IMG/VR virus record: IMGVR_UViG_2698536638_000003 | Coordinates: 1-64,000 of that record | Direction: 5' to 3' (one strand) | Length of the DNA: 64,000 nt | Source of the DNA: an uncultured virus (IMG/VR IMGVR_UViG_2698536638_000003) | Lineage: Duplodnaviria > Heunggongvirae > Uroviricota > Caudoviricetes | In this document: positions 1 through 64,000 of the stretch, piece by piece | Position numbering within the stretch: the first letter of the stretch is position 1 | Layout of the letters: each line of letters begins with the position of its first letter | The notes under the pieces: model-generated | Seen by the model: the letters and a program-made list of their open reading frames with translations, nothing else | Database searches by the model: none | Told to the model about the DNA's origin: nothing | Made by a program: the position numbers and the translations under genes

Positions 1-1023
1 TCAAAGTGTGTCTGGAACCATCTGATCGATAGCCCGCTTCAATGACGCCAAACCATTGTGGGAATAGCGCTTCGTCATTGAGTCGGTCTTGTGACCCATC
101 AGATCCTGCGTGGTAAACGACGACACACCGGACTGTATCAGCCATGATGCGAAGGTATGTCGCAGGTCATGGATATGAAGCTTCGGCATGCCCGCCCGCT
201 TGCGGATGCCGTTCCAGCTCGCCTTGAAATCGAACTGTGCCTTGCCCTCCTTTCTCCCTTTGAAGAGGTAGCCGACCCGGTGTGCTTCAGGTGTGTTCGA
301 AAGTGTGTCTCGAACCTCCTGCCGGAGCGGAATTCGTCTAGAACTGCTGTTTTTCGTGCGCTCGCCGTCAAGTTGTATGAGGCCGTGCTCCAGGTCGATC
401 TCGTCCCAGTTCAACTTCATGAGCTCCTGGTGGCGCATGCCGGTCCAGACCGCCAGGGTGATGAACATCCGCTGGTGGGCTTCCGTGCAGGCAGCAAGGA
501 GCTTCTCATAGTGATGGAAGTGCAGATACACCTCGCGGCGATCAGCATCCGCGATGTCCTTCTTGTCCAGGCCCTTGAGGGGGTTCCGGTCAACTCCACA
601 GTCCCAGCGTCGAGCATGTGTCATCAAGGTGCTCAAGAAAGCCAGGTCGCGCCGAAGCTGGACCGTCTTTCCTGTTTTCATCTTGGTCTTGATGTAGGTC
701 TGGACGCGCTCTTCATCTAGTACCCGCAACGGAAAATCCCCGAGCACCTCGACGATGTTGGTGAGGCTCGTCGTGTAGTGGCGCCTGGTGGCTTTCGAGT
801 ACGGCCGGCGCCGAGGATGCTCGAAGAGCTTCTCCGTCGCTTTGACGACCAGAAGGTCGTTGTCCAGCAGAAGTGCCGCGTTTAGCTCTTGCTCGAGGCG
901 ATCTGCCTCCGCTTGAGCAGCCTTTGGACATTTGAGGCCAGTGGACCTTCTAATGACGTTGCCCCCGACGTTGAGGCGGGCTTGGTAGGTGCTTGATCTC
1001 TCTCGTATGTAAATGTCGGCCAT
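1..1023 (-). CDS. int: Tyrosine recombinase / phage integrase (340 aa from MADIYIRER)
   Basis: Catalytic motifs TGMR, K (RTKN), HDLRH, LMGH and RY; N-terminal arm-binding-like region. Confidence 0.95.
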   Translation of the reverse strand: MADIYIRERSSTYQARLNVGGNVIRRSTGLKCPKAAQAEADRLEQELNAALLLDNDLLVVKATEKLFEHPRRRPYSKATRRHYTTSLTNIVEVLGDFPLRVLDEERVQTYIKTKMKTGKTVQLRRDLAFLSTLMTHARRWDCGVDRNPLKGLDKKDIADADRREVYLHFHHYEKLLAACTEAHQRMFITLAVWTGMRHQELMKLNWDEIDLEHGLIQLDGERTKNSSSRRIPLRQEVRDTLSNTPEAHRVGYLFKGRKEGKAQFDFKASWNGIRKRAGMPKLHIHDLRHTFASWLIQSGVSSFTTQDLMGHKTDSMTKRYSHNGLASLKRAIDQMVPDTL

Positions 1024-1214
1024 TGATGGACCTTCCTCTGTTGTTGAGAAACATCCATGTTGTTCAGCCACTGCTCGACTTCTGTCAAGCGGAACCGAAA
1101 CTGTCGGCCGAGCTTTACAGCACCCGGGATCATACCCCGCGCTGCCCAATACCTGATAGTCCTGTCAGACACAGCTAGCTTGTCAGCCAGGTGCTTTGCC
1201 GAAAGCCACACCAC
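882..1214 (-). CDS. xis: Excisionase-like helix-turn-helix protein
   Basis: WLSAKHLADKLAVSDRTIRYWAARGMIPGAVKLGRQFRF is a typical Xis/HTH_17 pattern; directly upstream of int and overlapping it; GTG start inferred. Confidence 0.75.
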   Translation of the reverse strand: MVWLSAKHLADKLAVSDRTIRYWAARGMIPGAVKLGRQFRFRLTEVEQWLNNMDVSQQQRKVHQWPTFTYERDQAPTKPASTSGATSLEGPLASNVQRLLKRRQIASSKS

Positions 1215-1317
1215 GATCCGCCGCCCAAAAGTTGGATGTTTAAAGATGACGGGTCTGTACCGGAATGGGACAGGACAACACAAGTCCAATTTCACACTTG
1301 GTAACAAAAAATTAATT

Positions 1318-1545
1318 TTATTGATGCGCTTTGTTATGCCTCGCTAATATGCGCAACACGTCCGGATGGACGGTGGTGTGGAGCCTCTCTAACAGCTTGA
1401 CGCCCTCCTTGATCACTGTAAAAGAGGGCGTCAGAGCAAACATATCTTCATCGTCATAATGAAGGTCGAGCTCAGTCGCGAGCTCGAGCAAGAGGCGACT
1501 GATCGTCTCTTTATCTTGGTCGGTGATTTTCTCGTTCTCCGGCAT
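1318..1545 (-). CDS. Hypothetical protein (75 aa)
   Basis: ORF MPENEKIT..., in the same direction as its neighbours. Confidence 0.55.
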   Translation of the reverse strand: MPENEKITDQDKETISRLLLELATELDLHYDDEDMFALTPSFTVIKEGVKLLERLHTTVHPDVLRILARHNKAHQ

Positions 1546-2254
1546 GTCCAGCAATTTCGTCCACCCGTTTCTTTTGCGTGCCGTGGGCGGGGAAGCCTAC
1601 TATTACTCCCTTCCTTTCTCCATCAGCACATACGCCACACTGTGTACAACTTACGTCTGTATATGTCGCCGGGCAGACTGCGATTTTCCTACCTTTTGGA
1701 GTGTAGTTAGCCAGTTCTTTTGCCCGTCGTCTGTAATCACTTAGACTTTCGTCTTTTTTCCTTCCGTAGACCGAATTTAGTACGACAGCTACTGGCAGAT
1801 CGAGGTCCGCCAGCTCATCAGCTTTCTGTATGCTATCAGCAGACAGGTTGATGTTTAATCCTTGTGCAGCCACCTCACGAATGATTGCGATATTATCATG
1901 GCTCGGTGGCTTGTGTGTGAAGACGATCGCACGTTTTCCCTTGCTTGCCTTAGCAATAGCTAAAACTGCATCACGGTCAATCTTATCTCCGGTGCCAGGG
2001 AGGTCGCCAGCTTGTCCGTAACGCCAAAGCGCTCCGCGGTTAAGCTTGCGAATTGGCTCCAGTGCTTCGTCCAGATCAGATCCGCGTTCCCCAGAGGTCA
2101 CCTGGTCCCAATGCAGTTTCAGCGGGCCGGTCATCGCATAGCAGCCGCCACGCTTTAACGGACAACTGTCCGGACAAGTTTCACGAGAGCTCGTCATTAC
2201 CGGCATGGGGCCGGTCTTCGCGTTCCGAGAGATCGGTGTCGTATGAAAGCGCAT
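1511..2254 (-). CDS. Phage gp88-like Cys-rich protein (possible Fe-S / radical-SAM-related)
   Basis: NAKTG, TCPDSCPLKRGGCYA, WRYGQAGDL and CPA...CTQCGVC...FPAHG motifs resemble the phage 'gene product 88' family. Confidence 0.65.
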   Translation of the reverse strand: MRFHTTPISRNAKTGPMPVMTSSRETCPDSCPLKRGGCYAMTGPLKLHWDQVTSGERGSDLDEALEPIRKLNRGALWRYGQAGDLPGTGDKIDRDAVLAIAKASKGKRAIVFTHKPPSHDNIAIIREVAAQGLNINLSADSIQKADELADLDLPVAVVLNSVYGRKKDESLSDYRRRAKELANYTPKGRKIAVCPATYTDVSCTQCGVCADGERKGVIVGFPAHGTQKKRVDEIAGHAGERENHRPR

Positions 2255-2270
2255 CTTTTCCTCGCAAAGA

Positions 2271-2299
2271 AAAAGGGCGCCCCGAAGGACGCCCTTTTT
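2271..2299. terminator. Bidirectional intrinsic terminator
   Basis: AAAAGGGCG-CCCCGAAGGA-CGCCCTTTTT hairpin with A and T tracts, downstream of rIIB. Confidence 0.8.
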
Positions 2300-2327
2300 G
2301 TTCAAGCTGGTTGTTGGTTGGTGTTGG

Positions 2328-3179
2328 CTAGTTGAGCAGCCTCTTGGTCCAGGCTTTCAGCTTGCCGAAGATGCCCGTTGTTGGCGCCGGGTGTTGCGCA
2401 GCCCACGCCTCGTCAAAGGCGTCGTTCTCGTCGTCGTAGAAGGTCGAATAGACCGGCTGTGGGAAAGCGTGCTGCGCCTCTTCGTGAGGCACCTCATCGA
2501 CGATGGTGTACCGGCAGGCGCGGCCCTTGCTCGAACCTTCCTGGGGGAAAGCAACCACGTCGGCCGGGTTGATCTTGAGCACGAGCACATGGCCTTCAGT
2601 GCCGACGTAGACCGGCAGATAGTCCCACGAGCAGAAGTGGAGACCCGCCGAGCAGGTTCTGAAGCGATCGGCGTCGCACTCTTTCCTCGGGAGGAAGATG
2701 GTCGAGCCGACATGGTTCAGCGTCTTGCGGTCGTGAAACGACAGGTAGTCGGGATCGACCTTCTTGTAGGCGAGGAAGTAGCCGTCAGGGGTGATCGGCA
2801 TGCCTGCCTTCTCCAGCCACTCGAAGAGATCGTTCTTGATCACGGGCTCGGGGTTGAGCTGGAGCCGCTTCAGGAAATTGATCCAGGGCGTGGCTGGCTG
2901 GCCCCGCTTCAGGAGGTCGATGATCCTGAGCGTCAGGTAGTTGTGGAGGGGCTCGTCGTTGTAGGTGAGCCCGTCGTAGCCGACACGGATCAGCTCGTCC
3001 TCGTAGAGCAGGTGCTTTCGCAGAGCTGCAGCCAGGTCGAACAGATCCTCGCCGAGGTCTCCGTTTTCACGGAGCCGGCGCTTGATAATGTCGAAGTTCG
3101 GATGAGAGGAGTCGATCGTCTTGAGATCTCCGCCGACGAAGGCGGAGATCGTGTTCCCGGAAATGACGTGCGGGATCAT
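2328..3179 (-). CDS. rIIB: rIIB-like protein
   Basis: DLFEWLE...PITPDGYFLAYKKV...CSAGLHFCSWDYL...KINPADVV...KGRACRY match the T4 rIIB family; follows rIIA. Confidence 0.88.
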   Translation of the reverse strand: MIPHVISGNTISAFVGGDLKTIDSSHPNFDIIKRRLRENGDLGEDLFDLAAALRKHLLYEDELIRVGYDGLTYNDEPLHNYLTLRIIDLLKRGQPATPWINFLKRLQLNPEPVIKNDLFEWLEKAGMPITPDGYFLAYKKVDPDYLSFHDRKTLNHVGSTIFLPRKECDADRFRTCSAGLHFCSWDYLPVYVGTEGHVLVLKINPADVVAFPQEGSSKGRACRYTIVDEVPHEEAQHAFPQPVYSTFYDDENDAFDEAWAAQHPAPTTGIFGKLKAWTKRLLN

Positions 3180-3181
3180 TG

Positions 3182-5179
3182 TTACCTCGCGATGAGCTTG
3201 AGATAATGGCTCAGGTGGTCGTCGTTGTCGGCGAGCACGCTGAGTAGTGGGTACTTGGCGACCAGCCCATTGAACTTGTCGCGGAAGTCCGTCTTGATGT
3301 CCGGCAGCATCTTGCCGGTCACCTGGACCCACAGCTGGGACAGGAGAACATCCTGGTAGCTGTTGGTCGGCATGTTTTTCGCCTTCGCGAGGAGATCACG
3401 GAGACGCTTCGGCAGCTGGTCGAGCCGATTGAGCAGAACCGCTGCCAGGCGCTGGTTGCGGAAACCGCTCACATCGCTCTTGATGACGTAGGCCTTGGCG
3501 TTGAAGCTCGACGCCGTGTCCTTCAGCAACTGGTCGAGGTGGACCCAGCCTGGCCGGTCTTTCGGCAGGCCACGCTGGTTCTTCATCAGAACGATGACCT
3601 CGGAGTTGTGGTCGAGGATGTCCATGTTCTTCAACCGCTTGACGTAGCGGTCCTGCACCTGGTCGAACTCGAGCACCTCGCCGAAGACTTCGTACTTGCT
3701 GGCGTCGGAGAAGATGTAGACGGCCTTCTCCGGCTCCGGGACGATGTTCCGATGGGCATCGAACCTGCGGATGTCCTGCTTCGTCAGGGCGACCCGAGGG
3801 CGTCTGTTTGCGCGGGGCAGCTTGAGGCGCTCGAAGGTGCGGAGGTCGAGGACGTTCTCGACGCCATAATAGGCGGCGATCGCCTCCTTGCTCTGGCCCT
3901 TCACCCACAGGATGCTGTCCTCTGCGTCGTTCTCCCAGCGGAACATCCGCATCCGGTCCTTGCCGAAGGTGCAGTCCTCGGCTTCCCAGATGATGGTCAG
4001 GAGCTTCAGCTCCTCGGGGGTGAGCGAGGGTGCCGTCTGATAGTAGCGGGAGCGGCCTACGGGCTGGCGTGGTGGGGCGAACTTGACGTCGGCCGCCCAG
4101 CTGTCGAGCACTGCGGCTCTGCCAGCGCTGAGATAGGAAAACGTGGTGCGCAGCGGGCGCTTACCGCGCCACACTGGTTCCTTGATCATGGCTTTCCCGA
4201 GCCGATGGCTCAGTTCCCGGTACTTGATACAGGCGTCGAGATAGTTGTCCGGCTCGTCGAGCGCCGCCTGGAGCTCTTTTGCGATGTGCCGGCGGATTTC
4301 CTGCCAGATCATGCGCAGGTTGTCCTTGGTGGGCTCGTCGTAGCCCAGCTGCTCACGCGAGGTCTGGACGCTGGCGGTGCCGATCGGAACGTCGATGATG
4401 ACCGGGATGCGCAGCACGTCCGTGTCGTCGATCTCTACCAGCTGGGTGATGTCAAGCGGGTAGAGGACGCAGCCCTGGCGGATGTGCGGGGTCTTGATGT
4501 GGACCGAGTTGACGATGCGGTAGTCCGTGCCGGCCATGAGCGTCGTCGGGGACGCAGGGGTCCACTGGTCGTTCAGGATGTTCGGCATCGGGTCGAAACC
4601 GATCATCACTCGCTCGATCGCAGTGCGGAAACGCTGGATGTCGCCCTGCTGGACAGGGAACTTGATCATCAGACCACGGCGCTCGTAGCTCTCTTCCTCG
4701 GCGGCGAGGCTGACGGTGGGCGAGCCGCCTTCGTCCAGGAAGCAGACATACTCACGCTTGGACGCACCATCGAAGCAGGTGATGACGTACTGCGTGGTGT
4801 AGGCGAACGGCGACTTCATGCCGAGGCCAAGCATGCCGACCTGGCTGTTGTCGCCACGTTTGTTGGAGCCGAACAGCGTGGTCGCCCGCTGCATGACGTC
4901 TTCGTGATCCATGCCGGGGCCGAAATCGCGGACCATGAAGTACGGGCTGAAGGTCGATGGCGCCATCAGCTGGAAGGGCACGTCGTGCTTCCCGACAGCG
5001 ATGTGGGCGTCATAGGCGTTGGTCGCCAGTTCGCGAACCGGCGCCTGGATCTTGTCGGAGTAGATGCCGTCGATCACCGCATGGAAGGCGAAGGCGTTCA
5101 TTTCGAAGCCGAACTTGCGGGCCTCGGTCAGGCCGCCCGAGTGGAAATCCTCGGAGCGGCGGTTGTTGAGTATCATCAT
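3182..5179 (-). CDS. rIIA: rIIA-like protein with N-terminal GHKL ATPase domain
   Basis: IYSDKIQAPVRELATNAYDAH, RDFGPGM and GMLGLGMKSPFAYT motifs; paired with rIIB. Confidence 0.9.
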   Translation of the reverse strand: MMILNNRRSEDFHSGGLTEARKFGFEMNAFAFHAVIDGIYSDKIQAPVRELATNAYDAHIAVGKHDVPFQLMAPSTFSPYFMVRDFGPGMDHEDVMQRATTLFGSNKRGDNSQVGMLGLGMKSPFAYTTQYVITCFDGASKREYVCFLDEGGSPTVSLAAEEESYERRGLMIKFPVQQGDIQRFRTAIERVMIGFDPMPNILNDQWTPASPTTLMAGTDYRIVNSVHIKTPHIRQGCVLYPLDITQLVEIDDTDVLRIPVIIDVPIGTASVQTSREQLGYDEPTKDNLRMIWQEIRRHIAKELQAALDEPDNYLDACIKYRELSHRLGKAMIKEPVWRGKRPLRTTFSYLSAGRAAVLDSWAADVKFAPPRQPVGRSRYYQTAPSLTPEELKLLTIIWEAEDCTFGKDRMRMFRWENDAEDSILWVKGQSKEAIAAYYGVENVLDLRTFERLKLPRANRRPRVALTKQDIRRFDAHRNIVPEPEKAVYIFSDASKYEVFGEVLEFDQVQDRYVKRLKNMDILDHNSEVIVLMKNQRGLPKDRPGWVHLDQLLKDTASSFNAKAYVIKSDVSGFRNQRLAAVLLNRLDQLPKRLRDLLAKAKNMPTNSYQDVLLSQLWVQVTGKMLPDIKTDFRDKFNGLVAKYPLLSVLADNDDHLSHYLKLIAR

Positions 5180-5439
5180 GGTCGAGTTTCCTTGTGCATG
5201 GCTTCGCCGTGGCGCTCAGAGGCGCGGGAAGAAGCGATTGAGAAGGGAGGTTGGTCGGTTAGGCTGCGAGGCGCAGTGGCCTGAGCATCTTCATGTGGGT
5301 TTCGGCGGCCGAGTAGTCGGGGTGGCGGCCAAGGATGCGTCCGGTCGGGCTCGTCACCCACCAGGTGTCCCAGCCCTCTTCGAAGGGCAGCTTCATGTTG
5401 GCGACGTCCTTTCGGGTGAGCACGTCGCCGGTCGCCGGC

Positions 5440-5745
5440 TCATAGACCTGTATCTGCAAGGAGTTTCTCCATTTTCTGACGTTGCCCAGGCAAGACCTCG
5501 GCCACCGGCTGGCCCTTGATGAGCAGCAGGTAGCGGAAGTTGGCCTGGAAGATTTCGATTGGTTTGGAATTGGCTTCGAGGGCGGCGATGCCATCCAGCG
5601 TGACTGTCTCGCGGCCGATCGACCATTCCTCGGTCGTCCAGCCACGACGGTGCATCGCCTTGATGGCGCTGTACTCGGCACCGGCGGGGTACAGCCGGTT
5701 GGTGAGCATTGCTCGAACGAGCAGCTCTTTCTGCTTTGGTGTCAT
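5440..5745 (-). CDS. Hypothetical early protein
   Basis: 101-aa ORF in the leftward cluster. Confidence 0.6.
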   Translation of the reverse strand: MTPKQKELLVRAMLTNRLYPAGAEYSAIKAMHRRGWTTEEWSIGRETVTLDGIAALEANSKPIEIFQANFRYLLLIKGQPVAEVLPGQRQKMEKLLADTGL

Positions 5746-5766
5746 GTTCTTGTTCTCGCCTTGTCG

Positions 5767-5970
5767 TCAGACTGGTTGTGCGTCTTCGACGTCTCGATCT
5801 CGGACAATGAGCGTGTAGTTTTCGAGATCGGTGATCTTGTCCGCGTTGACGAAGGCGTCTTCGGCGGCGTCAGCCGGCCGCTCTCCTTCGTAAACCTCGA
5901 CCACAAAATTATGGACGATGGTCTCTACGACCGTCACATTGAACTTGCGACACTCATCATTTTGTTCCAT
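5767..5970 (-). CDS. Hypothetical acidic protein
   Basis: ORF MEQNDECRKFNVTVVET... Confidence 0.5.
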   Translation of the reverse strand: MEQNDECRKFNVTVVETIVHNFVVEVYEGERPADAAEDAFVNADKITDLENYTLIVRDRDVEDAQPV

Positions 5971-6000
5971 AGGGGCGATAGCGCTCATCAGGAGGTTCCC

Positions 6001-6228
6001 TTGGTTAAACAGGACAACATTGATCTGACCGACAAGAGCATGGACGAGCTCGAAGCTATCCACGAGGCGGTGATGGCGGCGAAAGAGGCGAAGGCGATCG
6101 ACCATCAGAACGAGCTGATCCGCGAGTATCAGGATCTGAAAACCCGCATGGTGAAGGCCGGTGTGGTGAAGGAAGACCAGCTTCCGAATTTCAAGATCCG
6201 GGGGTGGACTCGGAAGAAGCCGAACTGA
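6001..6228 (+). CDS. Small coiled-coil protein resembling an H-NS oligomerisation domain (moron)
   Basis: GGAGG Shine-Dalgarno at 5991-5995, TTG start; IDLTDKSMDELEAIHEAV... helical pattern; opposite strand to its neighbours. Confidence 0.55.
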   Translation: MVKQDNIDLTDKSMDELEAIHEAVMAAKEAKAIDHQNELIREYQDLKTRMVKAGVVKEDQLPNFKIRGWTRKKPN

Positions 6229-6553
6229 TCCAGCGGATCTCTTTGCCTGCGGCCTTGGCGTGAGCCCTGGCCAGGAAGGCCGGCACGAAGTCCGGCACCT
6301 CAATGTAATTCCGCTCGATCACTTCGGGCGGCGCAACCTCTGGCTCCAGCACGGCGCCGACAGGGGTGGGAGCCTCCTCGGGCGCCGGCTCCTTCTTCAG
6401 GCCCATCAGGCCGTTCAGGAATGCCGCCAGCTCTTCGCGGGTCTCAATCACCAGCTTGAAGTTGGCGTCCGGCTTGAGGCCGAGGGCACGTCGGTGCGCC
6501 TCGGCGTCGTTCTTCATCGGGAACCAGCCCCGCTCGACGTTGTAGACGATCAC
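6191..6553 (-). CDS. Hypothetical protein
   Basis: GTG start overlapping the upstream stop codon. Confidence 0.6.
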   Translation of the reverse strand: MIVYNVERGWFPMKNDAEAHRRALGLKPDANFKLVIETREELAAFLNGLMGLKKEPAPEEAPTPVGAVLEPEVAPPEVIERNYIEVPDFVPAFLARAHAKAAGKEIRWISSASSESTPGS

Positions 6554-7062
6554 TTCACCAGCTCCTTCGCTGCTCGCACCATGTCCATGAAGGCGCTGTA
6601 CTCGCCGCAAAGACGATCGTCGTCGAAATCCGCGATCATCTCGCCGACATCCTCGTAGCCGCCGTCGAAGATTTTGCCGTCCTCGCCCTTGCGGGCGTCG
6701 AACTCTTCCTCCGGGGTGGTCAGGCGAGCCATCTGCTTGACGAACTCCTCCATCCGCTCATAGCGGTCGGTGTCGTAGTTCAGGGGCTTCTCGCCGCGGT
6801 CGTCGCTGTCGATGGTGATGCCGGACATTGTGATCCGGACGTTGACCGGCTCGTCGTGGAGGGGGTCGTAGCAGTGGGCAACCAGATGGTTGTCGTTGAT
6901 CTCGATCCAGATCACTCGCTTGGTCTTATCGGGGCACTCGGCCTCGACGTCGATCCGCGAGAGCTCCGACTTGATGTTGACCACCCACTGGCGGGTGTCC
7001 GTCGTCTCGTCGGCGCCGCCGTCTTCGATCGACCAGTCCTGCATGTTTAGACGGGCGTGCAT
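6550..7062 (-). CDS. Hypothetical protein; N-terminal half paralogous to 33906-34208
   Basis: 170-aa ORF with visible alignment to the 33.9-kb ORF. Confidence 0.65.
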   Translation of the reverse strand: MHARLNMQDWSIEDGGADETTDTRQWVVNIKSELSRIDVEAECPDKTKRVIWIEINDNHLVAHCYDPLHDEPVNVRITMSGITIDSDDRGEKPLNYDTDRYERMEEFVKQMARLTTPEEEFDARKGEDGKIFDGGYEDVGEMIADFDDDRLCGEYSAFMDMVRAAKELVK

Positions 7063-7460
7063 GTTCCTGCCTCAATGATGTTGGTGTTGTCGTCCAGCGT
7101 GATGGCGTCGATCGTGACCTTGTCGATCAGGTCGACCATCTTGCTCTGCACGACCAGCTCGTAGACGTGCTCGGCGATCACCTCCGGCGTGATGGGGCCG
7201 GCGTAGATGCCGAGCGTGATGATGCAGCTCATGTCGACCTTGAGACGGACGTTGACGTCGTCGATGGTCGGTTTGGCCGTCTGCTCATGCACCAGGGCGC
7301 CACAGTGGTTGCACTCGCCGGCCGGCATGGGCTCGCCGGGGCCGACGCGCTCCTGGATGTGATGGATGTAGGTGCGGAAGCCGTCGTCGAGGCTTTCGCT
7401 CCCGGTGGCGTCGTCATCGGTGAACACCCGACCGCAGTCGCCGCATTCATATTTGCTCAT
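7047..7460 (-). CDS. Putative zinc-ribbon protein
   Basis: CGDC ... CNHC cysteine pairs. Confidence 0.6.
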   Translation of the reverse strand: MSKYECGDCGRVFTDDDATGSESLDDGFRTYIHHIQERVGPGEPMPAGECNHCGALVHEQTAKPTIDDVNVRLKVDMSCIITLGIYAGPITPEVIAEHVYELVVQSKMVDLIDKVTIDAITLDDNTNIIEAGTCTPV

Positions 7461-8113
7461 CGGATCGCCTCCAGATCGTACTTCTCGCCGTAGCGCTTGA
7501 CCTGGTCGGTGGGCTCGACGTTGAAGTCGAACCAGGTCTCGAGGAATTCCGCCTTCGACAGGCCGGCGTCTTCGATCGTGATGCCGTAGAGGCGCTTGAA
7601 CTCCCAGTCGCTGCTGCGGAAGTATTCCTCCTTCGCGCTCTCATGGGTCAGGAGCTGGAGCTTAGTCGTTGCCGGGTCGCGGGACGTCTCGCCGGGGGCC
7701 AGGCAGCTGACCATCGCCGGGATAATCTCCCAGTCGTAGGCGCCGGAGGCCCGATACCACTCGGGCAGCAGCTCGTAGACTTCGAGCACCCACTGGCCGA
7801 TCTTGATGCTCTCGTGGCGCAGCTCGACCGAGCCGACCGCCTCGCGGTATTCCATCCAGGCGGGGCTGGAGGGCTGTTCGCCGACAACGGTGACTTCGTT
7901 GAGGTGCTCCCAGACGCAGAGCGCCGCCTCCATTTCGAGGTGGCTGTAGGCCAGCGGCACCTCGACCGACATGTTCTGCCTGAAAACCTTGGCGCCGGCC
8001 TTGATCAGATCGTCGGCCTCGGCCTTGGCGGCCTTCTCAGTGGCCGCGAGTGATCTGGCGATACCCGGCACGGAGTCATGCTCACCTTCGATGTAGAAGA
8101 GGTCGATTTTCAC
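7457..8113 (-). CDS. Hypothetical protein (218 aa)
   Basis: Start/stop overlaps with both neighbours. Confidence 0.65.
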   Translation of the reverse strand: MKIDLFYIEGEHDSVPGIARSLAATEKAAKAEADDLIKAGAKVFRQNMSVEVPLAYSHLEMEAALCVWEHLNEVTVVGEQPSSPAWMEYREAVGSVELRHESIKIGQWVLEVYELLPEWYRASGAYDWEIIPAMVSCLAPGETSRDPATTKLQLLTHESAKEEYFRSSDWEFKRLYGITIEDAGLSKAEFLETWFDFNVEPTDQVKRYGEKYDLEAIR

Positions 8114-8286
8114 AGGGATCTCCTTCGCTGAACGTGGCGCTCGGCGCCTTCGGCGGATTTCATGGCTTGACGGACCTTCTGGACGGCCTTCTTCGCGCCG
8201 ATCTGCTTGAGGAGGTTGCGGGCCTCACGCAGATGCTGGACAGCACGAAGCGCCGCCAGAGCGTCGTGCGCTGTGGCGGGTGTCAT
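8110..8286 (-). CDS. Small basic helical protein (58 aa)
   Basis: MTPATAHDALAALRAVQHLREARNLLKQIGAKK...; GGAG Shine-Dalgarno; stop overlaps the next start. Confidence 0.55.
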   Translation of the reverse strand: MTPATAHDALAALRAVQHLREARNLLKQIGAKKAVQKVRQAMKSAEGAERHVQRRRSL

Positions 8287-8305
8287 GTTCGTCTCCGGGT
8301 GGGTG

Positions 8306-9713
8306 TTAGGTGGGCTCCGACCGGTCCAGCAGGAGGGTGATGGCCCGTGTCAGGGCCTGACAATCCTTCACGGCGATCTTCTTGCCGGTGACCCGCACCA
8401 TCAGCGCGTCGATCGTGTTGACGATCTCGACGCGGCGCAGGGCGCGGTCGATGTACCAGGGCTTGATCTGGTCAGCCGGCAGTTCCTCGGCGTCGTCAGG
8501 GATCAGCTGGCTCTCCAGCCATTCCCGGCCCGCTTCGTCGAAGAAGACCGTTTGGCCGGCGAGGGTGGCGGTCTCCTGGCTATCCCAGTCGGGCTGGGTT
8601 CCGGACCCGTCGAAGTCGAAGGAACCGTCGTCGTTCCAATTGATCCCGCACTCGCCGAGGATCACTTCCTTGGTGCGGTCGATGGCTGTTCCGTCAGGCG
8701 CTTTCATAGCTCACCTCAAAGGGCTCGGAGTTCATGAAGAGGCTGGAAAACTCGCGCGCCTCTTTCTCTTGGCGCTCAAATTGCTCGGCGAGATATGGAT
8801 GTTTCCACTCCCGCAGGTTGATTGCGTTGTCCTTGAAGCGGTCTGCAGCGGCTTCACAAATGTTCGAGAGCGACTGGAGGTCGCTTTCGCTGAGTTGACG
8901 GGTGGTCATTTGATCTCCGTGTAGATGGTGAGGACGTGGCCCTCGTAATCCCAATCGCCGTAGCCGCTGATGTTGGGCTTGCAGTCGATCTTGACCGGGT
9001 CGTCTGCCAGAAGGTCCGGACGGGTGCTATGCCACCAACGTATTATGGCACTCTCCACATCTTGTGGGGTCAGCGAGACCGTGGTCTTGACGACCTTCTT
9101 TGTGACCGTGACGTCGATCTCGGTGTCGATCTGCTCTATCTCCATCGACGTGGGACCAAGTTGTCGCGCAGGATCTTCCAAAGCGGGATTTCGACCACCA
9201 CCTCGTCGGTCGAGAACGTGTCGAGGTAGCCGCTGAATATCTGGACGTACTCATGAGGGTCTTTCACAAACGCCTCGTAGCTGACCAGGTCGCCGTTGTT
9301 GGGCTCGACCACCGTCTCGTAGAGGTGGCGGTGGAGTTGGTCCTCGGTGGCGAAGGCAAAGGACTGGGTGCCGTTTTCGTCGTCGGTCGCCAGGGTCTGG
9401 ATGGTGATCTTCATGCCGCCACGAGCTCCCTCATGATCTCGATGTCGGAGTGATCGGAGATCACGTCCTCATCGTTGCCGTGGATGAGCTGCAGCCAGCC
9501 GACCTTGCTGCCGTCTTCGGCCTTGCGGAAGACCAGTTCGGTTGCATCGGTGGCGGCGATCTCGTGGGTGATCTTCTCGTAGTCGCCGGATTTCTTCAGC
9601 GCCCACTCCTCACCGTCGTAGACGGAGACGACATAGCCCAGGCCCAGGGCCTTCTTGATCAGGGCACCGATGATCTTGGCCTCGGTCGGCCTCAAGTAGC
9701 TGGGGAATGCCAT
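8306..9713 (-). CDS. Five coupled small hypothetical genes (8306-8707, 8694-8909, 8906-9145, 9136-9414, 9411-9713)
   Basis: Head-to-tail ORFs with overlapping starts and stops. Confidence 0.6.
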
Positions 9714-9714
9714 T

Positions 9715-10068
9715 TCAGGCTCCTTCGGGTTGGAAATCGTCGCGGTTGACGTAGCGGCCGAGACGCAGTCGCTGGTTGTGGTCGAGGATCATGAAGAACC
9801 CCGCTGCGCGCATCTCGGCCTGCAGGTCGTTGAGGGCACGCATGTGGGTCACCACCAGGCCAGGCGTCGTTTCGAGACGGCGCTCATGCTGGATATTGAC
9901 CTGGACCTCGCGGATCTCGTGCCAGGTCTTGGCGCCGGCATGCTTGAAGCCCATGATGTCGGGCTTGGTCAGCGCCAGGAACTTTTCGATCGAGTTGATT
10001 TCGTAGCGGCGCAGAGCGTTGCTGGCGCGGACGCTCAGTTCGAGGTTGTCGACGAAGTCGTGGGACAT
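9715..10068 (-). CDS. RNA polymerase alpha-subunit CTD-like protein
   Basis: VDNLELSVRASNALRRYEINSIEKFL...GFKHAGAKTWHEIREV matches the alpha-CTD pattern (LELSVRSxNCL...NLGxKSLxEI). Confidence 0.8.
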   Translation of the reverse strand: MSHDFVDNLELSVRASNALRRYEINSIEKFLALTKPDIMGFKHAGAKTWHEIREVQVNIQHERRLETTPGLVVTHMRALNDLQAEMRAAGFFMILDHNQRLRLGRYVNRDDFQPEGA

Positions 10069-10904
10069 TTGGTGCTCCAGAGGAAAGCCCACCAGCGGCG
10101 CCGGGGCTTCCTGAATTCAAGGTTGTGGGTGTCCATCAGCTTCTGGATCAGGGCGTCCGCATTGCGGACCTCGCCCTCGGCAAAGCCGCGGGCGGTGGTC
10201 ACCTCGGAGAGCCTGACGATCTTCAGCATCGCTTTGTGACGCGGCCTCAAGTTGCCGGCCACATGCGGTCGAGGAAGCTCTCCCAGGCGTCCTTCGTGTA
10301 GGCTTGCTGGGTCGCCTCGAAGTGAGCGCCGGTCTCGACCGACACGAACACACCTCGCTCGGTCGGGTGCGCCGTCACGATATGATAGTTGTCCTTGCTG
10401 CCCCCGCCGGTGAACTGCCAGCGCTTGGCCCGCTCGGCGTTCGCCTTGGTGTAGGGATCGAGATGGATCGGACAGCATTTCTTGTAGCCGTAGACGGCCA
10501 GGCAGAAGTGGCGCTCAGTCATAGCTCGTAGACCTCTTTCATGAGGGTGAGGTAGCGATCGGGGTTCGGGTGGCTGTTGAAGCGCTCGGCGATCGCCGGC
10601 CCGTCGCAGTCATAGAGGCGGGCCACGACACTGGTCTGGCCCTTCTCACAGGGCTGGTCGTGGCAGACGACCCAGTGACTGAACTTCTTGCTCCAGATGG
10701 CGCGGAGCTTCACGCCGCCGTGTCCCGGATCCACTTCTCATCGATCACGCGGGCCGTCTCCTGGCTCACCGACTCGCCCAGGTCGCGGAGGAACTCCTTC
10801 TGGTCGTTGAGAGTTGTGTCGCGGCGGAAAACGAACCGGACCTTGCCGAGCTCGCGCTGCCACATAAGACTTTCGAGTGGTGTTCCGGCGATGAGCACCT
10901 TCAT
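10035..10904 (-). CDS. Four small hypothetical genes (10035-10229, 10247-10522, 10519-10734, 10710-10904)
   Basis: Closely packed ORFs on the early strand. Confidence 0.5.
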
Positions 10905-10993
10905 GGTAATGCCTCCGTTAGGGATTTGAGCTAAATTGGTCGGAACCGAGTTGTTCCTCGCGACTTATCGCGATGTGGTGGGGTCCGAGTTGT

Positions 10994-11881
10994 ATGCGTA
11001 GCCAGGGACGGCTGAAGTTCATCAAGCCCCTTGAGCCGGTCCAGGTTCTGGAGCCGCCGGTCAGCGACGATTGGCTCCACGAGATCAAATACGATGGGTT
11101 CCGCACCCAACTGATCCTTGACTGGGCTGGTGGTCGGGCGCTGACCAAGAAGGGTCACGACTGGTCGAAGCGATACTGGCCGATCATCCACGCTCTTGAG
11201 GAGCTGCCGGCCAAGGAGCTGATCCTTGACGGCGAAATGATCGCTCCGGAGCCGGATGGCACTCCCAACTTCCACCAGATGCATTCCCGGATGACCTGGA
11301 ACGCCGAGCAGCTGGCCTTCGTCGCCTTCGACATCCTCTACAAGGATGGCGAGGATCTCCGACCACTGCCGACGATAGAGCGAAAGGTGATCCTGTGGGA
11401 CGTGGTAAAGCCCGCCCAAGGCATCATCCAGTACAGCCAGCACGTCGAGGGCGGCGGCGCTGAGTTCTTTGCCGCCGTCGAGAAGATGGGGCTCGAAGGC
11501 ATGGTCTCGAAGCGCCGCGGTGGGCGCTATCTCAGCGGCCCGTCCGACAGTTGGGTCAAGACCAAGTGCTGGGAGACTGGCGACTTCGAATTGATGGGCA
11601 TCAAGAGCGAGCCAGGTAAGCAGACGACGGCGTTCGTGGCCCGCGACGGGAAGTATGCCGGCTCGGCGACGATCGCGCTCTCAAAGCAGATGCGCGACCG
11701 ATTGTGGCAGCGGGTGAGGCAGTCGAGAGCCGAGCAGCCGGCCAGCGCGCCGAAGGCAGTGGCCGGTCCCAGCGTCGAATGGGTGAAACCCGGTCTCATC
11801 AAGGCCAGGGTTCGGCATCTGCGTGGCGAGAACAAGCTGCGCCACGCTACTCTGCAGGGGTTGATCGACGACGGAACCTAA
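10994..11881 (+). CDS. ATP-dependent DNA ligase (LigD/LigC ligase-domain type)
   Basis: HEIKYDGFR adenylation motif, LDGEM, AFDIL, EGMVSKR, WVKTK and C-terminal LRHA OB-fold motif. Confidence 0.92.
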   Translation: MRSQGRLKFIKPLEPVQVLEPPVSDDWLHEIKYDGFRTQLILDWAGGRALTKKGHDWSKRYWPIIHALEELPAKELILDGEMIAPEPDGTPNFHQMHSRMTWNAEQLAFVAFDILYKDGEDLRPLPTIERKVILWDVVKPAQGIIQYSQHVEGGGAEFFAAVEKMGLEGMVSKRRGGRYLSGPSDSWVKTKCWETGDFELMGIKSEPGKQTTAFVARDGKYAGSATIALSKQMRDRLWQRVRQSRAEQPASAPKAVAGPSVEWVKPGLIKARVRHLRGENKLRHATLQGLIDDGT

Positions 11882-11907
11882 TCGAATGTTCGAGCCTTTT
11901 AGAGGTT

Positions 11908-12129
11908 ATGAGCACACGCGGGATCAATTTCCTCGATAAATGGATCGCCTCGAAGGTCCCGGAGACCACCGGCGCTGACGTGATCTCGGTCGACAATCTG
12001 ACCGACCAGCTGATCACTGATGCCAAGGCTCTGGGTATCAAGCGGGAAGAGTTAGACGAGGAGGTGGATAGCCTCTACCGCGTCATCCTCGACGCGATTG
12101 TCCACCATGAACCTGGCTTACCCGACTAG
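11908..12129 (+). CDS. DUF768-like protein
   Basis: MSTRGINFLDKWI...DAKALGI resembles the Mesorhizobium DUF768 family (from recall). Confidence 0.7.
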   Translation: MSTRGINFLDKWIASKVPETTGADVISVDNLTDQLITDAKALGIKREELDEEVDSLYRVILDAIVHHEPGLPD

Positions 12130-12281
12130 GCGAGAGATTTCGCAGCCCGCTTCGCAGCCCTGGCGGCCTCCTTGGCGCCGGCCGCGGGGTATTCCTTCTT
12201 CCCGCCCTTGAGCAGGTTCTTGCCGATGTTCTTGTTCGTCACCGGCTTGCAGCGCTGGTAATTGTGGCGGATGCTCATCGC

Positions 12282-12865
12282 TTAGTTCCTTTCTCTGTCA
12301 ACACAGAAGCCGTGGTCGAGGGTTGGCCACCCGCGCTGGGTCATGATGCCCTGCACGCCGACCATTCCGCCTTTGGGGTGGGTGAATTCCACGCAATAGT
12401 AGCGTTCGGATGGGCGCAGATCGCCGTCCATCGTGTAGACCTCACAAGGCCAGGTCGAGACTTCGAAGCCGTTGTCTTCCAGCTCCTTGAGCGCATACCG
12501 ATGGAGCCTGGCCACGAGGCCGTGGCTGATCTGCTCGTCGGTGTCGTGCAGGCTGTCGGGCAGCTTCTGGCCGACCATGTTAAAGCGTGACTCGCCTCGA
12601 ACCATGACGTGTGAGCGGAGTTCGGTCACAGCCGCATCTCCCTCACGAGGATCTGGTTCCGGCGATGGCACCAGATGGCGAACTTCTTTGCCGAGGCGAT
12701 GGCCTTCTCGGGCCAGGTCTTGGCGCGCTCATCGAACAGCGCCTCGATCGTGGTGTCGGGCTCGCCAACATGCTGCCGGCCGACGAGCCAGCGGATCTCC
12801 TGGAGCGGGATCTGGGGGTGTATCTTGTGGCGCTTGCCGTCGAGGGTGAACGATTTCGCTCTCAC
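12282..12865 (-). CDS. Two hypothetical genes (12282-12629, 12626-12865)
   Basis: Coupled ORFs with GTG starts. Confidence 0.55.
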
Positions 12866-12904
12866 AGCTTGTTCTCCATCCGTTCAGGGTGTAGGAATTA
12901 ATTC

Positions 12905-13102
12905 ATGCGCGTCAGTCCACCCACGATCGAAGAGTTCGCTTTCCACGTTGAGTTGTGGAGCGCCGACGATTTGAGGGTGGATGACACGTTGGCCGTGGCG
13001 AAGAATATTCGCGTGGCTCGGGCGGCCTACGATGAGGCGCTTAAGGTGCGAGAGGGCCGCATCGTGAAGCTACGACACGGCGCCAGGGTCATACTGCCAT
13101 AG
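12905..13102 (+). CDS. Small hypothetical moron protein (65 aa)
   Basis: Antisense to its neighbours, with an AT-rich upstream segment. Confidence 0.55.
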   Translation: MRVSPPTIEEFAFHVELWSADDLRVDDTLAVAKNIRVARAAYDEALKVREGRIVKLRHGARVILP

Positions 13103-14501
13103 CGGCCCTGAGACTGGTCATGCGCTGCTGGAACTTCTCCTCGGCGCGCTTCTCGATGTCCTCGGTGACGAGCCGGTTCACGCGCTTCTCGATCAGCTCG
13201 GTGATGCTGGGGTCGGACAGGCGCTTGTCAACCTCGGCCTTGATAGCCTGGCCCACCAGCACGCTGGCATCGTAGACCGACTTGCGCTTCGCCTCGGCGA
13301 CGGCCTCATCGAGCAGCTTTTGCACGTCGGGATGGAGCTTCGTCCTGGACAGCCAGTTGCCGTCCCGGAAGGTCAGGGCCTGCTTGAGCGCCTGCTGGAC
13401 CAGGAGGGTGAGGTCGGTATCGTTCTGCAGCGCCGCCAGGGCGTGAGCGAAGAGCTCGGGATCGGCCGCCGCGATTACACGCCTGGCGTCCTTCTCGAAG
13501 AAGCGCCGGCCGACCTCGGCGATGACGTGGTTCTTGAGCTGCAGCTCGAAGTCGGGGTCGGCGTCGATCAGGGCCTTCATGGCCTGGCGGTTGATGATGA
13601 TGGCTGTCACTGAGTTTCTCCGTGTGCTCGGGCATCGGCCCAAAAGGCTTCGAGGTTGGCGGCGTGGCTCGCGTGGATCGACGCGAGGTAGTCTGCGTCA
13701 GAGATCAAACCCTTGCGGTGGGCGTTGTACTCGTCGAGCGCGGCTTGCGCCTTGATCCGATCGACTGGTTTGCACGCATTGCGGATGGCGTTGCCTCGCG
13801 TGACACCGTAGGTTGAGAATTGACCGAGGACAGCCGCCGTCCAGTAGCCGTTGCTGTTGTGGAAGGTTACAACTTGGCAGCGCCGGCCGACCGTGGGGAC
13901 GAAATGCGACCCCTCGTTGTTCCAGGAGGTGGTCATCAGGTGGGCTTCCAGCAATTGGCGAGGCTTTCCCAGATGGCCGCGTCATAGCGGTCATAGCTGG
14001 CGGGATACGAACCGCCGTGGCCGGCCAGCTCGCTCACCATGTCGACGGTGCCGTCGAACTCGCCAATCTCCTGCTCGTGCTCGTAGAGCTCGTCCCAGAG
14101 ATCAGCCATGGCGGCCGCGGCGACCTTGATCTTCTTGACCAGGCGGTCCTTGCCGTCGCTGTCGATGTGGCTCAGAGCATCGGCCATTGGTATTCCTCGT
14201 TCAGTTCGCAGCCGTCAGGGCTGCACTCATGGATGATGGCCTCGAACTCGGGTAGGCTCCCGGCGCGCAGGAAGTTCAGGGCCTGCTGGTGGAGCTGCGA
14301 GCCGGCGTGGGCCTGGTCGTAGACGTGCTGCCAGGCGTCGGTGTCGCGGGTGTAGCCCTTGAAGATGTCGGCCTCGTCGCAGGCCTGCAGCTGGAACGGC
14401 CGATCGCCGTCCTTGTTCAGCTCCGAGCCGCTGGCTTCGAAGATGTCCCAGCCCTCGGCCTGGGCGTCGGTCTGCTGACCGGGGGTCCATTCGGGGGTCA
14501 T
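13089..14501 (-). CDS. Four hypothetical genes (13089-13610, 13607-13936, 13936-14187, 14172-14501)
   Basis: Overlapping starts and stops. Confidence 0.6.
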
Positions 14502-14665
14502 TTGCGGTTCGGGCTCGCGCTGTCGGGACAATCGAACTCACGCCACAGCGTTTGGCTGCTGTTGTAGGGGACGTTGTCCCAGAACGAGCAGTTGGACGGC
14601 GCCGGCGTGCCGGTGGTGTTGCAGCCCGCGAGGGCGAGCAGCAGCAGGATCAGGGCGGGCCTCAT
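14498..14665 (-). CDS. Small lipoprotein (55 aa; not in the ORF track)
   Basis: MRPALILLLLALAG-C lipobox; ATGA overlaps at both ends. Confidence 0.7.
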   Translation of the reverse strand: MRPALILLLLALAGCNTTGTPAPSNCSFWDNVPYNSSQTLWREFDCPDSASPNRK

Positions 14666-16746
14666 TCGAACCCCCATGCAGCGGCGATCGCTTTGGCCGC
14701 CTTAAGTTGTTGGTCGGTGAACACGCGCTGGCCGGCGTCTTTGCCGAACTGGTGCAGATACGACTCGAACTTGCCGTCATCCAGCGTGTGGAGGTTGCCA
14801 GCCTCCTTCGTGACGGCGACGGGCCAGGTGTCGGCCAGGCCGACAACCTTCTCGCTCTCGATGACGAGCACGTCGCCGTTCTTGATGTCGTCGATGCACT
14901 GGGTGAAGTCGTAGGCGTCACCGGTGCTGTCGAAGAAATGGATCTTGATGGTGTCGAACATTATGACAGAAACCCTTCGAAGTGGGTGGTGAACTCTTTC
15001 TCCAGCTCGATCGAGCTATCGCCGACGATCAGGTAGCCGTCGTCGTCATCATTCGGATCCCAAAGCACGAAGATGCCTGGGTAGGCCTTGGCGCGGGTGA
15101 CCAGTGCAGGTGATGCTTGGCGCTCGAACTCGGCGCGGGCATCGAGGCGGTAGCCGTTGTTGGTGATGACGTCGGTCATTCATGACCTCCTTGGCCTCGG
15201 AAAAAATCTCATCAGGAACATGAGCTCGTCGCGGGCGGCCTGGTCGTCACCGACCTCGGCCTTGGCGAGGAACTGCTCCACGCGGCCATAGATGTTGGCG
15301 CCGACGCGCTGACAGACGTCCTCGCGGGCTTTGCGGACTGGGTTGATCATGGCGCTGTGCAATCGTTGGCGATGACGGTGATGGTCTTGCCCGACTTGTC
15401 GAGCTTGACGCGGGAGAGCTCGACCATGTCGCCGGCCTGGTAGCCGCGTGGACGAGCGCTCTCGTGGATCTTCTCCCAGGCGATCTTCTTGCCTCCGACG
15501 ATCTCGCCGGTACGGTCGCCCATCATCCAACGGTCGGTGTAGGTAGGGATTTGAACTCGCATTGTGATGTCCTTGTGGGTGGACGGTGAGGCCCAGCCAT
15601 CCACGCCCCGGTGCAGATGCGACACCGGGCCAACAAGCGTTGCCGTTAAGTGGATGGCTGGGCTCCCCTGGAGGAGAGCATGTATGGGCACCTGAAACGG
15701 TGTCAGGGCAGCTTGTCGGCTACCCTGTTGAGGTGGTTGGCGAGGTCGCGGATGGTGTTGCGGTCGAGGGGCAGCACCACCTGGCCGCGGCCGATGGCCT
15801 TCTGGCTGGTCCAGTTCTCCAGCACGATGAAGTCGAGCACCGGCGTCACGTTGATGCCCGTCGCCTTGAAATGGCCGTTCCTGCCCAGGGCATAGAGCGG
15901 TTCCATGGGCTCGGGGCGCTTTGGGAAGGGGATGACGACATTCATGCCGCGTTCCTCGTCACGTCGAGCGTGTGGTCATGGATCTCGCCGGGGATCAGCT
16001 CGGCGTTGAGCTGCTTGAAGCGGTTGCCGTCGACATCAGCCGAGCGCCAGATGAGGAACCTGGCGAACTGGCTCGGCCGGCAGATGATCGTCTGCTGGGT
16101 GCGGACGGCGTGATAGGCCTGGGTGCATGTCAGGCCGAAGGCCTTCTGCGCTGCCCGGGCGTTGGCCGCGTGGTTCTTGTCGACGTCCGACAGGCTGAAG
16201 CGGACTCTGTCGTTGGACATAGTCATGAGCGGGGCTCCTTGGTGGGGACAAAGGCTGACGGCGCCGGGAATAGCTCCGGGCCCGGGCCGATGACGATGGC
16301 GACCCCGCCGAAGCCGATCTTGGACCAGCATGGGCGGAGGTCGTTGTGGTGGAGGGGTGGCGACACGTCGTACATGTCGCGGCGCCAGTTCTTCATGGCG
16401 TCACCGGCACGTTCAGGCCGTACTTGCCGGCGAGGGTGTCGAACGCAGCGTTCATCTCGCGCGGAAAGTCGTTGCTATCGTGGGCCGACTGCAGATCCCG
16501 GAACTCTTGCTTCGCCAGGTCCATGAACAGGCCACGCCGCTGGAAATCATCAAGGTTGAAGACGCCAACCGAGAAGTTATCCATTTCGGGGATGTACTCG
16601 TCGTCGTCGATGAGCTGGCCGATCGCGCACTTACAGTTCTTGGGGCCGCGATACATGCACTGCATGTGGTGATCGCTGTAGGAGCGCTGCCAGCCCTGGG
16701 CGGCGAGGCCCAGGTAGACGCGGTCAAATTGCTCCTGGGTGATCAT
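14662..16746 (-). CDS. Cluster of small hypothetical genes (14662-14961, 14961-15179, 15180-15350, 15347-15562, 15703-15945, 15942-16226, 16223-16396, 16393-16746)
   Basis: Coupled ORFs; the last has a CMYR...CKCAIG...LQSAHD motif common in phage proteins. Confidence 0.55.
15591..15663 (-). ncRNA. Intergenic structured element (14-bp stem, multibranch cap)
   Basis: GCCCAGCCATCCAC / GTGGATGGCTGGGC perfect inverted repeat enclosing a CCCGGTG/CACCGGG hairpin. Confidence 0.5.
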
Positions 16747-17309
16747 GCGTAAAAGTCCTGTCTGTGATGCTTCTTGATGAGGAGGGGGTCGATGATGATC
16801 GGTGTGTCAGACCGGTAATCACGCATGACGTTGCCGGCGTGGATGTCGTGGACGAGCCGGTAATCGACGAGCTGCTCGACAGCCTTGCGGTAGCGAGCGC
16901 TGGGCTTGCCCTCGGAGTGGGTGGTTGTGCCGGAGATCTTATTAAACGTGGCGGTGATGGTCGCCGACGTTTTGGTCCGCTCGGATCTGGGCGATTTTTT
17001 ATATCGCCTCATGACGCACCAGAAATTCGTTCGGGCGCTGTTCCACTCCAAGGCGTAGACCTTGGGGAAGAACTTGGAGCTGATCTCCTTGTCGATCAGC
17101 TGCTGCGCGAAATACGGAAAGCCATCGTAGTAGCCGACGCGTGCGCTGTAGTGCCGGCCGATCTTGATGACGACATCAGGAGCGTCGGGATGCACGAAGG
17201 CCCTGGAGTAGGCCCCACGGCCGATCTGGACGTATCCCTGAACGCGTAGGGTGGCTGCACTGAGGCAGGCGTGGCGGCGGGCATGGTTGATCTGGGCACG
17301 GATGTGCAT
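16743..17309 (-). CDS. T7 gp0.7-like Ser/Thr protein kinase
   Basis: IGRGAYSRAFVHP (Gly loop), VVIKIG (catalytic Lys), PKVY, HDIHAGNVM (catalytic loop) and IIIDP. Confidence 0.8.
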   Translation of the reverse strand: MHIRAQINHARRHACLSAATLRVQGYVQIGRGAYSRAFVHPDAPDVVIKIGRHYSARVGYYDGFPYFAQQLIDKEISSKFFPKVYALEWNSARTNFWCVMRRYKKSPRSERTKTSATITATFNKISGTTTHSEGKPSARYRKAVEQLVDYRLVHDIHAGNVMRDYRSDTPIIIDPLLIKKHHRQDFYA

Positions 17310-17340
17310 CGTCGCTCTCCAGGGTGGGGTGTGATGGGAG

Positions 17341-17426
17341 AAACTAGCCGTGCAGGGGTCGAACCTGCCTGTCCCGCCCTCGCTCATTCGTTGGCCACGG
17401 TTGTCACCACGATCGACGGCTAGTTT
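17341..17426 (-). ncRNA. tRNA-like element (acceptor-like stem plus canonical T-arm; no recognisable D or anticodon arm)
   Basis: Minus strand: AAACTAGCCGT ... GCAGG-TTCGACC-CCTGC-ACGGCTAGTTT. Confidence 0.5.
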
Positions 17427-17745
17427 TGTGCTGTTTCACGCGCAGCGGTGCGTATGGTTTGGGTCGCTAAGACCGCCCTAGTTAAGGTCCAAGGGGCAGG
17501 ACCCGCATTCAGCGACTGAGAGTGATCACGAGGCCTTACACGTACTGGCGGCATCGATCCCCTCTGGGGGGAGCCCGTACTTCCTTTATCGGCGTGCGAT
17601 CTGAGAGATTTGGTTCAATTCCGATGCGCCGTAGGTGGCTCGGATGAGCGGTGGTTGATGAGGGCGCTATAGGTAGTCCTTGGCGGCGCGGCTCGCGTTA
17701 AATCTTCATGATTGCCTCCTATGTGGGGTCGGTCGGACCTGGGGA

Positions 17746-18060
17746 TCACACCAGCTGTCGACTGATGTGCGCGACCATCTTCTCGGGTCGCGTGGTGGTG
17801 AGGTTGGTGAACGCGCACCAGTGGTAGGGCCCGACCTTGAGGTAGGTCGCGGCGATGTCGTCGGTCAGGCGTTCGCACAGCCTGAAGCCGCCCGGGCAGT
17901 AGATCGGGGGCAGCATCTCGAGGAATTCGTCGTAGATCGTCTGGTCGATCTGCCAGAACTTGCCCAGCATCCACTCCGCTGGCTTGCCCTCTCGCGTCCA
18001 GCGATTGAGGTTCACGTAGTGGAGGGTGCGGTCGCCCTGGGCGCTAGGAAGCTGGAACAT
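17746..18060 (-). CDS. DUF1419-like protein
   Basis: GKFWQIDQTIYDEFLEMLPP...FRLCERLTDDI resembles rhizobial DUF1419 (from recall). Confidence 0.6.
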   Translation of the reverse strand: MFQLPSAQGDRTLHYVNLNRWTREGKPAEWMLGKFWQIDQTIYDEFLEMLPPIYCPGGFRLCERLTDDIAATYLKVGPYHWCAFTNLTTTRPEKMVAHISRQLV

Positions 18061-18256
18061 TTGGCTTGTCCCATGTGAGGTCGAAGACCGAGACGAAATA
18101 CTCAGACCCAATGCCGTCATCGGCCCACTTCACGTAGACCCGATTGCGGCCGGTCTTTTCCCAGCCTGTGACAGTGGCTTTCTCGCCGCGGAAGGAGGTG
18201 ACCTCGTCACCGACTTTGACCGGGCGGCCATCGGGGTGGAATAGGTGGCGGTTCAT
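18044..18256 (-). CDS. Small beta-barrel-like hypothetical protein
   Basis: PVKVGDEVTSFRGEKATVTGW...; coupled ORF. Confidence 0.55.
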   Translation of the reverse strand: MNRHLFHPDGRPVKVGDEVTSFRGEKATVTGWEKTGRNRVYVKWADDGIGSEYFVSVFDLTWDKPNVPAS

Positions 18257-18675
18257 GCTGCGGCGTCCTTCTTGATCCAGCGGTCGAACGTGTTCTGAGC
18301 GGCCTCGTCGGTCATGTAGCCGTCCAAGGTTCGGATGCCGGCCATGAGTGGCGCGATGCACCAATCGCAGTCTTCCTCGAGCACGAAGAACTCGAAGTCC
18401 TGCATGTTGGCGAGCTGGGTCGGGGTGACCTTGAACGAGCGGCGCCGGTATTCGTGCATGACGGCCTTGCCGTAGTCCTGGGCCTGCTCGGGGTCCTTGT
18501 GCAGGCGGAACTTGAGGTATTCTTCGTGCGTCAGGGCACGGGCGTCGATCACGAAGCCGCCATGGCCTGAGCAGGAGAAGTAGAAGGCTCCGGCCCGGTT
18601 GGTGCGGGATGAATTGGTGCCGCCTGTGCCCCAGAGGGCCTCGGCGATCGAGCGAGCTTGGGAATGGGTCAGCAT
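18253..18675 (-). CDS. Hypothetical phage protein (DUF7007-like)
   Basis: SCSGHGGF and EEDCDW motifs. Confidence 0.55.
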   Translation of the reverse strand: MLTHSQARSIAEALWGTGGTNSSRTNRAGAFYFSCSGHGGFVIDARALTHEEYLKFRLHKDPEQAQDYGKAVMHEYRRRSFKVTPTQLANMQDFEFFVLEEDCDWCIAPLMAGIRTLDGYMTDEAAQNTFDRWIKKDAAA

Positions 18676-18873
18676 GGACGGCGCCTCCCGATGACACGCC
18701 ACCCGGAGGGGACGTCCTTGGGCGAGCCGGTGAAATCGAGCAGGGAGCCCGTCCTGTGGGTCTTGCAGCGCCTCGTCGCGACGATGCGGTAGAGTGGTTG
18801 GGACATGAGCGCACGCGCCTCTCTCCCGCTGTGAGCGGGTTGCTGTTGTTGTTGCTGTTGGTGGGTTTGGGCT

Positions 18874-19317
18874 TTAGGTGGAGACGGCGGTGGCGCGCTT
18901 CAGGACTTCGGCCTTGATGTGCGGCTTGAGCGCGTCCAGGTCGTCTTCCTCGATCTCTTTGGCGAGGAGCATCTGGAGCGCCTCGGCGATCTCGTCCTCT
19001 TCATCGGTCGAGAAGGCCGATGGGTTGCGCGGGTCGAGCCAGGGTGTGGACGGCAGATCGTTGTACTTGAACTTGCGTTCCCTGATCACCTTATAGTGCA
19101 GCGGCTCGATGCACCGTGGATCGTCGCAGACTACATGGTCGCGCCTGATCTGGTAGTCGGGGTGGTGGATCAGGTCTAGCTTGACGCGGGCCGGGTTGCC
19201 GATACGATCGAGGTGTGGTCGACCACCACGCATCTGGCCTTGCCAGACGAGGTGATCTCCTTCACGCTTGGTGAGCCGGTCGATGCGCTCGACCAGTGGT
19301 GCGCTTGGACGTGCCAT
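18874..19317 (-). CDS. Degenerate HNH endonuclease-like protein
   Basis: LVWQG ... HVVCDDPRCIEPLHY resembles the 'CWxW...HxCxNxxCvNPxHL' pattern with the catalytic Asn positions altered. Confidence 0.5.
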   Translation of the reverse strand: MARPSAPLVERIDRLTKREGDHLVWQGQMRGGRPHLDRIGNPARVKLDLIHHPDYQIRRDHVVCDDPRCIEPLHYKVIRERKFKYNDLPSTPWLDPRNPSAFSTDEEDEIAEALQMLLAKEIEEDDLDALKPHIKAEVLKRATAVST

Positions 19318-19332
19318 AGGGTGCTCCCGGCA

Positions 19333-19527
19333 TTCCAACACATCAAAGAAGTCCCGTTTCGTTTTCTATAATCAATTATTGTACTATGGGTACAATAATT
19401 CCTTCCAAGGACTGAAATGAAACTCGTTTGATGTGTTGGAACCTTTTCCCCTCTTGGCAAGGGGAAGGAAAGAAAAAAGAGAATTCTTATTAAAAGAGCC
19501 CGAAAAGCCCTTTAGTTAAAAGGGCTT
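19333..19527. promoter_or_regulatory. AT-rich nested inverted-repeat region (origin, promoter/operator or structured RNA)
   Basis: 15-bp IR 19333-19347/19427-19441; 11-bp IR 19374-19384/19390-19400; TATAAT at 19367; further hairpins at about 19446-19466 and 19505-19527. Confidence 0.6.
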
Positions 19528-19553
19528 ATCGGAGCTTGTTAAGGTAGTTTTCG

Positions 19554-19706
19554 TCAGTGATGGTTGTCGATTGCTTCGAGAACCCTGCCGGTTGATGGCC
19601 TCGACCGAGCCATTTCGAGGAACCTTACGGCCTCCAGCCGGTAGAGCTCTCTGGCAACCTCGGCCTGTTCGGCCTTCGGCGATCGATAATAGGGGTGTTG
19701 CATCAT
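19554..19706 (-). CDS. Small hypothetical protein (50 aa)
   Basis: GGAGG Shine-Dalgarno upstream of MMQHPYYRSPKAEQ... Confidence 0.45.
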   Translation of the reverse strand: MMQHPYYRSPKAEQAEVARELYRLEAVRFLEMARSRPSTGRVLEAIDNHH

Positions 19707-19796
19707 GGTCGTGTCCTCCGACAACTGGTTGCAAAATGCATCTGGTCAGCCCCGCGACCGCGAGGCCTTGAAACTTTTCGGGTCGCTGATTTGGTC

Positions 19797-19898
19797 CCCG
19801 CCAGCGCCACCCCCACAACCACCTAACGCCCTCTGCAACGGAAAGTTGCAGCTACTGACGCAACAGGTACATATGGTTGTGGACGTGGCGCTGGCGGG
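19797..19898 (-). ncRNA. Intergenic structured element (14+9-bp stem, multibranch cap)
   Basis: CCCGCCAGCGCCAC/GTGGCGCTGGCGGG and CCACAACCA/TGGTTGTGG stems enclosing a CTGCAAC/GTTGCAG hairpin. Confidence 0.55.
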
Positions 19899-19999
19899 TA
19901 GGTGGTCGTCGTCCCTCCAACGTGTTGATCCGTCGCTGGCATTGCGCGCTCTCCCGAGCTTCCGGCACGTTCCGCTCCTCCACACGACCGTGGAGCGGC

Positions 20000-20640
20000 C
20001 TAATACTTCTGGTAGCAGATGATCTCGCGCCACCCCTTGGCGATGGCGCCGTCCGCTGCGCGCCACGCGGCGACACAGTCAGGGCCGGCCGACACCGTCT
20101 CGCCGTCGACCTCCAGCACATAGAGGTGCTGGCCTGGGCCTTCGGCTGGATGGGGCGAGAGCCAGCTCACGAAAGCGGCGAGCGCGCTGGCGGCGATTGT
20201 GACCTTGATCATGCGAGTTCCCCCTCGAATATGATTTTGAGATCGGCGAGCTCGAACCCTTGCGATCGAGCGAGCTTTTCGGCTTCCTTTTCACAGTGAA
20301 GGGCCGAGCCCTTCACCCGCGCCAGCACCTGGCCCATGAGGCGATCCATGATCACGAACACGGTCTCCACCCCACGCTGATCCTGCGGCGAGTACAGCCG
20401 GCGGGCGTTGCGCTTGATGGGGGCCTGGTGCTGGCGCGACGGCCGAGCCGAGACGCGATCGAGAGCGTCTCGTTCGGGACTGGCGCAGCTCAAGCGCTCT
20501 TTCGAGAGCTTGTTCCATACGCGGTGCTCGACCTCGGCCATGGAATGCGACTGGCTAAAGCCGTCCTCGCGCTCCACGACGGTGGCTCTGGCGAAGACGC
20601 GGCGCATTTTCGGCTGGGAAAGATCGGGCAGGATTTTCAT
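20000..20640 (-). CDS. Two hypothetical genes (20000-20212, with a hydrophobic N-terminus; 20209-20640)
   Basis: Coupled ORFs. Confidence 0.5.
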
Positions 20641-20766
20641 GTTGGCTCTCGCGATTTTGGGCTGCTTCAGCTCGCGCTAAATGCGGTGATCGCGCACCAT
20701 AAGCACGCGCACGCGGACGTATGATGGGAGGCCCACCCCCCGGAGGGGGTGGGGTGGAAGGGGCCG

Positions 20767-21459
20767 TTAGGCCGCCTTCCTCTTGCGGTCGCCTTCGGCC
20801 TGTGCCTTGACCAGCTCTTCCGCCGGGTTCCAGCCTTCCGCCTGTTGTTCCGCCTTGGTATCGGCAAGCTCTTTCGCGTTAAGAGCGGCGTTGATGTGGG
20901 TTGCCAGCCATTCGGCGACCGACATTGCTTGCTCCAGTGTCATGGTCGATATCGCGACCTTGACATTGGCGACCACGTCGACACCCTCTTCGGCATCGCC
21001 CTTGCCATCGGCATCGACGTCGCCTTCGGCCTGTGCCTTCGGCTCTTCCTCCGCCTTCGGCTCTTCCGGCGCGGCGGGGATCACTTCCACGCTGGCGTAT
21101 TTGCAGACGTCCTCATAGTCCGCCATGTTGGTGACGTTGAGCGCCTTCTTGTGCGCTTCCAGCCTTGCCATGGCGAAGTCGATGGCGGCATCCAGTGGCA
21201 TTTCCGCCACATCCTTCCGGCACCCGGCATGGAAGCCTTCGGCGAACGACTTTTCCGCAATGCGGTAGGCGTTCCGGAAGGTCGAAGTGACCTTGGGCTT
21301 GTCGACCCCAAACACCTTGTCTTCAAGGCGCTTCTTGGAGCCCTTGCCGCTATCGCGGCACATCGCCAGCCAGCAGACGCTGACGTACCAGCCACCGCCG
21401 ATTTTCTGCTCGACTTCCCGTATGCGGCCTGCAAGGCCGCCGATCGTAAAACCAGACAT
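20767..21459 (-). CDS. Hypothetical protein, first gene of the leftward early cluster (230 aa)
   Basis: GGAG upstream; acidic linker; hairpin downstream at about 20732-20754. Confidence 0.7.
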   Translation of the reverse strand: MSGFTIGGLAGRIREVEQKIGGGWYVSVCWLAMCRDSGKGSKKRLEDKVFGVDKPKVTSTFRNAYRIAEKSFAEGFHAGCRKDVAEMPLDAAIDFAMARLEAHKKALNVTNMADYEDVCKYASVEVIPAAPEEPKAEEEPKAQAEGDVDADGKGDAEEGVDVVANVKVAISTMTLEQAMSVAEWLATHINAALNAKELADTKAEQQAEGWNPAEELVKAQAEGDRKRKAA

Positions 21460-21475
21460 TTGCTCTTCTCCGTTT

Positions 21476-21558
21476 TGCTCAATTGAGCAGGTTGCCGATC
21501 AGGCGCACCCCTCCCGTCCCTTGCCCTTCCGGGCTTGGCCGTTGCTCATTTGAGCAAC
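21476..21558. promoter_or_regulatory. Pair of palindromic operator-like sites TGCTCA-NN-TGAGCA
   Basis: TGCTCAATTGAGCA (21476-21489) and GTTGCTCATTTGAGCAAC (21541-21558). Confidence 0.65.
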
Positions 21559-21797
21559 TTGTCGAGAGGCCATGGCTCCGCCATGCCCCTCCGAGGAGGG
21601 GTCGCCTTGGGGGCTTCCGCCCCCCACCGGCCTAACCGGCCGATAACCAAAGATAACCCACCCAACCGCAGCAACAAGGGAAGGAGTACACGCTTTTTCC
21701 TTGATTTCCATAGCGTAGCGGCGGGAATGGAGCCACATATACTAAATAAAAATTTTGGAAAAACGAACTAATAGTACTCCGTTACTGCGGATAAACG

Positions 21798-21826
21798 AAA
21801 AAGGGCGCCCCGAAGAGCGCCCTTTT
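21798..21826. terminator. Intrinsic terminator downstream of the primase operon
   Basis: AAAAAGGGCGC-CCCGAAGA-GCGCCCTTTT. Confidence 0.8.
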
Positions 21827-21902
21827 CATCTGCGTCTCTTGACCCAATCCCTAGTCCCAACCACGGAGGGGGTCAAACGCGATACTATAGGAAGAGTGAG
21901 TT

Positions 21903-22139
21903 TTAGTGTTTTGCTCCCGGATCGCCAGCCTCGCGCGGTATGCGGAGCATCATGTTGGCGCAGGACTGGCGCACCGTCTCCAGCGCCTCGTCCACCGTCA
22001 TCGTGTTGAGCAGGAACTCGGCCACGGCCTGCTCCAGGACGTCGACGATCTCGTTGACCGTGCAGCCGGACTGGAAGGCGATGTCCAGGTGATCGGACAC
22101 CGCATCCAGCAGCAGCTCCAGGTCAGGGTTCTTGCTCAT
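21903..22139 (-). CDS. Hypothetical protein
   Basis: MSKNPDLELLL... ORF downstream of the primase. Confidence 0.55.
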   Translation of the reverse strand: MSKNPDLELLLDAVSDHLDIAFQSGCTVNEIVDVLEQAVAEFLLNTMTVDEALETVRQSCANMMLRIPREAGDPGAKH

Positions 22140-22184
22140 AATGCAGCCACTTCTCGTACTCCCACCACTCGTCGGCATCGACGG

Positions 22185-24623
22185 TTATGATTTCGACTGC
22201 CCCGCAATCGTGACGTAGTTGTAGACGATGTCCACACCCCCGTTCCGGGTCTCGCGAAGCTGTTCGAACCTGAAGCTTTCGACCAGCTCCTTCATCAATG
22301 AGTGAAATTTCATCCGTTGCACACGCGCGACACCCCCCGCCATTGTGCAGAAACTCCAGTACTCGTCGAAAAGGAGATCTCCCGTAGTGCGGGTCTTGGA
22401 AGTGCCCTCGTGCTCGCGCTTCCCCACTTTGAGACGAGGGCTCTGTGACAAAAAATATCGCACCGAGTTGTTCTGGTTGGCCATGTCATCGATCACCACG
22501 CGGTGGCTCGAGGGCAGGGTGTAGTCCTTGTTCACCTTCAGCCGCGAGAGCGCGCCGAGCGCCCAGGCGACGATCTGCTCGCGCTCGGCCGCCAGAATGA
22601 TCTGGTCGATGTCGATCACCTTCTTCTCGTCGGAGATCCGCCGCGGAAATTCGATGAACAGCCAACGACGGTTGAAGCCGTCCGAGGTGTCCTTCGTCTT
22701 GGGCGTGTGGTTGGAGGCGAACCACTGGGCCGCCTTCGGCCGGAACCTGAAGATCGGGGCATTCTTGTTCTGCGCCTCGATCTCCTGGCCTTCGATCACC
22801 TGCTTGAAGACGTCGCCTGCGATGTCGCGCTTCTCCGAGATCTCCCCGGCGAAGTTGACGAGCTTGTCGGCCATCTGTGCCGGCATGAATTTGTCGCCCC
22901 AGTCAGTCGGCGGGACCGCAGAGTGGCACCCGTCCGGCATCAGCCCCTTGAGGATCTCCAAAATCCTCGATTTTCCGCTATGCGCCTGGCCAATCAGGCA
23001 AAAAGCCCGCTGGTAGCGAGGCGCAACCCCCATGAGCGTTACCGCAAGAGCCTCCTGCAGCGCCATCAATTTGTCTCCGTAATCGGCGTCTTCACCCCAA
23101 CAATCGTCCAACATCTGCAGGAAAAGCGGGCAACGGCTGTCTTCCTGGTAGCGATAGGGCAACACATAGGTGCAACCCTGCTCAGGGGAATGCTTCCGCA
23201 GCTCCATGTTCTCGGTCAGGAAGCCGTTGGCGAAGTTCACGCCGGTCAGGGCGACCGTCTGGAGGTGCTCAGAGGCCAGGCCCGACATCAGCTTCACGAT
23301 CTGGCTGATGTCCGAGTAGCGCTTGCAAACCGGCAGCGTGCCGTATTCCTGGCTGATGTGCTTGATGAAGTCGTTCTGGTCGACCGTCTGCCAGGAGGCG
23401 CCCTTCCACTGCCAGAAGTGACCCTGGTGGAACTTCAGCTTGCCGAACTCCTCCAGGTCCTTCAGCACAGCGCGCGCGACCTCCGAGTGGTCGGTGCCCG
23501 TGATGTCGCCGGCACGGAGCTTCATGAGCTCCTTGCGCAGAGTAGCGACCGAGTAGGAGCCCTTGGACTGCGACACGATGAACTTCAGGATGCGCTCTTC
23601 GTCGAGCGCGCTGATCTCGATGTTGCGGGCCAGGCGATCGAGCGCCACTTCCACGGCGCGCGTCCAGCCAGCGGTGTCGGGCGAGACGTGCCGCTCGAAC
23701 TCGCCGACCAGATGGGACACGATCTTCTCGGGCTCCCACTGCTCGTTCTCCTCGGTGATGACAAGGCCGAGCTTTTCCTTGTCCTCGTCGGTGAGGCCGT
23801 CGTCCCAGCCGGTCGGGAGCGCCTTGCGCTTCTCGCCGGTGACGTCGCGCATGAGGAAGTCGACGACCTTGGTCTGTGCCTTCTCGACGGACATCTCGTC
23901 TCCGGCCACCTTCTCGGTGTAGCCCTCGACCCAGGCCTTCATCTCGCCCATGGCCTCGATCAGCGTGCGCTCACCTCGGGTGACGGCCCTCGCGAGGAGG
24001 CCGGCATTGTAGACCAAAGCGTTGTCGCGCGCACCCGCCGGCACGAAAGACGTGATTTTGGTGTTACCGCTGGTCGAAAGCTCGAAACCTTCGGCCTTCA
24101 GAGCCTCACGCAGGAGCGTTTCGACGTTCTTCGGGAGCGCCGGGAGCGCACCCATGACGTCGACCAGGTCGCAATTTGCCGAGTATGGCTTGCCCGTATC
24201 GGGGTGGATCGACGGCGGAAGCACGATCTGGGTGCCCTTGGACAGGCATTCCAGGAGCATTTCGCCCTTCGAGTCCTTCACACGGAAGGTGCGCTCGCCT
24301 TCGAAGCGGAAAGCGAACACGGCGCCCTTGCGACCGACACGCTTCCACGGGCTGCGGGGCAGGAGCTGCTCGATGATGCGCAGGACACGCGGGTCCTCGC
24401 TGTCGACGTCGATCGCGACGATGCCAGAGGCCGCGCCCATCGGCAGACCGATGTTGCCGTCTGCCTTCTGGTGCAGCCACTCGCGCTGTTCGCGCTCGGT
24501 GGGCATGCGATCGGCGAATACCTGCCACGCATCGATCCACGGGCGTTTGAAACCGACGCGCAGCGGGATCGCCGGCTTGCCGAGTGCCCAATATTTTGGG
24601 GCTTCTGAAGCGAAAATGCTCAT
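22185..24623 (-). CDS. Bifunctional primase-polymerase fused to a D5/P4-type SF3 helicase
   Basis: N-terminal Prim-Pol motifs (NIGL, AIDVD, VLPPSIHP); Walker A GQAHSGKS; FASNH and DGFNRRW. Confidence 0.9.
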   Translation of the reverse strand: MSIFASEAPKYWALGKPAIPLRVGFKRPWIDAWQVFADRMPTEREQREWLHQKADGNIGLPMGAASGIVAIDVDSEDPRVLRIIEQLLPRSPWKRVGRKGAVFAFRFEGERTFRVKDSKGEMLLECLSKGTQIVLPPSIHPDTGKPYSANCDLVDVMGALPALPKNVETLLREALKAEGFELSTSGNTKITSFVPAGARDNALVYNAGLLARAVTRGERTLIEAMGEMKAWVEGYTEKVAGDEMSVEKAQTKVVDFLMRDVTGEKRKALPTGWDDGLTDEDKEKLGLVITEENEQWEPEKIVSHLVGEFERHVSPDTAGWTRAVEVALDRLARNIEISALDEERILKFIVSQSKGSYSVATLRKELMKLRAGDITGTDHSEVARAVLKDLEEFGKLKFHQGHFWQWKGASWQTVDQNDFIKHISQEYGTLPVCKRYSDISQIVKLMSGLASEHLQTVALTGVNFANGFLTENMELRKHSPEQGCTYVLPYRYQEDSRCPLFLQMLDDCWGEDADYGDKLMALQEALAVTLMGVAPRYQRAFCLIGQAHSGKSRILEILKGLMPDGCHSAVPPTDWGDKFMPAQMADKLVNFAGEISEKRDIAGDVFKQVIEGQEIEAQNKNAPIFRFRPKAAQWFASNHTPKTKDTSDGFNRRWLFIEFPRRISDEKKVIDIDQIILAAEREQIVAWALGALSRLKVNKDYTLPSSHRVVIDDMANQNNSVRYFLSQSPRLKVGKREHEGTSKTRTTGDLLFDEYWSFCTMAGGVARVQRMKFHSLMKELVESFRFEQLRETRNGGVDIVYNYVTIAGQSKS

Positions 24624-25081
24624 TGATTTGCCCCCTTGACGCGCTCTTTCAGCAGCTGGATCTGGTCGGCGGAGCAGACGTCGGTCAGGAAACCGACGAC
24701 CTGGGCCTGGAAATCCGCCATTTCCTTCATGGTCCAGACCTTCTCGCGCGCGGCGACGAGCTTCTCGATCAGGCCGGCACGGGCCTTGGCGACCTGAAGC
24801 TTCTCGGAATGGTCGGCGTTGCCCAGGCTGGCGACGAGGGTGGTGAGGTCCTTGAGGACGGTCACGATCTCCTGCTCGACATAATCAAGGCGGTCCATTT
24901 CGCCGTTGAAGGCGACGGGCTGCGCTTCAACAACGCGACCGTTCAACTCTTTCAGGAAATCGACGAGGGCAGGGGTGTAGGGTGCCTGATCCAGGTAGTC
25001 GGGATTATCCCGCAACTGGTTCAAGACCACCCTGAGCTGGAGGACAACAGCCTCCGGCAGGGTAGGATAGAATTTCGACAT
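24620..25081 (-). CDS. Helical hypothetical protein, divergent from terL (terminase small subunit candidate)
   Basis: 153-aa helical ORF coupled to the primase gene; function inferred from position only. Confidence 0.55.
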   Translation of the reverse strand: MSKFYPTLPEAVVLQLRVVLNQLRDNPDYLDQAPYTPALVDFLKELNGRVVEAQPVAFNGEMDRLDYVEQEIVTVLKDLTTLVASLGNADHSEKLQVAKARAGLIEKLVAAREKVWTMKEMADFQAQVVGFLTDVCSADQIQLLKERVKGANQ

Positions 25082-25192
25082 GAGGTACTCCGGGTTGGGA
25101 GACCTTATGTGGTGTGGATTTTTTGAACAACGACCCGAGTACTCTAGGACAAGAAACAAGAAATCCGCAAACAAGGTGCCGATATACGGCAC

Positions 25193-26941
25193 ATGAGCCT
25201 CTTTGAGGATTTTCTCACCCGTCTGACCCAGAAATTCCCCGAAGACGGGGCGACGATGACCATGTCGGCGTTCATTGAGGCGAACACCACCCTCAAGAAA
25301 AAGCCGTTTTCGTTCAAGGGGTACGAGTTCCAGCGACAGATTGTCGATGACATGCACCCCAACCTGGCGGTCATCAAGTGCTCGCAGGTGGGCCTGACCG
25401 AGATCCAGATCCGGAAATTCTTCTCGTTCCTCAAGCGGACCACCGCGGTGAACGGGATTTTCTCCCTGCCGAACGACGAGATGTACAAGCGCGTGTCGAA
25501 GACGCGCATCAAGCCGATTGTCGACGACGAGCCGGTCTTCAACCAGCACGACACATCCAAGAAGCCGGCCCGTTCGATGGACCTCTACCAGGTGGATGAC
25601 AGCTTCGGCTTCATCACCGGTGGCAAGGAAGGTGACGCCACCTCCATCAACGCGGACATCATGTTCAACGACGAGGTCGACCTGACCGACCAGGAGATCC
25701 TGGCGCTCTATGGCTCGCGTCTGCAGGGTTCACGCATCAAGATCCGCCAGGGCTTCTCGACGCCAACCTTCGAGGGCTACGGCATCGACAGCATGTTCAA
25801 GGCCTCTGACCAGCATGAGTACCTCTGCCGGTGTTCGCGCTGCAACCACTGGAACCTGCCGACCTTCACGCCGAAGTTCATCAACATCCCAGGGCTGTCA
25901 TCGGACCTGAACGACCTGTCCGAGATCGACAACGACATGGTCATGAAGATGGACCTGGATGCTGCCTTCACCATGTGTGAGCACTGCGGTGCCAAGCTCG
26001 ACCTCCTCGACCCCTCCAAGTTCGAATGGGTGCCCAGACACCCCGGCCGCCTGTCCCGCGGCTACTGGGTGCGCCCGTACTGCGCACCCGAGCTGAACAC
26101 CATCCGCTACATCGTCGAACAGCTGCTCGACTACAAGCGCAAGAACTCGATCCGCCGTTGGTACAACACGGTGCTCGGCCAGCCATACAACGATGCAAGC
26201 GCGCGGCTCTCCATCCCGGAGATCGAAGCCGTCATGAAGGGAGAAGGTAATGTTGACGTACCCCTGGGATCTCCAGTGGCGGTGGGTTGTGACGTTGGTC
26301 AGACCTGTCATCTTGTCGTGGCTGACCTCCGACATGCGGTACCGGTTGTTTTTAAATGGCTGCAAGTTCCCGCCGATGAGCTAAAGCAGGCGTTCGCTGA
26401 CCTCCGTGCCCAGTACAACGTCGTCGCCGGCGGCATGGATCTTAACCCATACGCGCCGCTCGCCCATGAGATCCGGGACGAGAGCAAGAGCGTCGTCATG
26501 CCGATCGAGTATGCCACCAGCCTGAAGGCGGCGCCGATCAGCCTCGTCAAGGACGAGACGGACAAGATCACCCACGTCTCGTCCAACCGCACCGGCATCA
26601 TCGACAAGACGGTGGGCAGCATTCGCGGCCACCGCATCGCCTTCGCCGGCTACGGCAGCAAGAAGCTGGTCATCCAGACCCACCTCCAGGACATGGTCCG
26701 CGTTGAGCTACCCGAGCAGCCGGCCAAATGGGTTAAGCTGACCGGCGACGATCACTTCTTCCACGCTCTCGGCTATCTCCTGCACGCGCTGCGCATCCAC
26801 GATTTCATCCTTAGCCAGGACGAACAAGAGGAGCGGCAGATGTCCGCGATCTTCGGCCTGATCTCAACAGTGCAGCAGCGTGAGGCAGGGTTAGATTTCA
26901 AGTCGCGCGTGCGATCACCATCTCTGCTTGGACTGCTTTAA
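25193..26941 (+). CDS. terL: Terminase large subunit, lambda GpA-type
   Basis: KCSQVGLTE (Walker A-like), NDEVD (Walker B), STPT, Cys pairs, GCDVG nuclease and DHFFHA. Confidence 0.9.
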   Translation: MSLFEDFLTRLTQKFPEDGATMTMSAFIEANTTLKKKPFSFKGYEFQRQIVDDMHPNLAVIKCSQVGLTEIQIRKFFSFLKRTTAVNGIFSLPNDEMYKRVSKTRIKPIVDDEPVFNQHDTSKKPARSMDLYQVDDSFGFITGGKEGDATSINADIMFNDEVDLTDQEILALYGSRLQGSRIKIRQGFSTPTFEGYGIDSMFKASDQHEYLCRCSRCNHWNLPTFTPKFINIPGLSSDLNDLSEIDNDMVMKMDLDAAFTMCEHCGAKLDLLDPSKFEWVPRHPGRLSRGYWVRPYCAPELNTIRYIVEQLLDYKRKNSIRRWYNTVLGQPYNDASARLSIPEIEAVMKGEGNVDVPLGSPVAVGCDVGQTCHLVVADLRHAVPVVFKWLQVPADELKQAFADLRAQYNVVAGGMDLNPYAPLAHEIRDESKSVVMPIEYATSLKAAPISLVKDETDKITHVSSNRTGIIDKTVGSIRGHRIAFAGYGSKKLVIQTHLQDMVRVELPEQPAKWVKLTGDDHFFHALGYLLHALRIHDFILSQDEQEERQMSAIFGLISTVQQREAGLDFKSRVRSPSLLGLL

Positions 26942-26950
26942 GGATCAGCC

Positions 26951-27259
26951 ATGGCCAAGCTCAACATCATCCTCGGTATCGCAGAACTCCAGGCGAACTC
27001 TGCCGGCATGAAGCCGATCATGAGCGACAACATCGTCGATGGTGAGACGATCGACGTCACGACCGTCTCCGACCAGCCCTCGATCACCTGCCTGAAACCC
27101 GACCAGGTCTGGATGCTGACGGCCATCGACAACCCGGTTTGGGTCAAGTTCGGCCGCAATCCCTCGGCTGTCGTGGGCGACTCGATCCTCCTGATGCCTG
27201 GTATTCCCTACTCCTTCTCGGCCACACCTGGCTTCACGCTGGCGGCGATCAAAGAATGA
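26951..27259 (+). CDS. Putative head-spike base protein
   Basis: 102-aa beta-rich ORF immediately before an LGLGLGLG-start fibre, as in the RcGTA GhsA/GhsB pair. Confidence 0.5.
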   Translation: MAKLNIILGIAELQANSAGMKPIMSDNIVDGETIDVTTVSDQPSITCLKPDQVWMLTAIDNPVWVKFGRNPSAVVGDSILLMPGIPYSFSATPGFTLAAIKE

Positions 27260-29682
27260 TGAGGCTCGGCCTCGGCCTGGGCCTGGGACGATCGCAAACA
27301 GCGATATCGACTGGGGTCGTTCCGATTGCTCGCCTCTCCGCAAACGCCCGCATCATCGCGGTGGGCGACAGCAACACGCAATATGGTGCGAGCCTGTCGG
27401 GCAGCACGCTGGCCTACAGCAACCTGAGCGATCTGCCGGTGCTGGCCTCGCTCGCAGGCAACTACAACGAAGATATCTTCGCGGAAGCGTGGGGCACGGT
27501 CCCGGGCTGGCAGGGCTCCAACTATGGGGTCGCCGGCGAGAGCATGATCGGCATCAATCCGCGCCTGACGGACGCCCTGCGATACGCTCCCGACGCGATG
27601 TATATCGCCGGCGGCACGAACGACGGCGCGGACAACTCCGCTGGCGGTATCTCGATCGCCAACAACTACATCACCAAGGCCCAGGAAGCGCGGGCAGCCG
27701 GCGTCAAATACGTGGTCATTCGCGCTATCCCGCCCGTCGCAGGCGCGCAGTTCAGCACCAACCGCCATCAGGGCCGGCTGAGCTTCCTGGCGACCGTCAA
27801 CGCCTTTGCGGCTGCAAACCCAACCTGGTGCAGGGTCGCCGACATCTACACGCCGAACATCCAGGCGACCGGCGAGGCCGTGGCCGGCTATCTCCAAGCG
27901 GACGGCCTGCATTTCACCGAGTTTGGATGCTTCCTTAACAGCCAGATCGTCAAGGCCGTGTTCGACTCGATCACGGTCCCCGGCGCCACCAACCTTCCCG
28001 CCAACATGGTGGCCAACAACCAGATCGCCAACGGCGGCACTCTGACTGGCTCCGGCGGCACCAAGACCGGCGTTACCGGCAGCCTGCCCGATGGGTGGAA
28101 CGCCGTCCGGACCGGAACGTCCGCGGTGGTGGCCTCTCTGGTTGCCAATGCTGATACGGGTGGCCAGACCCTACAGTTCAACATCACGCCGGCTGCGGGG
28201 TCAGGCAGCGATAGTGTTGCGATCTCGCCGATCGCCAACCTCGCTCTGACCGCCGGCAATTGGTATCAGGCCTGGACGGAGATCGAGGTCACCAATGGCG
28301 GCCGGATTTCACTCGTGCATCCTGGCACCGACGCCAACGGCAATAACACTTTCAGCTCGCAGGCGGGCATCAGCTACTACACCAAGCAGTTCCTGCGCAC
28401 GCCGCCATTCAAGGCGACCGGAGCTTCCAAGCCCGCCATCAACCTCGTTATCCCGCAAGGTGGCGCGGCTTTCGTGGCCCGCATCAAGCGCGTGTTCGTC
28501 GTGCCGGTGGTAAGCCCCTACACGACCTGGGGCGTCACGACGCCGCCGGTCAACATCGTTGCGCCCTCGGTCTCGATCCCTGGCGCCCGCGCCGTTGGCT
28601 CGGTGGTCACGATCAATCCGGGCACCTGGACGGGCGTGCTTGGCGGCTCGCAACAGCAGAAGCGCTATCGGGCCGCCCTCTACCGCGATGGTGTCTTCGT
28701 CTCGAATATCGACTTCTCCGGTGTAAACGGCGCGGGTGCTTATCTCGCTGGCTCCTATACTCTGGTCGCTGCTGATGTCGGCAAGTCGCTTCGCTTCGAC
28801 GTGAGCGCCGCCAACCAGGCGGAAAACCGATCGGCCGCTATCAGCGCATCGCTTGGCGGCGACATCACCGCTCCCGTCCTGCAATCGGCCGCCGCCTCGG
28901 CCAACACCAACACCATCGTCCTGACCTACGACGAAGTGCTCAAGAGCCCGGCGCCGAGCATCAGCGCATTCACGCTCGCCAACACGGGCGGCACCGACAC
29001 CATCACTGGCGTTGCGGTCTCCGGCCGCACGATCGTCATCACCAAGAGCCGTTCGACCCAGACCGGCGATACCATGACGCTTGACTATGCCGTGCCTGGC
29101 GCCAACCCGATCGCAGACCTGGCCGGCAACAATGCGGCCGCCATCGTCGCGCAGTCCATCTTGATCTCAGATGTGCTGATGCGCCTGCAGAGCCTCGGCG
29201 CGCAGATGGTCGAGACCGTCAATGGCAGTGGCTACAACTACAACTCGTCGGCGACCGGGTTCTCAGGCACCGGCTACGGTGTATCCAATAAGAAGCTGCC
29301 CTCCGGACAGGACGGCTATCTGGGCGTCAAGAAAGCCACCAGCTCGCTCGTTGCTATTATGTTCAAGTCCACTCAGGTCGCCGGTTCCTACAATTCGGGC
29401 GTCCTCGGAGCCTACAGCACCGCAGCGAACGGAGCCTACAGCGCCGCTGGTGCAGGATCGACCGTCACCAATGCCACCAACTCGGCGGCGGGCGACGAGA
29501 TCAGACTCCGACGCGCGGGCTCGTCGGCGTTCTTCGAGGTTCGGCGCGCAGCAGGCGGTGCATGGATCACCGTCTTTACGTGGGCCACCGTCACGACTGC
29601 CGATCTGTGGCTCAACGTCTACTGTGGCACGACCGCGGCACAGAACGCTCAGCTGCCCTACGGCAGTCCGAACGTCATCTAG
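27256..29682 (+). CDS. Putative head fibre with SGNH esterase, carbohydrate-binding-like and Ig-like domains
   Basis: MMRLGLGLGLG start; SGNH blocks GDSNT, GVAG, GTND and DGLH; Gly/Ser/Thr/Ala-rich C-terminal domains. Confidence 0.8.
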   Translation: MMRLGLGLGLGRSQTAISTGVVPIARLSANARIIAVGDSNTQYGASLSGSTLAYSNLSDLPVLASLAGNYNEDIFAEAWGTVPGWQGSNYGVAGESMIGINPRLTDALRYAPDAMYIAGGTNDGADNSAGGISIANNYITKAQEARAAGVKYVVIRAIPPVAGAQFSTNRHQGRLSFLATVNAFAAANPTWCRVADIYTPNIQATGEAVAGYLQADGLHFTEFGCFLNSQIVKAVFDSITVPGATNLPANMVANNQIANGGTLTGSGGTKTGVTGSLPDGWNAVRTGTSAVVASLVANADTGGQTLQFNITPAAGSGSDSVAISPIANLALTAGNWYQAWTEIEVTNGGRISLVHPGTDANGNNTFSSQAGISYYTKQFLRTPPFKATGASKPAINLVIPQGGAAFVARIKRVFVVPVVSPYTTWGVTTPPVNIVAPSVSIPGARAVGSVVTINPGTWTGVLGGSQQQKRYRAALYRDGVFVSNIDFSGVNGAGAYLAGSYTLVAADVGKSLRFDVSAANQAENRSAAISASLGGDITAPVLQSAAASANTNTIVLTYDEVLKSPAPSISAFTLANTGGTDTITGVAVSGRTIVITKSRSTQTGDTMTLDYAVPGANPIADLAGNNAAAIVAQSILISDVLMRLQSLGAQMVETVNGSGYNYNSSATGFSGTGYGVSNKKLPSGQDGYLGVKKATSSLVAIMFKSTQVAGSYNSGVLGAYSTAANGAYSAAGAGSTVTNATNSAAGDEIRLRRAGSSAFFEVRRAAGGAWITVFTWATVTTADLWLNVYCGTTAAQNAQLPYGSPNVI

Positions 29683-29768
29683 GCCGACTGCATCACAACG
29701 CAGCACGCCTAAGTGTCTTTGCCGACACCGGATCACCATCTGTTGTGTGACCTACATAAGGACGCACT

Positions 29769-31214
29769 GTGCCCGCATTTGACTTCCTCAACGCGATCGT
29801 CCCTGCGAAGAAGAAAGCCAAGGCTGGCGGCACCGCCTCCACGCCCACTTTCAACCCGCAGCAGACCGACCGAGTCCTGACCGTCCCGCAATACCGGGAC
29901 CATCTCACGGACCTATTCACCTCCCGCCAGTCCGACGATAGCCGGACCCTCCTGCAATCCCTGTTCAAGTTCGACCCCGACGTCTCGGCGGCGCTCAACG
30001 CCTACCTCACGATGGCGAACACCGACTGGATCATCCTGGCGCGCGACCTGGAGAGCAACATCGATCGGGACGCCACCAAGAGCCTAATGCTGGCCATCGA
30101 GAAGATTGGCCGGCCGACCGATTACACCTTGGGCTTCCAGCTCAAAAAGACCCTGCGCTCGATCGCCGAGGAGCTGCGCTACATGTGCCTGCTCCGCGGT
30201 GGCATCGCCGCCGAGCTGATCGTCGACAAGCTGATGATGCCCGACCGTATCCGCAACGTCGATCTGTCGACCATCCAGTGGTACGAAAAGAAGCCAGGCG
30301 AGTACAAGCCGATCCAGAAGATTGCGGGCTCGAACGACGAGATCAATCTCGACATCCCGACCTTCTTCGTCTCGCACTACCGCAAGGACCCGACCTCGAT
30401 CTACGGCACCTCGACCTTCGTGTCGTCGATCAACACGATCGCCGCGCGCCAGCAGGTGATCAACGATCTCTACCGCATCATGCGCCTGACGGGCTTCCCC
30501 CGCATGTCGGTCGAGGTGGTCGAGGAGGTCCTGACCAAGAACGCGCCCGAGAGCATCAAGTCGGACGAGATCAAGCTGCGCGAGTGGAAGTCGAACCGCC
30601 TGGGCGAGATCCGCTCCGTAATTGAGGGTCTGCGCTCAGACCAGCCGCTGATCCATTTCGACAGCGTGAAGCCGTCGATGATCAACGACAGCAAGCCAGG
30701 CGCCGGCGTCGACATCACCGCCATCATCGAGACGCTCAACGCCCAGAACCAGGCTGCGCTCAAGACCATGGCGACCGTGATCGGCCGCGGCGCGTCCGGC
30801 GTCAACACCGGCTCGGTCGAAGCACGCATCGCCGCCATGAACGCCGACGAGCTCAACGAGCCGATCGCCGAGCTGCTGCAGAACATCTTCTCCTTCGTCC
30901 TGCACCAGCAGGGGTTCCAGGGCTTCGTCGAAGTCCAGTTCCGCAAGGCCGAGCTGCGCCCCGACACTGAACTCGAGCCACAGCTGACGCTGAAGTCCAG
31001 CCGCCTTCGCCAGGACCTGTCAGACGGCCTTATCACCGACGACGAGTATCACCTGTGGATGTATGGTCGATTGAAGCCGGACAGCGCGCCCGACATGAGC
31101 GGCACGGGCTTCATGACCCCCGTCAAGACCAAGGCCGAAGAGGTCAGCCCGAACGATGACCCACTCGGCCGGTCGCTCGCGCCCGAGGGTGGCAAAGCGG
31201 CGAGGAGCAACTAG
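29769..31214 (+). CDS. Portal protein
   Basis: 481 aa, helical, lies between terminase and head genes. Confidence 0.75.
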   Translation: MPAFDFLNAIVPAKKKAKAGGTASTPTFNPQQTDRVLTVPQYRDHLTDLFTSRQSDDSRTLLQSLFKFDPDVSAALNAYLTMANTDWIILARDLESNIDRDATKSLMLAIEKIGRPTDYTLGFQLKKTLRSIAEELRYMCLLRGGIAAELIVDKLMMPDRIRNVDLSTIQWYEKKPGEYKPIQKIAGSNDEINLDIPTFFVSHYRKDPTSIYGTSTFVSSINTIAARQQVINDLYRIMRLTGFPRMSVEVVEEVLTKNAPESIKSDEIKLREWKSNRLGEIRSVIEGLRSDQPLIHFDSVKPSMINDSKPGAGVDITAIIETLNAQNQAALKTMATVIGRGASGVNTGSVEARIAAMNADELNEPIAELLQNIFSFVLHQQGFQGFVEVQFRKAELRPDTELEPQLTLKSSRLRQDLSDGLITDDEYHLWMYGRLKPDSAPDMSGTGFMTPVKTKAEEVSPNDDPLGRSLAPEGGKAARSN

Positions 31215-31216
31215 CC

Positions 31217-31561
31217 ATGGCAATCAACCTTCGAGCCAGAGTGATCCAAGCCGGCTATCCCTGGCGGGTTCGGCTCCAGTTTGCCAACTCCCTTACGTTC
31301 GACGTGGGCGCCACGCTCGTCATGCAGGTCCGCGCCAATGTCGACGACGCGCAGCCGATCGTGTCTCTGACGACCGAAAACGGTGGCGTAACCCGCGTCG
31401 ACAACACCACCTTGGTGATCACCATCCCAGCTACTTCAGCCAACCTGTGGCCGATCGGCAAGACGGTCGTCATGGACTTGGTCCGCACCGATGGTGGCTC
31501 GCCCGAACACACGGGGTTCCGCTTGAAGGTCCCTGTCAGAAATCCAGTGACGAGGTTGTAA
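31217..31561 (+). CDS. Fibre adaptor (BppU/LtfC-like Ig fold)
   Basis: MQVR...SLTTENGGV...VITIPA pattern typical of fibre-anchoring proteins. Confidence 0.55.
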   Translation: MAINLRARVIQAGYPWRVRLQFANSLTFDVGATLVMQVRANVDDAQPIVSLTTENGGVTRVDNTTLVITIPATSANLWPIGKTVVMDLVRTDGGSPEHTGFRLKVPVRNPVTRL

Positions 31562-31562
31562 C

Positions 31563-33158
31563 GTGGAAGACATCATCGAAATCGACGGTGGTGAAGGCGA
31601 CTTGCTCGTCAGTGTCTTCGGTGAGGGCACCGTAACGATCGAGGGCGTCGGCCAGGCCGGTGTGAAGGGCGACAAGGGTGACCAAGGCATCCAGGGCATC
31701 CAGGGCATTCAAGGCATCCAGGGGCTGAAGGGTGACATAGGCGACACCGGCCCGAAGGGTGATAAGGGCGACCAGGGCATCCAGGGCATTCAAGGCATCC
31801 AGGGACTGAAGGGTGACATAGGCGACACCGGCCCGAAGGGCGATAAGGGCGACCAGGGCGACCAGGGCATCCAGGGCATCCAAGGTTTGCCAGGCTCGGG
31901 CAACGGCGACATGGAGAGGGTCGACTACGACACCGACGCTGATGGCAAGGTCAACGCCGCCGATGTCGCCGACAGCGCGCCATGGGGTGGCATCACGGGC
32001 AAGCCGGCAGATTTCCCGCCCTCGGCGCACACGCATGCCTTCGTCGACCTGACGGGCAAGCCGACGACGCTCGACGGCTACAACATCGTCATGACCAACG
32101 CGCGCTTCCTGGGTCGCACCACGGCCGGCACCGGGGGTGTTGAGGAGCTGACGGCCGCCAACATGCGCTCCGCGCTCAACGTCGCGGACGGCGCCACCAC
32201 CAACCAGACTGACGGCTATCTGGTCGACCGCAGCCACCACACCGGCACACAGCTCGCCGCTACGATCTCGGATTTCTCGACGGCGGCCGATGCTCGCATC
32301 GCTGCCAAGATCGGGGTCTCGGTCCAGGCCTACAACGCCGCGCTGACCGGCACGACTGGCACCTTCACGACCGCCATGAGCAACAAGCTCAACTTCATCT
32401 CGGTCACTGCAGCTGTTGACCTCGACGACCTTCGCCTGAAGGTGCTGGGCCTCGACCAGGCTGTGATCCTGAAGGGCACCTGGGATGCCTCCACCGGCTC
32501 ATTCCCCGGCGCCGGCGCGGCCCAGGCTGGCTGGACCTACATCATCTCGACTGGCGGCACCGTAAACGGCCAGACGTTCGTAAACGGCGATCGCATCGTC
32601 GCCATTGTCGACAACGCCTCGACCACAACCTTTGCCACCAACTGGTTCAAGGAAGACTACACCGACGCCGTGCTGTCGGTCGCCGGCCGCACCGGGGCCG
32701 TGGTGCTGACTGCTGCCGATATCGACGACAGCGGCACCAGCTACAAGTTCATGACGTCGGCGCAGATCACTAAGCTCGCCGGCATCGCCACGGGTGCGAC
32801 TGCAAACTCGACTGACGCCGCCCTGCGCGACCGCGCCACACACACCGGCACCCAGTCGGCCGACACGCTGACGGACGGCACGACCAATAAGGCCTTCCTG
32901 GCCACCGAGCGGACCAAGCTGGCTGGCATCGCCTCGGGCGCAACGGTCAACGACACCGACGCCAACCTGAAGAACCGGGCAAACCACACCGGAACCATGT
33001 CGACGGACGCCCTGACGAATGGCACCACGACCAAGGTCTACCTGGCTTCCGAGCAGACCAAGCTGGCCGCTGTTGGCACGATGGCGAACCGAGCTGTCAC
33101 CATTTCGACCGCAGCGCCCAGCGGCGGTGTCGATGGCGACGTCTGGTTCCAGGTCTGA
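31563..33158 (+). CDS. Collagen-repeat fibre protein
   Basis: Gly-X-Y run (GDKGDQGIQ...), three RxxHTGT repeats, C-terminal APSGGVDGDVW. Confidence 0.85.
   Translation: MEDIIEIDGGEGDLLVSVFGEGTVTIEGVGQAGVKGDKGDQGIQGIQGIQGIQGLKGDIGDTGPKGDKGDQGIQGIQGIQGLKGDIGDTGPKGDKGDQGDQGIQGIQGLPGSGNGDMERVDYDTDADGKVNAADVADSAPWGGITGKPADFPPSAHTHAFVDLTGKPTTLDGYNIVMTNARFLGRTTAGTGGVEELTAANMRSALNVADGATTNQTDGYLVDRSHHTGTQLAATISDFSTAADARIAAKIGVSVQAYNAALTGTTGTFTTAMSNKLNFISVTAAVDLDDLRLKVLGLDQAVILKGTWDASTGSFPGAGAAQAGWTYIISTGGTVNGQTFVNGDRIVAIVDNASTTTFATNWFKEDYTDAVLSVAGRTGAVVLTAADIDDSGTSYKFMTSAQITKLAGIATGATANSTDAALRDRATHTGTQSADTLTDGTTNKAFLATERTKLAGIASGATVNDTDANLKNRANHTGTMSTDALTNGTTTKVYLASEQTKLAAVGTMANRAVTISTAAPSGGVDGDVWFQV
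31665..31885 (+). repeat. Collagen-coding tandem repeat (81-nt period with internal 9-nt units)
   Basis: CTGAAGGGTGACATAGGCGACACCGGCCCGAAGGG starts at both 31725 and 31806. Confidence 0.85.
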
Positions 33159-33922
33159 TGTTTCCCTATGTAAAACAAGGTGGCGTGTGGGTTCCGGCCC
33201 AGACGTTCGTCAAGACTGGCGGCGTCTGGAAGCGCACGACCACTTCGGTCAGGAATGCGGGCGTCTGGGCCACGGAACAGCTATTTGCCACTGATTTCGG
33301 CGAATACACAGTCGGCCAGGCGCCTTCAGACTGGACGTCACGTTATGGTGCTGGCACGTCCATCGCTGTCCAGTCGGTGGCCGGGAGCCTCAGTGGCAAG
33401 GCGCTGCGCTTCACCAAGACTTCTGCAGCCCGCAACTTCTTCTCCTGGGACCGTGTGCCCCAGGTGGCGGATGTTGAAATCCTCGCACGGCTGCGCTCTA
33501 TCGAAGTGGCTAGCGTCGCTCAAAGTATCCTCCGTCTGACCGGCCGTGCATCAGGCGCCGCCCTGTCTGAGAACTGCCATACCGCGGGCGCCCACTGGCA
33601 CTCATCGTCGGGAACGGCGTGGCGGCAGAACTCCCACGTAATTGTCAACGGCACTAGCACCGTCCTGCTGCCTCAGAACGACGCCCCGTCACCGAGCTTC
33701 GTGGTCGGCAACTGGTTCTGGATCCGCTTCCGAATGCAGGGGAACAGCTTCTCCTACAAGCTCTGGTGGCAGGGGGCGGCGGAACCTGCGACCTTCCAGA
33801 CCTACACCAACACTGCACTGTCCACGGCGGGCTACACTGGTATTTCGACTGTCGAGGATAACCCCGACTCCGAGTGCGACTTCTTCTCAGTGGCTACGGG
33901 CGGTGCTACCGCGCTGACTTAA
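33158..33922 (+). CDS. Fibre-tip lectin-like receptor-binding protein
   Basis: Repeated VKxGGVW N-terminus and a beta-sandwich-like C-terminus; coupled to the fibre gene. Confidence 0.6.
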   Translation: MFPYVKQGGVWVPAQTFVKTGGVWKRTTTSVRNAGVWATEQLFATDFGEYTVGQAPSDWTSRYGAGTSIAVQSVAGSLSGKALRFTKTSAARNFFSWDRVPQVADVEILARLRSIEVASVAQSILRLTGRASGAALSENCHTAGAHWHSSSGTAWRQNSHVIVNGTSTVLLPQNDAPSPSFVVGNWFWIRFRMQGNSFSYKLWWQGAAEPATFQTYTNTALSTAGYTGISTVEDNPDSECDFFSVATGGATALT

Positions 33923-34208
33923 GAGGTGTCTGAAACTCGGCATGGTGAACGATCTGCTCGCCAAAGCGCTCATCGTCCGTTTCGATCATACCATTAGAAG
34001 ACATCCTGACCCTTAGCGGCACGTCGTGGACCGGATCGTTGCACTGCAGAACGAGCTTGCCCTCGTTGACTTCGAGCGTGACGCTAAAGACGTTGCCGTC
34101 AGGGTCGGTCACGTCAACATCCACGCAATTCTTCCGGGGGTCTATATTGAAGCTCCACTTAGGCTGCTCACCGGTTAGGTCGTCGAGGGGTCTGATCAGA
34201 TATTGCAT
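33906..34208 (-). CDS. Antisense moron; paralog of 6550-7062
   Basis: 100-aa ORF aligning to the early-region protein. Confidence 0.65.
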   Translation of the reverse strand: MQYLIRPLDDLTGEQPKWSFNIDPRKNCVDVDVTDPDGNVFSVTLEVNEGKLVLQCNDPVHDVPLRVRMSSNGMIETDDERFGEQIVHHAEFQTPLKSAR

Positions 34209-34421
34209 GATACTTTTGGTGCGCCTTTATTAGTGATGTCTAAATCATGGATGCTGTTGGGCATCGTCGGACGACTTAATGCGCCCCCCTGCGGCGATCA
34301 ACCCCAAAACGATCATGCGACGATTTTAATCTGACCATCACCGTGCATCAATGTGCTGCACACCGGGTTTGCTACCTGGCCAACAAATCACGACATGCCA
34401 CCCAACAACGCAGGGTATGTC

Positions 34422-35549
34422 GTGAAGCAAATTGCGAAAACACCGGAGATCATCGCTCGCCTGAAACAGGCCGGCGCCTCCGTTGAAAACGTCGCAGTCT
34501 TCGAAGCAATCGCCCTGAACAATCTTCCGCTGCGCAAGCGACAACACGTCTACAACGGCGCCGTCGCCCAGCGATCATTTCTTCTGGAGATGGCCCTGGC
34601 ACTCGAGACCGAGAGCCGCCCGCTCCAGATCATGCACGACGGTGGGCTCCTGCCGATCGGTCGCATCTTCCGCGGCCAGGTCGTTGACGGCGTCGATACC
34701 GAACTACGGACGCTCTTCTGGGTCGATAGGGAGCACGAAGACAAGATCCGTCAGATCGACAACGGCACCATCGACCAGGTCTCGGTCGGTATCCTGCCCA
34801 AGCAGATGATCTGCTCGGCTGACGGTTTCGACTTCTTCGGACCCGAAAGCGACTTCGAAACGATATTCACCGGCACCACGCCCGATGGGCACACGGTCGG
34901 TGAGAACGGCGTCTACTGCAAGATGGTGGGCCTCGAAGCATTCTTCGAGATGTCCCTCGTCGGGCAGGGCGGCGCTCAAAACGCGCGCATCGTGAACAAC
35001 GATCAAAGCCACTTTTCGCCTCAGATGAAGGCGCTGGCCGCGAACGTCACGCTCGATCGTCTCGCACTCACCGCAACTGCAACTATCAGGGAAACGCCCA
35101 TCATGGACACCAAGGAACTTCTGGCCGAACTGCGCACCACCGAGAAGGAGAGCATGAAGGTCAGCATCGAAAACGAGCAGCTGAAGGCTTCGAACCTCTC
35201 CCTCACGACCGAGCGCGACACGCTCAAGACCGAGCTGGCCACGGCCAAACAGGGCGCCCCGGCGATCCAGACCGAGCTCGACGAGCTGAAGACCAAGAAC
35301 ACTGCCACCGAGGCGAGCCTTTCGGCCGCCGACCTGGCGCTCCGCGACATCTGCAAGAGGGTCCTGACGGCCTCGGGCAAGGTCGACGCTGAAGTGCCGG
35401 CCAAGCTGGAAGACGTCGTCGCAAAGATCACCGACACCGCAAGCGGCCTCGCAGCCGTCCTGGTGGCCGGTGGAAGAGCCAAGGGCGCCGAGGATGACCT
35501 CGAAGCCTCGGCAACCCCGGCGGTGGCGTCCTTCCGGACCCGTCGCTAA
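34422..35549 (+). CDS. Prohead protease / scaffold fusion
   Basis: H (IMHD), QVSVG and EMSLV motifs plus a coiled-coil C-terminus; precedes the capsid genes. Confidence 0.75.
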   Translation: MKQIAKTPEIIARLKQAGASVENVAVFEAIALNNLPLRKRQHVYNGAVAQRSFLLEMALALETESRPLQIMHDGGLLPIGRIFRGQVVDGVDTELRTLFWVDREHEDKIRQIDNGTIDQVSVGILPKQMICSADGFDFFGPESDFETIFTGTTPDGHTVGENGVYCKMVGLEAFFEMSLVGQGGAQNARIVNNDQSHFSPQMKALAANVTLDRLALTATATIRETPIMDTKELLAELRTTEKESMKVSIENEQLKASNLSLTTERDTLKTELATAKQGAPAIQTELDELKTKNTATEASLSAADLALRDICKRVLTASGKVDAEVPAKLEDVVAKITDTASGLAAVLVAGGRAKGAEDDLEASATPAVASFRTRR

Positions 35550-35582
35550 CCGCAACCCACAGCCAACAGGGAAACCATACCA

Positions 35583-35984
35583 ATGGCCACTTACTCTCAT
35601 CAGAACGTCACGCTGCGTGGTTTCCACTGGGAAGTCTCGTCGCTCACCTTCAACCTCGCTACCGGCATCGTCGCCAATGATGTTGGCAAGGGTGTCTCGG
35701 TTGATACCTCCGGCCCCAACAAGGTCAAGCTCGCCGCTGACGGCGACACCATCATCGGCCGCCTCGCGTCGGTCGAAGATCGTTCGGTCGAAGGCACCAA
35801 GATCGGCGCCGTCGAGCTGCAGTTCGCCAACATCCTCCCGATCAAGGCGGGCGCGGTCGTTGCAGTCGGCGACACGGTTGTCGGCGCGGGTGCCGGCGAG
35901 GTGAAGGCAGCTGCTACCCCGAACCACTCCGCCAACTTCGTCGCCGAGATCATCGGCACGAACGCGGTGGTCGTGAAAGTTTAA
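35583..35984 (+). CDS. Capsid decoration/cement protein
   Basis: 133 aa, Ala/Gly/Val-rich, between protease and capsid. Confidence 0.7.
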   Translation: MATYSHQNVTLRGFHWEVSSLTFNLATGIVANDVGKGVSVDTSGPNKVKLAADGDTIIGRLASVEDRSVEGTKIGAVELQFANILPIKAGAVVAVGDTVVGAGAGEVKAAATPNHSANFVAEIIGTNAVVVKV

Positions 35985-36016
35985 TCGAACCCCGAACGAA
36001 ACGAGGAAACACCAAA

Positions 36017-37216
36017 ATGAACTACAAGCCTCTCTCTCAGGTCAAGCGTCGGGGTGTCGAGACTCTCGCCGCTCTGCGCCACGAAGATCCCATGGCGTCG
36101 GTCAACGCCGGCAAGAAGCTGCTCGCCGAAGCCAAGTCGTTTGGCCTGGGCATGCGCGACTACCTCAACCTCGCGATCGACGTGCGCGGTTCCGAGGAAG
36201 CCGAGAAGCGTTACCGCGACGACCGCGGCTACCTGTCGGGCTACGAAGCCTCGCTGGCCCTGCTGAACCTGCCGATCCAGAACGACTTCGAGCGCGGCAT
36301 CGTGCTGGAAGCTGCGTCGGACACGTTCCAGACGTTCCCCGGCGTCCGCGCCATCTTCCCGGAAGTCGTCGATGACGTCGTCCGCTGGAAGTTCCGTCAG
36401 GACAACCACGAGACCTCCGCTGCGCTCGTCGGTTCGAGCCGCACCATGTCGGGCGTCGAGCTGATCTCGACCGTCGTGGACGACAAGGCTGACGACTACC
36501 AGACCGTGTCGGCTGTCGCCGAGCTCGGCCGCTTCCCGGTCAAGACGATCCGTCTGTCCGAGCAGTCGGTCAAGTTCTACAAGCACGGTGGTGGCTATCG
36601 CTTCTCGTACGAGTTCGACCGTCGCGCCAGCATCGAGACGCTGGTGCCGTACGTCAACCGTATGGACCGCGAGAAGGAGCTGTCGAAGGTTCGTGCGGCC
36701 ACGCACATCCTGATCAACGGTGACGGCGTGAACCCGGCAGCTCCGGTCGTGGGTCAGAAGTCCTTCGTGGCGGCTGCGGTCGACAAGAAGCTGAACTACG
36801 AAGCGCTGCTCCGCTGGCTCGTTGCCCGCGCCCAGGCCGGCATCCCGATCGACACCGTTGTCGGCAACTGGGACGCCTACATCGACTGGCTGCTGCTGTT
36901 CGCCATCCCGACGTCGAATGCAAACCGCACCGACGCCGAGAACCTGGCGGCCTCCGGCTTCCAGATGGGCGGCGTGCCGATCCTGCGCGGCACCGTGAAC
37001 TTCGCCCTCTCGTCCGCTGCCCCGAACAAGCAGCTGATCGGCATGTCGCGCGGCGACACGCTGGAAGAGCTGAACGAAGGCGGTTCGCAGATCGAGGAGA
37101 CCGAGCGCGCGATCACCAACCAGTCGATCACGTTCACGAAGTCGGAGAACACCGGGTACAAGCTGGCCTTCAGCGACACCCGCTCGATCTACGACTACGA
37201 CAGCACCGACGACTAA
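36017..37216 (+). CDS. Major capsid protein
   Basis: 399 aa; strong Shine-Dalgarno and codon bias; position; downstream hairpin. Confidence 0.85.
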   Translation: MNYKPLSQVKRRGVETLAALRHEDPMASVNAGKKLLAEAKSFGLGMRDYLNLAIDVRGSEEAEKRYRDDRGYLSGYEASLALLNLPIQNDFERGIVLEAASDTFQTFPGVRAIFPEVVDDVVRWKFRQDNHETSAALVGSSRTMSGVELISTVVDDKADDYQTVSAVAELGRFPVKTIRLSEQSVKFYKHGGGYRFSYEFDRRASIETLVPYVNRMDREKELSKVRAATHILINGDGVNPAAPVVGQKSFVAAAVDKKLNYEALLRWLVARAQAGIPIDTVVGNWDAYIDWLLLFAIPTSNANRTDAENLAASGFQMGGVPILRGTVNFALSSAAPNKQLIGMSRGDTLEELNEGGSQIEETERAITNQSITFTKSENTGYKLAFSDTRSIYDYDSTDD

Positions 37217-37228
37217 GAGCCAACGGCA

Positions 37229-37251
37229 CCGCCGCCCACCCTGGGCGGCGG
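37229..37251 (+). terminator. Hairpin after the capsid gene (stabiliser or weak terminator)
   Basis: CCGCCGCCCA-CCC-TGGGCGGCGG; no U-tract. Confidence 0.5.
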
Positions 37252-37270
37252 GCCTCTGTGAGGACCCCCC

Positions 37271-37615
37271 ATGAACAAATTGCTTGCAGAAACCAAAGGC
37301 TCCTTTCAGCTTCACGATCTGGCTCACCTGGGCCAGCGTCTCCGTGCCAACCGCCCTGGTGTGGTCGAGAACACGTTTTTCATCCAGGACCGTATCGGCC
37401 GCGGTCAGATCCGCGTCATCTCCGAGCTCAAGCGCGAAGCGTCAGACGATGATTTCGTCGGCTACGTGAAGGAGAGCGAAGGCGACATGCAGCTGGCGAT
37501 CGACGCCTTCCTGTCGGAGTTCGGCGCCGAGGCTGTGGAACAGTCGGTCAAGAAGAAGCGCGCCTCGCCCAAGGCCAAGACCAGCGAGACCCCCCAACCG
37601 GAAGCTGACGCCTGA
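37271..37615 (+). CDS. Hypothetical virion-module protein
   Basis: 114-aa ORF after the capsid gene. Confidence 0.65.
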   Translation: MNKLLAETKGSFQLHDLAHLGQRLRANRPGVVENTFFIQDRIGRGQIRVISELKREASDDDFVGYVKESEGDMQLAIDAFLSEFGAEAVEQSVKKKRASPKAKTSETPQPEADA

Positions 37616-38322
37616 TGCGTACTTTTGAAGCCGGCAGGGACATCACCCTGCCGGTCAGCCTTTTCTACAACGGACAGCCAGCCGTCCCGGATGCCGGGAC
37701 GGCTGTCCTGTCTGTGTCCGCTGGTGGCACCGTCATCTTCACCGAAGAGCTGACGACCGGCCCCACCGACGCGGTGCTTGTCGTGACCGTGCCGGCCGAG
37801 CACAACCAGATCTCGACCCCGTTCTCCCGTCGCGTCATCCGCGTCACCGCGGAGCGTGGAGGCCTGCCCTTCGACAGCATGACCATGTACCGGCTCGTGC
37901 CGGCGATCCTCTACACCGTCACCCCCGCCGACGTGCGCGCCTTCCTTGGCGTCAACGAGAGCGAGCTGCCGGACGAGGACGTGGATCTGTCGGGCGCGCT
38001 GCTCAACATCGAATTCAGCATCACCCGCGAGACCATGGCTGCCGCCCTGGTGTCGGGTGACGTCGCCGAGGTGCGCGCGAATGACGCGATCCTCTACACC
38101 ACCGTCCTGGCCCTGATCCCGTCGCTCGCCAACCGCGTGGCCCAGGAAGAGACGGACGGCGCGCTCTCGTTCCGCCGCAACGCCCGCAAGGACTTCTCGG
38201 AACTGCAGAAAGCTGCCGAGGCTCGTCTGTCCGCAGCCATGGCCGTGCTCAACCCTGTGGTCGACCCTGGCTACGCGATCTTCATCACGACCAATGACGC
38301 CGACCCAGTCACGGGTGCGTAG
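37615..38322 (+). CDS. Putative head-tail adaptor
   Basis: VTPADVRAFLGV motif; position. Confidence 0.6.
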   Translation: MRTFEAGRDITLPVSLFYNGQPAVPDAGTAVLSVSAGGTVIFTEELTTGPTDAVLVVTVPAEHNQISTPFSRRVIRVTAERGGLPFDSMTMYRLVPAILYTVTPADVRAFLGVNESELPDEDVDLSGALLNIEFSITRETMAAALVSGDVAEVRANDAILYTTVLALIPSLANRVAQEETDGALSFRRNARKDFSELQKAAEARLSAAMAVLNPVVDPGYAIFITTNDADPVTGA

Positions 38323-38858
38323 TGGCCAGCCTTCACACCTCCGCCCGCCGGTTCCAGTCGCTGATCCACAAGGAAAACGGCCAGCCCTTTAACGGCACCA
38401 TCATGCCGGCCGATGAGGGCAAGGTCGCGACCTATGATTTCTCGTCGCCCAGGCTGATGCTCCGCACGATCGTTGAGGGTGTGGTCAAGCCGCGCGACGT
38501 CGTCCTGGACGACCTCAACCGTCGCTACATCGTCGCCAACAACGGCTACTCGCCATACGGGAAGCAGTTCACCTTCCGGCTGTTCGAGGTGCTGGCCGAT
38601 CTGCAGTGGAAACGAAACGCCACCCAGACCGACACGCTCACCGGCCTCAAGCGGGGTCAGGCTCCGGAAGACCTTGGGCTGATCGCCTGTACGGTCGAGA
38701 TGACCGGCAGGGAGTATCCCGAACCGGCCAGCAACCTCTCGGAGGAGACGCGCCGGATCATCACGGGAGCCCATCTCCAGCTAGGTGACCAGGTCGACGA
38801 CGCCATCGTCCGCAGGATCGACACGGCACTCGGGGTCACCTATGCCGAGATCCGCTAA
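38322..38858 (+). CDS. Putative head closure protein
   Basis: Synteny; coupled ORF. Confidence 0.5.
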   Translation: MASLHTSARRFQSLIHKENGQPFNGTIMPADEGKVATYDFSSPRLMLRTIVEGVVKPRDVVLDDLNRRYIVANNGYSPYGKQFTFRLFEVLADLQWKRNATQTDTLTGLKRGQAPEDLGLIACTVEMTGREYPEPASNLSEETRRIITGAHLQLGDQVDDAIVRRIDTALGVTYAEIR

Positions 38859-39825
38859 GGCGAAAATCGTCGTCAGCTTCCGACAGCACAACACAGGGCA
38901 AAGCCCTTACGCCGGAGGCACGGCGTCAGCCTCGATCGGCCGCTCGGTCAACCAGTTCGTGACCTCTGACATGGGCGAGGTCGCGGCCAAGATTGCGGAG
39001 AGCCTCGCCAAGACGGTTGAGGTGTCGAACCGGACGAACTTCTTCAGCACCAAGGCCGAGAAGCTGGCCAAGAGTATCTCTGATGGCATCGACGCCGAGC
39101 TGCGCAAGATCGGTCAGTTCATTGGCGCAGAGCTGATCGGCATCCAGTCGGAGAAGGAATACGGCGGCAAGACGTCACTCGAGATCGACGAGTTCGACGA
39201 GGTCGGCATCTCCGTCGACTGGCGGAACCTGGCCAACATTACGAGGCGCAAGAAAACAGCCAACAAGGACAAGTTCTTCCTGCACACGTCAGCGCTGCGA
39301 AGCGAGATCCGGCAGAAGGCCGGCGCCGGCGCCGTGGCCCTGAACTCGGGCTTCAAGCAGCGGGGTGGAGCTGGCTCGGTCAGCTATGGTTGTGTGACGA
39401 TCGTGCCCTACTACTACACGTCGGACACGGGCAAGCGGGTCTACAAGATCGCAGACATTTCCGTGAACCTGCTGGCTGGCGTCCCGGTGACTGCCGCCCA
39501 GGCCGTCCTGTCACAGAAAACCTTCAACCAGTCCGTAAACACCGCGGGCAACATGCCGGTGCTCGCCCGCTTGATGGGTCTGAGCCAGAGCGCGATCAAG
39601 AAGTTGGAAGGTGGTGTCATCGACCGCCACCGCGTCCACCGCAGGAACAAGAGCGGGTTCGCGATTGGGTCTTTCGAGAACACGTTCACCGGCGACTCCA
39701 TCAACTTTTACCGACCAATGCTCGAACCGTCTCTGGCCTACTTCTTCCAGAAGCGGGTGCCTGCTGCGGTTCAGAAAGCCTTGAACCGATATTCCATCGG
39801 CAAGGGCCGCAAGTACGGAGATTGA
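38842..39825 (+). CDS. Putative neck / tail completion protein
   Basis: Basic protein ending RPMLEPSL; synteny. Confidence 0.5.
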   Translation: MPRSAKAKIVVSFRQHNTGQSPYAGGTASASIGRSVNQFVTSDMGEVAAKIAESLAKTVEVSNRTNFFSTKAEKLAKSISDGIDAELRKIGQFIGAELIGIQSEKEYGGKTSLEIDEFDEVGISVDWRNLANITRRKKTANKDKFFLHTSALRSEIRQKAGAGAVALNSGFKQRGGAGSVSYGCVTIVPYYYTSDTGKRVYKIADISVNLLAGVPVTAAQAVLSQKTFNQSVNTAGNMPVLARLMGLSQSAIKKLEGGVIDRHRVHRRNKSGFAIGSFENTFTGDSINFYRPMLEPSLAYFFQKRVPAAVQKALNRYSIGKGRKYGD

Positions 39826-39826
39826 A

Positions 39827-40276
39827 ATGGCCTACATGAACGTCTGGACGTCTGTCGCCGCCTACATCAACCAGCAGATCTCTATGATCGCGGCCAACGG
39901 CATCACGCCGGCCGAGAGCATGAAGATGTTCGACTGGGAGGCACACGCAAATATCGAAGAAGCACCGGCGGTCCACCTTATCGGACCAGCCTCGCTGGCG
40001 ATCGACGAACTGTCGAACGGGATCTACAGCGCCACGTTCGTGATTGGCGTCGGTTCATGGAAGGATGATGGGTTGTTCGTCCACCGCGCGATGGTGGATT
40101 TCCTCTTCAAGTCCCTGAAGAGCGGCACGCGCATGTCGGTCTTCGACGCGAAGACCGAGCAACCCTACAGCTGGCTCAAGATCGTTGACGGAACGTCAGT
40201 CGCTCCCATGACCAAAGCCAACACCAGGGCGCTTCAGTTCATTCAAGCCGAGGCGTTGGTCGATCCAATGGCGTAG
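39827..40276 (+). CDS. Putative tail terminator protein
   Basis: 149 aa, immediately before the tail tube gene. Confidence 0.5.
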   Translation: MAYMNVWTSVAAYINQQISMIAANGITPAESMKMFDWEAHANIEEAPAVHLIGPASLAIDELSNGIYSATFVIGVGSWKDDGLFVHRAMVDFLFKSLKSGTRMSVFDAKTEQPYSWLKIVDGTSVAPMTKANTRALQFIQAEALVDPMA

Positions 40277-40434
40277 TGCGCTTGAAGGATCGCGCGGTTG
40301 GTCTCGTCTTCCTGGGCGAGGGCGGTCTCAATCAAGACGACGATCTCGGCAGAAGTGGAGCGTCGAAGAAACATAGCGCGGCGTTCCAGCACTGCTTTCA
40401 ACTCGTCATCAACGTTTACGGTAATGCGCTTCAT
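40243..40434 (-). CDS. Arc/ribbon-helix-helix DNA-binding protein
   Basis: MKRITVNVDDELKAVLERRAMFLRRSTSAEIVVLIETAL is an Arc-like pattern. Confidence 0.75.
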   Translation of the reverse strand: MKRITVNVDDELKAVLERRAMFLRRSTSAEIVVLIETALAQEDETNRAILQAHYAIGSTNASA

Positions 40435-40540
40435 TTTACACCATTATGCTGCAGTCGTTGATTGCTCATGTAGGTACGGGTGCCCACCTAACAAGCGCGA
40501 TTGAAAGATCATTCTGCGCCGATTTCAAAAGGAGCACTCC

Positions 40541-41335
40541 ATGGCCGGTAACGCCAAAACGAATAAGTTCATGCTTTCCACGGCGACCGTCATGCTTGGC
40601 GCGCTCGCGGACCTTCACAAGCTTAACCCGATAGAGCATTCTATCGGCCTGGTGAAGAACTTCCAGCTGACCGGCGAAGCCGCGTACACCGAGCTGACCC
40701 AGGGCATCCGCAATGCCGTTGTGATGTCCGTCCGCACGGGCGAAGGCCTCAAGACGTCCTGCGAAGTCTACGAGTTCACCGGCAAGAACCTGGCCTACGC
40801 CGCCGGCCTGGACGCTTCGGGCGCGAGCTATACCGTGGCTGACGACCTGTCGGCGCTGGGCACCGAAGCCGCTGCTTCGGATGACGAGTTGGTGCTGGCC
40901 GTTGCCCCGGTCGCGCCTGTGGTTGCCGGTGACTACCTGTTCGTGCAGAAGGGCCAGGACGACTACGTCCATATCATCAAGGCCGCCTCGTACGATGCCA
41001 CCTCGAAGACGATCACCGTCGCGGCCGGCTTCGAAGTCCCGACCGGCATGACCTTCCCGGTGGGCGCCCGCGTCGGTCGCCTGGTGCGTATCGACATTGG
41101 TCAGAACGTGACCCAGCCCGACCTGGCCTGCAAGGTCACCGGCATCCTGCCGAAGGACAACACGCCGTTCACTATCCTTCTGCCGAAGGTCAAGGTGACC
41201 CGTGGTCTGGGCATCTCGTTCGCCTCGGACAACTTCTCGAACATGCCGTTCGAGATGCAGCCCTACGAGATGGTGACGTCCGATCCGTTCTACGGTGAAT
41301 ACGGTCAAGGCCAGGCCATCCTGCTGGCCCGCTAA
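40541..41335 (+). CDS. Major tail tube protein
   Basis: 264 aa; AGGAG Shine-Dalgarno; followed by a terminator and the chaperone genes. Confidence 0.75.
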   Translation: MAGNAKTNKFMLSTATVMLGALADLHKLNPIEHSIGLVKNFQLTGEAAYTELTQGIRNAVVMSVRTGEGLKTSCEVYEFTGKNLAYAAGLDASGASYTVADDLSALGTEAAASDDELVLAVAPVAPVVAGDYLFVQKGQDDYVHIIKAASYDATSKTITVAAGFEVPTGMTFPVGARVGRLVRIDIGQNVTQPDLACKVTGILPKDNTPFTILLPKVKVTRGLGISFASDNFSNMPFEMQPYEMVTSDPFYGEYGQGQAILLAR

Positions 41336-41355
41336 TTTCCAAAATCCATAGAACT

Positions 41356-41393
41356 AAGCCTCGCCCGTGACTACATCACGGGCGAGGCTTTTT
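41356..41393 (+). terminator. Intrinsic terminator
   Basis: AAGCCTCGCCCGTGA-CTACA-TCACGGGCGAGGCTT-TTT. Confidence 0.85.
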
Positions 41394-41411
41394 CACATCT
41401 AGGAGTACTTT

Positions 41412-41825
41412 ATGTCCGATCTACAGGACCGGTTCGAGATCACTCAAGACGGGGCAACCCGCGAGATCTTTATGTCCTTTGGGCTGCTCAACGAAATCAC
41501 CACCCTGATGGGCGAGCCGGCCGCCGCGGCCAGCGTCTACTTCAACCCGGAACTGCGCGAGAAAGTGCTTCTCACAGCCCTTCACCAACGCACGAAGACA
41601 GGAAAGATTGAAAGCCGGGTTGTCTCTTTGGACGACCCCGACATCTCGGTCTCCGACATGGAAGCCCTCCTGGCATGGGAGGTCGATCACGCCATCGGTT
41701 TTTTCACAAGATCTATGGATCGAGTGGTCAAGACGAAAAGCGCCCTCGAAACTCTCACTCGGGGCGCGTCTACACTGATTGGGTCTCAGGGCTCAACTTC
41801 GAAGAAGCAATCATCTGGACGCTAA
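41412..41825 (+). CDS. Tail assembly chaperone (gpG-like)
   Basis: Between tail tube and tape measure; contains slippery T TTT TTC at 41699-41705. Confidence 0.7.
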   Translation: MSDLQDRFEITQDGATREIFMSFGLLNEITTLMGEPAAAASVYFNPELREKVLLTALHQRTKTGKIESRVVSLDDPDISVSDMEALLAWEVDHAIGFFTRSMDRVVKTKSALETLTRGASTLIGSQGSTSKKQSSGR

Positions 41826-42079
41826 GGGTCCGGCCTAGCGAGCTGCGTGAGGTCTACTGGAGCCACTCCTACTACGACCTCATCACGATCGTCAGGCTGA
41901 ACACTGAAGGAAAGGTGGCGGAACTAGGTCAGCACTTCGACAACCTGGCAACAGTCGTTTCGAAGGCTCTGGGTGGTTCCGATGATGAGGATGCCGATGA
42001 CGCCGACGTCACAGTAATCAACAGCTGGGACGAGCTCACGGCAGCGTTTAGGACTCTAGGGGGTCAAATTGGCGCTTGA
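41699..42079 (+). CDS. gpGT-like extension read after a -1 frameshift
   Basis: The -1 frame is open from the slippery heptamer to 42079. Confidence 0.65.
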   Translation, partial: FFHKIYGSSGQDEKRPRNSHSGRVYTDWVSGLNFEEAIIWTLRVRPSELREVYWSHSYYDLITIVRLNTEGKVAELGQHFDNLATVVSKALGGSDDEDADDADVTVINSWDELTAAFRTLGGQIGA

Positions 42080-45000
42080 GCAGAACGACATCCGGTACGA
42101 CGTCGATATCGACCTGCAGGATAGTCTTCGCGAAATTGATCAGCTCCGTCAGAAACTGAAATCTTTCAGTGACGACCTCGCCGTCAGCTCCACCGAAGTC
42201 CAGAAGAACATGCGCAAGGCGGCGCAGGAATACGTCTCATACATCAAGAAGCTTGAGGGTGATCTGAACACCCTCAAGAAGCAGGGCAAGGACACCACCG
42301 TCGAAGAGGCGCGGCTGTCTCAGATCCGCAACCGCCAGCGGGCGGCTCCTGCTGCCATCGCCAGCGAGTACGCGCGCGGAACCGATGCTACCCAGGCCAA
42401 CCGCGCTGTCCTGCAGCGTCAAGTCAATGAGATGAAATCGACGACCAACGAGCTGGTCGGCAAATACTTCGACGAGCTGAACTCCACCTACCTGAAATCC
42501 GTCAAGCGCTCGCTGACCAATCTGTCGAACGAGGAGCGTATCCTCCGCAGCCGCATGGACGACCGTAACAGCCGCGCAACGATGGGCGATGCAGCTTTCG
42601 GTTTCCAGAAGCAGGCCGACCGCCGGAACCTGAACGGCGGCGCCAACCAATTCCTGTCGCAGGCCGGCATCCTCAACAACTACGCCATGGTTGGAGGCGC
42701 TTACAGCGCGGCCTTCAGCCTGGGTAACTTCGTCGTCAAGCTCGACGAGCAGTTCAAACAATTCCAGGCGATCACCGCCTCGACGAACGGCGAAATGAAA
42801 TTGATGGAGGATCGGCTCCTCTCCGTGTCGGAGAAGACCAAGTTCACCGCCAATGAGATCGCTGACGCCGCGACCCTCATGGGTCAGGCCGGTATGTCGG
42901 TCGGTGAAGTCGCCGAGGCTATCGAGCCAGTCGCCAAGCTGGCCACCGCCGCCGGCACCGAGCTCAAGGACGCCGTGGACGTCGTCACGACCACGCTCAA
43001 CATCTTCAACCTGCAGACCAGCGAAGCCGCCCACCTGGCTGACGTCTTCACCTCCGCGCTGAACGAGAGCAAGCTGACGCTCGACCAGCTGCAGGCTGCT
43101 CTGCAGTACTCCGGCAACACTGCCGCCAGCGTCGGCGTCAGCTACACCGAACTGACCGCAGCGGTCTCCGCGCTCGCCAACGCCGGCATCCGTTCTGGCT
43201 CGACGATCGGCACTGGCTTGCGCCAGCTGATGGTCGACCTGATCACGCCCTCCAAGCAGCTAAAGGCCGAACTGTCGCGCCTCGGCCTGTCAATGGAAGA
43301 CGTCGACATCAAGACGCACGGTCTCTACGGCGTCATGCGGAACCTCAAGACCGCTGGCTTCGACACGTCGAGCGCGTTCGGGGGCCTGGAAGTCCGCGCC
43401 GCCGCTGCCTTCACCGCGTTCGCCAACAACCTCGACACCATGTCCGAGATCCAGCAGTCCCTGCTGCTCTCGAACTCCGCTGCTGAAGCCAACGATGTGC
43501 AGATGCAGTCGCTGTCCAACACGGTCAAGAACTTCGGCTCGAACCTCGGCGCCCTGGTCTACACCGCGTTCCAGCCTTTCCTGAAGACCTTGCAGCTGAC
43601 CATCTCGTCCGGCGCTGGCTTCCTCGCCTGGCTGCGTCAGGCCGGCCCTCTGGTCCAGATCGTTGGCACTGCCATCGCATCGATCGTCTCGGCGCTGATC
43701 CTGGTCCGTATCGGCAAGCTTGCCGCTGGCATCATCGCTATCGGGACCGCAGCCACCGGCGCGGCCGGCGCGATGGCGGCCCTGCGCGCTGCGACCTTGG
43801 GCAACCCACTCTTCCTTGGCGCCGCCGTGCTGATCGCCGGCATCCAGCTGTTTGCGAACTATGCCGACAGCGCCGGCCGCCTGCAGGCTTCGCTCGACAA
43901 CCTCAAGACCGAGCAGGACACCTACCAGGCGTCCGTCGATCACACCAACGACCGGGTGACCAGCCTCACCGCGGCGATGGACGACCTGGCTCGGAAGCAG
44001 AAGAACCTCGACGCCGGCAGCGACATCGCGCGCCAGACCAAGGTCATGGAGGTGCTGTCCACCTTCCAGGAGCTGACCGGCGAGATCGACGCCTCGTCGG
44101 CTTCGGTCGCGGATCTGATCAAGGCCATGCAGAACCTGAAGAGCGAACTGGTAGCCGGCCTGCCGGACCAGTTCGGCCTCCTGGTCGACAAGATCGACCA
44201 GCGCATCGCCATCCTGAAGGGCGCAGTTGCCGACCGCGTCAAGGGCGACGGCCAGTTTGCGGCCTCCCTGGCTGCGTCGGAGCGCTTCGGCAACGGTGGG
44301 GCGACCTACTCGAGCGACAACCCGATGTTCAGCGAGAAGGTGGCAACGCAGTTCGGCAAGGACATCGGCGAAGCCTTCGACCTGGCGACGGGCCTGAAGA
44401 AAGCCGACGCCGTCAGCGGCCAGCACGCCCAAGGCCTGGAGGCCATCATCGAGCGGTCGATCGCCGCCGTCCAGCGGAAGATTACCCCGCTTGAGGACAA
44501 GGGGTATTTCGGCCGCAGCGACGAAGAGACGAGCCAGCTTGCTGATCTCCGCAAGGACCTGAACTTCTTCACCCTGTTGAACAAAGCTTTCGAACCGCTG
44601 GCCAAGGACCTGGTCCAGATCGATGCCTCGAAGCTCGACCGGGGTATCCAGGTCAACAACCAGGCCAAGGCGCAGCTGGCCACCACTAAGGGTTACCAGA
44701 GCGCCGACGCGCTCAAGACCGACACCACTGGCTACCTGACGAACCGTCTTGGCGAAATCGTCAGCGCCGACCTCCCGATCGAGGACACGAAGAAGGCCTA
44801 CGACGCCCTACAGGTCGAGCTGAACACGCGCATAGAAAAGATCAACGCCGATCTGAAGTTGGCGGCCGACGAAATGCGCGCGACCGGTGAGTACAGCGAA
44901 GACGACATCAAGAAGGCCGTCGAGGGCAGCGAGCTGAAGACCGACATCGCCGGCTTGCAGGGCGCGTTCAAAAAGGGTGCCGAGGGTTCGATCAAGGCGT

Positions 45001-47486
45001 TCAAGAAGTTCCAGCAATACATGTTGGAACAGCAGCAGAAGAACGTCGAGAAGCAGATCGCCTCGACGAAGAAGCAGCTGGCCGACGCCACCAACGAGCG
45101 CCAGGTCGACCTCCTGGAGAACCAGCTCTACACGCTGGATGGCACTCTGGCCAAGCTGGAGAAGGACGCTTTCGACGTCGCTCCCGACAAGGACATCGGC
45201 GACAACTCCGCCGACCTAGAGCTCGCCAAGCGCGCGATCCGTGACAACCAGAAGAACCGCCGCGACGACCTCATCGGCGCCGTGATCGAGAAGCGCGCCG
45301 CCCTGGCCGAGAAAGCCAACGAGGCTTTCGAAGACGACCTCAAGAGCAAGCTGAAGAGCGTTCAGGACGAGATGGGCAACCTCGTCGGGACCATCGACAA
45401 CAACTCGACCGAGGAAGCCATCAAGGCGGTCAGGGACAAGCTCAATGAGCTGAACGAGAAGGCCAAACAGCTGGCCGGCCAGATCGCCGGTATCTCGGTC
45501 GGCGAGGACTTCGGCTCGTTCGCCGTGGGTGGTCTCCCGACCGCAGATGCGACTGACATCCAGAAGCAGATCATCGACGCCGCGAACAAGGCCGGTATCC
45601 CGGCGCAGATCGCGCTCGCGGTCGCGTCGTTCGAGAGCCACTTCAACCCGAACGCCAAGAACCCCGACTCCAGCGCGCGTGGCCTCTACCAGAACACCGA
45701 CGACAATTGGGCAAGCCACGGCCTGGCTCCCGGAGATCGTGGCAGCGTCAGCATGCAGATCTACGCTGGCATCCAGGACATGCTCCGCACCCAGAAGGCA
45801 CTGGGCACCACGCAGCTGTCCTTCAAGGACTATTATGGCGCTCATCTGCTCGGCCAGACCGGCTACCAGAAGGTGCTCCAGAACCCGAACGCGAACGCCG
45901 TTGGCCTCCTCGGCGCCGGCGCGGTGTCCGGCAACGGCGGCAATATCAACCAGACTGCCCAGGAGTTCCTGGACATGGTCTACCAGAAGGCCGCCGTCCA
46001 CCTGGAGAAGGTGAAGGGCATGGTCCAGAAGCCGATGGACGCGGCTGACGACGCCCTCACGACCCAGACCGACAACCTGACTGAGAAGTCGTCCGACGCG
46101 GTCAGGGAGTTCGGCAAGAAGGTCGAGAAGAACCAGGTCAAGCAGGCCACCAAGCTGCTCGACAGCCAGGCCAAGGCGCTGGAAGCCCAGGTCAACACCC
46201 TGATGGTCCAGTCGTCCAAGGCGCAGGACCCGCACGCCCTGCAGTCGATCATGGATCAGGTCACGTCCAAGTGGGCCGAGATGACGGAGAAGGAGGTCGC
46301 TTCCTTCACCAAGGAGAACGCCGGCACCGACGACTTCGACACCAAGCTCGCCGCCCTGAAAGAACAGCTGGGCTCGGGCCTGAACAGCAAGATCGTCACG
46401 CTGCTGGACCGTTACCAACAGTCGATCGAGAACCTGGAATTTGCTCCGCTTGAGGACGCCCAGGCAAAGCTGGCCGCTGCGCAGAACCCGCTCTACGCGA
46501 GCAAGTACACCGAAGGCCAGGTCCAGGGTCTCCAGCACGACGTCCAGCTGCAAGAGCAGGCCGCCCAGCAGGAGCGCCTGAACCAGCTTGAGCAGCTCCA
46601 CGCCTACATCCTCCAGCAGGTGTCGGCCGCCGAGCAGCAGTACGGCGCCAACAGCGAGCAGGTGCAAGCGCTCAAGGAACGCCAGTACTCGGTCGAGCAG
46701 AGCCTGACCGGCGTGCGCCGCCAGGCCACTGCTGACACACAGGCCGCAGCTCAGGGCGAGATGACCCTGAAGGATGCCATTGACGCCGCCAACCGCGCCT
46801 GGATGCAGCGCAATGGCCTGATGGACGCCAATGGCAACATGATCTCGAACGCCCAGAAGGCCGGCGCCGCCTGGGGCCAGGCGCTAGACGGCATCGCGAA
46901 CTCCATGAGCACGCTGTTCACCGACCTGGCTTCCGGCTCGATGTCCGCTGGCGAGGCGTTCAAGAAGTTCGGCCTGTCGGTCGTCCAGATGCTGATGCAG
47001 ATGATCGCCAAGGCGCTGGTCTTCAACATGCTCCAGAGCTTGATGGGTGGCGCTGGTGGCGGTGGGGGCGGGGGCTTCCTGGGAATGCTGTTCGGTGGTG
47101 GCATGGCCACCGGCGGCATGATCGCGGGCATTAAGCGCTCGGCTACGGGCGAATACGTCCACGGCGCCAGCACGCCGTTCCGCGATAGCCAGCTCCGCAT
47201 GGTTCAACCGGGCGAGATGATCCTGCGCACGTCTGCGGTCAACCAGATCGGCCGTGACTCGCTGGAGAAGATCAACGCCCTCGGCAACCGCAAGATGGCC
47301 TCTGGCATGCCTTCGCTGCCCGCAGCGCAGCCGGCTGATCAGCGGCCGGTCAACGTGTGGGCTGTGCTGCCGGAAGAGAAGCCGCAGCTCGGGCCCGACG
47401 ACGTGGTCGCCTACATCAGCGACGACATCCGGCGCCGCGGTGTGACGCGCAGCCTGATCAAAGCGATCAATTCCGGGAGGATGTGA
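42069..47486 (+). CDS. Tape measure protein with lytic transglycosylase (SLT) domain
   Basis: 1805 aa; TP901-type region (TKFTANEIADA...) and ALAVASFESHFNPNAKNPDSSARGLYQ. Confidence 0.92.
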   Translation: MALEQNDIRYDVDIDLQDSLREIDQLRQKLKSFSDDLAVSSTEVQKNMRKAAQEYVSYIKKLEGDLNTLKKQGKDTTVEEARLSQIRNRQRAAPAAIASEYARGTDATQANRAVLQRQVNEMKSTTNELVGKYFDELNSTYLKSVKRSLTNLSNEERILRSRMDDRNSRATMGDAAFGFQKQADRRNLNGGANQFLSQAGILNNYAMVGGAYSAAFSLGNFVVKLDEQFKQFQAITASTNGEMKLMEDRLLSVSEKTKFTANEIADAATLMGQAGMSVGEVAEAIEPVAKLATAAGTELKDAVDVVTTTLNIFNLQTSEAAHLADVFTSALNESKLTLDQLQAALQYSGNTAASVGVSYTELTAAVSALANAGIRSGSTIGTGLRQLMVDLITPSKQLKAELSRLGLSMEDVDIKTHGLYGVMRNLKTAGFDTSSAFGGLEVRAAAAFTAFANNLDTMSEIQQSLLLSNSAAEANDVQMQSLSNTVKNFGSNLGALVYTAFQPFLKTLQLTISSGAGFLAWLRQAGPLVQIVGTAIASIVSALILVRIGKLAAGIIAIGTAATGAAGAMAALRAATLGNPLFLGAAVLIAGIQLFANYADSAGRLQASLDNLKTEQDTYQASVDHTNDRVTSLTAAMDDLARKQKNLDAGSDIARQTKVMEVLSTFQELTGEIDASSASVADLIKAMQNLKSELVAGLPDQFGLLVDKIDQRIAILKGAVADRVKGDGQFAASLAASERFGNGGATYSSDNPMFSEKVATQFGKDIGEAFDLATGLKKADAVSGQHAQGLEAIIERSIAAVQRKITPLEDKGYFGRSDEETSQLADLRKDLNFFTLLNKAFEPLAKDLVQIDASKLDRGIQVNNQAKAQLATTKGYQSADALKTDTTGYLTNRLGEIVSADLPIEDTKKAYDALQVELNTRIEKINADLKLAADEMRATGEYSEDDIKKAVEGSELKTDIAGLQGAFKKGAEGSIKAFKKFQQYMLEQQQKNVEKQIASTKKQLADATNERQVDLLENQLYTLDGTLAKLEKDAFDVAPDKDIGDNSADLELAKRAIRDNQKNRRDDLIGAVIEKRAALAEKANEAFEDDLKSKLKSVQDEMGNLVGTIDNNSTEEAIKAVRDKLNELNEKAKQLAGQIAGISVGEDFGSFAVGGLPTADATDIQKQIIDAANKAGIPAQIALAVASFESHFNPNAKNPDSSARGLYQNTDDNWASHGLAPGDRGSVSMQIYAGIQDMLRTQKALGTTQLSFKDYYGAHLLGQTGYQKVLQNPNANAVGLLGAGAVSGNGGNINQTAQEFLDMVYQKAAVHLEKVKGMVQKPMDAADDALTTQTDNLTEKSSDAVREFGKKVEKNQVKQATKLLDSQAKALEAQVNTLMVQSSKAQDPHALQSIMDQVTSKWAEMTEKEVASFTKENAGTDDFDTKLAALKEQLGSGLNSKIVTLLDRYQQSIENLEFAPLEDAQAKLAAAQNPLYASKYTEGQVQGLQHDVQLQEQAAQQERLNQLEQLHAYILQQVSAAEQQYGANSEQVQALKERQYSVEQSLTGVRRQATADTQAAAQGEMTLKDAIDAANRAWMQRNGLMDANGNMISNAQKAGAAWGQALDGIANSMSTLFTDLASGSMSAGEAFKKFGLSVVQMLMQMIAKALVFNMLQSLMGGAGGGGGGGFLGMLFGGGMATGGMIAGIKRSATGEYVHGASTPFRDSQLRMVQPGEMILRTSAVNQIGRDSLEKINALGNRKMASGMPSLPAAQPADQRPVNVWAVLPEEKPQLGPDDVVAYISDDIRRRGVTRSLIKAINSGRM

Positions 47487-47869
47487 TGCAGACCTTCGAC
47501 TTCCCATTCCACCTGGTCGAGGACACCTATCCCTCGAGCTCGACCGTAATCCAGTTTGGTGGCGGCTATCAGTTCGCGACCAAGCCACGCGGGCCGGATC
47601 AGATCGGCTTCAAACTCTCATTCAAGGCCATGTGGTTCTACGAGCGGGCGCCGGGTGTCGTCGACCCGGATCTGAACCCGCAGCTCAACATGAAGCGCAT
47701 GATCGACTTCTACGAGGCCCACCGGCTCTACGAGCCTTTCTACTATCCGCACCCCATACGCGGTCTACTCGTCGTGCGCTTCTCCAAGCCGCTCCAGGTG
47801 CCCAAGGGCGTCGAGCGGGGCAACGGCCAGACCGAGCAACTCAACATCGAACTGATCCTGCAGCCATGA
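47486..47869 (+). CDS. Distal tail protein (gpM-like)
   Basis: IQFGGGYQF motif; position after the tape measure. Confidence 0.7.
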   Translation: MQTFDFPFHLVEDTYPSSSTVIQFGGGYQFATKPRGPDQIGFKLSFKAMWFYERAPGVVDPDLNPQLNMKRMIDFYEAHRLYEPFYYPHPIRGLLVVRFSKPLQVPKGVERGNGQTEQLNIELILQP

Positions 47870-48360
47870 GCATCAACAAGCCTGACGAACACATGACGGA
47901 GTCGCAGAAGCTGACGGCCGATGCGTTCGTCAATCTCTACGAGATCCAGTTGAAGACCGAGCCGGTCATCATGCTCCTGAGCGACAGTGTGTCCCGCACC
48001 TGGGGCGGCCGGAACTGGGAGATGTTCGGCATCCAGCTGACCGGCGAGAAGCGCTCGGCCGATGGTGAGGAAACCCGGCCCAAGCTGCAGCTGATCAACC
48101 CTGAAGGTGTGTTCAGCACGCTGGTCCGGCAGCGCCTCCTGGACCGCGCCACGGTCATCCGCTACCGACTCCTGCGCGCACACTTCGAAGGTGACGTCCA
48201 GATCTACCAGCGGCGTATGTGGTACGTCTCCCGCATCGCTGATGTCACCGCCGGCCAGTCCATCACCGCAGAGCTGCGAGTGATGACAGAAGGCCCGAAC
48301 AGCAAAATCCCGGCCCGACAGTTCATCCCGCCGGACTTCCCCATGGTGAGGCTCGGCTGA
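47866..48360 (+). CDS. Minor tail protein (gpL-like)
   Basis: VNLYEI...RPKLQL...IPARQ. Confidence 0.7.
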   Translation: MSINKPDEHMTESQKLTADAFVNLYEIQLKTEPVIMLLSDSVSRTWGGRNWEMFGIQLTGEKRSADGEETRPKLQLINPEGVFSTLVRQRLLDRATVIRYRLLRAHFEGDVQIYQRRMWYVSRIADVTAGQSITAELRVMTEGPNSKIPARQFIPPDFPMVRLG

Positions 48361-48875
48361 TGAACTACCAACATCTCCTCGGCCGCAAGTTCGCCTGGGG
48401 ATCGCAGGACTGCTTCGGCCTGATGCGCGACTTCTACCGCGACGTCTTCGGCATCGAACTGCCCAACATTGCCCGTCCAGAGGACTTCTACCAGAAGGGT
48501 CTAAACCTCTTCGGTGAGAACTACAGGAGCATGGGCTTCAAGGAAATTCAGGTGCATCCGTCCGAGATCAAGTTCGGGGATGTGATCGTAGCAGCGATAG
48601 GCTCCACTTTTGGAAATCACTGCGGCACCTTCGTTGAAAATGGCCGTATTCTCCACCACCTGTACGGTGGCCTTTCACAGGTCTCACCGTTCCGGGGAAT
48701 AATGAGGAACAACTGCATCGCGATCTATCGCCATCAGGATGTTCCCAGTGTCGTCGTCACGCAGGCGGAGACACGAGATCTTCGGGACTTTCTTTCGCCA
48801 AGCAAGCAAAAGCTGTTGGATGAACTTCGAGCTGCCCATTCAGGAACTCAAGCAGAAGCTGACGGACGGCCCTGA
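48360..48875 (+). CDS. NlpC/P60 tail assembly protein (gpK C-terminal domain)
   Basis: QDCFGLMRDFY, NHCG and ILHH. Confidence 0.8.
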   Translation: MNYQHLLGRKFAWGSQDCFGLMRDFYRDVFGIELPNIARPEDFYQKGLNLFGENYRSMGFKEIQVHPSEIKFGDVIVAAIGSTFGNHCGTFVENGRILHHLYGGLSQVSPFRGIMRNNCIAIYRHQDVPSVVVTQAETRDLRDFLSPSKQKLLDELRAAHSGTQAEADGRP

Positions 48876-49170
48876 GCGCGTCGGCTTCGTGCTGACGACC
48901 GGTAAGGTTGTCGAGGTCCAGAACATCTGCGCTCACTCGGACAATGGCTTCGAAGTCTCGGGTACAGACCTGGTCAAATATCACGACCAAGTTGTCGCCA
49001 CCTGGCACACCCACCCCGGCCAGAACTCAAACCTCTCGACCAACGATTGGTATGGCTTCAGGAATTACCCTGACTGGCTGCACCTCGTCATCGGCACGGA
49101 CGGCGTGAGCTCGTATCGCGTCGACAAGGGCCGCGTGCTCAACGATCAGAAGTGGGAAAATGAAGGTTAA
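48820..49170 (+). CDS. JAB/MPN tail assembly protein (gpK N-terminal domain)
   Basis: ERVGF...WHTHP...LSTND JAMM motif. Confidence 0.8.
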   Translation: MNFELPIQELKQKLTDGPERVGFVLTTGKVVEVQNICAHSDNGFEVSGTDLVKYHDQVVATWHTHPGQNSNLSTNDWYGFRNYPDWLHLVIGTDGVSSYRVDKGRVLNDQKWENEG

Positions 49171-49687
49171 GGTATTCCTCCACGGATACTTCGCCAAATT
49201 TCATAAAGGCCCGATTGAGGTCAACGCCGCCACCGTCGCCGAAGCGATCGCCCTCATCACTCCCCAGCTCCCAGGCTTCCGTCCCAACGCCGTCCACGGT
49301 CGTCACCGCATCTCCGTTGCAGGCTGCGACAAGGTCGAGGACCTCTACCGGCCGGCCAAGGGCGGTGAGATCCACCTGATCCCGCAATTCACGGGCGGCA
49401 AGAAGGGTGGCTACCTGCAGATCCTGCTCGGTGTCGCGCTTGTCGCGGTCGGCTGGTTCGCGGGGATCGGCTGGCTTCTCCAGGCCGGCGCGCTGGCCTT
49501 CCTGGGGGGTGTCGCACAGATGCTGATGCCGACCCCCAGCAGCGACGATAACCAGAAGAAATCTCACTACATCGGCGCCTCCGACAACACCGTCACCATC
49601 GGGACACGCATCCCGATCCTCTACGGCGAGGACCTGGTTGGTGGCCACTACCTCTCCTTCGACACCGACGCAATTGTAACAGGATAA
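49160..49687 (+). CDS. Tail assembly protein (gpI-like)
   Basis: Ubiquitin-like N-terminus, GGKKGG, hydrophobic segment and GTRIPILYG. Confidence 0.8.
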   Translation: MKVKVFLHGYFAKFHKGPIEVNAATVAEAIALITPQLPGFRPNAVHGRHRISVAGCDKVEDLYRPAKGGEIHLIPQFTGGKKGGYLQILLGVALVAVGWFAGIGWLLQAGALAFLGGVAQMLMPTPSSDDNQKKSHYIGASDNTVTIGTRIPILYGEDLVGGHYLSFDTDAIVTG

Positions 49688-49694
49688 CGGCCAC

Positions 49695-50723
49695 ATGAGA
49701 CCAACCAACGAGAAGATGATTGAGGCGTTCAGCAAGGCCGGAGGTTTCCGTCCAGCTGAACGCATGCTCCGCAGCATGGGGTTTGACATCTCCGAGCGGA
49801 CGCTCCGGCGCGCTCTGGCGAACATGCCCACGGCGGTGGACGAACCCTTCACAGTGGACGACGGTCCCGAGGTCGACATCGAGGAGCTCTTGGAGCGCCG
49901 CATCCGCGTCTTCGAAAAGAAGAACAAGCAGCGCGAGCACGACAAGCTTATTCCGGTCAAGGTCAACATCGACGGCCCTATCGGCCTGGGCTTCATGGGT
50001 GACCCCCACGTCGACAGCGACGGCTGCAACATCAAGCTGCTGCTCAAACACACCGAGATCTTCGACGGTCGCAACGAGGGCATGTTCGGCACCTGCCTGG
50101 GCGACATGTGGAACAACTGGTCCGGCCGCCTCGCACGCCTCTGGTCCGAGCAGACCACGGATGGTTCGGAAGCCCGCGCGCTCGTCGAATACTTCCTGAA
50201 CCGCGTCAACTGGATGTTCGTGATCTATGGCAACCACGACCTGTGGTCCGGCCATTCGAAGATCCTCGACCAGATGCTGGCCGGCAACTGTGGCGCCGCC
50301 CGCGACTGGCGTGCCCGCGTCGGCCTCCGGTTCCCCAACGGCCGCAAGTTGGGCATTTACGCTGCCCATGGCTTCCCCGGCAACTCGATGTACCTGAAGA
50401 ACTTCGGTGCCGTGAAGAAGGCGCTCTTCGACGGGCAGCACGACATCTACGTCTCGGGCCACATCCACTCGGCCGGCTACACGCTGGGCGCGCACCCCGG
50501 CGCCGAGCGCGCCTTCCACGCCGTCCAGGTCGGCACCTACAAGGAGATCGACAGCTTCGGTGACGCGATCGGTGCGGAGAACCTGAACCTCTACACCTGT
50601 CCGGTCGCCCTGGTCGACCCCTACGCCACGTCGCCGCTCAACTACATCCGCTGGGAGTTCGACCCGGAGCAGGCAGTTGATCGTCTCGCATGGATGCGCA
50701 AGCGCTGGTCTGAGGCTCGGTAA
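49695..50723 (+). CDS. Calcineurin-like metallophosphoesterase with N-terminal HTH-like segment
   Basis: GDPH, GD, GNHD, AHG and GHIH metal-binding motifs. Confidence 0.85.
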   Translation: MRPTNEKMIEAFSKAGGFRPAERMLRSMGFDISERTLRRALANMPTAVDEPFTVDDGPEVDIEELLERRIRVFEKKNKQREHDKLIPVKVNIDGPIGLGFMGDPHVDSDGCNIKLLLKHTEIFDGRNEGMFGTCLGDMWNNWSGRLARLWSEQTTDGSEARALVEYFLNRVNWMFVIYGNHDLWSGHSKILDQMLAGNCGAARDWRARVGLRFPNGRKLGIYAAHGFPGNSMYLKNFGAVKKALFDGQHDIYVSGHIHSAGYTLGAHPGAERAFHAVQVGTYKEIDSFGDAIGAENLNLYTCPVALVDPYATSPLNYIRWEFDPEQAVDRLAWMRKRWSEAR

Positions 50724-53700
50724 TGAAGAAATTTGCAGGCAGCGGCTTCGGTGGTGGCGGGAGCAATGACCCCGACAGCTATTTCAGCGATGATATCATC
50801 GAAGCCGTTCTTGCGATTTCGGAAGGCCCTATCAAGGGCCTGAAGGGCAACAGCTCCAAGAACTTCTACATCGGCGAGACGCCGCTGCTCAACGCCAACG
50901 AGAAGACCAACTTCTCGAACTTTGAACTCGACGTGAACAAGGGCTCGGCGCAGGGCGAGCTCATCGTCTTGTCCCTGGGCGGCCAGGCGATCAGCACGAC
51001 GGTCAGCAGCAGCCTTGCTCAGTTCATCCCGGTGGTTCGTCAGGGTTCGCAAGTCGACATCGACTGGCTGGAGCTGCGCGTCATCGTCAACGCGCTCTAC
51101 CACAGCAAGGATGATGGCACGTCGGCTAAAAGTCTGGATCTCAGGATCCAGATCAAGCCATCCACCAGCTTGGACTGGACACTCCCGGTGCTCTATTCCG
51201 ACCTGGGGACGACGACACAGGCATACGAAAACAGCATCAAGGTCGTCCACCGCGAGGACATCGTGTCGGCCATGACCACTGGTCGCACGCAGGTGGTTTA
51301 CAACCAGTCGACCCAGCCAAACCCCACCTCGGACGAGCGTAGCTTGCCGGCCGCCTACGGTCACCGCGTGTGGTGGATCGATGCCGCGAACGGTGAATTC
51401 AACCCTCGGTTCTACTCGAACGAAGCCTTCTTCCTGCCTGACGGCCTGTCGCTGGCCGGGACGGTTGGCCAAGAGGTCGCCACCTTCGACGACGTGAACT
51501 ACATCGCGCTCATCGACCCCAATCGGTCGGACATCAAGCGCAGCATCTATTTTTGGACGTCAGGCACGCCCTCCAGCGCGCGTGTAGGCGATCTCTGGTA
51601 CGATCCGACGTCCAGCCGCCTGTTGTGGTTCAACGGCGCTGCCTGGGTCAACACGCTGCCTGCGGAGGGCGCCTACGATCCCACCGCCGGCGCGAAGGTT
51701 GTTTCCCAGAACGGCATCCTTCATATCCACGAAAAGATCTCGTCGAACGCGGTCAAGGAAGTGCGCGTCAAGGTCGACAGGATCGGTGTCCCTTACGACA
51801 TCCGCATCACCAAGCTGACGCCGGACTCTGAAGACAGTGGCGATGACCGCACCGACGTCTCCTGGGAGAGCTTCCAGGAGATCAAGGCCGAGCCGCTGCT
51901 GTTCCCCAACCTGGCCACCATCCGGCTGAAGGGCCGCGCCAGCGATCAGTTCTCCAGCCTGCCCACGCTCCAGGGCGTCTACGAGGGCCGTGAGATCAAG
52001 GTCCCATCGAACTACAATGTGGCCGAGCGAACCTACGAAGGCGTTTGGGACGGAACCTGGAAGGTCGCCTATAACAACAACCCGGCCTTCGTCGGCTACG
52101 ACCTGATCGAGAACGACCGCTACGGCATGAGCTCGACGTACCCGGTCACGCTGGACCCGTTTGACGTCTACGAGGCCGGACAGTGGTGCGACCTCCGGCT
52201 CCCCAATGGCAAACCGCAATTCACGTTCAACCAGCTCATCAAGGACCCTCAGTCCCCGCGCGAGCTGGCCACCTATGTGTTCGGCACCTTCGGCGGCCGG
52301 TTCTTCGACGACGGCAACGGCTACGCTCGGCTGCGGATCGACAACGGCCAGGCGCCGGCTGTCCATCTGTTCGCCGCGGAAAACATCAAAGGCTCCTTCA
52401 AATATTCCTACACGGAGATCGAGAGCCGGATCAACGATTACACCGTCTCCTTCAAGAACCCGGCGCTCTTCTACGTCGAAGACCGGCGTCGGGTTTACGA
52501 TCAGCCGTCGATCGACGCCTATGGCCGCGCGCCGGATGATTTCGTCGCCGTGGGCTGCAACAACGCCGACGAGGCGGTCTACCGCGCCACGGTCAAACTG
52601 TTGTCGGACCAAACCGAGGTCGAGACCGTCACGTTCGAGACGGCGCGCGAGGGACTGTACCTCGAGCCCTACGACATCATCCTCATCGCCGACGACACGA
52701 TGGACGAGGTCATCTCGGGCCGCATCAGCAGCACCGATGGCGAGTACACCATCTTCCTGCGCGACAGCGTGTTCCTGGAGGATGGGTTCGACCACGAGAT
52801 CGTCATCAACCTGAACCAGTTCGAGATCGCCACGCTGGCGATCGACGTGGTGTCGGTGGGTCGGGCNCCACGAGATCGTCATCAACCTGAACCAGTTCGA
52901 GATCGCCACGCTGGCGATCGACGTGGTGTCGGTGGGTCGGGCTACCAAGGTTCTGAAGCTGGTTGATCCCATGCCTTCGGGTATCCCGGCTCAGGCTGTG
53001 TTCTCGATCGGGCGGGGCGCCAAGCCTTACCGGGTGCTCGCTATTGGCGAAGGTGGCGAAGGCGACAGCGGCGACGACGAGAGCGTCACTATCACCGCGA
53101 TCGAAGTCAACCGGACGAAGTACGCTGTCGCGGCCGAGTCTCCTGGTTCGGTCGTCATCGACATCCCGGAATTCCCCACCGATCTGTCGGCCGTCACCAA
53201 TGCGCGCATCACGCCGTTCACCGAAGTCCGCAACGGTCGCCCGGTGCAGAACCTGCGCGTCGAGTGGGACGCACACCCCAACAAGTTCGTGCGTAGCTAC
53301 TCGATCAGCTCGCGCTTCGCCGACGACCAGTGGCAGTTCAACGGCGAGGTGAAGAACCCGCGCTTCGAACTCTATGATGTCAAGCAGGGCCGCTACCTCT
53401 TCTCGATCCAAGCCCTGGCGCTGACCGGGCAGAAGTCTGTCGTCGGCTATGCCGACATCGATCTGAGCGGCGAGGTCCGCACGGTGGCCCCCATCAAGAA
53501 CCTCGTTCTTACCAACCAGTCGGGCCTCAACGGCGCAATCCACCTCTTCGACGACGTCCATGCAGATCTGCAGTGGGAAGCTGGCGACAGCGATCCGGCG
53601 CTCTCCTCCTACCGCGTCCAGATCTTCGACGACGGCGAGGTGCTCCTGCGTACGACGTTCGTAGGCGTGCCGGCGTTCTCCTACACGACGTCGATGATCC

Positions 53701-55781
53701 GCACCGATGCGGCCTCCCGCCAGCTGCGCGTCGAGATCACAGCCTTCGACCTCTTCGGCAACAACTCGGCCACCGTCTCACTGGTGATCAAGAACCCTGC
53801 GCCCGCTGCCCCGCTGGTCGCGGCCTCGCGCGGCTTCGGGTCCGTCTCGTTCGCTTGGCCGATCGAAGGCTTGATCGACTACGTCGGCGCCCTGGTCTGG
53901 ACCGCGACCGAGCCTGGCATCGACCCGACCTCGCGCCCGCCCGACATGGACATCAACAGCAACACGCTGTCGGTCGCGGTGGAGAGCGAGAGCTCCTGCT
54001 ACGCCGTGGTCGCGCTCTACGACACGATGGGCAAGACCGAGCTGAACTACAGCCAAGAGGTCTTCGCGCAGTCCTATCAGACCGTGGACACTGAACCACC
54101 GGCCGACCCCACCGGCTTGGAGCTGTCTTCGCGCCTGGAGACGGTCGACGGCGTCGTGCAGCGCATGATCCTGGTGGCTATCCTGGACCCGGCGGCTGAT
54201 GAGGACTTCGGATATTTCGACTTTGAGATCAAGCAGAACGCCGGGAACTGGGTGAGCTTCACGTCCAGCACGCCGACCTTCGAATGGACCGTGCTTCCTC
54301 TCCAGACCTACAAGGTCCGCGCTACCGCGGTTGACCAATTCGGCAACCGCTCTGGCATGACCGGCGAAGTGACCCTGGTCACGCCTGAGTGCCCCGAGCT
54401 GGCCGACCTGATCAACGCTGGTTCGGTCTCGATTGAGGGCGGCAAGATCCGCATCGAAGGCGAGACCATGCTGTCGGACTGGCGCAACCCTGGTGACCTG
54501 ACCACGATCGACGGCAACCAGTTGGGGACTGGTACCGTGACAGCCGAGAAGGGCGTCTTCAGCACGCGCCGCGGTATCGTGGTCGAGGACATCACGTTCG
54601 ACTACAACACCCCGTCCTTGAACAAAGTCGCCTGGAGCTCAGGCGTCGTCCGGTACACGGGCAACGACGGAAACACGGCTACCCGGAACACCGTGGCTGG
54701 TGGAGCGACCTGGACGGCTGGGACCGTCTTCATCTGCTACGTGCAAGGCGCCACGGCACTGACGGCGACGACCGACCCGCTGGTGGCGTTCGGCAGTAAC
54801 GCAGTCGTGCTGGCGACCTACAAGGGCGACAAGCACCTCGTGGGTGATTACGGCCAGACGATCATCGACGGCGGCCAGCTGAAGACCGGCACGGTCATCG
54901 CTGACCAGGCGCGCATCAACTCCATTGACGCCAACGCCATCCAGACGGACGCCATCAAGGCCCGCCACATCGCGGCCGGCGTGATCACCGCCGACAAGCT
55001 GACGATTGGTAATGGCGCAAACCTTCTGGAGAACACCGACCACGCCGCCGGCCTGACCAGCTGGAGCCAGACGAAGAATGGCACGCAGCACGACGGGCTG
55101 ATCCTTTGGACGGGCTCGCAATGGACGCCGATCGGTGGCGCTCTCAGTCAGCATCAGTCAGGCGCCACTGTCACCGATTACGCCGACATCAACTACGTCA
55201 ACAACGCTGGCGCCTTGCGCTATTTCCCCTGCTATGCGGGCCAGCGCTTCGAGCTGTCGGCCTACGTGGCAACGCATCGCTGCCAGGTGACGATGTATAT
55301 CGAGTGGCTCAACAGCGCCGGCGTCCCAATCGCCTATTCCAGCACCGGTGCGCTGACGGTTGGAAGCAACGTCGGTGATTACTCCATGAGCAGCTACTCT
55401 CGCGCGTTGCTGTTTGCCGTCGCGCCCGCGGGTGCAGTGTCGTTTCGGCCGTTCTTCCGCAAGCTCGGCACCCTGGCCGGGTTCGGCTACGTCGACAGCT
55501 ACGCCTGGTGGACGCATATGTTCCTGGGCATGGCCAACGCCAATCAGACCGAAGCTACCCCGTGGAGCATCGGCGGCGTCACGCAGATCGGCCCCGGCAA
55601 CATTAAGACGGACAACCTGTCGGCGATCTCTGCTGACCTGGGCAACATCAACGCCGGTGCCATCAACATCAACAACCGGTTCATCGTCGCCAGCGATGGC
55701 ACGGCGACAATCCGGTCGGCTACAAGCGGAGCCCGCCTGGAGCTCACCAGCACCCGCATCCTGGTCGTGGATAACACCTGA
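50723..55781 (+). CDS. Central tail fibre / tip hub (gpJ-like), split by an assembly artefact
   Basis: ISEGPIKG, YNNNPAF and FNIII-like repeats; removing the N plus one 75-bp copy leaves a single 1660-aa ORF. Confidence 0.88.
52792..52942 (+). repeat. Exact 75-bp duplication flanking a single N (scaffold junction)
   Basis: 52792-52866 equals 52868-52942; N at 52867. Confidence 0.9.
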
Positions 55782-56221
55782 TGGCCAACCGTGTGCTCAT
55801 TGGCTCGTTTGCGGGCGACCAGGTTCTCCGGATCAGCAGACCCGGCTTCGACGTGCTCGATGACACGCTCGATTTGAACTCCGTCGCCTTTGACAGTCGT
55901 TGGTCAGAGGTCGGCAACGTCGTGATGTCCGGCTCGGGCCTCACCACGCAATCCAATGGCGGCACCAACTGGAAGACGGTCACTTTCCCGACGCCCTATC
56001 CAGCAGGTGTGGTTCCCTTGGTGATTTGCTGGTTCAGGGCGTCAACAAGTGGGGGCATAATCTATCACAATTTGGGAGCGGCTCCATACGCGACTGGTCA
56101 ATCTGGGTATATTTTCCAGACGTCCCTCTTTGTTGATGAAACTCACTTCCAGTTTGGCCCCTTCAATCAGACAACCGTAATTCCGTTCAACTACTTCGTC
56201 ATGGATAACTACTATGGCTAA
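55781..56221 (+). CDS. Tail-tip small protein, paralog 1
   Basis: MANRVLI...ISRPGFDV...FDSRW. Confidence 0.7.
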   Translation: MANRVLIGSFAGDQVLRISRPGFDVLDDTLDLNSVAFDSRWSEVGNVVMSGSGLTTQSNGGTNWKTVTFPTPYPAGVVPLVICWFRASTSGGIIYHNLGAAPYATGQSGYIFQTSLFVDETHFQFGPFNQTTVIPFNYFVMDNYYG

Positions 56222-56579
56222 CCGCATCATTATCGGGGAGAGGGCGGGTGATTACGGCATCTTCATCTCAAGGCCGGGTGTGGATGTGCTCACCGCAACC
56301 GGGGGTCAGCTATTGTTGGACACCACGCGGCGTCCTCTTCAGCTTGTGCAGACCGGAGCGCTAGTACTAAATGGCTCGTTTACGACGGTTGCTTTTCCAA
56401 ATCTCGGCTTCAAACCGGTGATATTGTGGAGCACGGACTATAACACGGGAAGCTTGAACGGAAGCTTTATTCCGCTGCGTCTCTATTTCCCGTCAGCAAC
56501 AACTTTCAATGTCTGCGGATCCGACAACGGCTGCAATGTAACTTACGGAATTACCAACCTACCAGTGGATGCTTTTTGA
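56214..56579 (+). CDS. Tail-tip small protein, paralog 2
   Basis: MANRIII...ISRPGVDV. Confidence 0.7.
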   Translation: MANRIIIGERAGDYGIFISRPGVDVLTATGGQLLLDTTRRPLQLVQTGALVLNGSFTTVAFPNLGFKPVILWSTDYNTGSLNGSFIPLRLYFPSATTFNVCGSDNGCNVTYGITNLPVDAF

Positions 56580-56941
56580 TGGCCAACAGAATTATGATCA
56601 CGGCAGACCAGGTGACAATCTCCAAGCCCGGTGTGGATGTGACGACCGCGACTGGTTCCGATCTCCTGTTCGACAGTAGGTGGGGCAACGGCAAGGTCTG
56701 GTCCAAGGGCGAAGTTATTCTCGCAGGCGGCTCCGGCTGGAAGTCTATTCCCTACGGAAGGACGTTCACCACGAGACCTATGATCGTCTTCAAGTGGAAT
56801 GGAAGTGTGTTCATGAGTAGTTGTAGCTACTGGGGTCAAACACTATATCTGGTGATCAATTGCTTCAACAACGAGTTCCGGTATATCCGGCAAGAAAACC
56901 CCCGAGAGCTGCAATACTGGATTTTGGATTGGAACCTATGA
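56579..56941 (+). CDS. Tail-tip small protein, paralog 3
   Basis: MANRIMI...ISKPGVDV...FDSRW. Confidence 0.7.
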   Translation: MANRIMITADQVTISKPGVDVTTATGSDLLFDSRWGNGKVWSKGEVILAGGSGWKSIPYGRTFTTRPMIVFKWNGSVFMSSCSYWGQTLYLVINCFNNEFRYIRQENPRELQYWILDWNL

Positions 56942-57420
56942 TCATCGAGCACGACGAAAAAGGCATGATTGAACACATCATCAGCGACCCGGTGAACGAA
57001 GAGGTGAGGGCCTTCTATCTCGCCCAAGGCGCAGTGGACTTCCCACCTGTGAAACTGCCCCCGGAACCCGCCATCCTCAACGGAGTGCCCGTGCTCGATG
57101 AGGCCGGCCAGCCGGTGATGACGGAGAAAGTCGCCTACATCAAGTGCCGGCTCACGGAGGACTACATTCTCGATGGCGCGATCACGCCACGTCCAGTCTT
57201 CGACGTGCCTGACGAGATCGAGTTGATCGCTGACGGCATCGACGTGAAAACCTTCGCCGTTCCCGACCCATGCGAGGCACGCCTCGACGGCGAACCCATG
57301 ACGATCACTGGCGGCAGACTGGATCTCAGCTCCGACATGCCGGCTGAATACACGCTGGAGCTTATCCAGTGGCCCTACATCGAGAAGACCGTGAAGGTGA
57401 CCGCCCATGCTCCTGAGTAA
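56938..57420 (+). CDS. Hypothetical tail-associated protein
   Basis: Acidic 160-aa coupled ORF. Confidence 0.6.
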   Translation: MIIEHDEKGMIEHIISDPVNEEVRAFYLAQGAVDFPPVKLPPEPAILNGVPVLDEAGQPVMTEKVAYIKCRLTEDYILDGAITPRPVFDVPDEIELIADGIDVKTFAVPDPCEARLDGEPMTITGGRLDLSSDMPAEYTLELIQWPYIEKTVKVTAHAPE

Positions 57421-57796
57421 GAACCTGGCGCCCCTCCGTGCCGCCGCCCTGGAAAAGATCGACAACTCGGCCGGTGAGGTACGCAAGCGGTTCATCACCT
57501 CCGCGCCTGGCCAGGAGATGGTTTATCAGCAGAAGCGTGTCGAGGCCGAGCTGCTGATGGCGCAGCTCGACGTCGCGCCCGCCGAGATCCCGCACATCGT
57601 CGCGGAGGCTTCACTGAACGGGATCACACCCTACGACCAGGCCGTGGTGGTGCTGACGATGTCGCAGCAATGGATGGTGATCTCCGCGCAGATCGAGGAG
57701 ACCCGCCTGGCCGCGAAGCAGGCCGTAGCGGCGGCGATGAACCCGGCCGCCATCGAGCTGGCCTCGACGATCGACTGGTCTGCGTATCATGCCTAA
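57407..57796 (+). CDS. Tail fibre assembly chaperone-like protein
   Basis: Helical; PGQEMVYQQK...EA pattern and an IDW ending typical of Tfa-like proteins. Confidence 0.55.
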   Translation: MLLSKNLAPLRAAALEKIDNSAGEVRKRFITSAPGQEMVYQQKRVEAELLMAQLDVAPAEIPHIVAEASLNGITPYDQAVVVLTMSQQWMVISAQIEETRLAAKQAVAAAMNPAAIELASTIDWSAYHA

Positions 57797-57968
57797 GCGC
57801 GACAAGGGCATCATCGCCTACGGCACCGACGAGGACCGCGCCAAGCTCGCGGTGCTCTCCAGCCTCACAGGGAAGACGTCCTCCGACTGGATCATCCAGG
57901 AGGTCCGCAACCAGTACGCCGCGGCCTTTGGTGACACCCCTCCAGAACGCATCATTACGCAGCAGTAG
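57789..57968 (+). CDS. Small RHH-like protein (59 aa)
   Basis: IIAYGTDEDRAKLAVLSSLTGKTSSDWIIQEV ribbon-helix-helix-like pattern. Confidence 0.45.
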   Translation: MPKRDKGIIAYGTDEDRAKLAVLSSLTGKTSSDWIIQEVRNQYAAAFGDTPPERIITQQ

Positions 57969-58020
57969 CGATGAACAATATCTTGCCTGCCGGCTTATAT
58001 AGCCAGGAGGATTTTAAGGG

Positions 58021-58371
58021 ATGTTCATGTCTACCGAAGAGCTCAAAGGCGTCGTCATAAACGGCAAAACTATCTCCGCCGCGGTTGGTGTGTTCGCCAT
58101 CGTTTCGATGCTCTTCGGGGCGGTCTCCTACGTGACTTACCAGAGCTTCGAGTTGGCTCAGGCCAAGTCTGATATCGTCAAGCTGGACATCAAGGTGGAC
58201 ACGGCAGTCGCGAAGCTTCAGGCCCAGCTCGAAGCGTCCAACCAGCAGAGCCGCCAGGACACCAAGATGATCCTGGACAAGGTCGAAGCGATGACCGGCG
58301 AGATGACCAAGCTGACGATCGCCGTGAGCAACGTCCAGTACAAGCAGGACAACACCCCCTCCAAGCAGTGA
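58021..58371 (+). CDS. Single-TM coiled-coil protein (holin/antiholin candidate)
   Basis: One hydrophobic helix plus a coiled coil, upstream of the lysis genes. Confidence 0.55.
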   Translation: MFMSTEELKGVVINGKTISAAVGVFAIVSMLFGAVSYVTYQSFELAQAKSDIVKLDIKVDTAVAKLQAQLEASNQQSRQDTKMILDKVEAMTGEMTKLTIAVSNVQYKQDNTPSKQ

Positions 58372-58428
58372 TGCACAGCGCAGCACGCCCGACCGAACAA
58401 CGGTCGGGCTCGGCCCCATATAACGGGC

Positions 58429-58662
58429 ATGAGCAAGTGGCTACACCCCGACTGGTATAAGACGTTGCGTTACGCCTGGAGCGTACGCTTCATCGCACTC
58501 GCCGGTCTCTTCTCAGGGCTCGAGGCCCTGCTGCCTTATCTCCCGGCTTTCGTGGCGATCTCACCCCAGCTCCTGGGCGCGCTGACCGGCATCTGCGTGG
58601 CGCTTGCTTTCATCTTCCGCACGTTCGTCAGCCAGAAGGTTTTCAGAGATGCCGATCAATAA
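58429..58662 (+). CDS. Holin (two TM helices)
   Basis: RYAWSVRF... two hydrophobic segments; overlaps the endolysin start. Confidence 0.7.
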   Translation: MSKWLHPDWYKTLRYAWSVRFIALAGLFSGLEALLPYLPAFVAISPQLLGALTGICVALAFIFRTFVSQKVFRDADQ

Positions 58663-59338
58663 GATTGTCCCCACCAAGCGGGGCAAGGCCGCCGTCCTCG
58701 GCGCGCTCCTCTTCGCCATCGCCAGCGGCTGGACCGCTTTGGACCAGCCGGCCCCGGCGTCCGCTCCACCCTCCGTGGTCGTGCAGATGGTCCGTCCGGC
58801 CGTCGTCGCCCCGGCGCTCACTCCCGAGAAGCTGATCCACCAGCAGGTTGCAGCCGGCAAGATCCCGCCGGCCGTCAAGCTGGCGGTCGAGCAGATGATT
58901 ATGCCTTGGGAAGGGCTCCGCACCAAGGCGTATCTCGACACGCTCCCGAAGAAGCATGTTTGGACCGTCTGCTACGGCGAGACGCTCAACATCAAGAAGG
59001 GGATGAAGTTCACGCGCGAGCAGTGCAAGGCAATGCTGATCAAGCGGGTCATCCATGACTACTACCTCCCGCTGGTCGACGGCGTGAAGGATTACGCGAT
59101 CGCCCCGATGTCCCTGCAGGCCTCCATGATCTCCGGCGCCTACAACTTCGGTGTTGCGGGCCAGAAGGGATCGCGCACTGCGGCCTTTGTGACCAAGCAC
59201 CAGTACAGCCAGGCCTGTGACGCACAGACCGCCTGGAACAAGGCTGGCGGCAAGGTCCTGCCTGGCCTGGTGAACCGCCGTGAGACCGGCGATGCCCAGC
59301 GCGCCGGTGAAGCTGAAATCTGCAAGTCGGGGCTGTAA
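58649..59338 (+). CDS. Endolysin, GH24 lysozyme with N-terminal signal/SAR segment
   Basis: WEGLRTKAYLD...WTVCYGET, AYNFG and LPGLVNRR; Ala/Gly-rich N-terminal TM segment. Confidence 0.9.
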   Translation: MPINKIVPTKRGKAAVLGALLFAIASGWTALDQPAPASAPPSVVVQMVRPAVVAPALTPEKLIHQQVAAGKIPPAVKLAVEQMIMPWEGLRTKAYLDTLPKKHVWTVCYGETLNIKKGMKFTREQCKAMLIKRVIHDYYLPLVDGVKDYAIAPMSLQASMISGAYNFGVAGQKGSRTAAFVTKHQYSQACDAQTAWNKAGGKVLPGLVNRRETGDAQRAGEAEICKSGL

Positions 59339-59437
59339 GATGCGTGAACTCGCAATCATCTGGTGTGAAGACCACAAGACAGAGATCGCCGTGATCCTGG
59401 CCTTGCTCACCGCACTCGCGATCTGGGTGGTGCTGTG

Positions 59438-59752
59438 ATGCCGGCGTGGGCCTCTCTCTGGTTGCTCAGGATCGGCGTGGCCATCGGCCTGTTCGTGGCC
59501 GGCTTCGGTTATGGCTGGGTGAAGTTCGAGAACGCGGCCGAGGTCGCCGCCCTGAAGCACCAGGTCACTCAGCTGCAGACCAACGTCGCGATCCTTGAGG
59601 CCGACTCCAGCCAGGCTGTGGTCGATGCCGACAAGCTCGCCCAATACGATAAGAACGCAAAGGAGCAGCGCGATGCTGTCACATCTAATCCGCGCATCAA
59701 GTGTTTTGACGGTGATGCTGCTGACCGGGTGCGCAACCTCTGGAAAGGTTGA
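59438..59752 (+). CDS. Inner-membrane spanin (Rz-like)
   Basis: N-terminal TM plus coiled coil, after the endolysin. Confidence 0.7.
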   Translation: MPAWASLWLLRIGVAIGLFVAGFGYGWVKFENAAEVAALKHQVTQLQTNVAILEADSSQAVVDADKLAQYDKNAKEQRDAVTSNPRIKCFDGDAADRVRNLWKG

Positions 59753-59984
59753 ACTTCCCCCGATCCCGCAGGACCTCCGCGTGTGTTTCGAGACGATGGT
59801 CGGGCCGTTTCCAGAGGGCAAGCCGATCGACGACTTGATGGTCTTCGACAAGATCGACCAGTTCATCCGTTCGGACAGGACCAAGTCGTCCTGCGGGAAA
59901 CGGTTGATCGCCATCATTGATGCATCCGGCGACCCGAAGGCCCTGGCCAAACTATTGCGCGAGACGAAAACCCGCACTAAATAG
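59673..59984 (+). CDS. Outer-membrane spanin lipoprotein (Rz1-like)
   Basis: Lipobox LLTG-C, Pro-rich, overlapping the i-spanin in another frame. Confidence 0.7.
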   Translation: MLSHLIRASSVLTVMLLTGCATSGKVELPPIPQDLRVCFETMVGPFPEGKPIDDLMVFDKIDQFIRSDRTKSSCGKRLIAIIDASGDPKALAKLLRETKTRTK

Positions 59985-60010
59985 CTCTTCCTATAGTATT
60001 CGGGGGACCT

Positions 60011-60304
60011 ATGAAGAAGCTGCTCATCATCGCTGCCGTTGTTCTCGCCACAGGCACTGGTCTGGCCTTTGCCTTCAAGAGCTCTGGCCCGACTAAGGAG
60101 CAGACAGATGCCGGCATCGCCAGCACCTGGAACGTCCAGGAGGTGTCGTCCTCCTGGGAGGGTGACAAGCTGATGGCTCTCGTCACCTGGAAGGACCTCA
60201 CGCAAGCTCAATCTGCAGCCGATCAGCTCTGCCAGCTGTTTCCTCTCAGCAAGGTGCTGTGGGACAACAAGCTGGGCGAGGCTCGGGCATACGAGTGTCA
60301 ATGA
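60011..60304 (+). CDS. Small secreted/periplasmic protein
   Basis: MKKLLIIAAVVLATGTGLAFA signal peptide. Confidence 0.65.
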   Translation: MKKLLIIAAVVLATGTGLAFAFKSSGPTKEQTDAGIASTWNVQEVSSSWEGDKLMALVTWKDLTQAQSAADQLCQLFPLSKVLWDNKLGEARAYECQ

Positions 60305-60330
60305 AAAGGGCCGCTCTCGCGGCCCTTTCC
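60304..60330. terminator. Bidirectional terminator between convergent operons
   Basis: AAAAGGGCCGC-TCTC-GCGGCCCTTT. Confidence 0.8.
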
Positions 60331-60331
60331 T

Positions 60332-62740
60332 TTACTTGTTGAAGTCGACGGGGCACGCCCCGCTGGCGCAGTCGATGTGGACCTTGTCCACGTCCTCGGC
60401 CATCTGCTCTCGGATTGAGCCGACGATCGCCTCGTAGCGAGCCTTGGTGAGTGGCTCTTCCGGCTGGTACTCGTAGGACAGTGTGTCGACCTGGGGGAGG
60501 ACCGACACAGCGCGCACCAGATTGATGTTGGCGTCCATGACCTTCGAGTATTCGTTGAAGTTCACCTTCTTGGGGTCGTACTTCAGGGTGTAGGAGACCT
60601 GGTTGCCGCCCTCACGGCCGATCCAGAACGTCTCCAGGAGACGGAGCCAGCGGAACTGCTCCTCCATCGTGGCTTCGGCCGCCGTGGTGACCTCTCCACC
60701 CATGCTGCAGATGACCGGCGCTGTTGGGAAGCCGACGATCGTCGTGCCCTTGTAGCTCTTCAGCTCCTTCGTCGGGTAGCCTTTCTCGGCGTACACCGCC
60801 ACCAGCGGGTCGTCGGAGCGGAACTGGACCCAGCGGAGATATTCCCGCATGGCCGGCAGGTGCGCGCCCTCGGTGAGGCCGAACAGCTTGCTGGTGGTGC
60901 CCGCCGGCTTGATCGTCCTGCGCGTGTGCGGAAACGTGACGCCGAGATCCTGACAGTAGGTGCTGGCTTCCTCGTCCACGACATTGGCCAGCTCCTTCAT
61001 GCGCAGCCAGAACGGCATCGAGCGCACGCTTGGGGCAACCATCTCGGCGCCGTTGGCGTCCTTGATCTTGATGCCGTCGCCGTCGATGGCGATCAGATCC
61101 TTGAAGCTCAGGCCGTAGCGGCGCATTGCCCACTCCAGGATGCCTGTCAGGGACACGCCAATCCGGTTCGTGCGGTTGACCTCCCGCTGGTAGATCGAGG
61201 GCATGAGGTTGGTGCGGATCAGGGCGCGCGTGATGTGACGCACGGCCATTTCCTCTTCCCAGCTGTCGTTGGCGTGGTAGAGCGCCAGGTCGCCGATGAC
61301 GCAGAAGCCGCCCAGGATGAAGAGGACGATCTCACCACACGGGTTGACGATGAACTGGTAGGAGTGATCCATCACCAGCTCGGCCAGGGCGAGCTGCATC
61401 TCCCTGAAGTCCTCGCCGCCGAACTTGGCGAACGGGTAGACCAGGTAGTCGTCGGCGCCCTTGAGGTTGACGGAGAGCTTCGAGACGTTGAGGAAGCCAG
61501 TCTCGCCGGTCAGGTCGTGGTACTGACGGCGCTTCATGGCCTCGTTCAGGTCGTAGGCCTTGCGTTCCCACTCACCGAGCTCGATGCCGTTGCGCAGGAA
61601 ATGACGGGCCTTGCGCAGGCACTCGTAAAACTCGTCGTCGACAGCGACGGAGTTATTCGATGACCAGAGGAAGGAGTCGTAGCCAGGCAGGCCAGCCATC
61701 GCGTCGACCTCTTCCCAGCTGCGGCCGATGAACTCGATCGGGCGCTTGAGGTCGATGAACTCGAAGATGCCGGGGTCTTTCCAGAACTTGGTCGCGATGC
61801 GCGCAGCGCGGCGGGCGCCACCGACCAGAACGCACTCGGCCAGATAGTGGTCGGCGATGATCGCAGACTTCCACTTTGGCATGTTGAGACCGCGCAGGCG
61901 GGCCACATTGGCGATAGCGCCCATGAGCGGGCCCGGGCCAGAGGCAGGCCGGTTCTGCATGCCCTTGATCGGCTCGTTGAAGCCGCGGACCTTGGTGTAG
62001 TCGAGGATCAGGACGTGCTCGTGCAGGCCCTTGTAGGTCGCCACCTCGATCTGCTCGACGCCTTCAGCCCAGCCTTCACGGCTGTCGTCGACCATGTGGT
62101 AGATCGTGTTCTCGCCGGCATAGAGGTGCAGAGCTTCGCGGGGCGTCATGTAGCCGGAGATCCGGCCCGACAGAACGTCAGGGTGGTTGTTGTCGATGAC
62201 GTTGATGACCTTCGGCTGCTTGGTCCAGTCGACCAGCATCAGGGCGTCGTCGTAGGCACCACCCACGCCGGAGCCAGAGAGCAGGAGCTGGAAGGTCATG
62301 GCGCGGAACATCGACGTGGAGCAGTTCGTGAAGACCTCCATCGGACGGTCTTTCTGCCGGATGTCGCCGTGCTGGAGGTGGCGGCCGGAGAGCAGGATGG
62401 TGCCTTCGGCGATATGGTAGTTCAGCGCCTGGAGGTCGTAGCAGTGCGGGTCGAGCGAGGTGTTGCCCTCGGCCACGCGCAGGGCGACGTCTTCCCAGCG
62501 CTCACGGCGCGTGTCGGGCTTGCGACCCATGTGTGGTGCTTCGGCGTCGTCAATGATCTTGATCAGGGGGAAGGTGAGGCTCAACGCCGACCACCAGACT
62601 TTATAGTCGGGGTCTTTCGGGTTGAGATGGACAGCCTTGAGGCCTGCGTAGTTGGCCTTGGCATCGTCGGTGAGGATGAGACGGGCGACGGTGCGTTCAG
62701 CAACGCCTTGACCCATCCCCGGGAAGAAATCACGGGACAT
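60332..62740 (-). CDS. nrdJ: Class II (B12-dependent) ribonucleotide reductase
   Basis: FTNC, PASGP, VGGARRAA, NPCGE, TIKPAGTTS and C-terminal CASGACP; no beta-subunit gene nearby. Confidence 0.9.
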   Translation of the reverse strand: MSRDFFPGMGQGVAERTVARLILTDDAKANYAGLKAVHLNPKDPDYKVWWSALSLTFPLIKIIDDAEAPHMGRKPDTRRERWEDVALRVAEGNTSLDPHCYDLQALNYHIAEGTILLSGRHLQHGDIRQKDRPMEVFTNCSTSMFRAMTFQLLLSGSGVGGAYDDALMLVDWTKQPKVINVIDNNHPDVLSGRISGYMTPREALHLYAGENTIYHMVDDSREGWAEGVEQIEVATYKGLHEHVLILDYTKVRGFNEPIKGMQNRPASGPGPLMGAIANVARLRGLNMPKWKSAIIADHYLAECVLVGGARRAARIATKFWKDPGIFEFIDLKRPIEFIGRSWEEVDAMAGLPGYDSFLWSSNNSVAVDDEFYECLRKARHFLRNGIELGEWERKAYDLNEAMKRRQYHDLTGETGFLNVSKLSVNLKGADDYLVYPFAKFGGEDFREMQLALAELVMDHSYQFIVNPCGEIVLFILGGFCVIGDLALYHANDSWEEEMAVRHITRALIRTNLMPSIYQREVNRTNRIGVSLTGILEWAMRRYGLSFKDLIAIDGDGIKIKDANGAEMVAPSVRSMPFWLRMKELANVVDEEASTYCQDLGVTFPHTRRTIKPAGTTSKLFGLTEGAHLPAMREYLRWVQFRSDDPLVAVYAEKGYPTKELKSYKGTTIVGFPTAPVICSMGGEVTTAAEATMEEQFRWLRLLETFWIGREGGNQVSYTLKYDPKKVNFNEYSKVMDANINLVRAVSVLPQVDTLSYEYQPEEPLTKARYEAIVGSIREQMAEDVDKVHIDCASGACPVDFNK

Positions 62741-62745
62741 AAAAA

Positions 62746-62773
62746 ACCTCTCAGTTCGGTGGAACTGAGAGGT
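62746..62773 (-). promoter_or_regulatory. Terminator-like hairpin that covers the nrdJ Shine-Dalgarno
   Basis: Minus strand: ACCTCTCAGTTC-CACC-GAACTGAGAGGT-TTTTT-ATG. Confidence 0.7.
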
Positions 62774-62824
62774 AAGAGTTCAAAATCTTGTATGTGAGTG
62801 ATGCGTTTTGCTCACCCTATAGTA

Positions 62825-63391
62825 TCACCACTTTTTTCCATGGGCCGACTTGCGGTGTTCGGCCGTGTGGTCCTTGCGGACCTTGTTGAAAGCGGACTTC
62901 TCGGCATAGGCGCCGTGGAGATCGTAGTTCCACTTCTCGGCGTATTGTTGAATGAGCTGCAGGGTGGCCCAGAGCTGTGCCTCGATCAGCACCTTGATCT
63001 CGGGGAAGTGGTCTCCGTCGTCGGAGCAGAGCGCCCCGATGTCGACGACGGAACTCGTGATCTGCAGGAGCGCAGCGCCTTTGTTCGCGGGGGTCTCGTC
63101 GACCAGGTAGACGCCAGGTTTGATGTCGTATTTGTATGCACCGGAGAAATCCGCCAGGCGGATCACGGCGTCGACCAGCTCGACTTCCGCACCAGGGCGG
63201 TGGGGGAGCTTGTCGTCCATCAGGTTCTTGCGCTCGGCCTCCATGGCCTCGGCGATCTCGGATACGACGAGCATGAGCAGCTCGTCCTTGTCACGGTCGA
63301 GGGGCGCACCGGTCTCCAGGTCGTGCCACCACTTGTGGTTGTTGGCGTGGCACTCGGTGGCGAGTTCGTTGTAGGTCAGTCCGTTGATCAT
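62825..63391 (-). CDS. MazG-like all-alpha NTP pyrophosphohydrolase
   Basis: LVVSEIAEAMEAERK...EVELVDAVIRLAD...KSAFNKVR. Confidence 0.75.
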   Translation of the reverse strand: MINGLTYNELATECHANNHKWWHDLETGAPLDRDKDELLMLVVSEIAEAMEAERKNLMDDKLPHRPGAEVELVDAVIRLADFSGAYKYDIKPGVYLVDETPANKGAALLQITSSVVDIGALCSDDGDHFPEIKVLIEAQLWATLQLIQQYAEKWNYDLHGAYAEKSAFNKVRKDHTAEHRKSAHGKKW

Positions 63392-63606
63392 TCGAAGCCT
63401 CGTTTGATGATTGCTGCGACCACCACGCCGGTCCAGGCGCCAGCCAGGAGAGCGGGGGTGTGCATGTCGAAAGGGGTTGGGAGGGTGAGCCACAGGCCGT
63501 ACGCAATGACGCCGGCCAGTGGGGGCACGATGACCATGCAGACGACTGCACCGATCATCGTGAGGGTCTCAGCGACCCGGTTCACAGCGGGCCTGAGAAG
63601 GGCCAA
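63388..63606 (-). CDS. Small two-TM membrane protein
   Basis: Two hydrophobic segments; coupled ORF. Confidence 0.5.
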   Translation of the reverse strand: MALLRPAVNRVAETLTMIGAVVCMVIVPPLAGVIAYGLWLTLPTPFDMHTPALLAGAWTGVVVAAIIKRGFE

Positions 63607-64000
63607 GGTGGGAACTTGGCGTCGAGGGGATAACCATCGTCATCGAGACGAGTGATGACCTTCGGCGGGGACTCGACCGTGTTAACCTGGGCCGCTGTGG
63701 CCGCCTGCTGCTTCTGGCGCTCCCGCTCGACCTGGACGGCCTTCAGGCGCTCGACCCACTCCTCGCCGGCATGGAGCAGATCGGCTTCCACCTGGGACTT
63801 GGGTCGGTTATCGATCAAGGTGCCGTGGGCTTGGGCGTCGATCAGGATCGTGCAGCACGCCTTGACCGCGCCGAGGTTCTTGACGAGCGTGTCGCGCGTC
63901 ATCTCCTCGCCGACCTTCCAGAGCTGAAGGTGTCGCATCGCGGCCTCGACGTAGGTCATGGCCTCGACCATGGTTTTACGCCAGTTGAGGGGCTCGTACT
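63582..64000 (-). CDS. dATP/dGTP diphosphohydrolase (DUF5664-like), 5' end outside the window
   Basis: YEPLNWR...YVEAAMRHLQLWKVGEE...ACCTILIDA. Confidence 0.7.
   Translation of the reverse strand, partial: YEPLNWRKTMVEAMTYVEAAMRHLQLWKVGEEMTRDTLVKNLGAVKACCTILIDAQAHGTLIDNRPKSQVEADLLHAGEEWVERLKAVQVERERQKQQAATAAQVNTVESPPKVITRLDDDGYPLDAKFPPWPFSGPL

Follow-up and report, generated by a model that had tools for sequence, protein, structure and literature searches.

Unrelated candidate RNA structures in the early operon of a temperate Mesorhizobium-type siphophage

Introduction

What do long inverted repeats in the gaps between the early genes of a temperate phage do, and do they work together with a nearby gene for a T7 gp0.7-like protein kinase? 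Work on T7 has made structured RNAs between phage early genes a textbook idea; to our knowledge, temperate phages of alphaproteobacteria have hardly been examined for such RNAs. The window (the whole 64,000-nt stretch analyzed, positions 1 to 64,000 of IMG/VR record IMGVR_UViG_2698536638_000003) belongs to a temperate Mesorhizobium-type siphophage, and its leftward operon of ∼23 kb, which runs on the minus strand from a prim-pol/helicase gene to rIIA/rIIB, holds four such repeats (E1 to E4). A preliminary description had treated them as one series of Y-shaped RNAs around the kinase gene. Here we document the existence, strand, conservation, and covariation of these elements, and we favor, with a probability of roughly 55%, the reading that they are four unrelated cis-acting sense-strand RNA structures that punctuate the polycistronic message. 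The punctuation probably comprises processing, stability, and attenuation or termination, by way of cleavage, termination, and translation-control steps that we infer.

Results

The four inverted repeats were located exactly at the positions first reported, each between minus-strand genes, and their closing stems were perfect and fell in the claimed range of 11 to 15 bp, with 14 bp for E1 (arms 15591-15604/15650-15663), 11 bp for E2 (17341-17351/17416-17426), 15 bp for E3 (19333-19347/19427-19441), and 14 bp for E4 (19797-19810/19885-19898). The window contained 12 perfect inverted repeats (≥11 nt, gap of 3 to 120 nt), whereas 30 Markov-shuffled windows averaged 2.9 (∼4 times chance), and half of the 12 (6/12) lay within 15591-20438. 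As had been stated, the elements showed no similarity to one another, sharing nothing beyond 7-mers, and a search of the window for a second copy of any of them found none. The notion of a series of one kind did not survive, as E1 to E4 are four different, unrelated RNA elements with no common motif. The Y shape applied to E1 and to the predicted fold of E2 but not to E3 and E4, for which the minimum-energy folds were unbranched rods. Three of the four elements (E1, E3, and E4) are conserved in relatives; in this sample of few, mutually related sequences, the proposed check for covariation gave a clear signal for E1 and, for E3 and E4, pairing that was kept while the stem sequences changed. 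Gene content varied between relatives at the positions of E1, E2, and E4. When the whole window was compared with Rfam 15, there were no matches at the gathering score, and the best subthreshold matches were far below it.

E1 (15591-15663, minus strand) consists of the closing stem, a UUAA junction, and hairpins A and B, forming a three-way junction with invariant loops; the minus-strand fold had an energy of −51.0 kcal/mol (z −5.2 against 200 shuffles, the number used for each element). Ten distinct copies from nine genomes or records were aligned, and 95.0% of the cells were paired, compared to at most 42% when the partners were slid by 1 to 3 columns. Nine of 28 pairs changed on both sides (shuffled mean 3.0, with none of 500 shuffles reaching nine), and the covariation score was 0.204 versus 0.106 for the shuffled alignments (0/500). 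Hairpin A is invariant and includes two G.U pairs, and hairpin B combines a covarying stem with a conserved loop. E1 is a conserved structured RNA with pairs maintained by compensatory changes. The sense strand was the more stable in six of seven copies, and two G.U pairs plus one U.G pair were retained in all 10; these pairs would be C.A mismatches on the opposite strand, which favors a sense-strand RNA. A conserved single-stranded lead-in (15664-15702, minus strand) comprises UUCAGGUGC and then a CUCC-rich, anti-Shine-Dalgarno-like stretch (GCUCUCCUCC). The lead-in forms invariant columns (alignment A5), and the minimum-energy folds of L009 and L011 pair it with the ribosome-binding site of the gene that follows. 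The neighbors of E1 vary, the upstream gene being different in L009 and the downstream genes differing too. E1 was present once per relative locus examined, and a single Mesorhizobium MAG contained three copies, each adjoining g4/g5 homologs, which points to related prophages. On these features, E1 would be an autonomous module of ∼125 nt (CUCC-rich single strand, 14-bp stem, and three-way junction) that most likely determines how stable the mRNA is, or how it is translated, at a junction with variable flanking genes; it would perhaps do so through sequestration of the ribosome-binding site that follows. The sequestration idea is weakened by the three of 10 copies that, by eye, have no close downstream gene start. 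Pairing below the closing stem was no better for cognate flanks (−10.4 kcal/mol) than for noncognate flanks (−9.2 kcal/mol).

Upstream of E2 lies a structured leader (17427-17725, minus strand) that is common to 11 loci. The leader is ∼400 nt long and opens with a strong ribosome-binding site (17715-17720) and a mini-ORF of 2 to 5 codons (MKI* at 17698-17709 in the window), found in nine of the 10 scripted loci and, by eye, in L038. A GYGCC/GGCRC helix (AUAGCGCC..GGCGC in the window, from 17662-17670) was present in 10 of 10 scripted loci with one compensatory change, and the 11 loci have in common an invariant core (17482-17515). Hairpin hp4 (about 17430-17446), with a CGNGAR loop, was found in nine of the 10 on at least eight different stems; hairpins of this type numbered 1.7 per leader region versus 0.37 in shuffles. 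The leader was single copy at each relative locus examined. At five of the 10 scripted loci it ended in a GC hairpin and U-run terminator followed by the next ribosome-binding site, and these canonical terminators occupy the position of E2 in the syntenic relatives L009, L011, L012, and L019, as well as in L026. E2 itself (17341-17426, minus strand), a branched hairpin that an exact 18-mer scan of viral contigs found only in the phage of the window, folded only weakly better than expected (−38.5 kcal/mol, z −2.3, with two of 200 shuffles folding as well; z −1.3 in the gap scan). Using an intrinsic-terminator definition of a GC-rich unbranched hairpin directly followed by a U run, we rejected E2 as a terminator, since it is branched, is followed by UUUCUCCC, and was called neither by the terminator scan nor by the U-run hairpin rule. 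The leader and its terminator most likely work together as an attenuator controlling read-through into the kinase-to-E1 block, and E2 would occupy the slot of the leader-ending terminator.

An unlikely alternative is that E1, the leader, or both function independently as new regulatory RNAs. Under this view, the leader might be an attenuator that responds to a protein or ligand, or an element for processive antitermination, and E1 might serve as an operator bound by a protein or, after processing, as an anti-Shine-Dalgarno small RNA acting in trans. In both RNAs, covarying helices adjoin unpaired nucleotides that are invariant, no Rfam family matches either, and they are more widespread than the genes next to them, E1 lying between variable genes and the leader occurring in phages without g16 (none of three records matched this gene); the layout of the five terminator-ending loci is that of a riboswitch or attenuator. 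However, a proposed helix between the leader and the 5′ arm of the terminator was not above shuffles, and no alternative antiterminator pairing could be demonstrated. We identified neither a candidate ligand nor a candidate binding protein, classical leader-peptide attenuation would need a longer mini-ORF that lies closer to the terminator (the distance is >250 nt), and a search for a promoter or terminator belonging to E1 found none.

E3 (19333-19441, minus strand) is an AT-rich hairpin of 45 pairs with the apex UUGUAC-N5-GUACAA, and it ends 16 nt ahead of the g13 start codon. Its minimum-energy fold (−44.5 kcal/mol, z −5.9) was a rod interrupted by internal loops, and five of five syntenic relatives, as well as L050, had a long-range inverted repeat whose stem sequence differed. 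The rest of this AT-rich module (19442-19553, minus strand) contains a TATAWKAAG-type box, a pyrimidine/purine hairpin, and, after g14, a terminator-like hairpin (19500-19532); its GC fraction was 0.37 to 0.43 in five of five relatives versus about 0.62 for the genome, and a simple scan of 19442-19553 called neither a terminator nor a promoter. E4 (19797-19898, minus strand), upstream of g14, is a rod-like hairpin of 40 pairs built from 14 bp, a mismatch, 9 bp, internal loops, and an apical UGCAAC..GUUGCA hairpin (−72.3 kcal/mol, z −8.7). The repeat was retained in the window, L009, L011, L012, and L050 with an A-U to U-A swap and, in the window, a matched 6-nt expansion of both arms, and the sense strand was the more stable in four of four copies. 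The two hairpins flank the tiny gene g14 with near-continuous duplexes of 40 to 45 bp. They are most likely host RNase III substrates, exonuclease barriers, or both, and would let g14 and g13 be stabilized and translated independently of their neighbors. Cutting of E3 and E4 by RNase III is plausible on the modeled structures.

The same palindromes might instead act at the DNA level, as protein-bound operators, cruciforms, or module-recombination junctions, an explanation that we consider quite unlikely overall and for which E3 is the strongest candidate. Quasi-palindromes can stay perfect through DNA-level template switching without selection on RNA, and the symmetric expansion of the E4 arms is what such switching would give. 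E3 folded equally on both strands in the window and favored the sense strand in only three of five cases; without a consistent strand bias, a DNA-level role of E3 is possible. Its apex is a perfect 6-5-6 palindrome, GTAC-N5-GTAC recurs in relatives, and the gene-content differences at E1, E2, and E4 would suit recombination junctions. Against this, the outer arms of E3 diverge between close relatives but stay complementary, which fits base pairing better than protein recognition, and E1 and E4 favor the sense strand via G.U pairs. There were no iterons, no further copies in the window, and no target-site duplications. For the latter two reasons, a dispersed repeat or MITE-like palindrome was also rejected.

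The preliminary description had further proposed that RNase III excises stable small RNAs (decoys, anti-defense RNAs, or tRNA mimics) from the transcript and that the gp0.7-like kinase stimulates RNase III. Part of its basis is sound: the kinase gene (16743-17309, minus strand, 188 aa) matched PHROG 15752, the gp0.7-type kinase family, with an E value of 5.1e-11 (there was no match in Pfam), its product is 71% identical to the L006/L009 homolog, and one element does lie directly upstream, E2 ending 31 nt ahead of the start codon (17309). That E1 combines covarying stems with invariant loops and an invariant junction suggests recognition of the folded RNA itself. T7 kinase is reported to raise RNase III activity (PMC4858673), but a recent paper is reported to give it a broad anti-defense role (PMC13645617), so the presence of a kinase is not a specific pointer to RNase III. 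No phage-encoded RNase III was found among the genes of the window. L011 lacks the kinase yet retains E1, E3, E4, and the leader, and the kinase gene is not fixed beside the leader, which is followed by other genes in six loci (L011, L025, L027, L032, L033, and L038). We found no evidence that the elements are tied to the kinase and, judged by these comparisons, they are not one kinase-linked system. The tRNA-mimic idea has a weak lead in E2 alone, where an acceptor-like 7-bp stem adjoins a hairpin matching the T-loop pattern. Rfam tRNA-Sec aligned to the acceptor and T arm only (13.4 bits, E 2.9, compared to a gathering score of 47), the T-arm fold was 3.3 kcal/mol worse than the minimum-energy fold (pair probability 0.004), and ARAGORN reported 0 tRNA genes; on this basis, E2 was rejected as a tRNA or tRNA-like element. 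Moreover, an exact 18-mer scan of viral contigs found E2 in no relative. We regard the excision of small RNAs under kinase stimulation as very unlikely.

Discussion

Returning to our preferred reading of four separate punctuating structures, hairpins that punctuate mRNA are of a known kind, and what is new is that E1 and the mini-ORF leader are uncatalogued in Rfam. The locus thereby yields two well-defined motifs, one with strong covariation and the other recurring in diverse alphaproteobacterial phages that otherwise share few genes, together with two elements (E3 and E4) in which pairing is conserved and sequence is not. We tentatively entertain the view that E1 and the leader are uncatalogued phage regulatory RNAs, each with a specific partner. 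The leader would then represent a new class of switch that acts in cis, gating accessory early genes by attenuation or antitermination under the control of a protein or ligand, and E1 would either be bound by a protein as an operator or be released as a stable small RNA of the anti-Shine-Dalgarno type. Should the leader prove to be a switch, it would reveal how these phages time accessory early genes, including those for the kinase and a NADAR-like protein; should every element turn out to be a simple signal for processing or stability, the result is useful but ordinary annotation.

A T7-type RNase III site is a single hairpin between cistrons that spans about two helical turns (about 20-25 bp) and usually contains an internal loop. 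Folding of the T7 early gaps, which we take to contain the sites R0.3, R0.5, R1, R1.1, and R1.3, also gave intercistronic hairpins: three single-hairpin gaps had energies of −24 to −26 kcal/mol, with 23 to 25 pairs in two of them, and the 0.4/0.5 and 0.7/1 gaps had −17 and −20 kcal/mol. E1 to E4 resemble these in being sense-strand hairpins (with an ambiguous strand bias for E3) between the cistrons of an early operon that includes a gp0.7-type kinase gene, and both kinds lie just upstream of ribosome-binding sites. In contrast, E3 (45 pairs, −44 kcal/mol) and E4 (40 pairs, −72 kcal/mol) are about twice as long and 2 to 3 times as stable, making them unlike T7-type sites, E1 and E2 branch after closing stems of 14 and 11 bp, and the four share no motif. 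We therefore rejected the single T7-type hairpin for all four.

For the leader, precedents of the attenuator type are lambda nut with tL1/tR1 and HK022 put, which stand ahead of early terminators. The leader similarly is a structured RNA of a few hundred nucleotides in an early operon that, at half of the scripted loci, is followed by a terminator and a ribosome-binding site. Unlike those systems, it begins with the strong ribosome-binding site and mini-ORF, no boxA/boxB-like or put-like sequence was recognized in it, and the window has E2 in place of the terminator. The small RNA DicF is reported to arise by processing of the Qin prophage operon dicBF (bioRxiv 10.1101/2023.04.14.536235 / PMC10448788). 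It is a precedent for a noncoding RNA among small genes of a prophage polycistronic operon. E1 to E4, known here from sequence alone, have no sequence or Rfam similarity to it (the DicF model scored 12 bits, E 6.1, on the opposite strand). Finally, intercistronic stabilizer hairpins and the REP, ERIC, and RIME palindromes are transcribed intergenic sequences that can block exonucleases. E1 to E4 are likewise long imperfect palindromes in transcribed intergenic regions but, whereas REP, ERIC, and RIME are dispersed, each of these is single copy in the phage and sits at a fixed syntenic position.

Features of the phage and its leftward operon

The window, taken from an IMG/VR provirus record of 81 kb, of which it forms the first 64 kb, has a GC content of ∼62% and carries a tyrosine integrase gene (PF00589) at its left end (55-525). 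Siphovirus-type structural genes, rIIA/rIIB, a ligase, a ribonucleotide reductase, and a prim-pol/D5-type primase-helicase (22185-24623) were also identified, and the phage encodes no RNase III gene. Minus-strand genes run from ∼25 kb down to 2.3 kb, so the region under study sits within one long leftward operon. The rIIA- and rIIB-like genes (2328-5179) lie at the far end of this operon, in a phage that is temperate and has an integrase. A single N is present at 52867, within the tail-gene region. The relatives used for comparison were three viral IMG/VR contigs, L009 (the same contig as L006), L011, and L012, together with prophage pieces in Mesorhizobium or Alphaproteobacteria genomes (contigs L018-L020 and L023; genomes G104, G177, G569, and G029). 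No blastn match to the window DNA was obtained among GenBank phages or PLSDB plasmids, a kinase-based search recovered no locus in genome contigs or metagenome contigs, and a g13-based search of viral contigs gave no match.

The repeats are real: the minus-strand elements E1 (15591-15663), E2 (17341-17426), E3 (19333-19441), and E4 (19797-19898) possess perfect closing stems of 14, 11, 15, and 14 bp, respectively. The window contains 12 perfect inverted repeats versus 2.9 expected, six of them within 15.6-20.4 kb, and the minus-strand folds have z scores of -5.2 (E1), -2.3 (E2), -5.9 (E3), and -8.7 (E4). Nothing longer than 7-mers is common to the four elements, in agreement with the preliminary description, and no second copy of any was found in the window. 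The Y shape assigned to the whole series holds for E1 and E2, which are branched; E3 and E4 are rods of 45 and 40 pairs. Rfam searches returned no family at gathering score and only noise at lax thresholds, and ARAGORN found no tRNA. Strong structure was also found in further gaps of this operon (21763-21882, z -5.0; 5851-5970, z -4.6; 12142-12261, z -3.8; 12889-13008, z -3.7), so that E1-E4 represent a few cases of what the operon does more generally. On the comparisons described below, three of the four qualify as conserved structures of RNA type; the leader region and E1 are good candidates for new motifs.

Covariation of E1

BLAST and pattern searches yielded 10 distinct copies of E1 (11 with a near-duplicate) from nine genomes or records. 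Four of the eight pattern matches in genome contigs were discarded as unrelated by eye (L016, L017, L021, and L022), and a partial match covering one arm only (L046) was also discarded by eye. Pairing was found in 95.0% of the alignment cells and in at most 42% when the partners were slid. The preliminary description had made an RNA reading depend on covariation among homologues, and this was observed for E1: both sides changed in 9 of 28 pairs, compared with a shuffled mean of 3.0 and a value reached in 0 of 500 shuffles, and the covariation score was 0.204 versus 0.106 (0 of 500). An earlier count using eight sequences agrees with the larger alignment. Relative to the window, the closing stem has five compensatory changes in the G104 copy and four in the G569 copy, and hairpin B of the G104 copy has three more. 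Hairpin A, the UUAA junction, and the loop of hairpin B are invariant, as are two G·U pairs and one U·G pair, which fits an RNA transcribed as the sense strand; the sense strand was more stable than the other strand in six of seven copies. Conservation extends upstream of E1 to UUCAGGUGC and a CUCC-rich stretch, and in the minimum-energy folds for L009 and L011 this stretch is predicted to pair with the next gene's ribosome-binding site. Most loci have a g4 homologue on the upstream side, L009 has an unrelated ORF there, and the downstream gene varies, with three extra genes at that place in the window. Two results count against our own reading of E1. Below the closing stem, cognate flank duplexes (-10.4) show no advantage over non-cognate duplexes (-9.2, SD 3.9), and covariation of this lower stem was rejected; furthermore, 3 of the 10 copies, judged by eye, have no gene start close downstream. 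Three E1 copies, two of them nearly identical, were located on contigs L018, L019, and L020 of one Mesorhizobium MAG, each adjoining g4/g5 homologues, and probably represent several related prophages or prophage remnants.

The conserved leader and E2

Between g9 and the kinase gene lies a conserved non-coding region of 436 nt that comprises the leader (17427-17725) and, at its end, E2. The leader core pattern was detected in three more viral contigs and two metagenome contigs (two of four metagenome matches, L030 and L031, were discarded as unrelated by eye), and BLAST located the leader in G104, for a total of 11 loci. A family-level BLAST search for further copies matched 1 of 400 genomes, already in the set. 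Three phage records that carry the leader have no match to g16, and the motif thus travels independently of its neighbors. Features were counted over 10 loci, L038 having been added by eye. In nine of these an AGGAG-type ribosome-binding site precedes an ORF of 2-5 codons, which in the window reads MKI* (17698-17709); the L033 ORF has 34 codons. All 10 leaders contain a GYGCC...GGCRC helix, with one compensatory change in L009, and the invariant core is UCGCUGAn(n)GCGGGUC-loop-GACCUWAA, the small hairpin of which shows two compensatory changes in G104 (by eye). A further hairpin, hp4, has a CGNGAR-type loop in 9 of 10 leaders on at least eight different stems, and hairpins of this type occur 1.7 times per region versus 0.37 times in shuffles. 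Two other candidates were rejected. A CUUG:CAAG helix to the terminator 5' arm was unsupported because, for most loci, a run as long as that observed arises in 74-100% of shuffle trials, and hairpin hp3, with a stem of at least 4 bp in eight of nine loci, is indistinguishable from chance. For the 3' domain of the leader, a consensus fold computed from a MAFFT alignment contained only invariant pairs.

L009, L011, L012, L019, and L026 each have a canonical intrinsic terminator directly upstream of the next ribosome-binding site, and in the window E2 fills exactly that slot, followed by UUUCUCCC. The exact 18-mer of E2 had no match in viral contigs. In E2 a 7-bp stem resembling an acceptor adjoins a hairpin with a match to the T-loop pattern. 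These two parts alone align to the Rfam tRNA-Sec model, at 13.4 bits, and the minimum-energy fold is favored over the tRNA-like fold by 3.3 kcal/mol. The possible tRNA likeness is a weak lead. In the window, L009, and L019 the leader is followed by the kinase gene and in L012 by a kinase paralogue; other genes follow it in L011, L025, L027, L032, L033, and L038. Those of L025 (923-1339, minus strand) and L038 begin with a putative NADAR/YbiA-family motif. In L012 two kinase-like genes stand in tandem after the leader (17536-17724 and 17972-18514), which are 30% and 55% identical to the kinase of the window by tblastn.

E3, E4, and other structures of the operon

All five syntenic relatives have an AT-rich gap (GC 0.37-0.43) between g14 and g13, with a shared layout: a terminator-like hairpin after g14, a TATAWKAAG-type box, a pyrimidine/purine hairpin, and a hairpin of ∼105-130 nt with its base 10-20 nt upstream of the g13 start. 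Every lineage has its own sequence in the outer arms of E3, yet the arms remain complementary, as computed in 5/5 syntenic relatives and in a further locus, L050 (13 nt, perfect). L051 has no computed repeat of at least 9 nt (7-8 nt pair by eye) and L052 is imperfect (12/16 by eye), so the tally is six of eight. The apex is conserved as GUAC-N5-GUAC then AAUAWU. A replication origin was rejected, as no iterons are present, and a minus-strand consensus scan found neither a sigma-70 promoter nor a terminator; the one pointer to a putative promoter is the TATAWKAAG-type box, conserved by eye. The strand bias is mixed (sense strand favored in three of five), so E3 may have a role at the DNA level. 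The g13 product (18874-19317, 147 aa) has no Pfam or PHROG match; its Cys/His pattern is reminiscent of HNH/AP2-type DNA-binding domains.

The E4 repeat is kept in five of the six genomes examined (the window, L009, L011, L012, and L050) and is missing from L019, where an opposite-strand gene occupies the interval. Its core GCC(A/U)GCGCCAC pairs with GUGGCGC(U/A)GGC, including an A-U to U-A swap, and the window copy has a matched 6-nt expansion in both arms. MAFFT misregisters part of the alignment, so the extent of pairing is underestimated in the pair table. In 4/4 copies the sense strand was the more stable one, by 13 kcal/mol in two. Upstream of E4, ∼100 nt of non-coding sequence (19899-19999), with a hairpin at ∼19972-19998, is conserved in L009 and L012. 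Immediately upstream of the g14 ribosome-binding site (19710-19760), the palindrome UUGCAUUUUGCAACC is kept in L009 and L019, changed in form in L012, and unrecognizable in L011.

The coding gene g16 (20209-20640, minus strand) contains an 18-nt inverted repeat (20318-20335/20421-20438; 94% complementary, 85 nt apart) whose position is conserved in L006/L009, L011, and L012. In L006 an A-T pair has become G-C through changes in both arms (by eye), and the repeat may be a fifth RNA structure. The gap at 21739-21902 is AT-rich (GC 0.46) and folds strongly (z -5.0). At the syntenic place the relatives have two copies of the palindrome TTGCTCAATCGAGCAA, ∼65 nt apart (L006, 761-844; L011, 13276-13357; L012, 13071-13153), which looks like a candidate operator pair.

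Comparison with T7

The T7 kinase is reported to stimulate RNase III activity (PMC4858673) and, in a 2026 paper, to carry out broad anti-defense phosphorylation (PMC13645617). The preliminary description had joined the four elements into one candidate system that may release small RNAs through RNase III, possibly under kinase control; all biochemistry of the elements is inferred. The kinase does directly follow one element, E2 being 31 nt upstream of its gene (16743-17309), which matches a gp0.7-type kinase PHROG (E 5e-11). L011 lacks the kinase yet keeps E1, E3, E4, and the leader; a single kinase-controlled system is unsupported, and nothing in this analysis ties the structures to the kinase. 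We also folded the T7 intercistronic gaps that we take to be R0.3, R0.5, R1, R1.1, and R1.3, names absent from the annotation of the T7 record. The gaps that fold as single hairpins do so at -24 to -26 kcal/mol, two of them containing 23-25 pairs, and the remaining two gaps have -17 and -20 kcal/mol. Because E3 and E4 are about twice the length of the T7 single hairpins and E1 and E2 are branched, we class E1-E4 outside the T7-type sites, to which their likeness is only general, as intercistronic sense-strand structures.

Follow-up and report, generated by a model that had tools for sequence, protein, structure and literature searches.

A tRNA-Lys-like acceptor stem and T-arm in the leader of a gp0.7-like kinase gene of a temperate phage

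Results

The window referred to throughout is the whole stretch of DNA that was analysed, 64,000 bases corresponding to bases 1-64000 of an 81,291-base IMG/VR provirus record that is 99% complete. Its GC content is ~61%, and single N bases occur at window position 52867 and record position 76441. The phage is temperate and carries a tyrosine integrase (phrog_1, E 6.6e-61) at the left end of the record; the integrase gene ends exactly at record base 1, which places the att sites beyond the record. Early and replication genes, including those for an RIIA-like protein, a primase and a DNA ligase, are located on the minus strand to ~24.6 kb, followed by the structural genes on the plus strand. The RIIA-like protein (3182-5179, minus strand; phrog_612, E 8.6e-95) is encoded near the integrase. 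A 125-aa protein (9715-10092, minus strand) contains the C-terminal domain of RNA polymerase alpha (PF03118, E 1.9e-12) and could serve in transcription take-over. The terminases of Achromobacter phage JWF and Caulobacter phage Seuss share 43% identity with that of the window. PF01068 identifies the ligase as a DNA ligase, and no tRNA-repair gene was found in the genome. The genes and features under study are:

1-1149, minus strand: tyrosine integrase gene
16743-17309, minus strand: T7 gp0.7-like protein kinase gene, 188 aa
17310-17745, minus strand: kinase leader, 436 nt, non-coding, between the DUF1419-like gene and the kinase gene
17746-18120: DUF1419-like gene, the upstream neighbour of the kinase leader
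17341-17426, minus strand: whole tRNA-like element, 86 nt, at the 3' end of the leader
17416-17426, minus strand: 5' strand of the closing stem, AAACTAGCCGT
17369-17415, minus strand: interior, 47 nt, between the 5' strand and the T-arm-like hairpin
17352-17368, minus strand: T-arm-like hairpin GCAGG-TTCGACC-CCTGC
17341-17351, minus strand: 3' strand of the closing stem, ACGGCTAGTTT, with no CCA after it

The kinase assignment is based on matches to phrog_15752 (E 7.6e-11) and phrog_18305, with no Pfam match to the protein. The gene starts at ATG 17309-17307 behind the Shine-Dalgarno sequence GGAGAG (17320-17315), and the 86-nt element ends 31 nt upstream. Both the start codon and the Shine-Dalgarno sequence are conserved in a close relative, L002, and a longer open reading frame that runs from ATG 17387 through the element was for this reason rejected as the kinase gene. 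No other non-coding gap in the early operon is as large as the leader. It is partly conserved with L002 in nucleotides, but in no reading frame, and because the similarity shifts frame between the two sequences the leader is taken as non-coding. At its 5' end, a strong Shine-Dalgarno sequence (AGGAGG) and a three-codon mini-ORF (17698-17720, minus strand; ATG AAG ATT TAA, encoding MKI*, or MKL* at ~2655-2690 of L002) are conserved, and may represent a leader peptide or a regulatory site. The 20-mer of the mini-ORF was found at 7 loci, of which only L010 (on the same contig as L002) is related and the others are ordinary gene starts.

The element consists of a closing stem, the interior and the T-arm-like hairpin, and its T-loop reads in the direction in which the flanking genes are transcribed. 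The earlier note had described a 5-bp stem with a 7-nt TTCGACC loop on the minus strand, stacked directly on the 3' strand of a TAGCCGT/ACGGCTA stem, and both parts of this description hold. The hairpin (GCAGG 17368-17364, TTCGACC 17363-17357, CCTGC 17356-17352) has the 5-bp stem with G53-C61 and the 7-nt TTCRANN loop of a T-arm, and abuts A17351 with zero bases between. The stem is in fact longer than had been described: 11 perfect pairs (17426-17416 with 17351-17341) enclose 64 nt, the last 17 of which are the hairpin, and TAGCCGT/ACGGCTA, the acceptor-type 7-bp portion, is the inner part. An A-tract and TTT lie on either side of the stem. The absence of CCA was likewise confirmed, with GTTTCT following the 7-bp stem where discriminator-CCA would stand and 4 bases beyond the acceptor-type portion pairing with the 5' flank.

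The 47-nt interior contains a weak D-arm-like feature at best (AUCG/CCGU, three of four pairs around UGGUGACAA, with GG in the loop), which is unused in the minimum-energy fold. An anticodon arm with a 5-bp stem and a 7-nt loop is absent from it, as had been claimed: of the stem positions in the relaxed ARAGORN drawing of this region, 2 are standard pairs, 2 are mismatched and one is a G-T pair, and the Infernal alignment to tRNA-Sec covers no more than the acceptor stem and T-arm, with the D and anticodon arms deleted.

ARAGORN predicted 0 tRNA genes in the window and 0 in the 81-kb record, and when its thresholds were lowered the element was first reported at -ps88, among 17 noise matches in 81 kb, its D-arm being poor and its anticodon stem containing mismatches. 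No Rfam family was found in the window at gathering thresholds. The tRNA model RF00005, which matched in 14/14 control genomes, gave no match at E<=10 in a search of 801 nt or in five related records, and the best match within the tRNA clan was tRNA-Sec, whose score of 13.4 bits lies below the cut-off of 47 (111-nt search). Given no ARAGORN gene, no RF00005 match and this best clan score, a tRNA gene was rejected. Nor do the scores resemble those of an ordinary tRNA pseudogene, an outcome that the earlier note had named as refuting: ARAGORN reports the element only at -ps88 and RF00005 does not match it. A tmRNA was rejected on the lack of an ARAGORN (-m) or Rfam match and the mere 47 nt between the strands. 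YrlA and other Y RNAs were assessed by the Rfam model, a neighbouring Ro60/TROVE gene and the motif GNCGAAN0-1G, as given in passages of PMC4201824, and were rejected on finding no Rfam match, no TROVE/Ro60 gene in the genome and no such motif in the leader. Thus neither ARAGORN nor the Infernal tRNA, tmRNA and YrlA models returned an accepted match. Terminator scoring gave no minus-strand site at the element, which does not form a compact GC-rich hairpin followed by a T-tract.

The hairpin of the element is the sole perfect 5-bp stem with a TTCRANN loop on the two strands of the window, and likewise in the whole record. Such a hairpin was present in 26.5% of random windows (n=400, first-order Markov), and is therefore unremarkable alone; the hairpin with an abutting perfect stem of at least 7 nt, partnered 25-80 nt upstream, was present in 2 of 400. 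The 98-nt fold has a z score of -2.34, with 2 of 200 shuffles equally good. Within a 451-nt fold, the pair probability is 0.53-1.0 for the closing stem and 0.004 for the T-arm hairpin, and forcing the T-arm costs 3.3 kcal/mol (-34.5 vs -37.8). By nearest-neighbour prediction the T-arm is thus not thermodynamically favoured, another pairing of the 3' third being preferred. No copies of the element, MITE-like or otherwise, were found elsewhere in the genome.

Bacterial genomes were searched with the pattern GCAGGTTCGANNCCTGCACGGC, 22 bases that cover the T-arm (two loop bases free) and the next five, 20 of them specified, and it was matched at at least 120 loci. ARAGORN called a tRNA at 97 of the 120 matches listed, comprising 93 tRNA-Lys (60 UUU, 33 CUU), 2 Met, 1 Val and 1 Arg. 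Ninety of the 120 were kept as a full-length set, the other 30 being truncated, 3'-only or variant. In the full-length set the 3' acceptor strand is ACGGCTC (41 loci), ACGGCCC (41) or ACGGCCT (8), and the 5' strand GGGCCGT (81) or GAGCCGT (9).

The T-stem (GCAGG/CCTGC) and TTCGA of the element are letter-identical to the tRNA-Lys T-arm, its 3' strand ACGGCT equals positions 66-71 of many tRNA-Lys (ACGGCTC-A-CCA), and the inner GCCGT of its 5' strand equals tRNA-Lys positions 3-7 (GGGCCGT or GAGCCGT). Compared with the GAGCCGT/ACGGCTC form, the sole difference of TAGCCGT/ACGGCTA is pair 1:72, which is compensated; compared with the GGG forms pair 2:71 is changed too, on both sides and with pairing kept. 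The loop bases CC are rare (2 of the 120 matches listed). Judged by their letters, the two halves of the element, T-arm and acceptor strands, are those of tRNA-Lys, which is the new observation made here.

The interior does not share this likeness. Against tRNA-Lys positions 8-48 its local alignment score is 14 (shuffle mean 15.7), and globally it has 28 identical columns (shuffle mean 26.8; 60 of 200 shuffles equally good), whereas real tRNA-Lys pairs average 33.3 identical interior columns. Descent from a whole tRNA gene is therefore only presumptive. Of the three readings given in the earlier note, a degenerate tRNA is the one strengthened, by the match of the T-arm and acceptor strands to tRNA-Lys. 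A random T-arm-like hairpin plus 5 nt would, by a reasoned estimate that was not computed, match a widespread tRNA form ~1-3% of the time, and combined with the 0.5% figure for the geometry this makes pure chance unlikely. This is a genuine feature that exceeds chance expectation, and it is probably tRNA-Lys-derived. Of 401 genomes sampled from a single alphaproteobacterial class, only 6 contained GCAGGTTCGANNCCTGCACGGC (reversed control, 0), a frequency that neither supports nor excludes a host tRNA-Lys as the origin.

Roughly 16 of the 120 matches listed carry the 3' part of tRNA-Lys only, from the anticodon loop through CCA (L023, L038, L039, L040, L056, L060, L067, L086 and others; several from Rhodobacteraceae). 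These loci bear the mark of elements that integrated into the tRNA-Lys genes of many bacteria, and indicate that tRNA-Lys is a frequent integration target.

The only close relative found is the viral contig represented by L002/G001, from the viral contig collection, whose kinase is 71% identical; no close kinase relatives were found in the genome contig or metagenome contig collections. The upstream gene led to three further records, more distant and without the kinase, and a search with the downstream gene found no relatives. Phage GenBank contained no DNA match and only distant kinase homologues, at <=38% identity. The contigs of two soil-metagenome runs, compared at 80% likeness, gave a depth of 0-0.6 over 16912-18318, with the bins at 17314-17715, in which the element lies, at 0; one of the two runs is probably the source of the record, and the low depth counts neither for nor against the element.

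The L002 leader can be aligned with that of the window in blocks (73% over 119 nt, plus further short blocks), and the last ~100-160 nt before the conserved Shine-Dalgarno sequence differ between the two. At the place of the element, L002 carries an intrinsic terminator (2952-2977 plus a T-tract; 11-bp GC-rich stem, 4-nt loop, TTTTTGTTT) that lies 12 nt before the conserved kinase Shine-Dalgarno sequence. No tRNA was found in any of five related records. Among 21 T-loop-core matches in the five records, only that of the window has a full five-pair Watson-Crick T-stem with an abutting stem of at least 7 bp, and element-specific DNA patterns gave 0 matches in the viral and metagenome contig collections. 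The T-loop is thus not conserved in the close relative, which, by the refuting condition that the earlier note itself set, weakens its proposals that the element is an RNase P/Z processing signal or a decoy for tRNA-targeting defences. At the sequence level the element is a singleton in the collections searched, and support for a function from conservation or covariation is absent; the comparative evidence is thin and counts against a conserved function.

Further structures were seen in the operon. A three-way-junction RNA (15591-15664, minus strand) has a 14-bp closing stem and two inner hairpins (dG -51 for 86 nt), lies ~30 nt before ATG 15560 and has no Rfam family; it is conserved in L002 (4625-4696), the stem differing there by a compensatory G:C to A:T change, and GTTTCAGGTGCCC upstream is conserved as well. 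Two long-stem structures are located at 19791-19904 and 20312-20444 (minus strand; dG -72 and -70, respectively), the first with an L002 counterpart at 355-451, and an AT-rich 121-nt hairpin (dG -44.5) lies at 19327-19447 in the early region. Perfect inverted repeats of at least 11 bp within 100 nt form 28 seed pairs, against a random mean of 4.2. Compact perfect hairpins of 12-16 bp with flanking A/T runs at 41356-41390, 37679-37705 and 62746-62773 are likely bidirectional terminators of the structural and late regions.

Discussion

The favoured reading, to which a probability of about one half is given, is that the element is a tRNA-Lys-derived, non-decoding relic that may have been kept as an RNA structure, serving processing or 3'-end punctuation, in the kinase leader. 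Of a lysine tRNA, the relic would retain the acceptor/T-arm half, now enclosing an unrelated core of 47 nt. It would form the 3' end of the transcribed 436-nt leader, where, as a stable RNA domain, it could punctuate the early transcript, either by blocking 3' exonucleases or as an RNase P- or RNase E-type endonuclease site, and so take the place of the sister phage's intrinsic terminator. The stem and T-arm are near-identical to those of tRNA-Lys but the interior matches it at random level, an unevenness that speaks for a retained helix rather than for plain neutral decay. Likewise, helices kept with compensated changes and a 4-bp extension, around an unrelated core and with the sense strand transcribed, suggest that something, possibly selection on the stem, kept the long helix. 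Such helices around such a core fit neither neutral decay of a tRNA gene nor a bare att-type fragment. The terminator at the same place in L002, where that phage terminates or attenuates transcription, together with the other operon structures, is why the element is read as an end-of-leader domain. Because the stem continues 4 bp past the tRNA ends and RCCA is missing, the element would be a poor RNase P substrate.

An ordinary intergenic hairpin, acting as a terminator-like, RNase III/E or stability element with a coincidental T-loop and tRNA-Lys likeness, is possible but rather unlikely. Its minimum-energy fold lacks the T-arm, the T-arm-like motif alone is common in random windows, an A-tract and TTT flank the stem as at a terminator, the homologous place in L002 is occupied by a plain terminator, and other long-stem, multi-branch structures occur in the operon (15591-15664, 19791-19904 and 20312-20444, dG -51 to -72), at least one of them conserved in L002. 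Coincidence, however, would have to account for a T-arm with an abutting stem, as seen in just 2 of 400 random windows, and for 20 specified bases that equal the 3' end of tRNA-Lys with a complementary 5' strand at a tRNA-like distance; moreover, no minus-strand terminator was scored, and RNase III requires about two helical turns, for which a 13-bp closing helix is short. A recombination scar is quite improbable. A tRNA-Lys 3' fragment of att type would then have been left by site-specific or illegitimate recombination and have no present function, as might be expected of a temperate phage with a tyrosine integrase, given the 3'-only tRNA-Lys fragments typical of att duplications among the loci listed (~16 of 120) and an identity to tRNA-Lys that is limited to the 3' part and the complementary strand. 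For mycobacteriophage Ms6, attB/attP cores in a T-loop have been described (PMC1762012). Against a scar, att-type fragments span the anticodon loop to CCA whereas the identity of the element spans the T-stem to position 71, the integrase is 16 kb off at the prophage end, the orientation of the element coincides with transcription, and the 11-nt perfect complementary 5' strand 64 nt upstream, with its compensated pairs 1:72 and 2:71, is left unexplained.

An active mimic of tRNA-Lys is likewise quite improbable. The element would in that case be a working minihelix in the kinase leader that replaces the terminator. Its binding partners would be tRNA enzymes (RNase P, the CCA-adding enzyme, T-loop modifiers) or defence nucleases directed at tRNA-Lys, and it would lead to cutting of the early transcript upstream of the kinase, soak up such nucleases as a decoy or sponge, or make kinase expression depend on RNase P. 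The acceptor/T-arm geometry with G53-C61 and the TTCGA loop agrees with this, as do the stem pairs retained through compensated changes and the specific likeness to tRNA-Lys, which is the target of PrrC and PARIS AriB. The known tRNA-Lys nucleases, however, cut in the anticodon stem-loop, and the element has none; its stem is extended 4 bp without discriminator-CCA, the T-arm is not the favoured fold, conservation was seen in 0 of 4 related records, and neither a tRNA-repair nor a Ro/TROVE gene is present in the genome. There are reports of phage tRNAs that counter tRNA-targeting defences (PMC10264068 and PMC11555353), and the YrlA of M. smegmatis, also a T-arm/acceptor mimic, is described in passages of PMC4201824 as cut by RNase P and CCA-tailed. 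A working minihelix is nonetheless improbable here and, the element being a single copy, an ordinary reading is the more likely one.

If tRNA enzymes do recognise the minihelix, it would be a phage example of tRNA-type mRNA "punctuation", and if it is a non-decoding tRNA-Lys decoy, it would bear on how phages handle tRNA-targeting defences. If it is a relic only, it would record the past acquisition of tRNA-Lys sequence by a tRNA-free phage lineage, and would show half of a tRNA recycled as structural RNA where a relative uses a terminator.

Among known systems, the element is like bacterial tRNA-Lys (UUU/CUU) in its T-stem, TTCGA, positions 66-71 and 3-7 and a 7-bp acceptor stem abutting the T-arm. 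Unlike tRNA-Lys, it has no D or anticodon arms, an unrelated interior, changed pairs 1:72 and 2:71, an 11-bp stem and G-UUU for A-CCA, and it fails ARAGORN and Rfam. With the phages of tRNA-dependent lysogeny (PMC10865867) the phage shares a temperate genome with a tyrosine integrase and a tRNA-Lys-type sequence away from int, but the tRNA-Lys of those phages is functional and needed in place of a disrupted host tRNA. Because the element cannot decode, a link to such lysogeny is conceivable as history only. Like YrlA and the bacterial Y RNAs, which passages of PMC4201824 also report in phages, it is a presumed non-coding RNA that combines an acceptor-like stem with a T-arm; unlike YrlA, it is without an Rfam match, a Ro60/TROVE gene, the GNCGAAN0-1G motif and a convincing D-arm. 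The tRNA-Lys 3' fragments of att sites are likewise partial tRNA-Lys 3' sequences inside a mobile element, but they run from the anticodon loop through CCA, sit at the ends of the mobile element beside an integrase and have no complementary 5' strand, whereas here identity stops at position 71 and the integrase is at 1-1149. The true att sites are outside the record, which leaves a link to them conceivable.

The L002 terminator resembles the element in lying directly before the conserved kinase Shine-Dalgarno sequence and in its layout of A-tract, stem and T-tract, and differs from it in that the element encloses 64 nt, is followed by TTTCT only and is not scored as a terminator. RNase III sites flank the early genes of T7, including 0.7. 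Although the closing helix of the element is 11-13 bp and there is no sequence or model match to those sites, both are large intergenic hairpins that punctuate, or in the case of the element may punctuate, an early operon with a gp0.7-like kinase.
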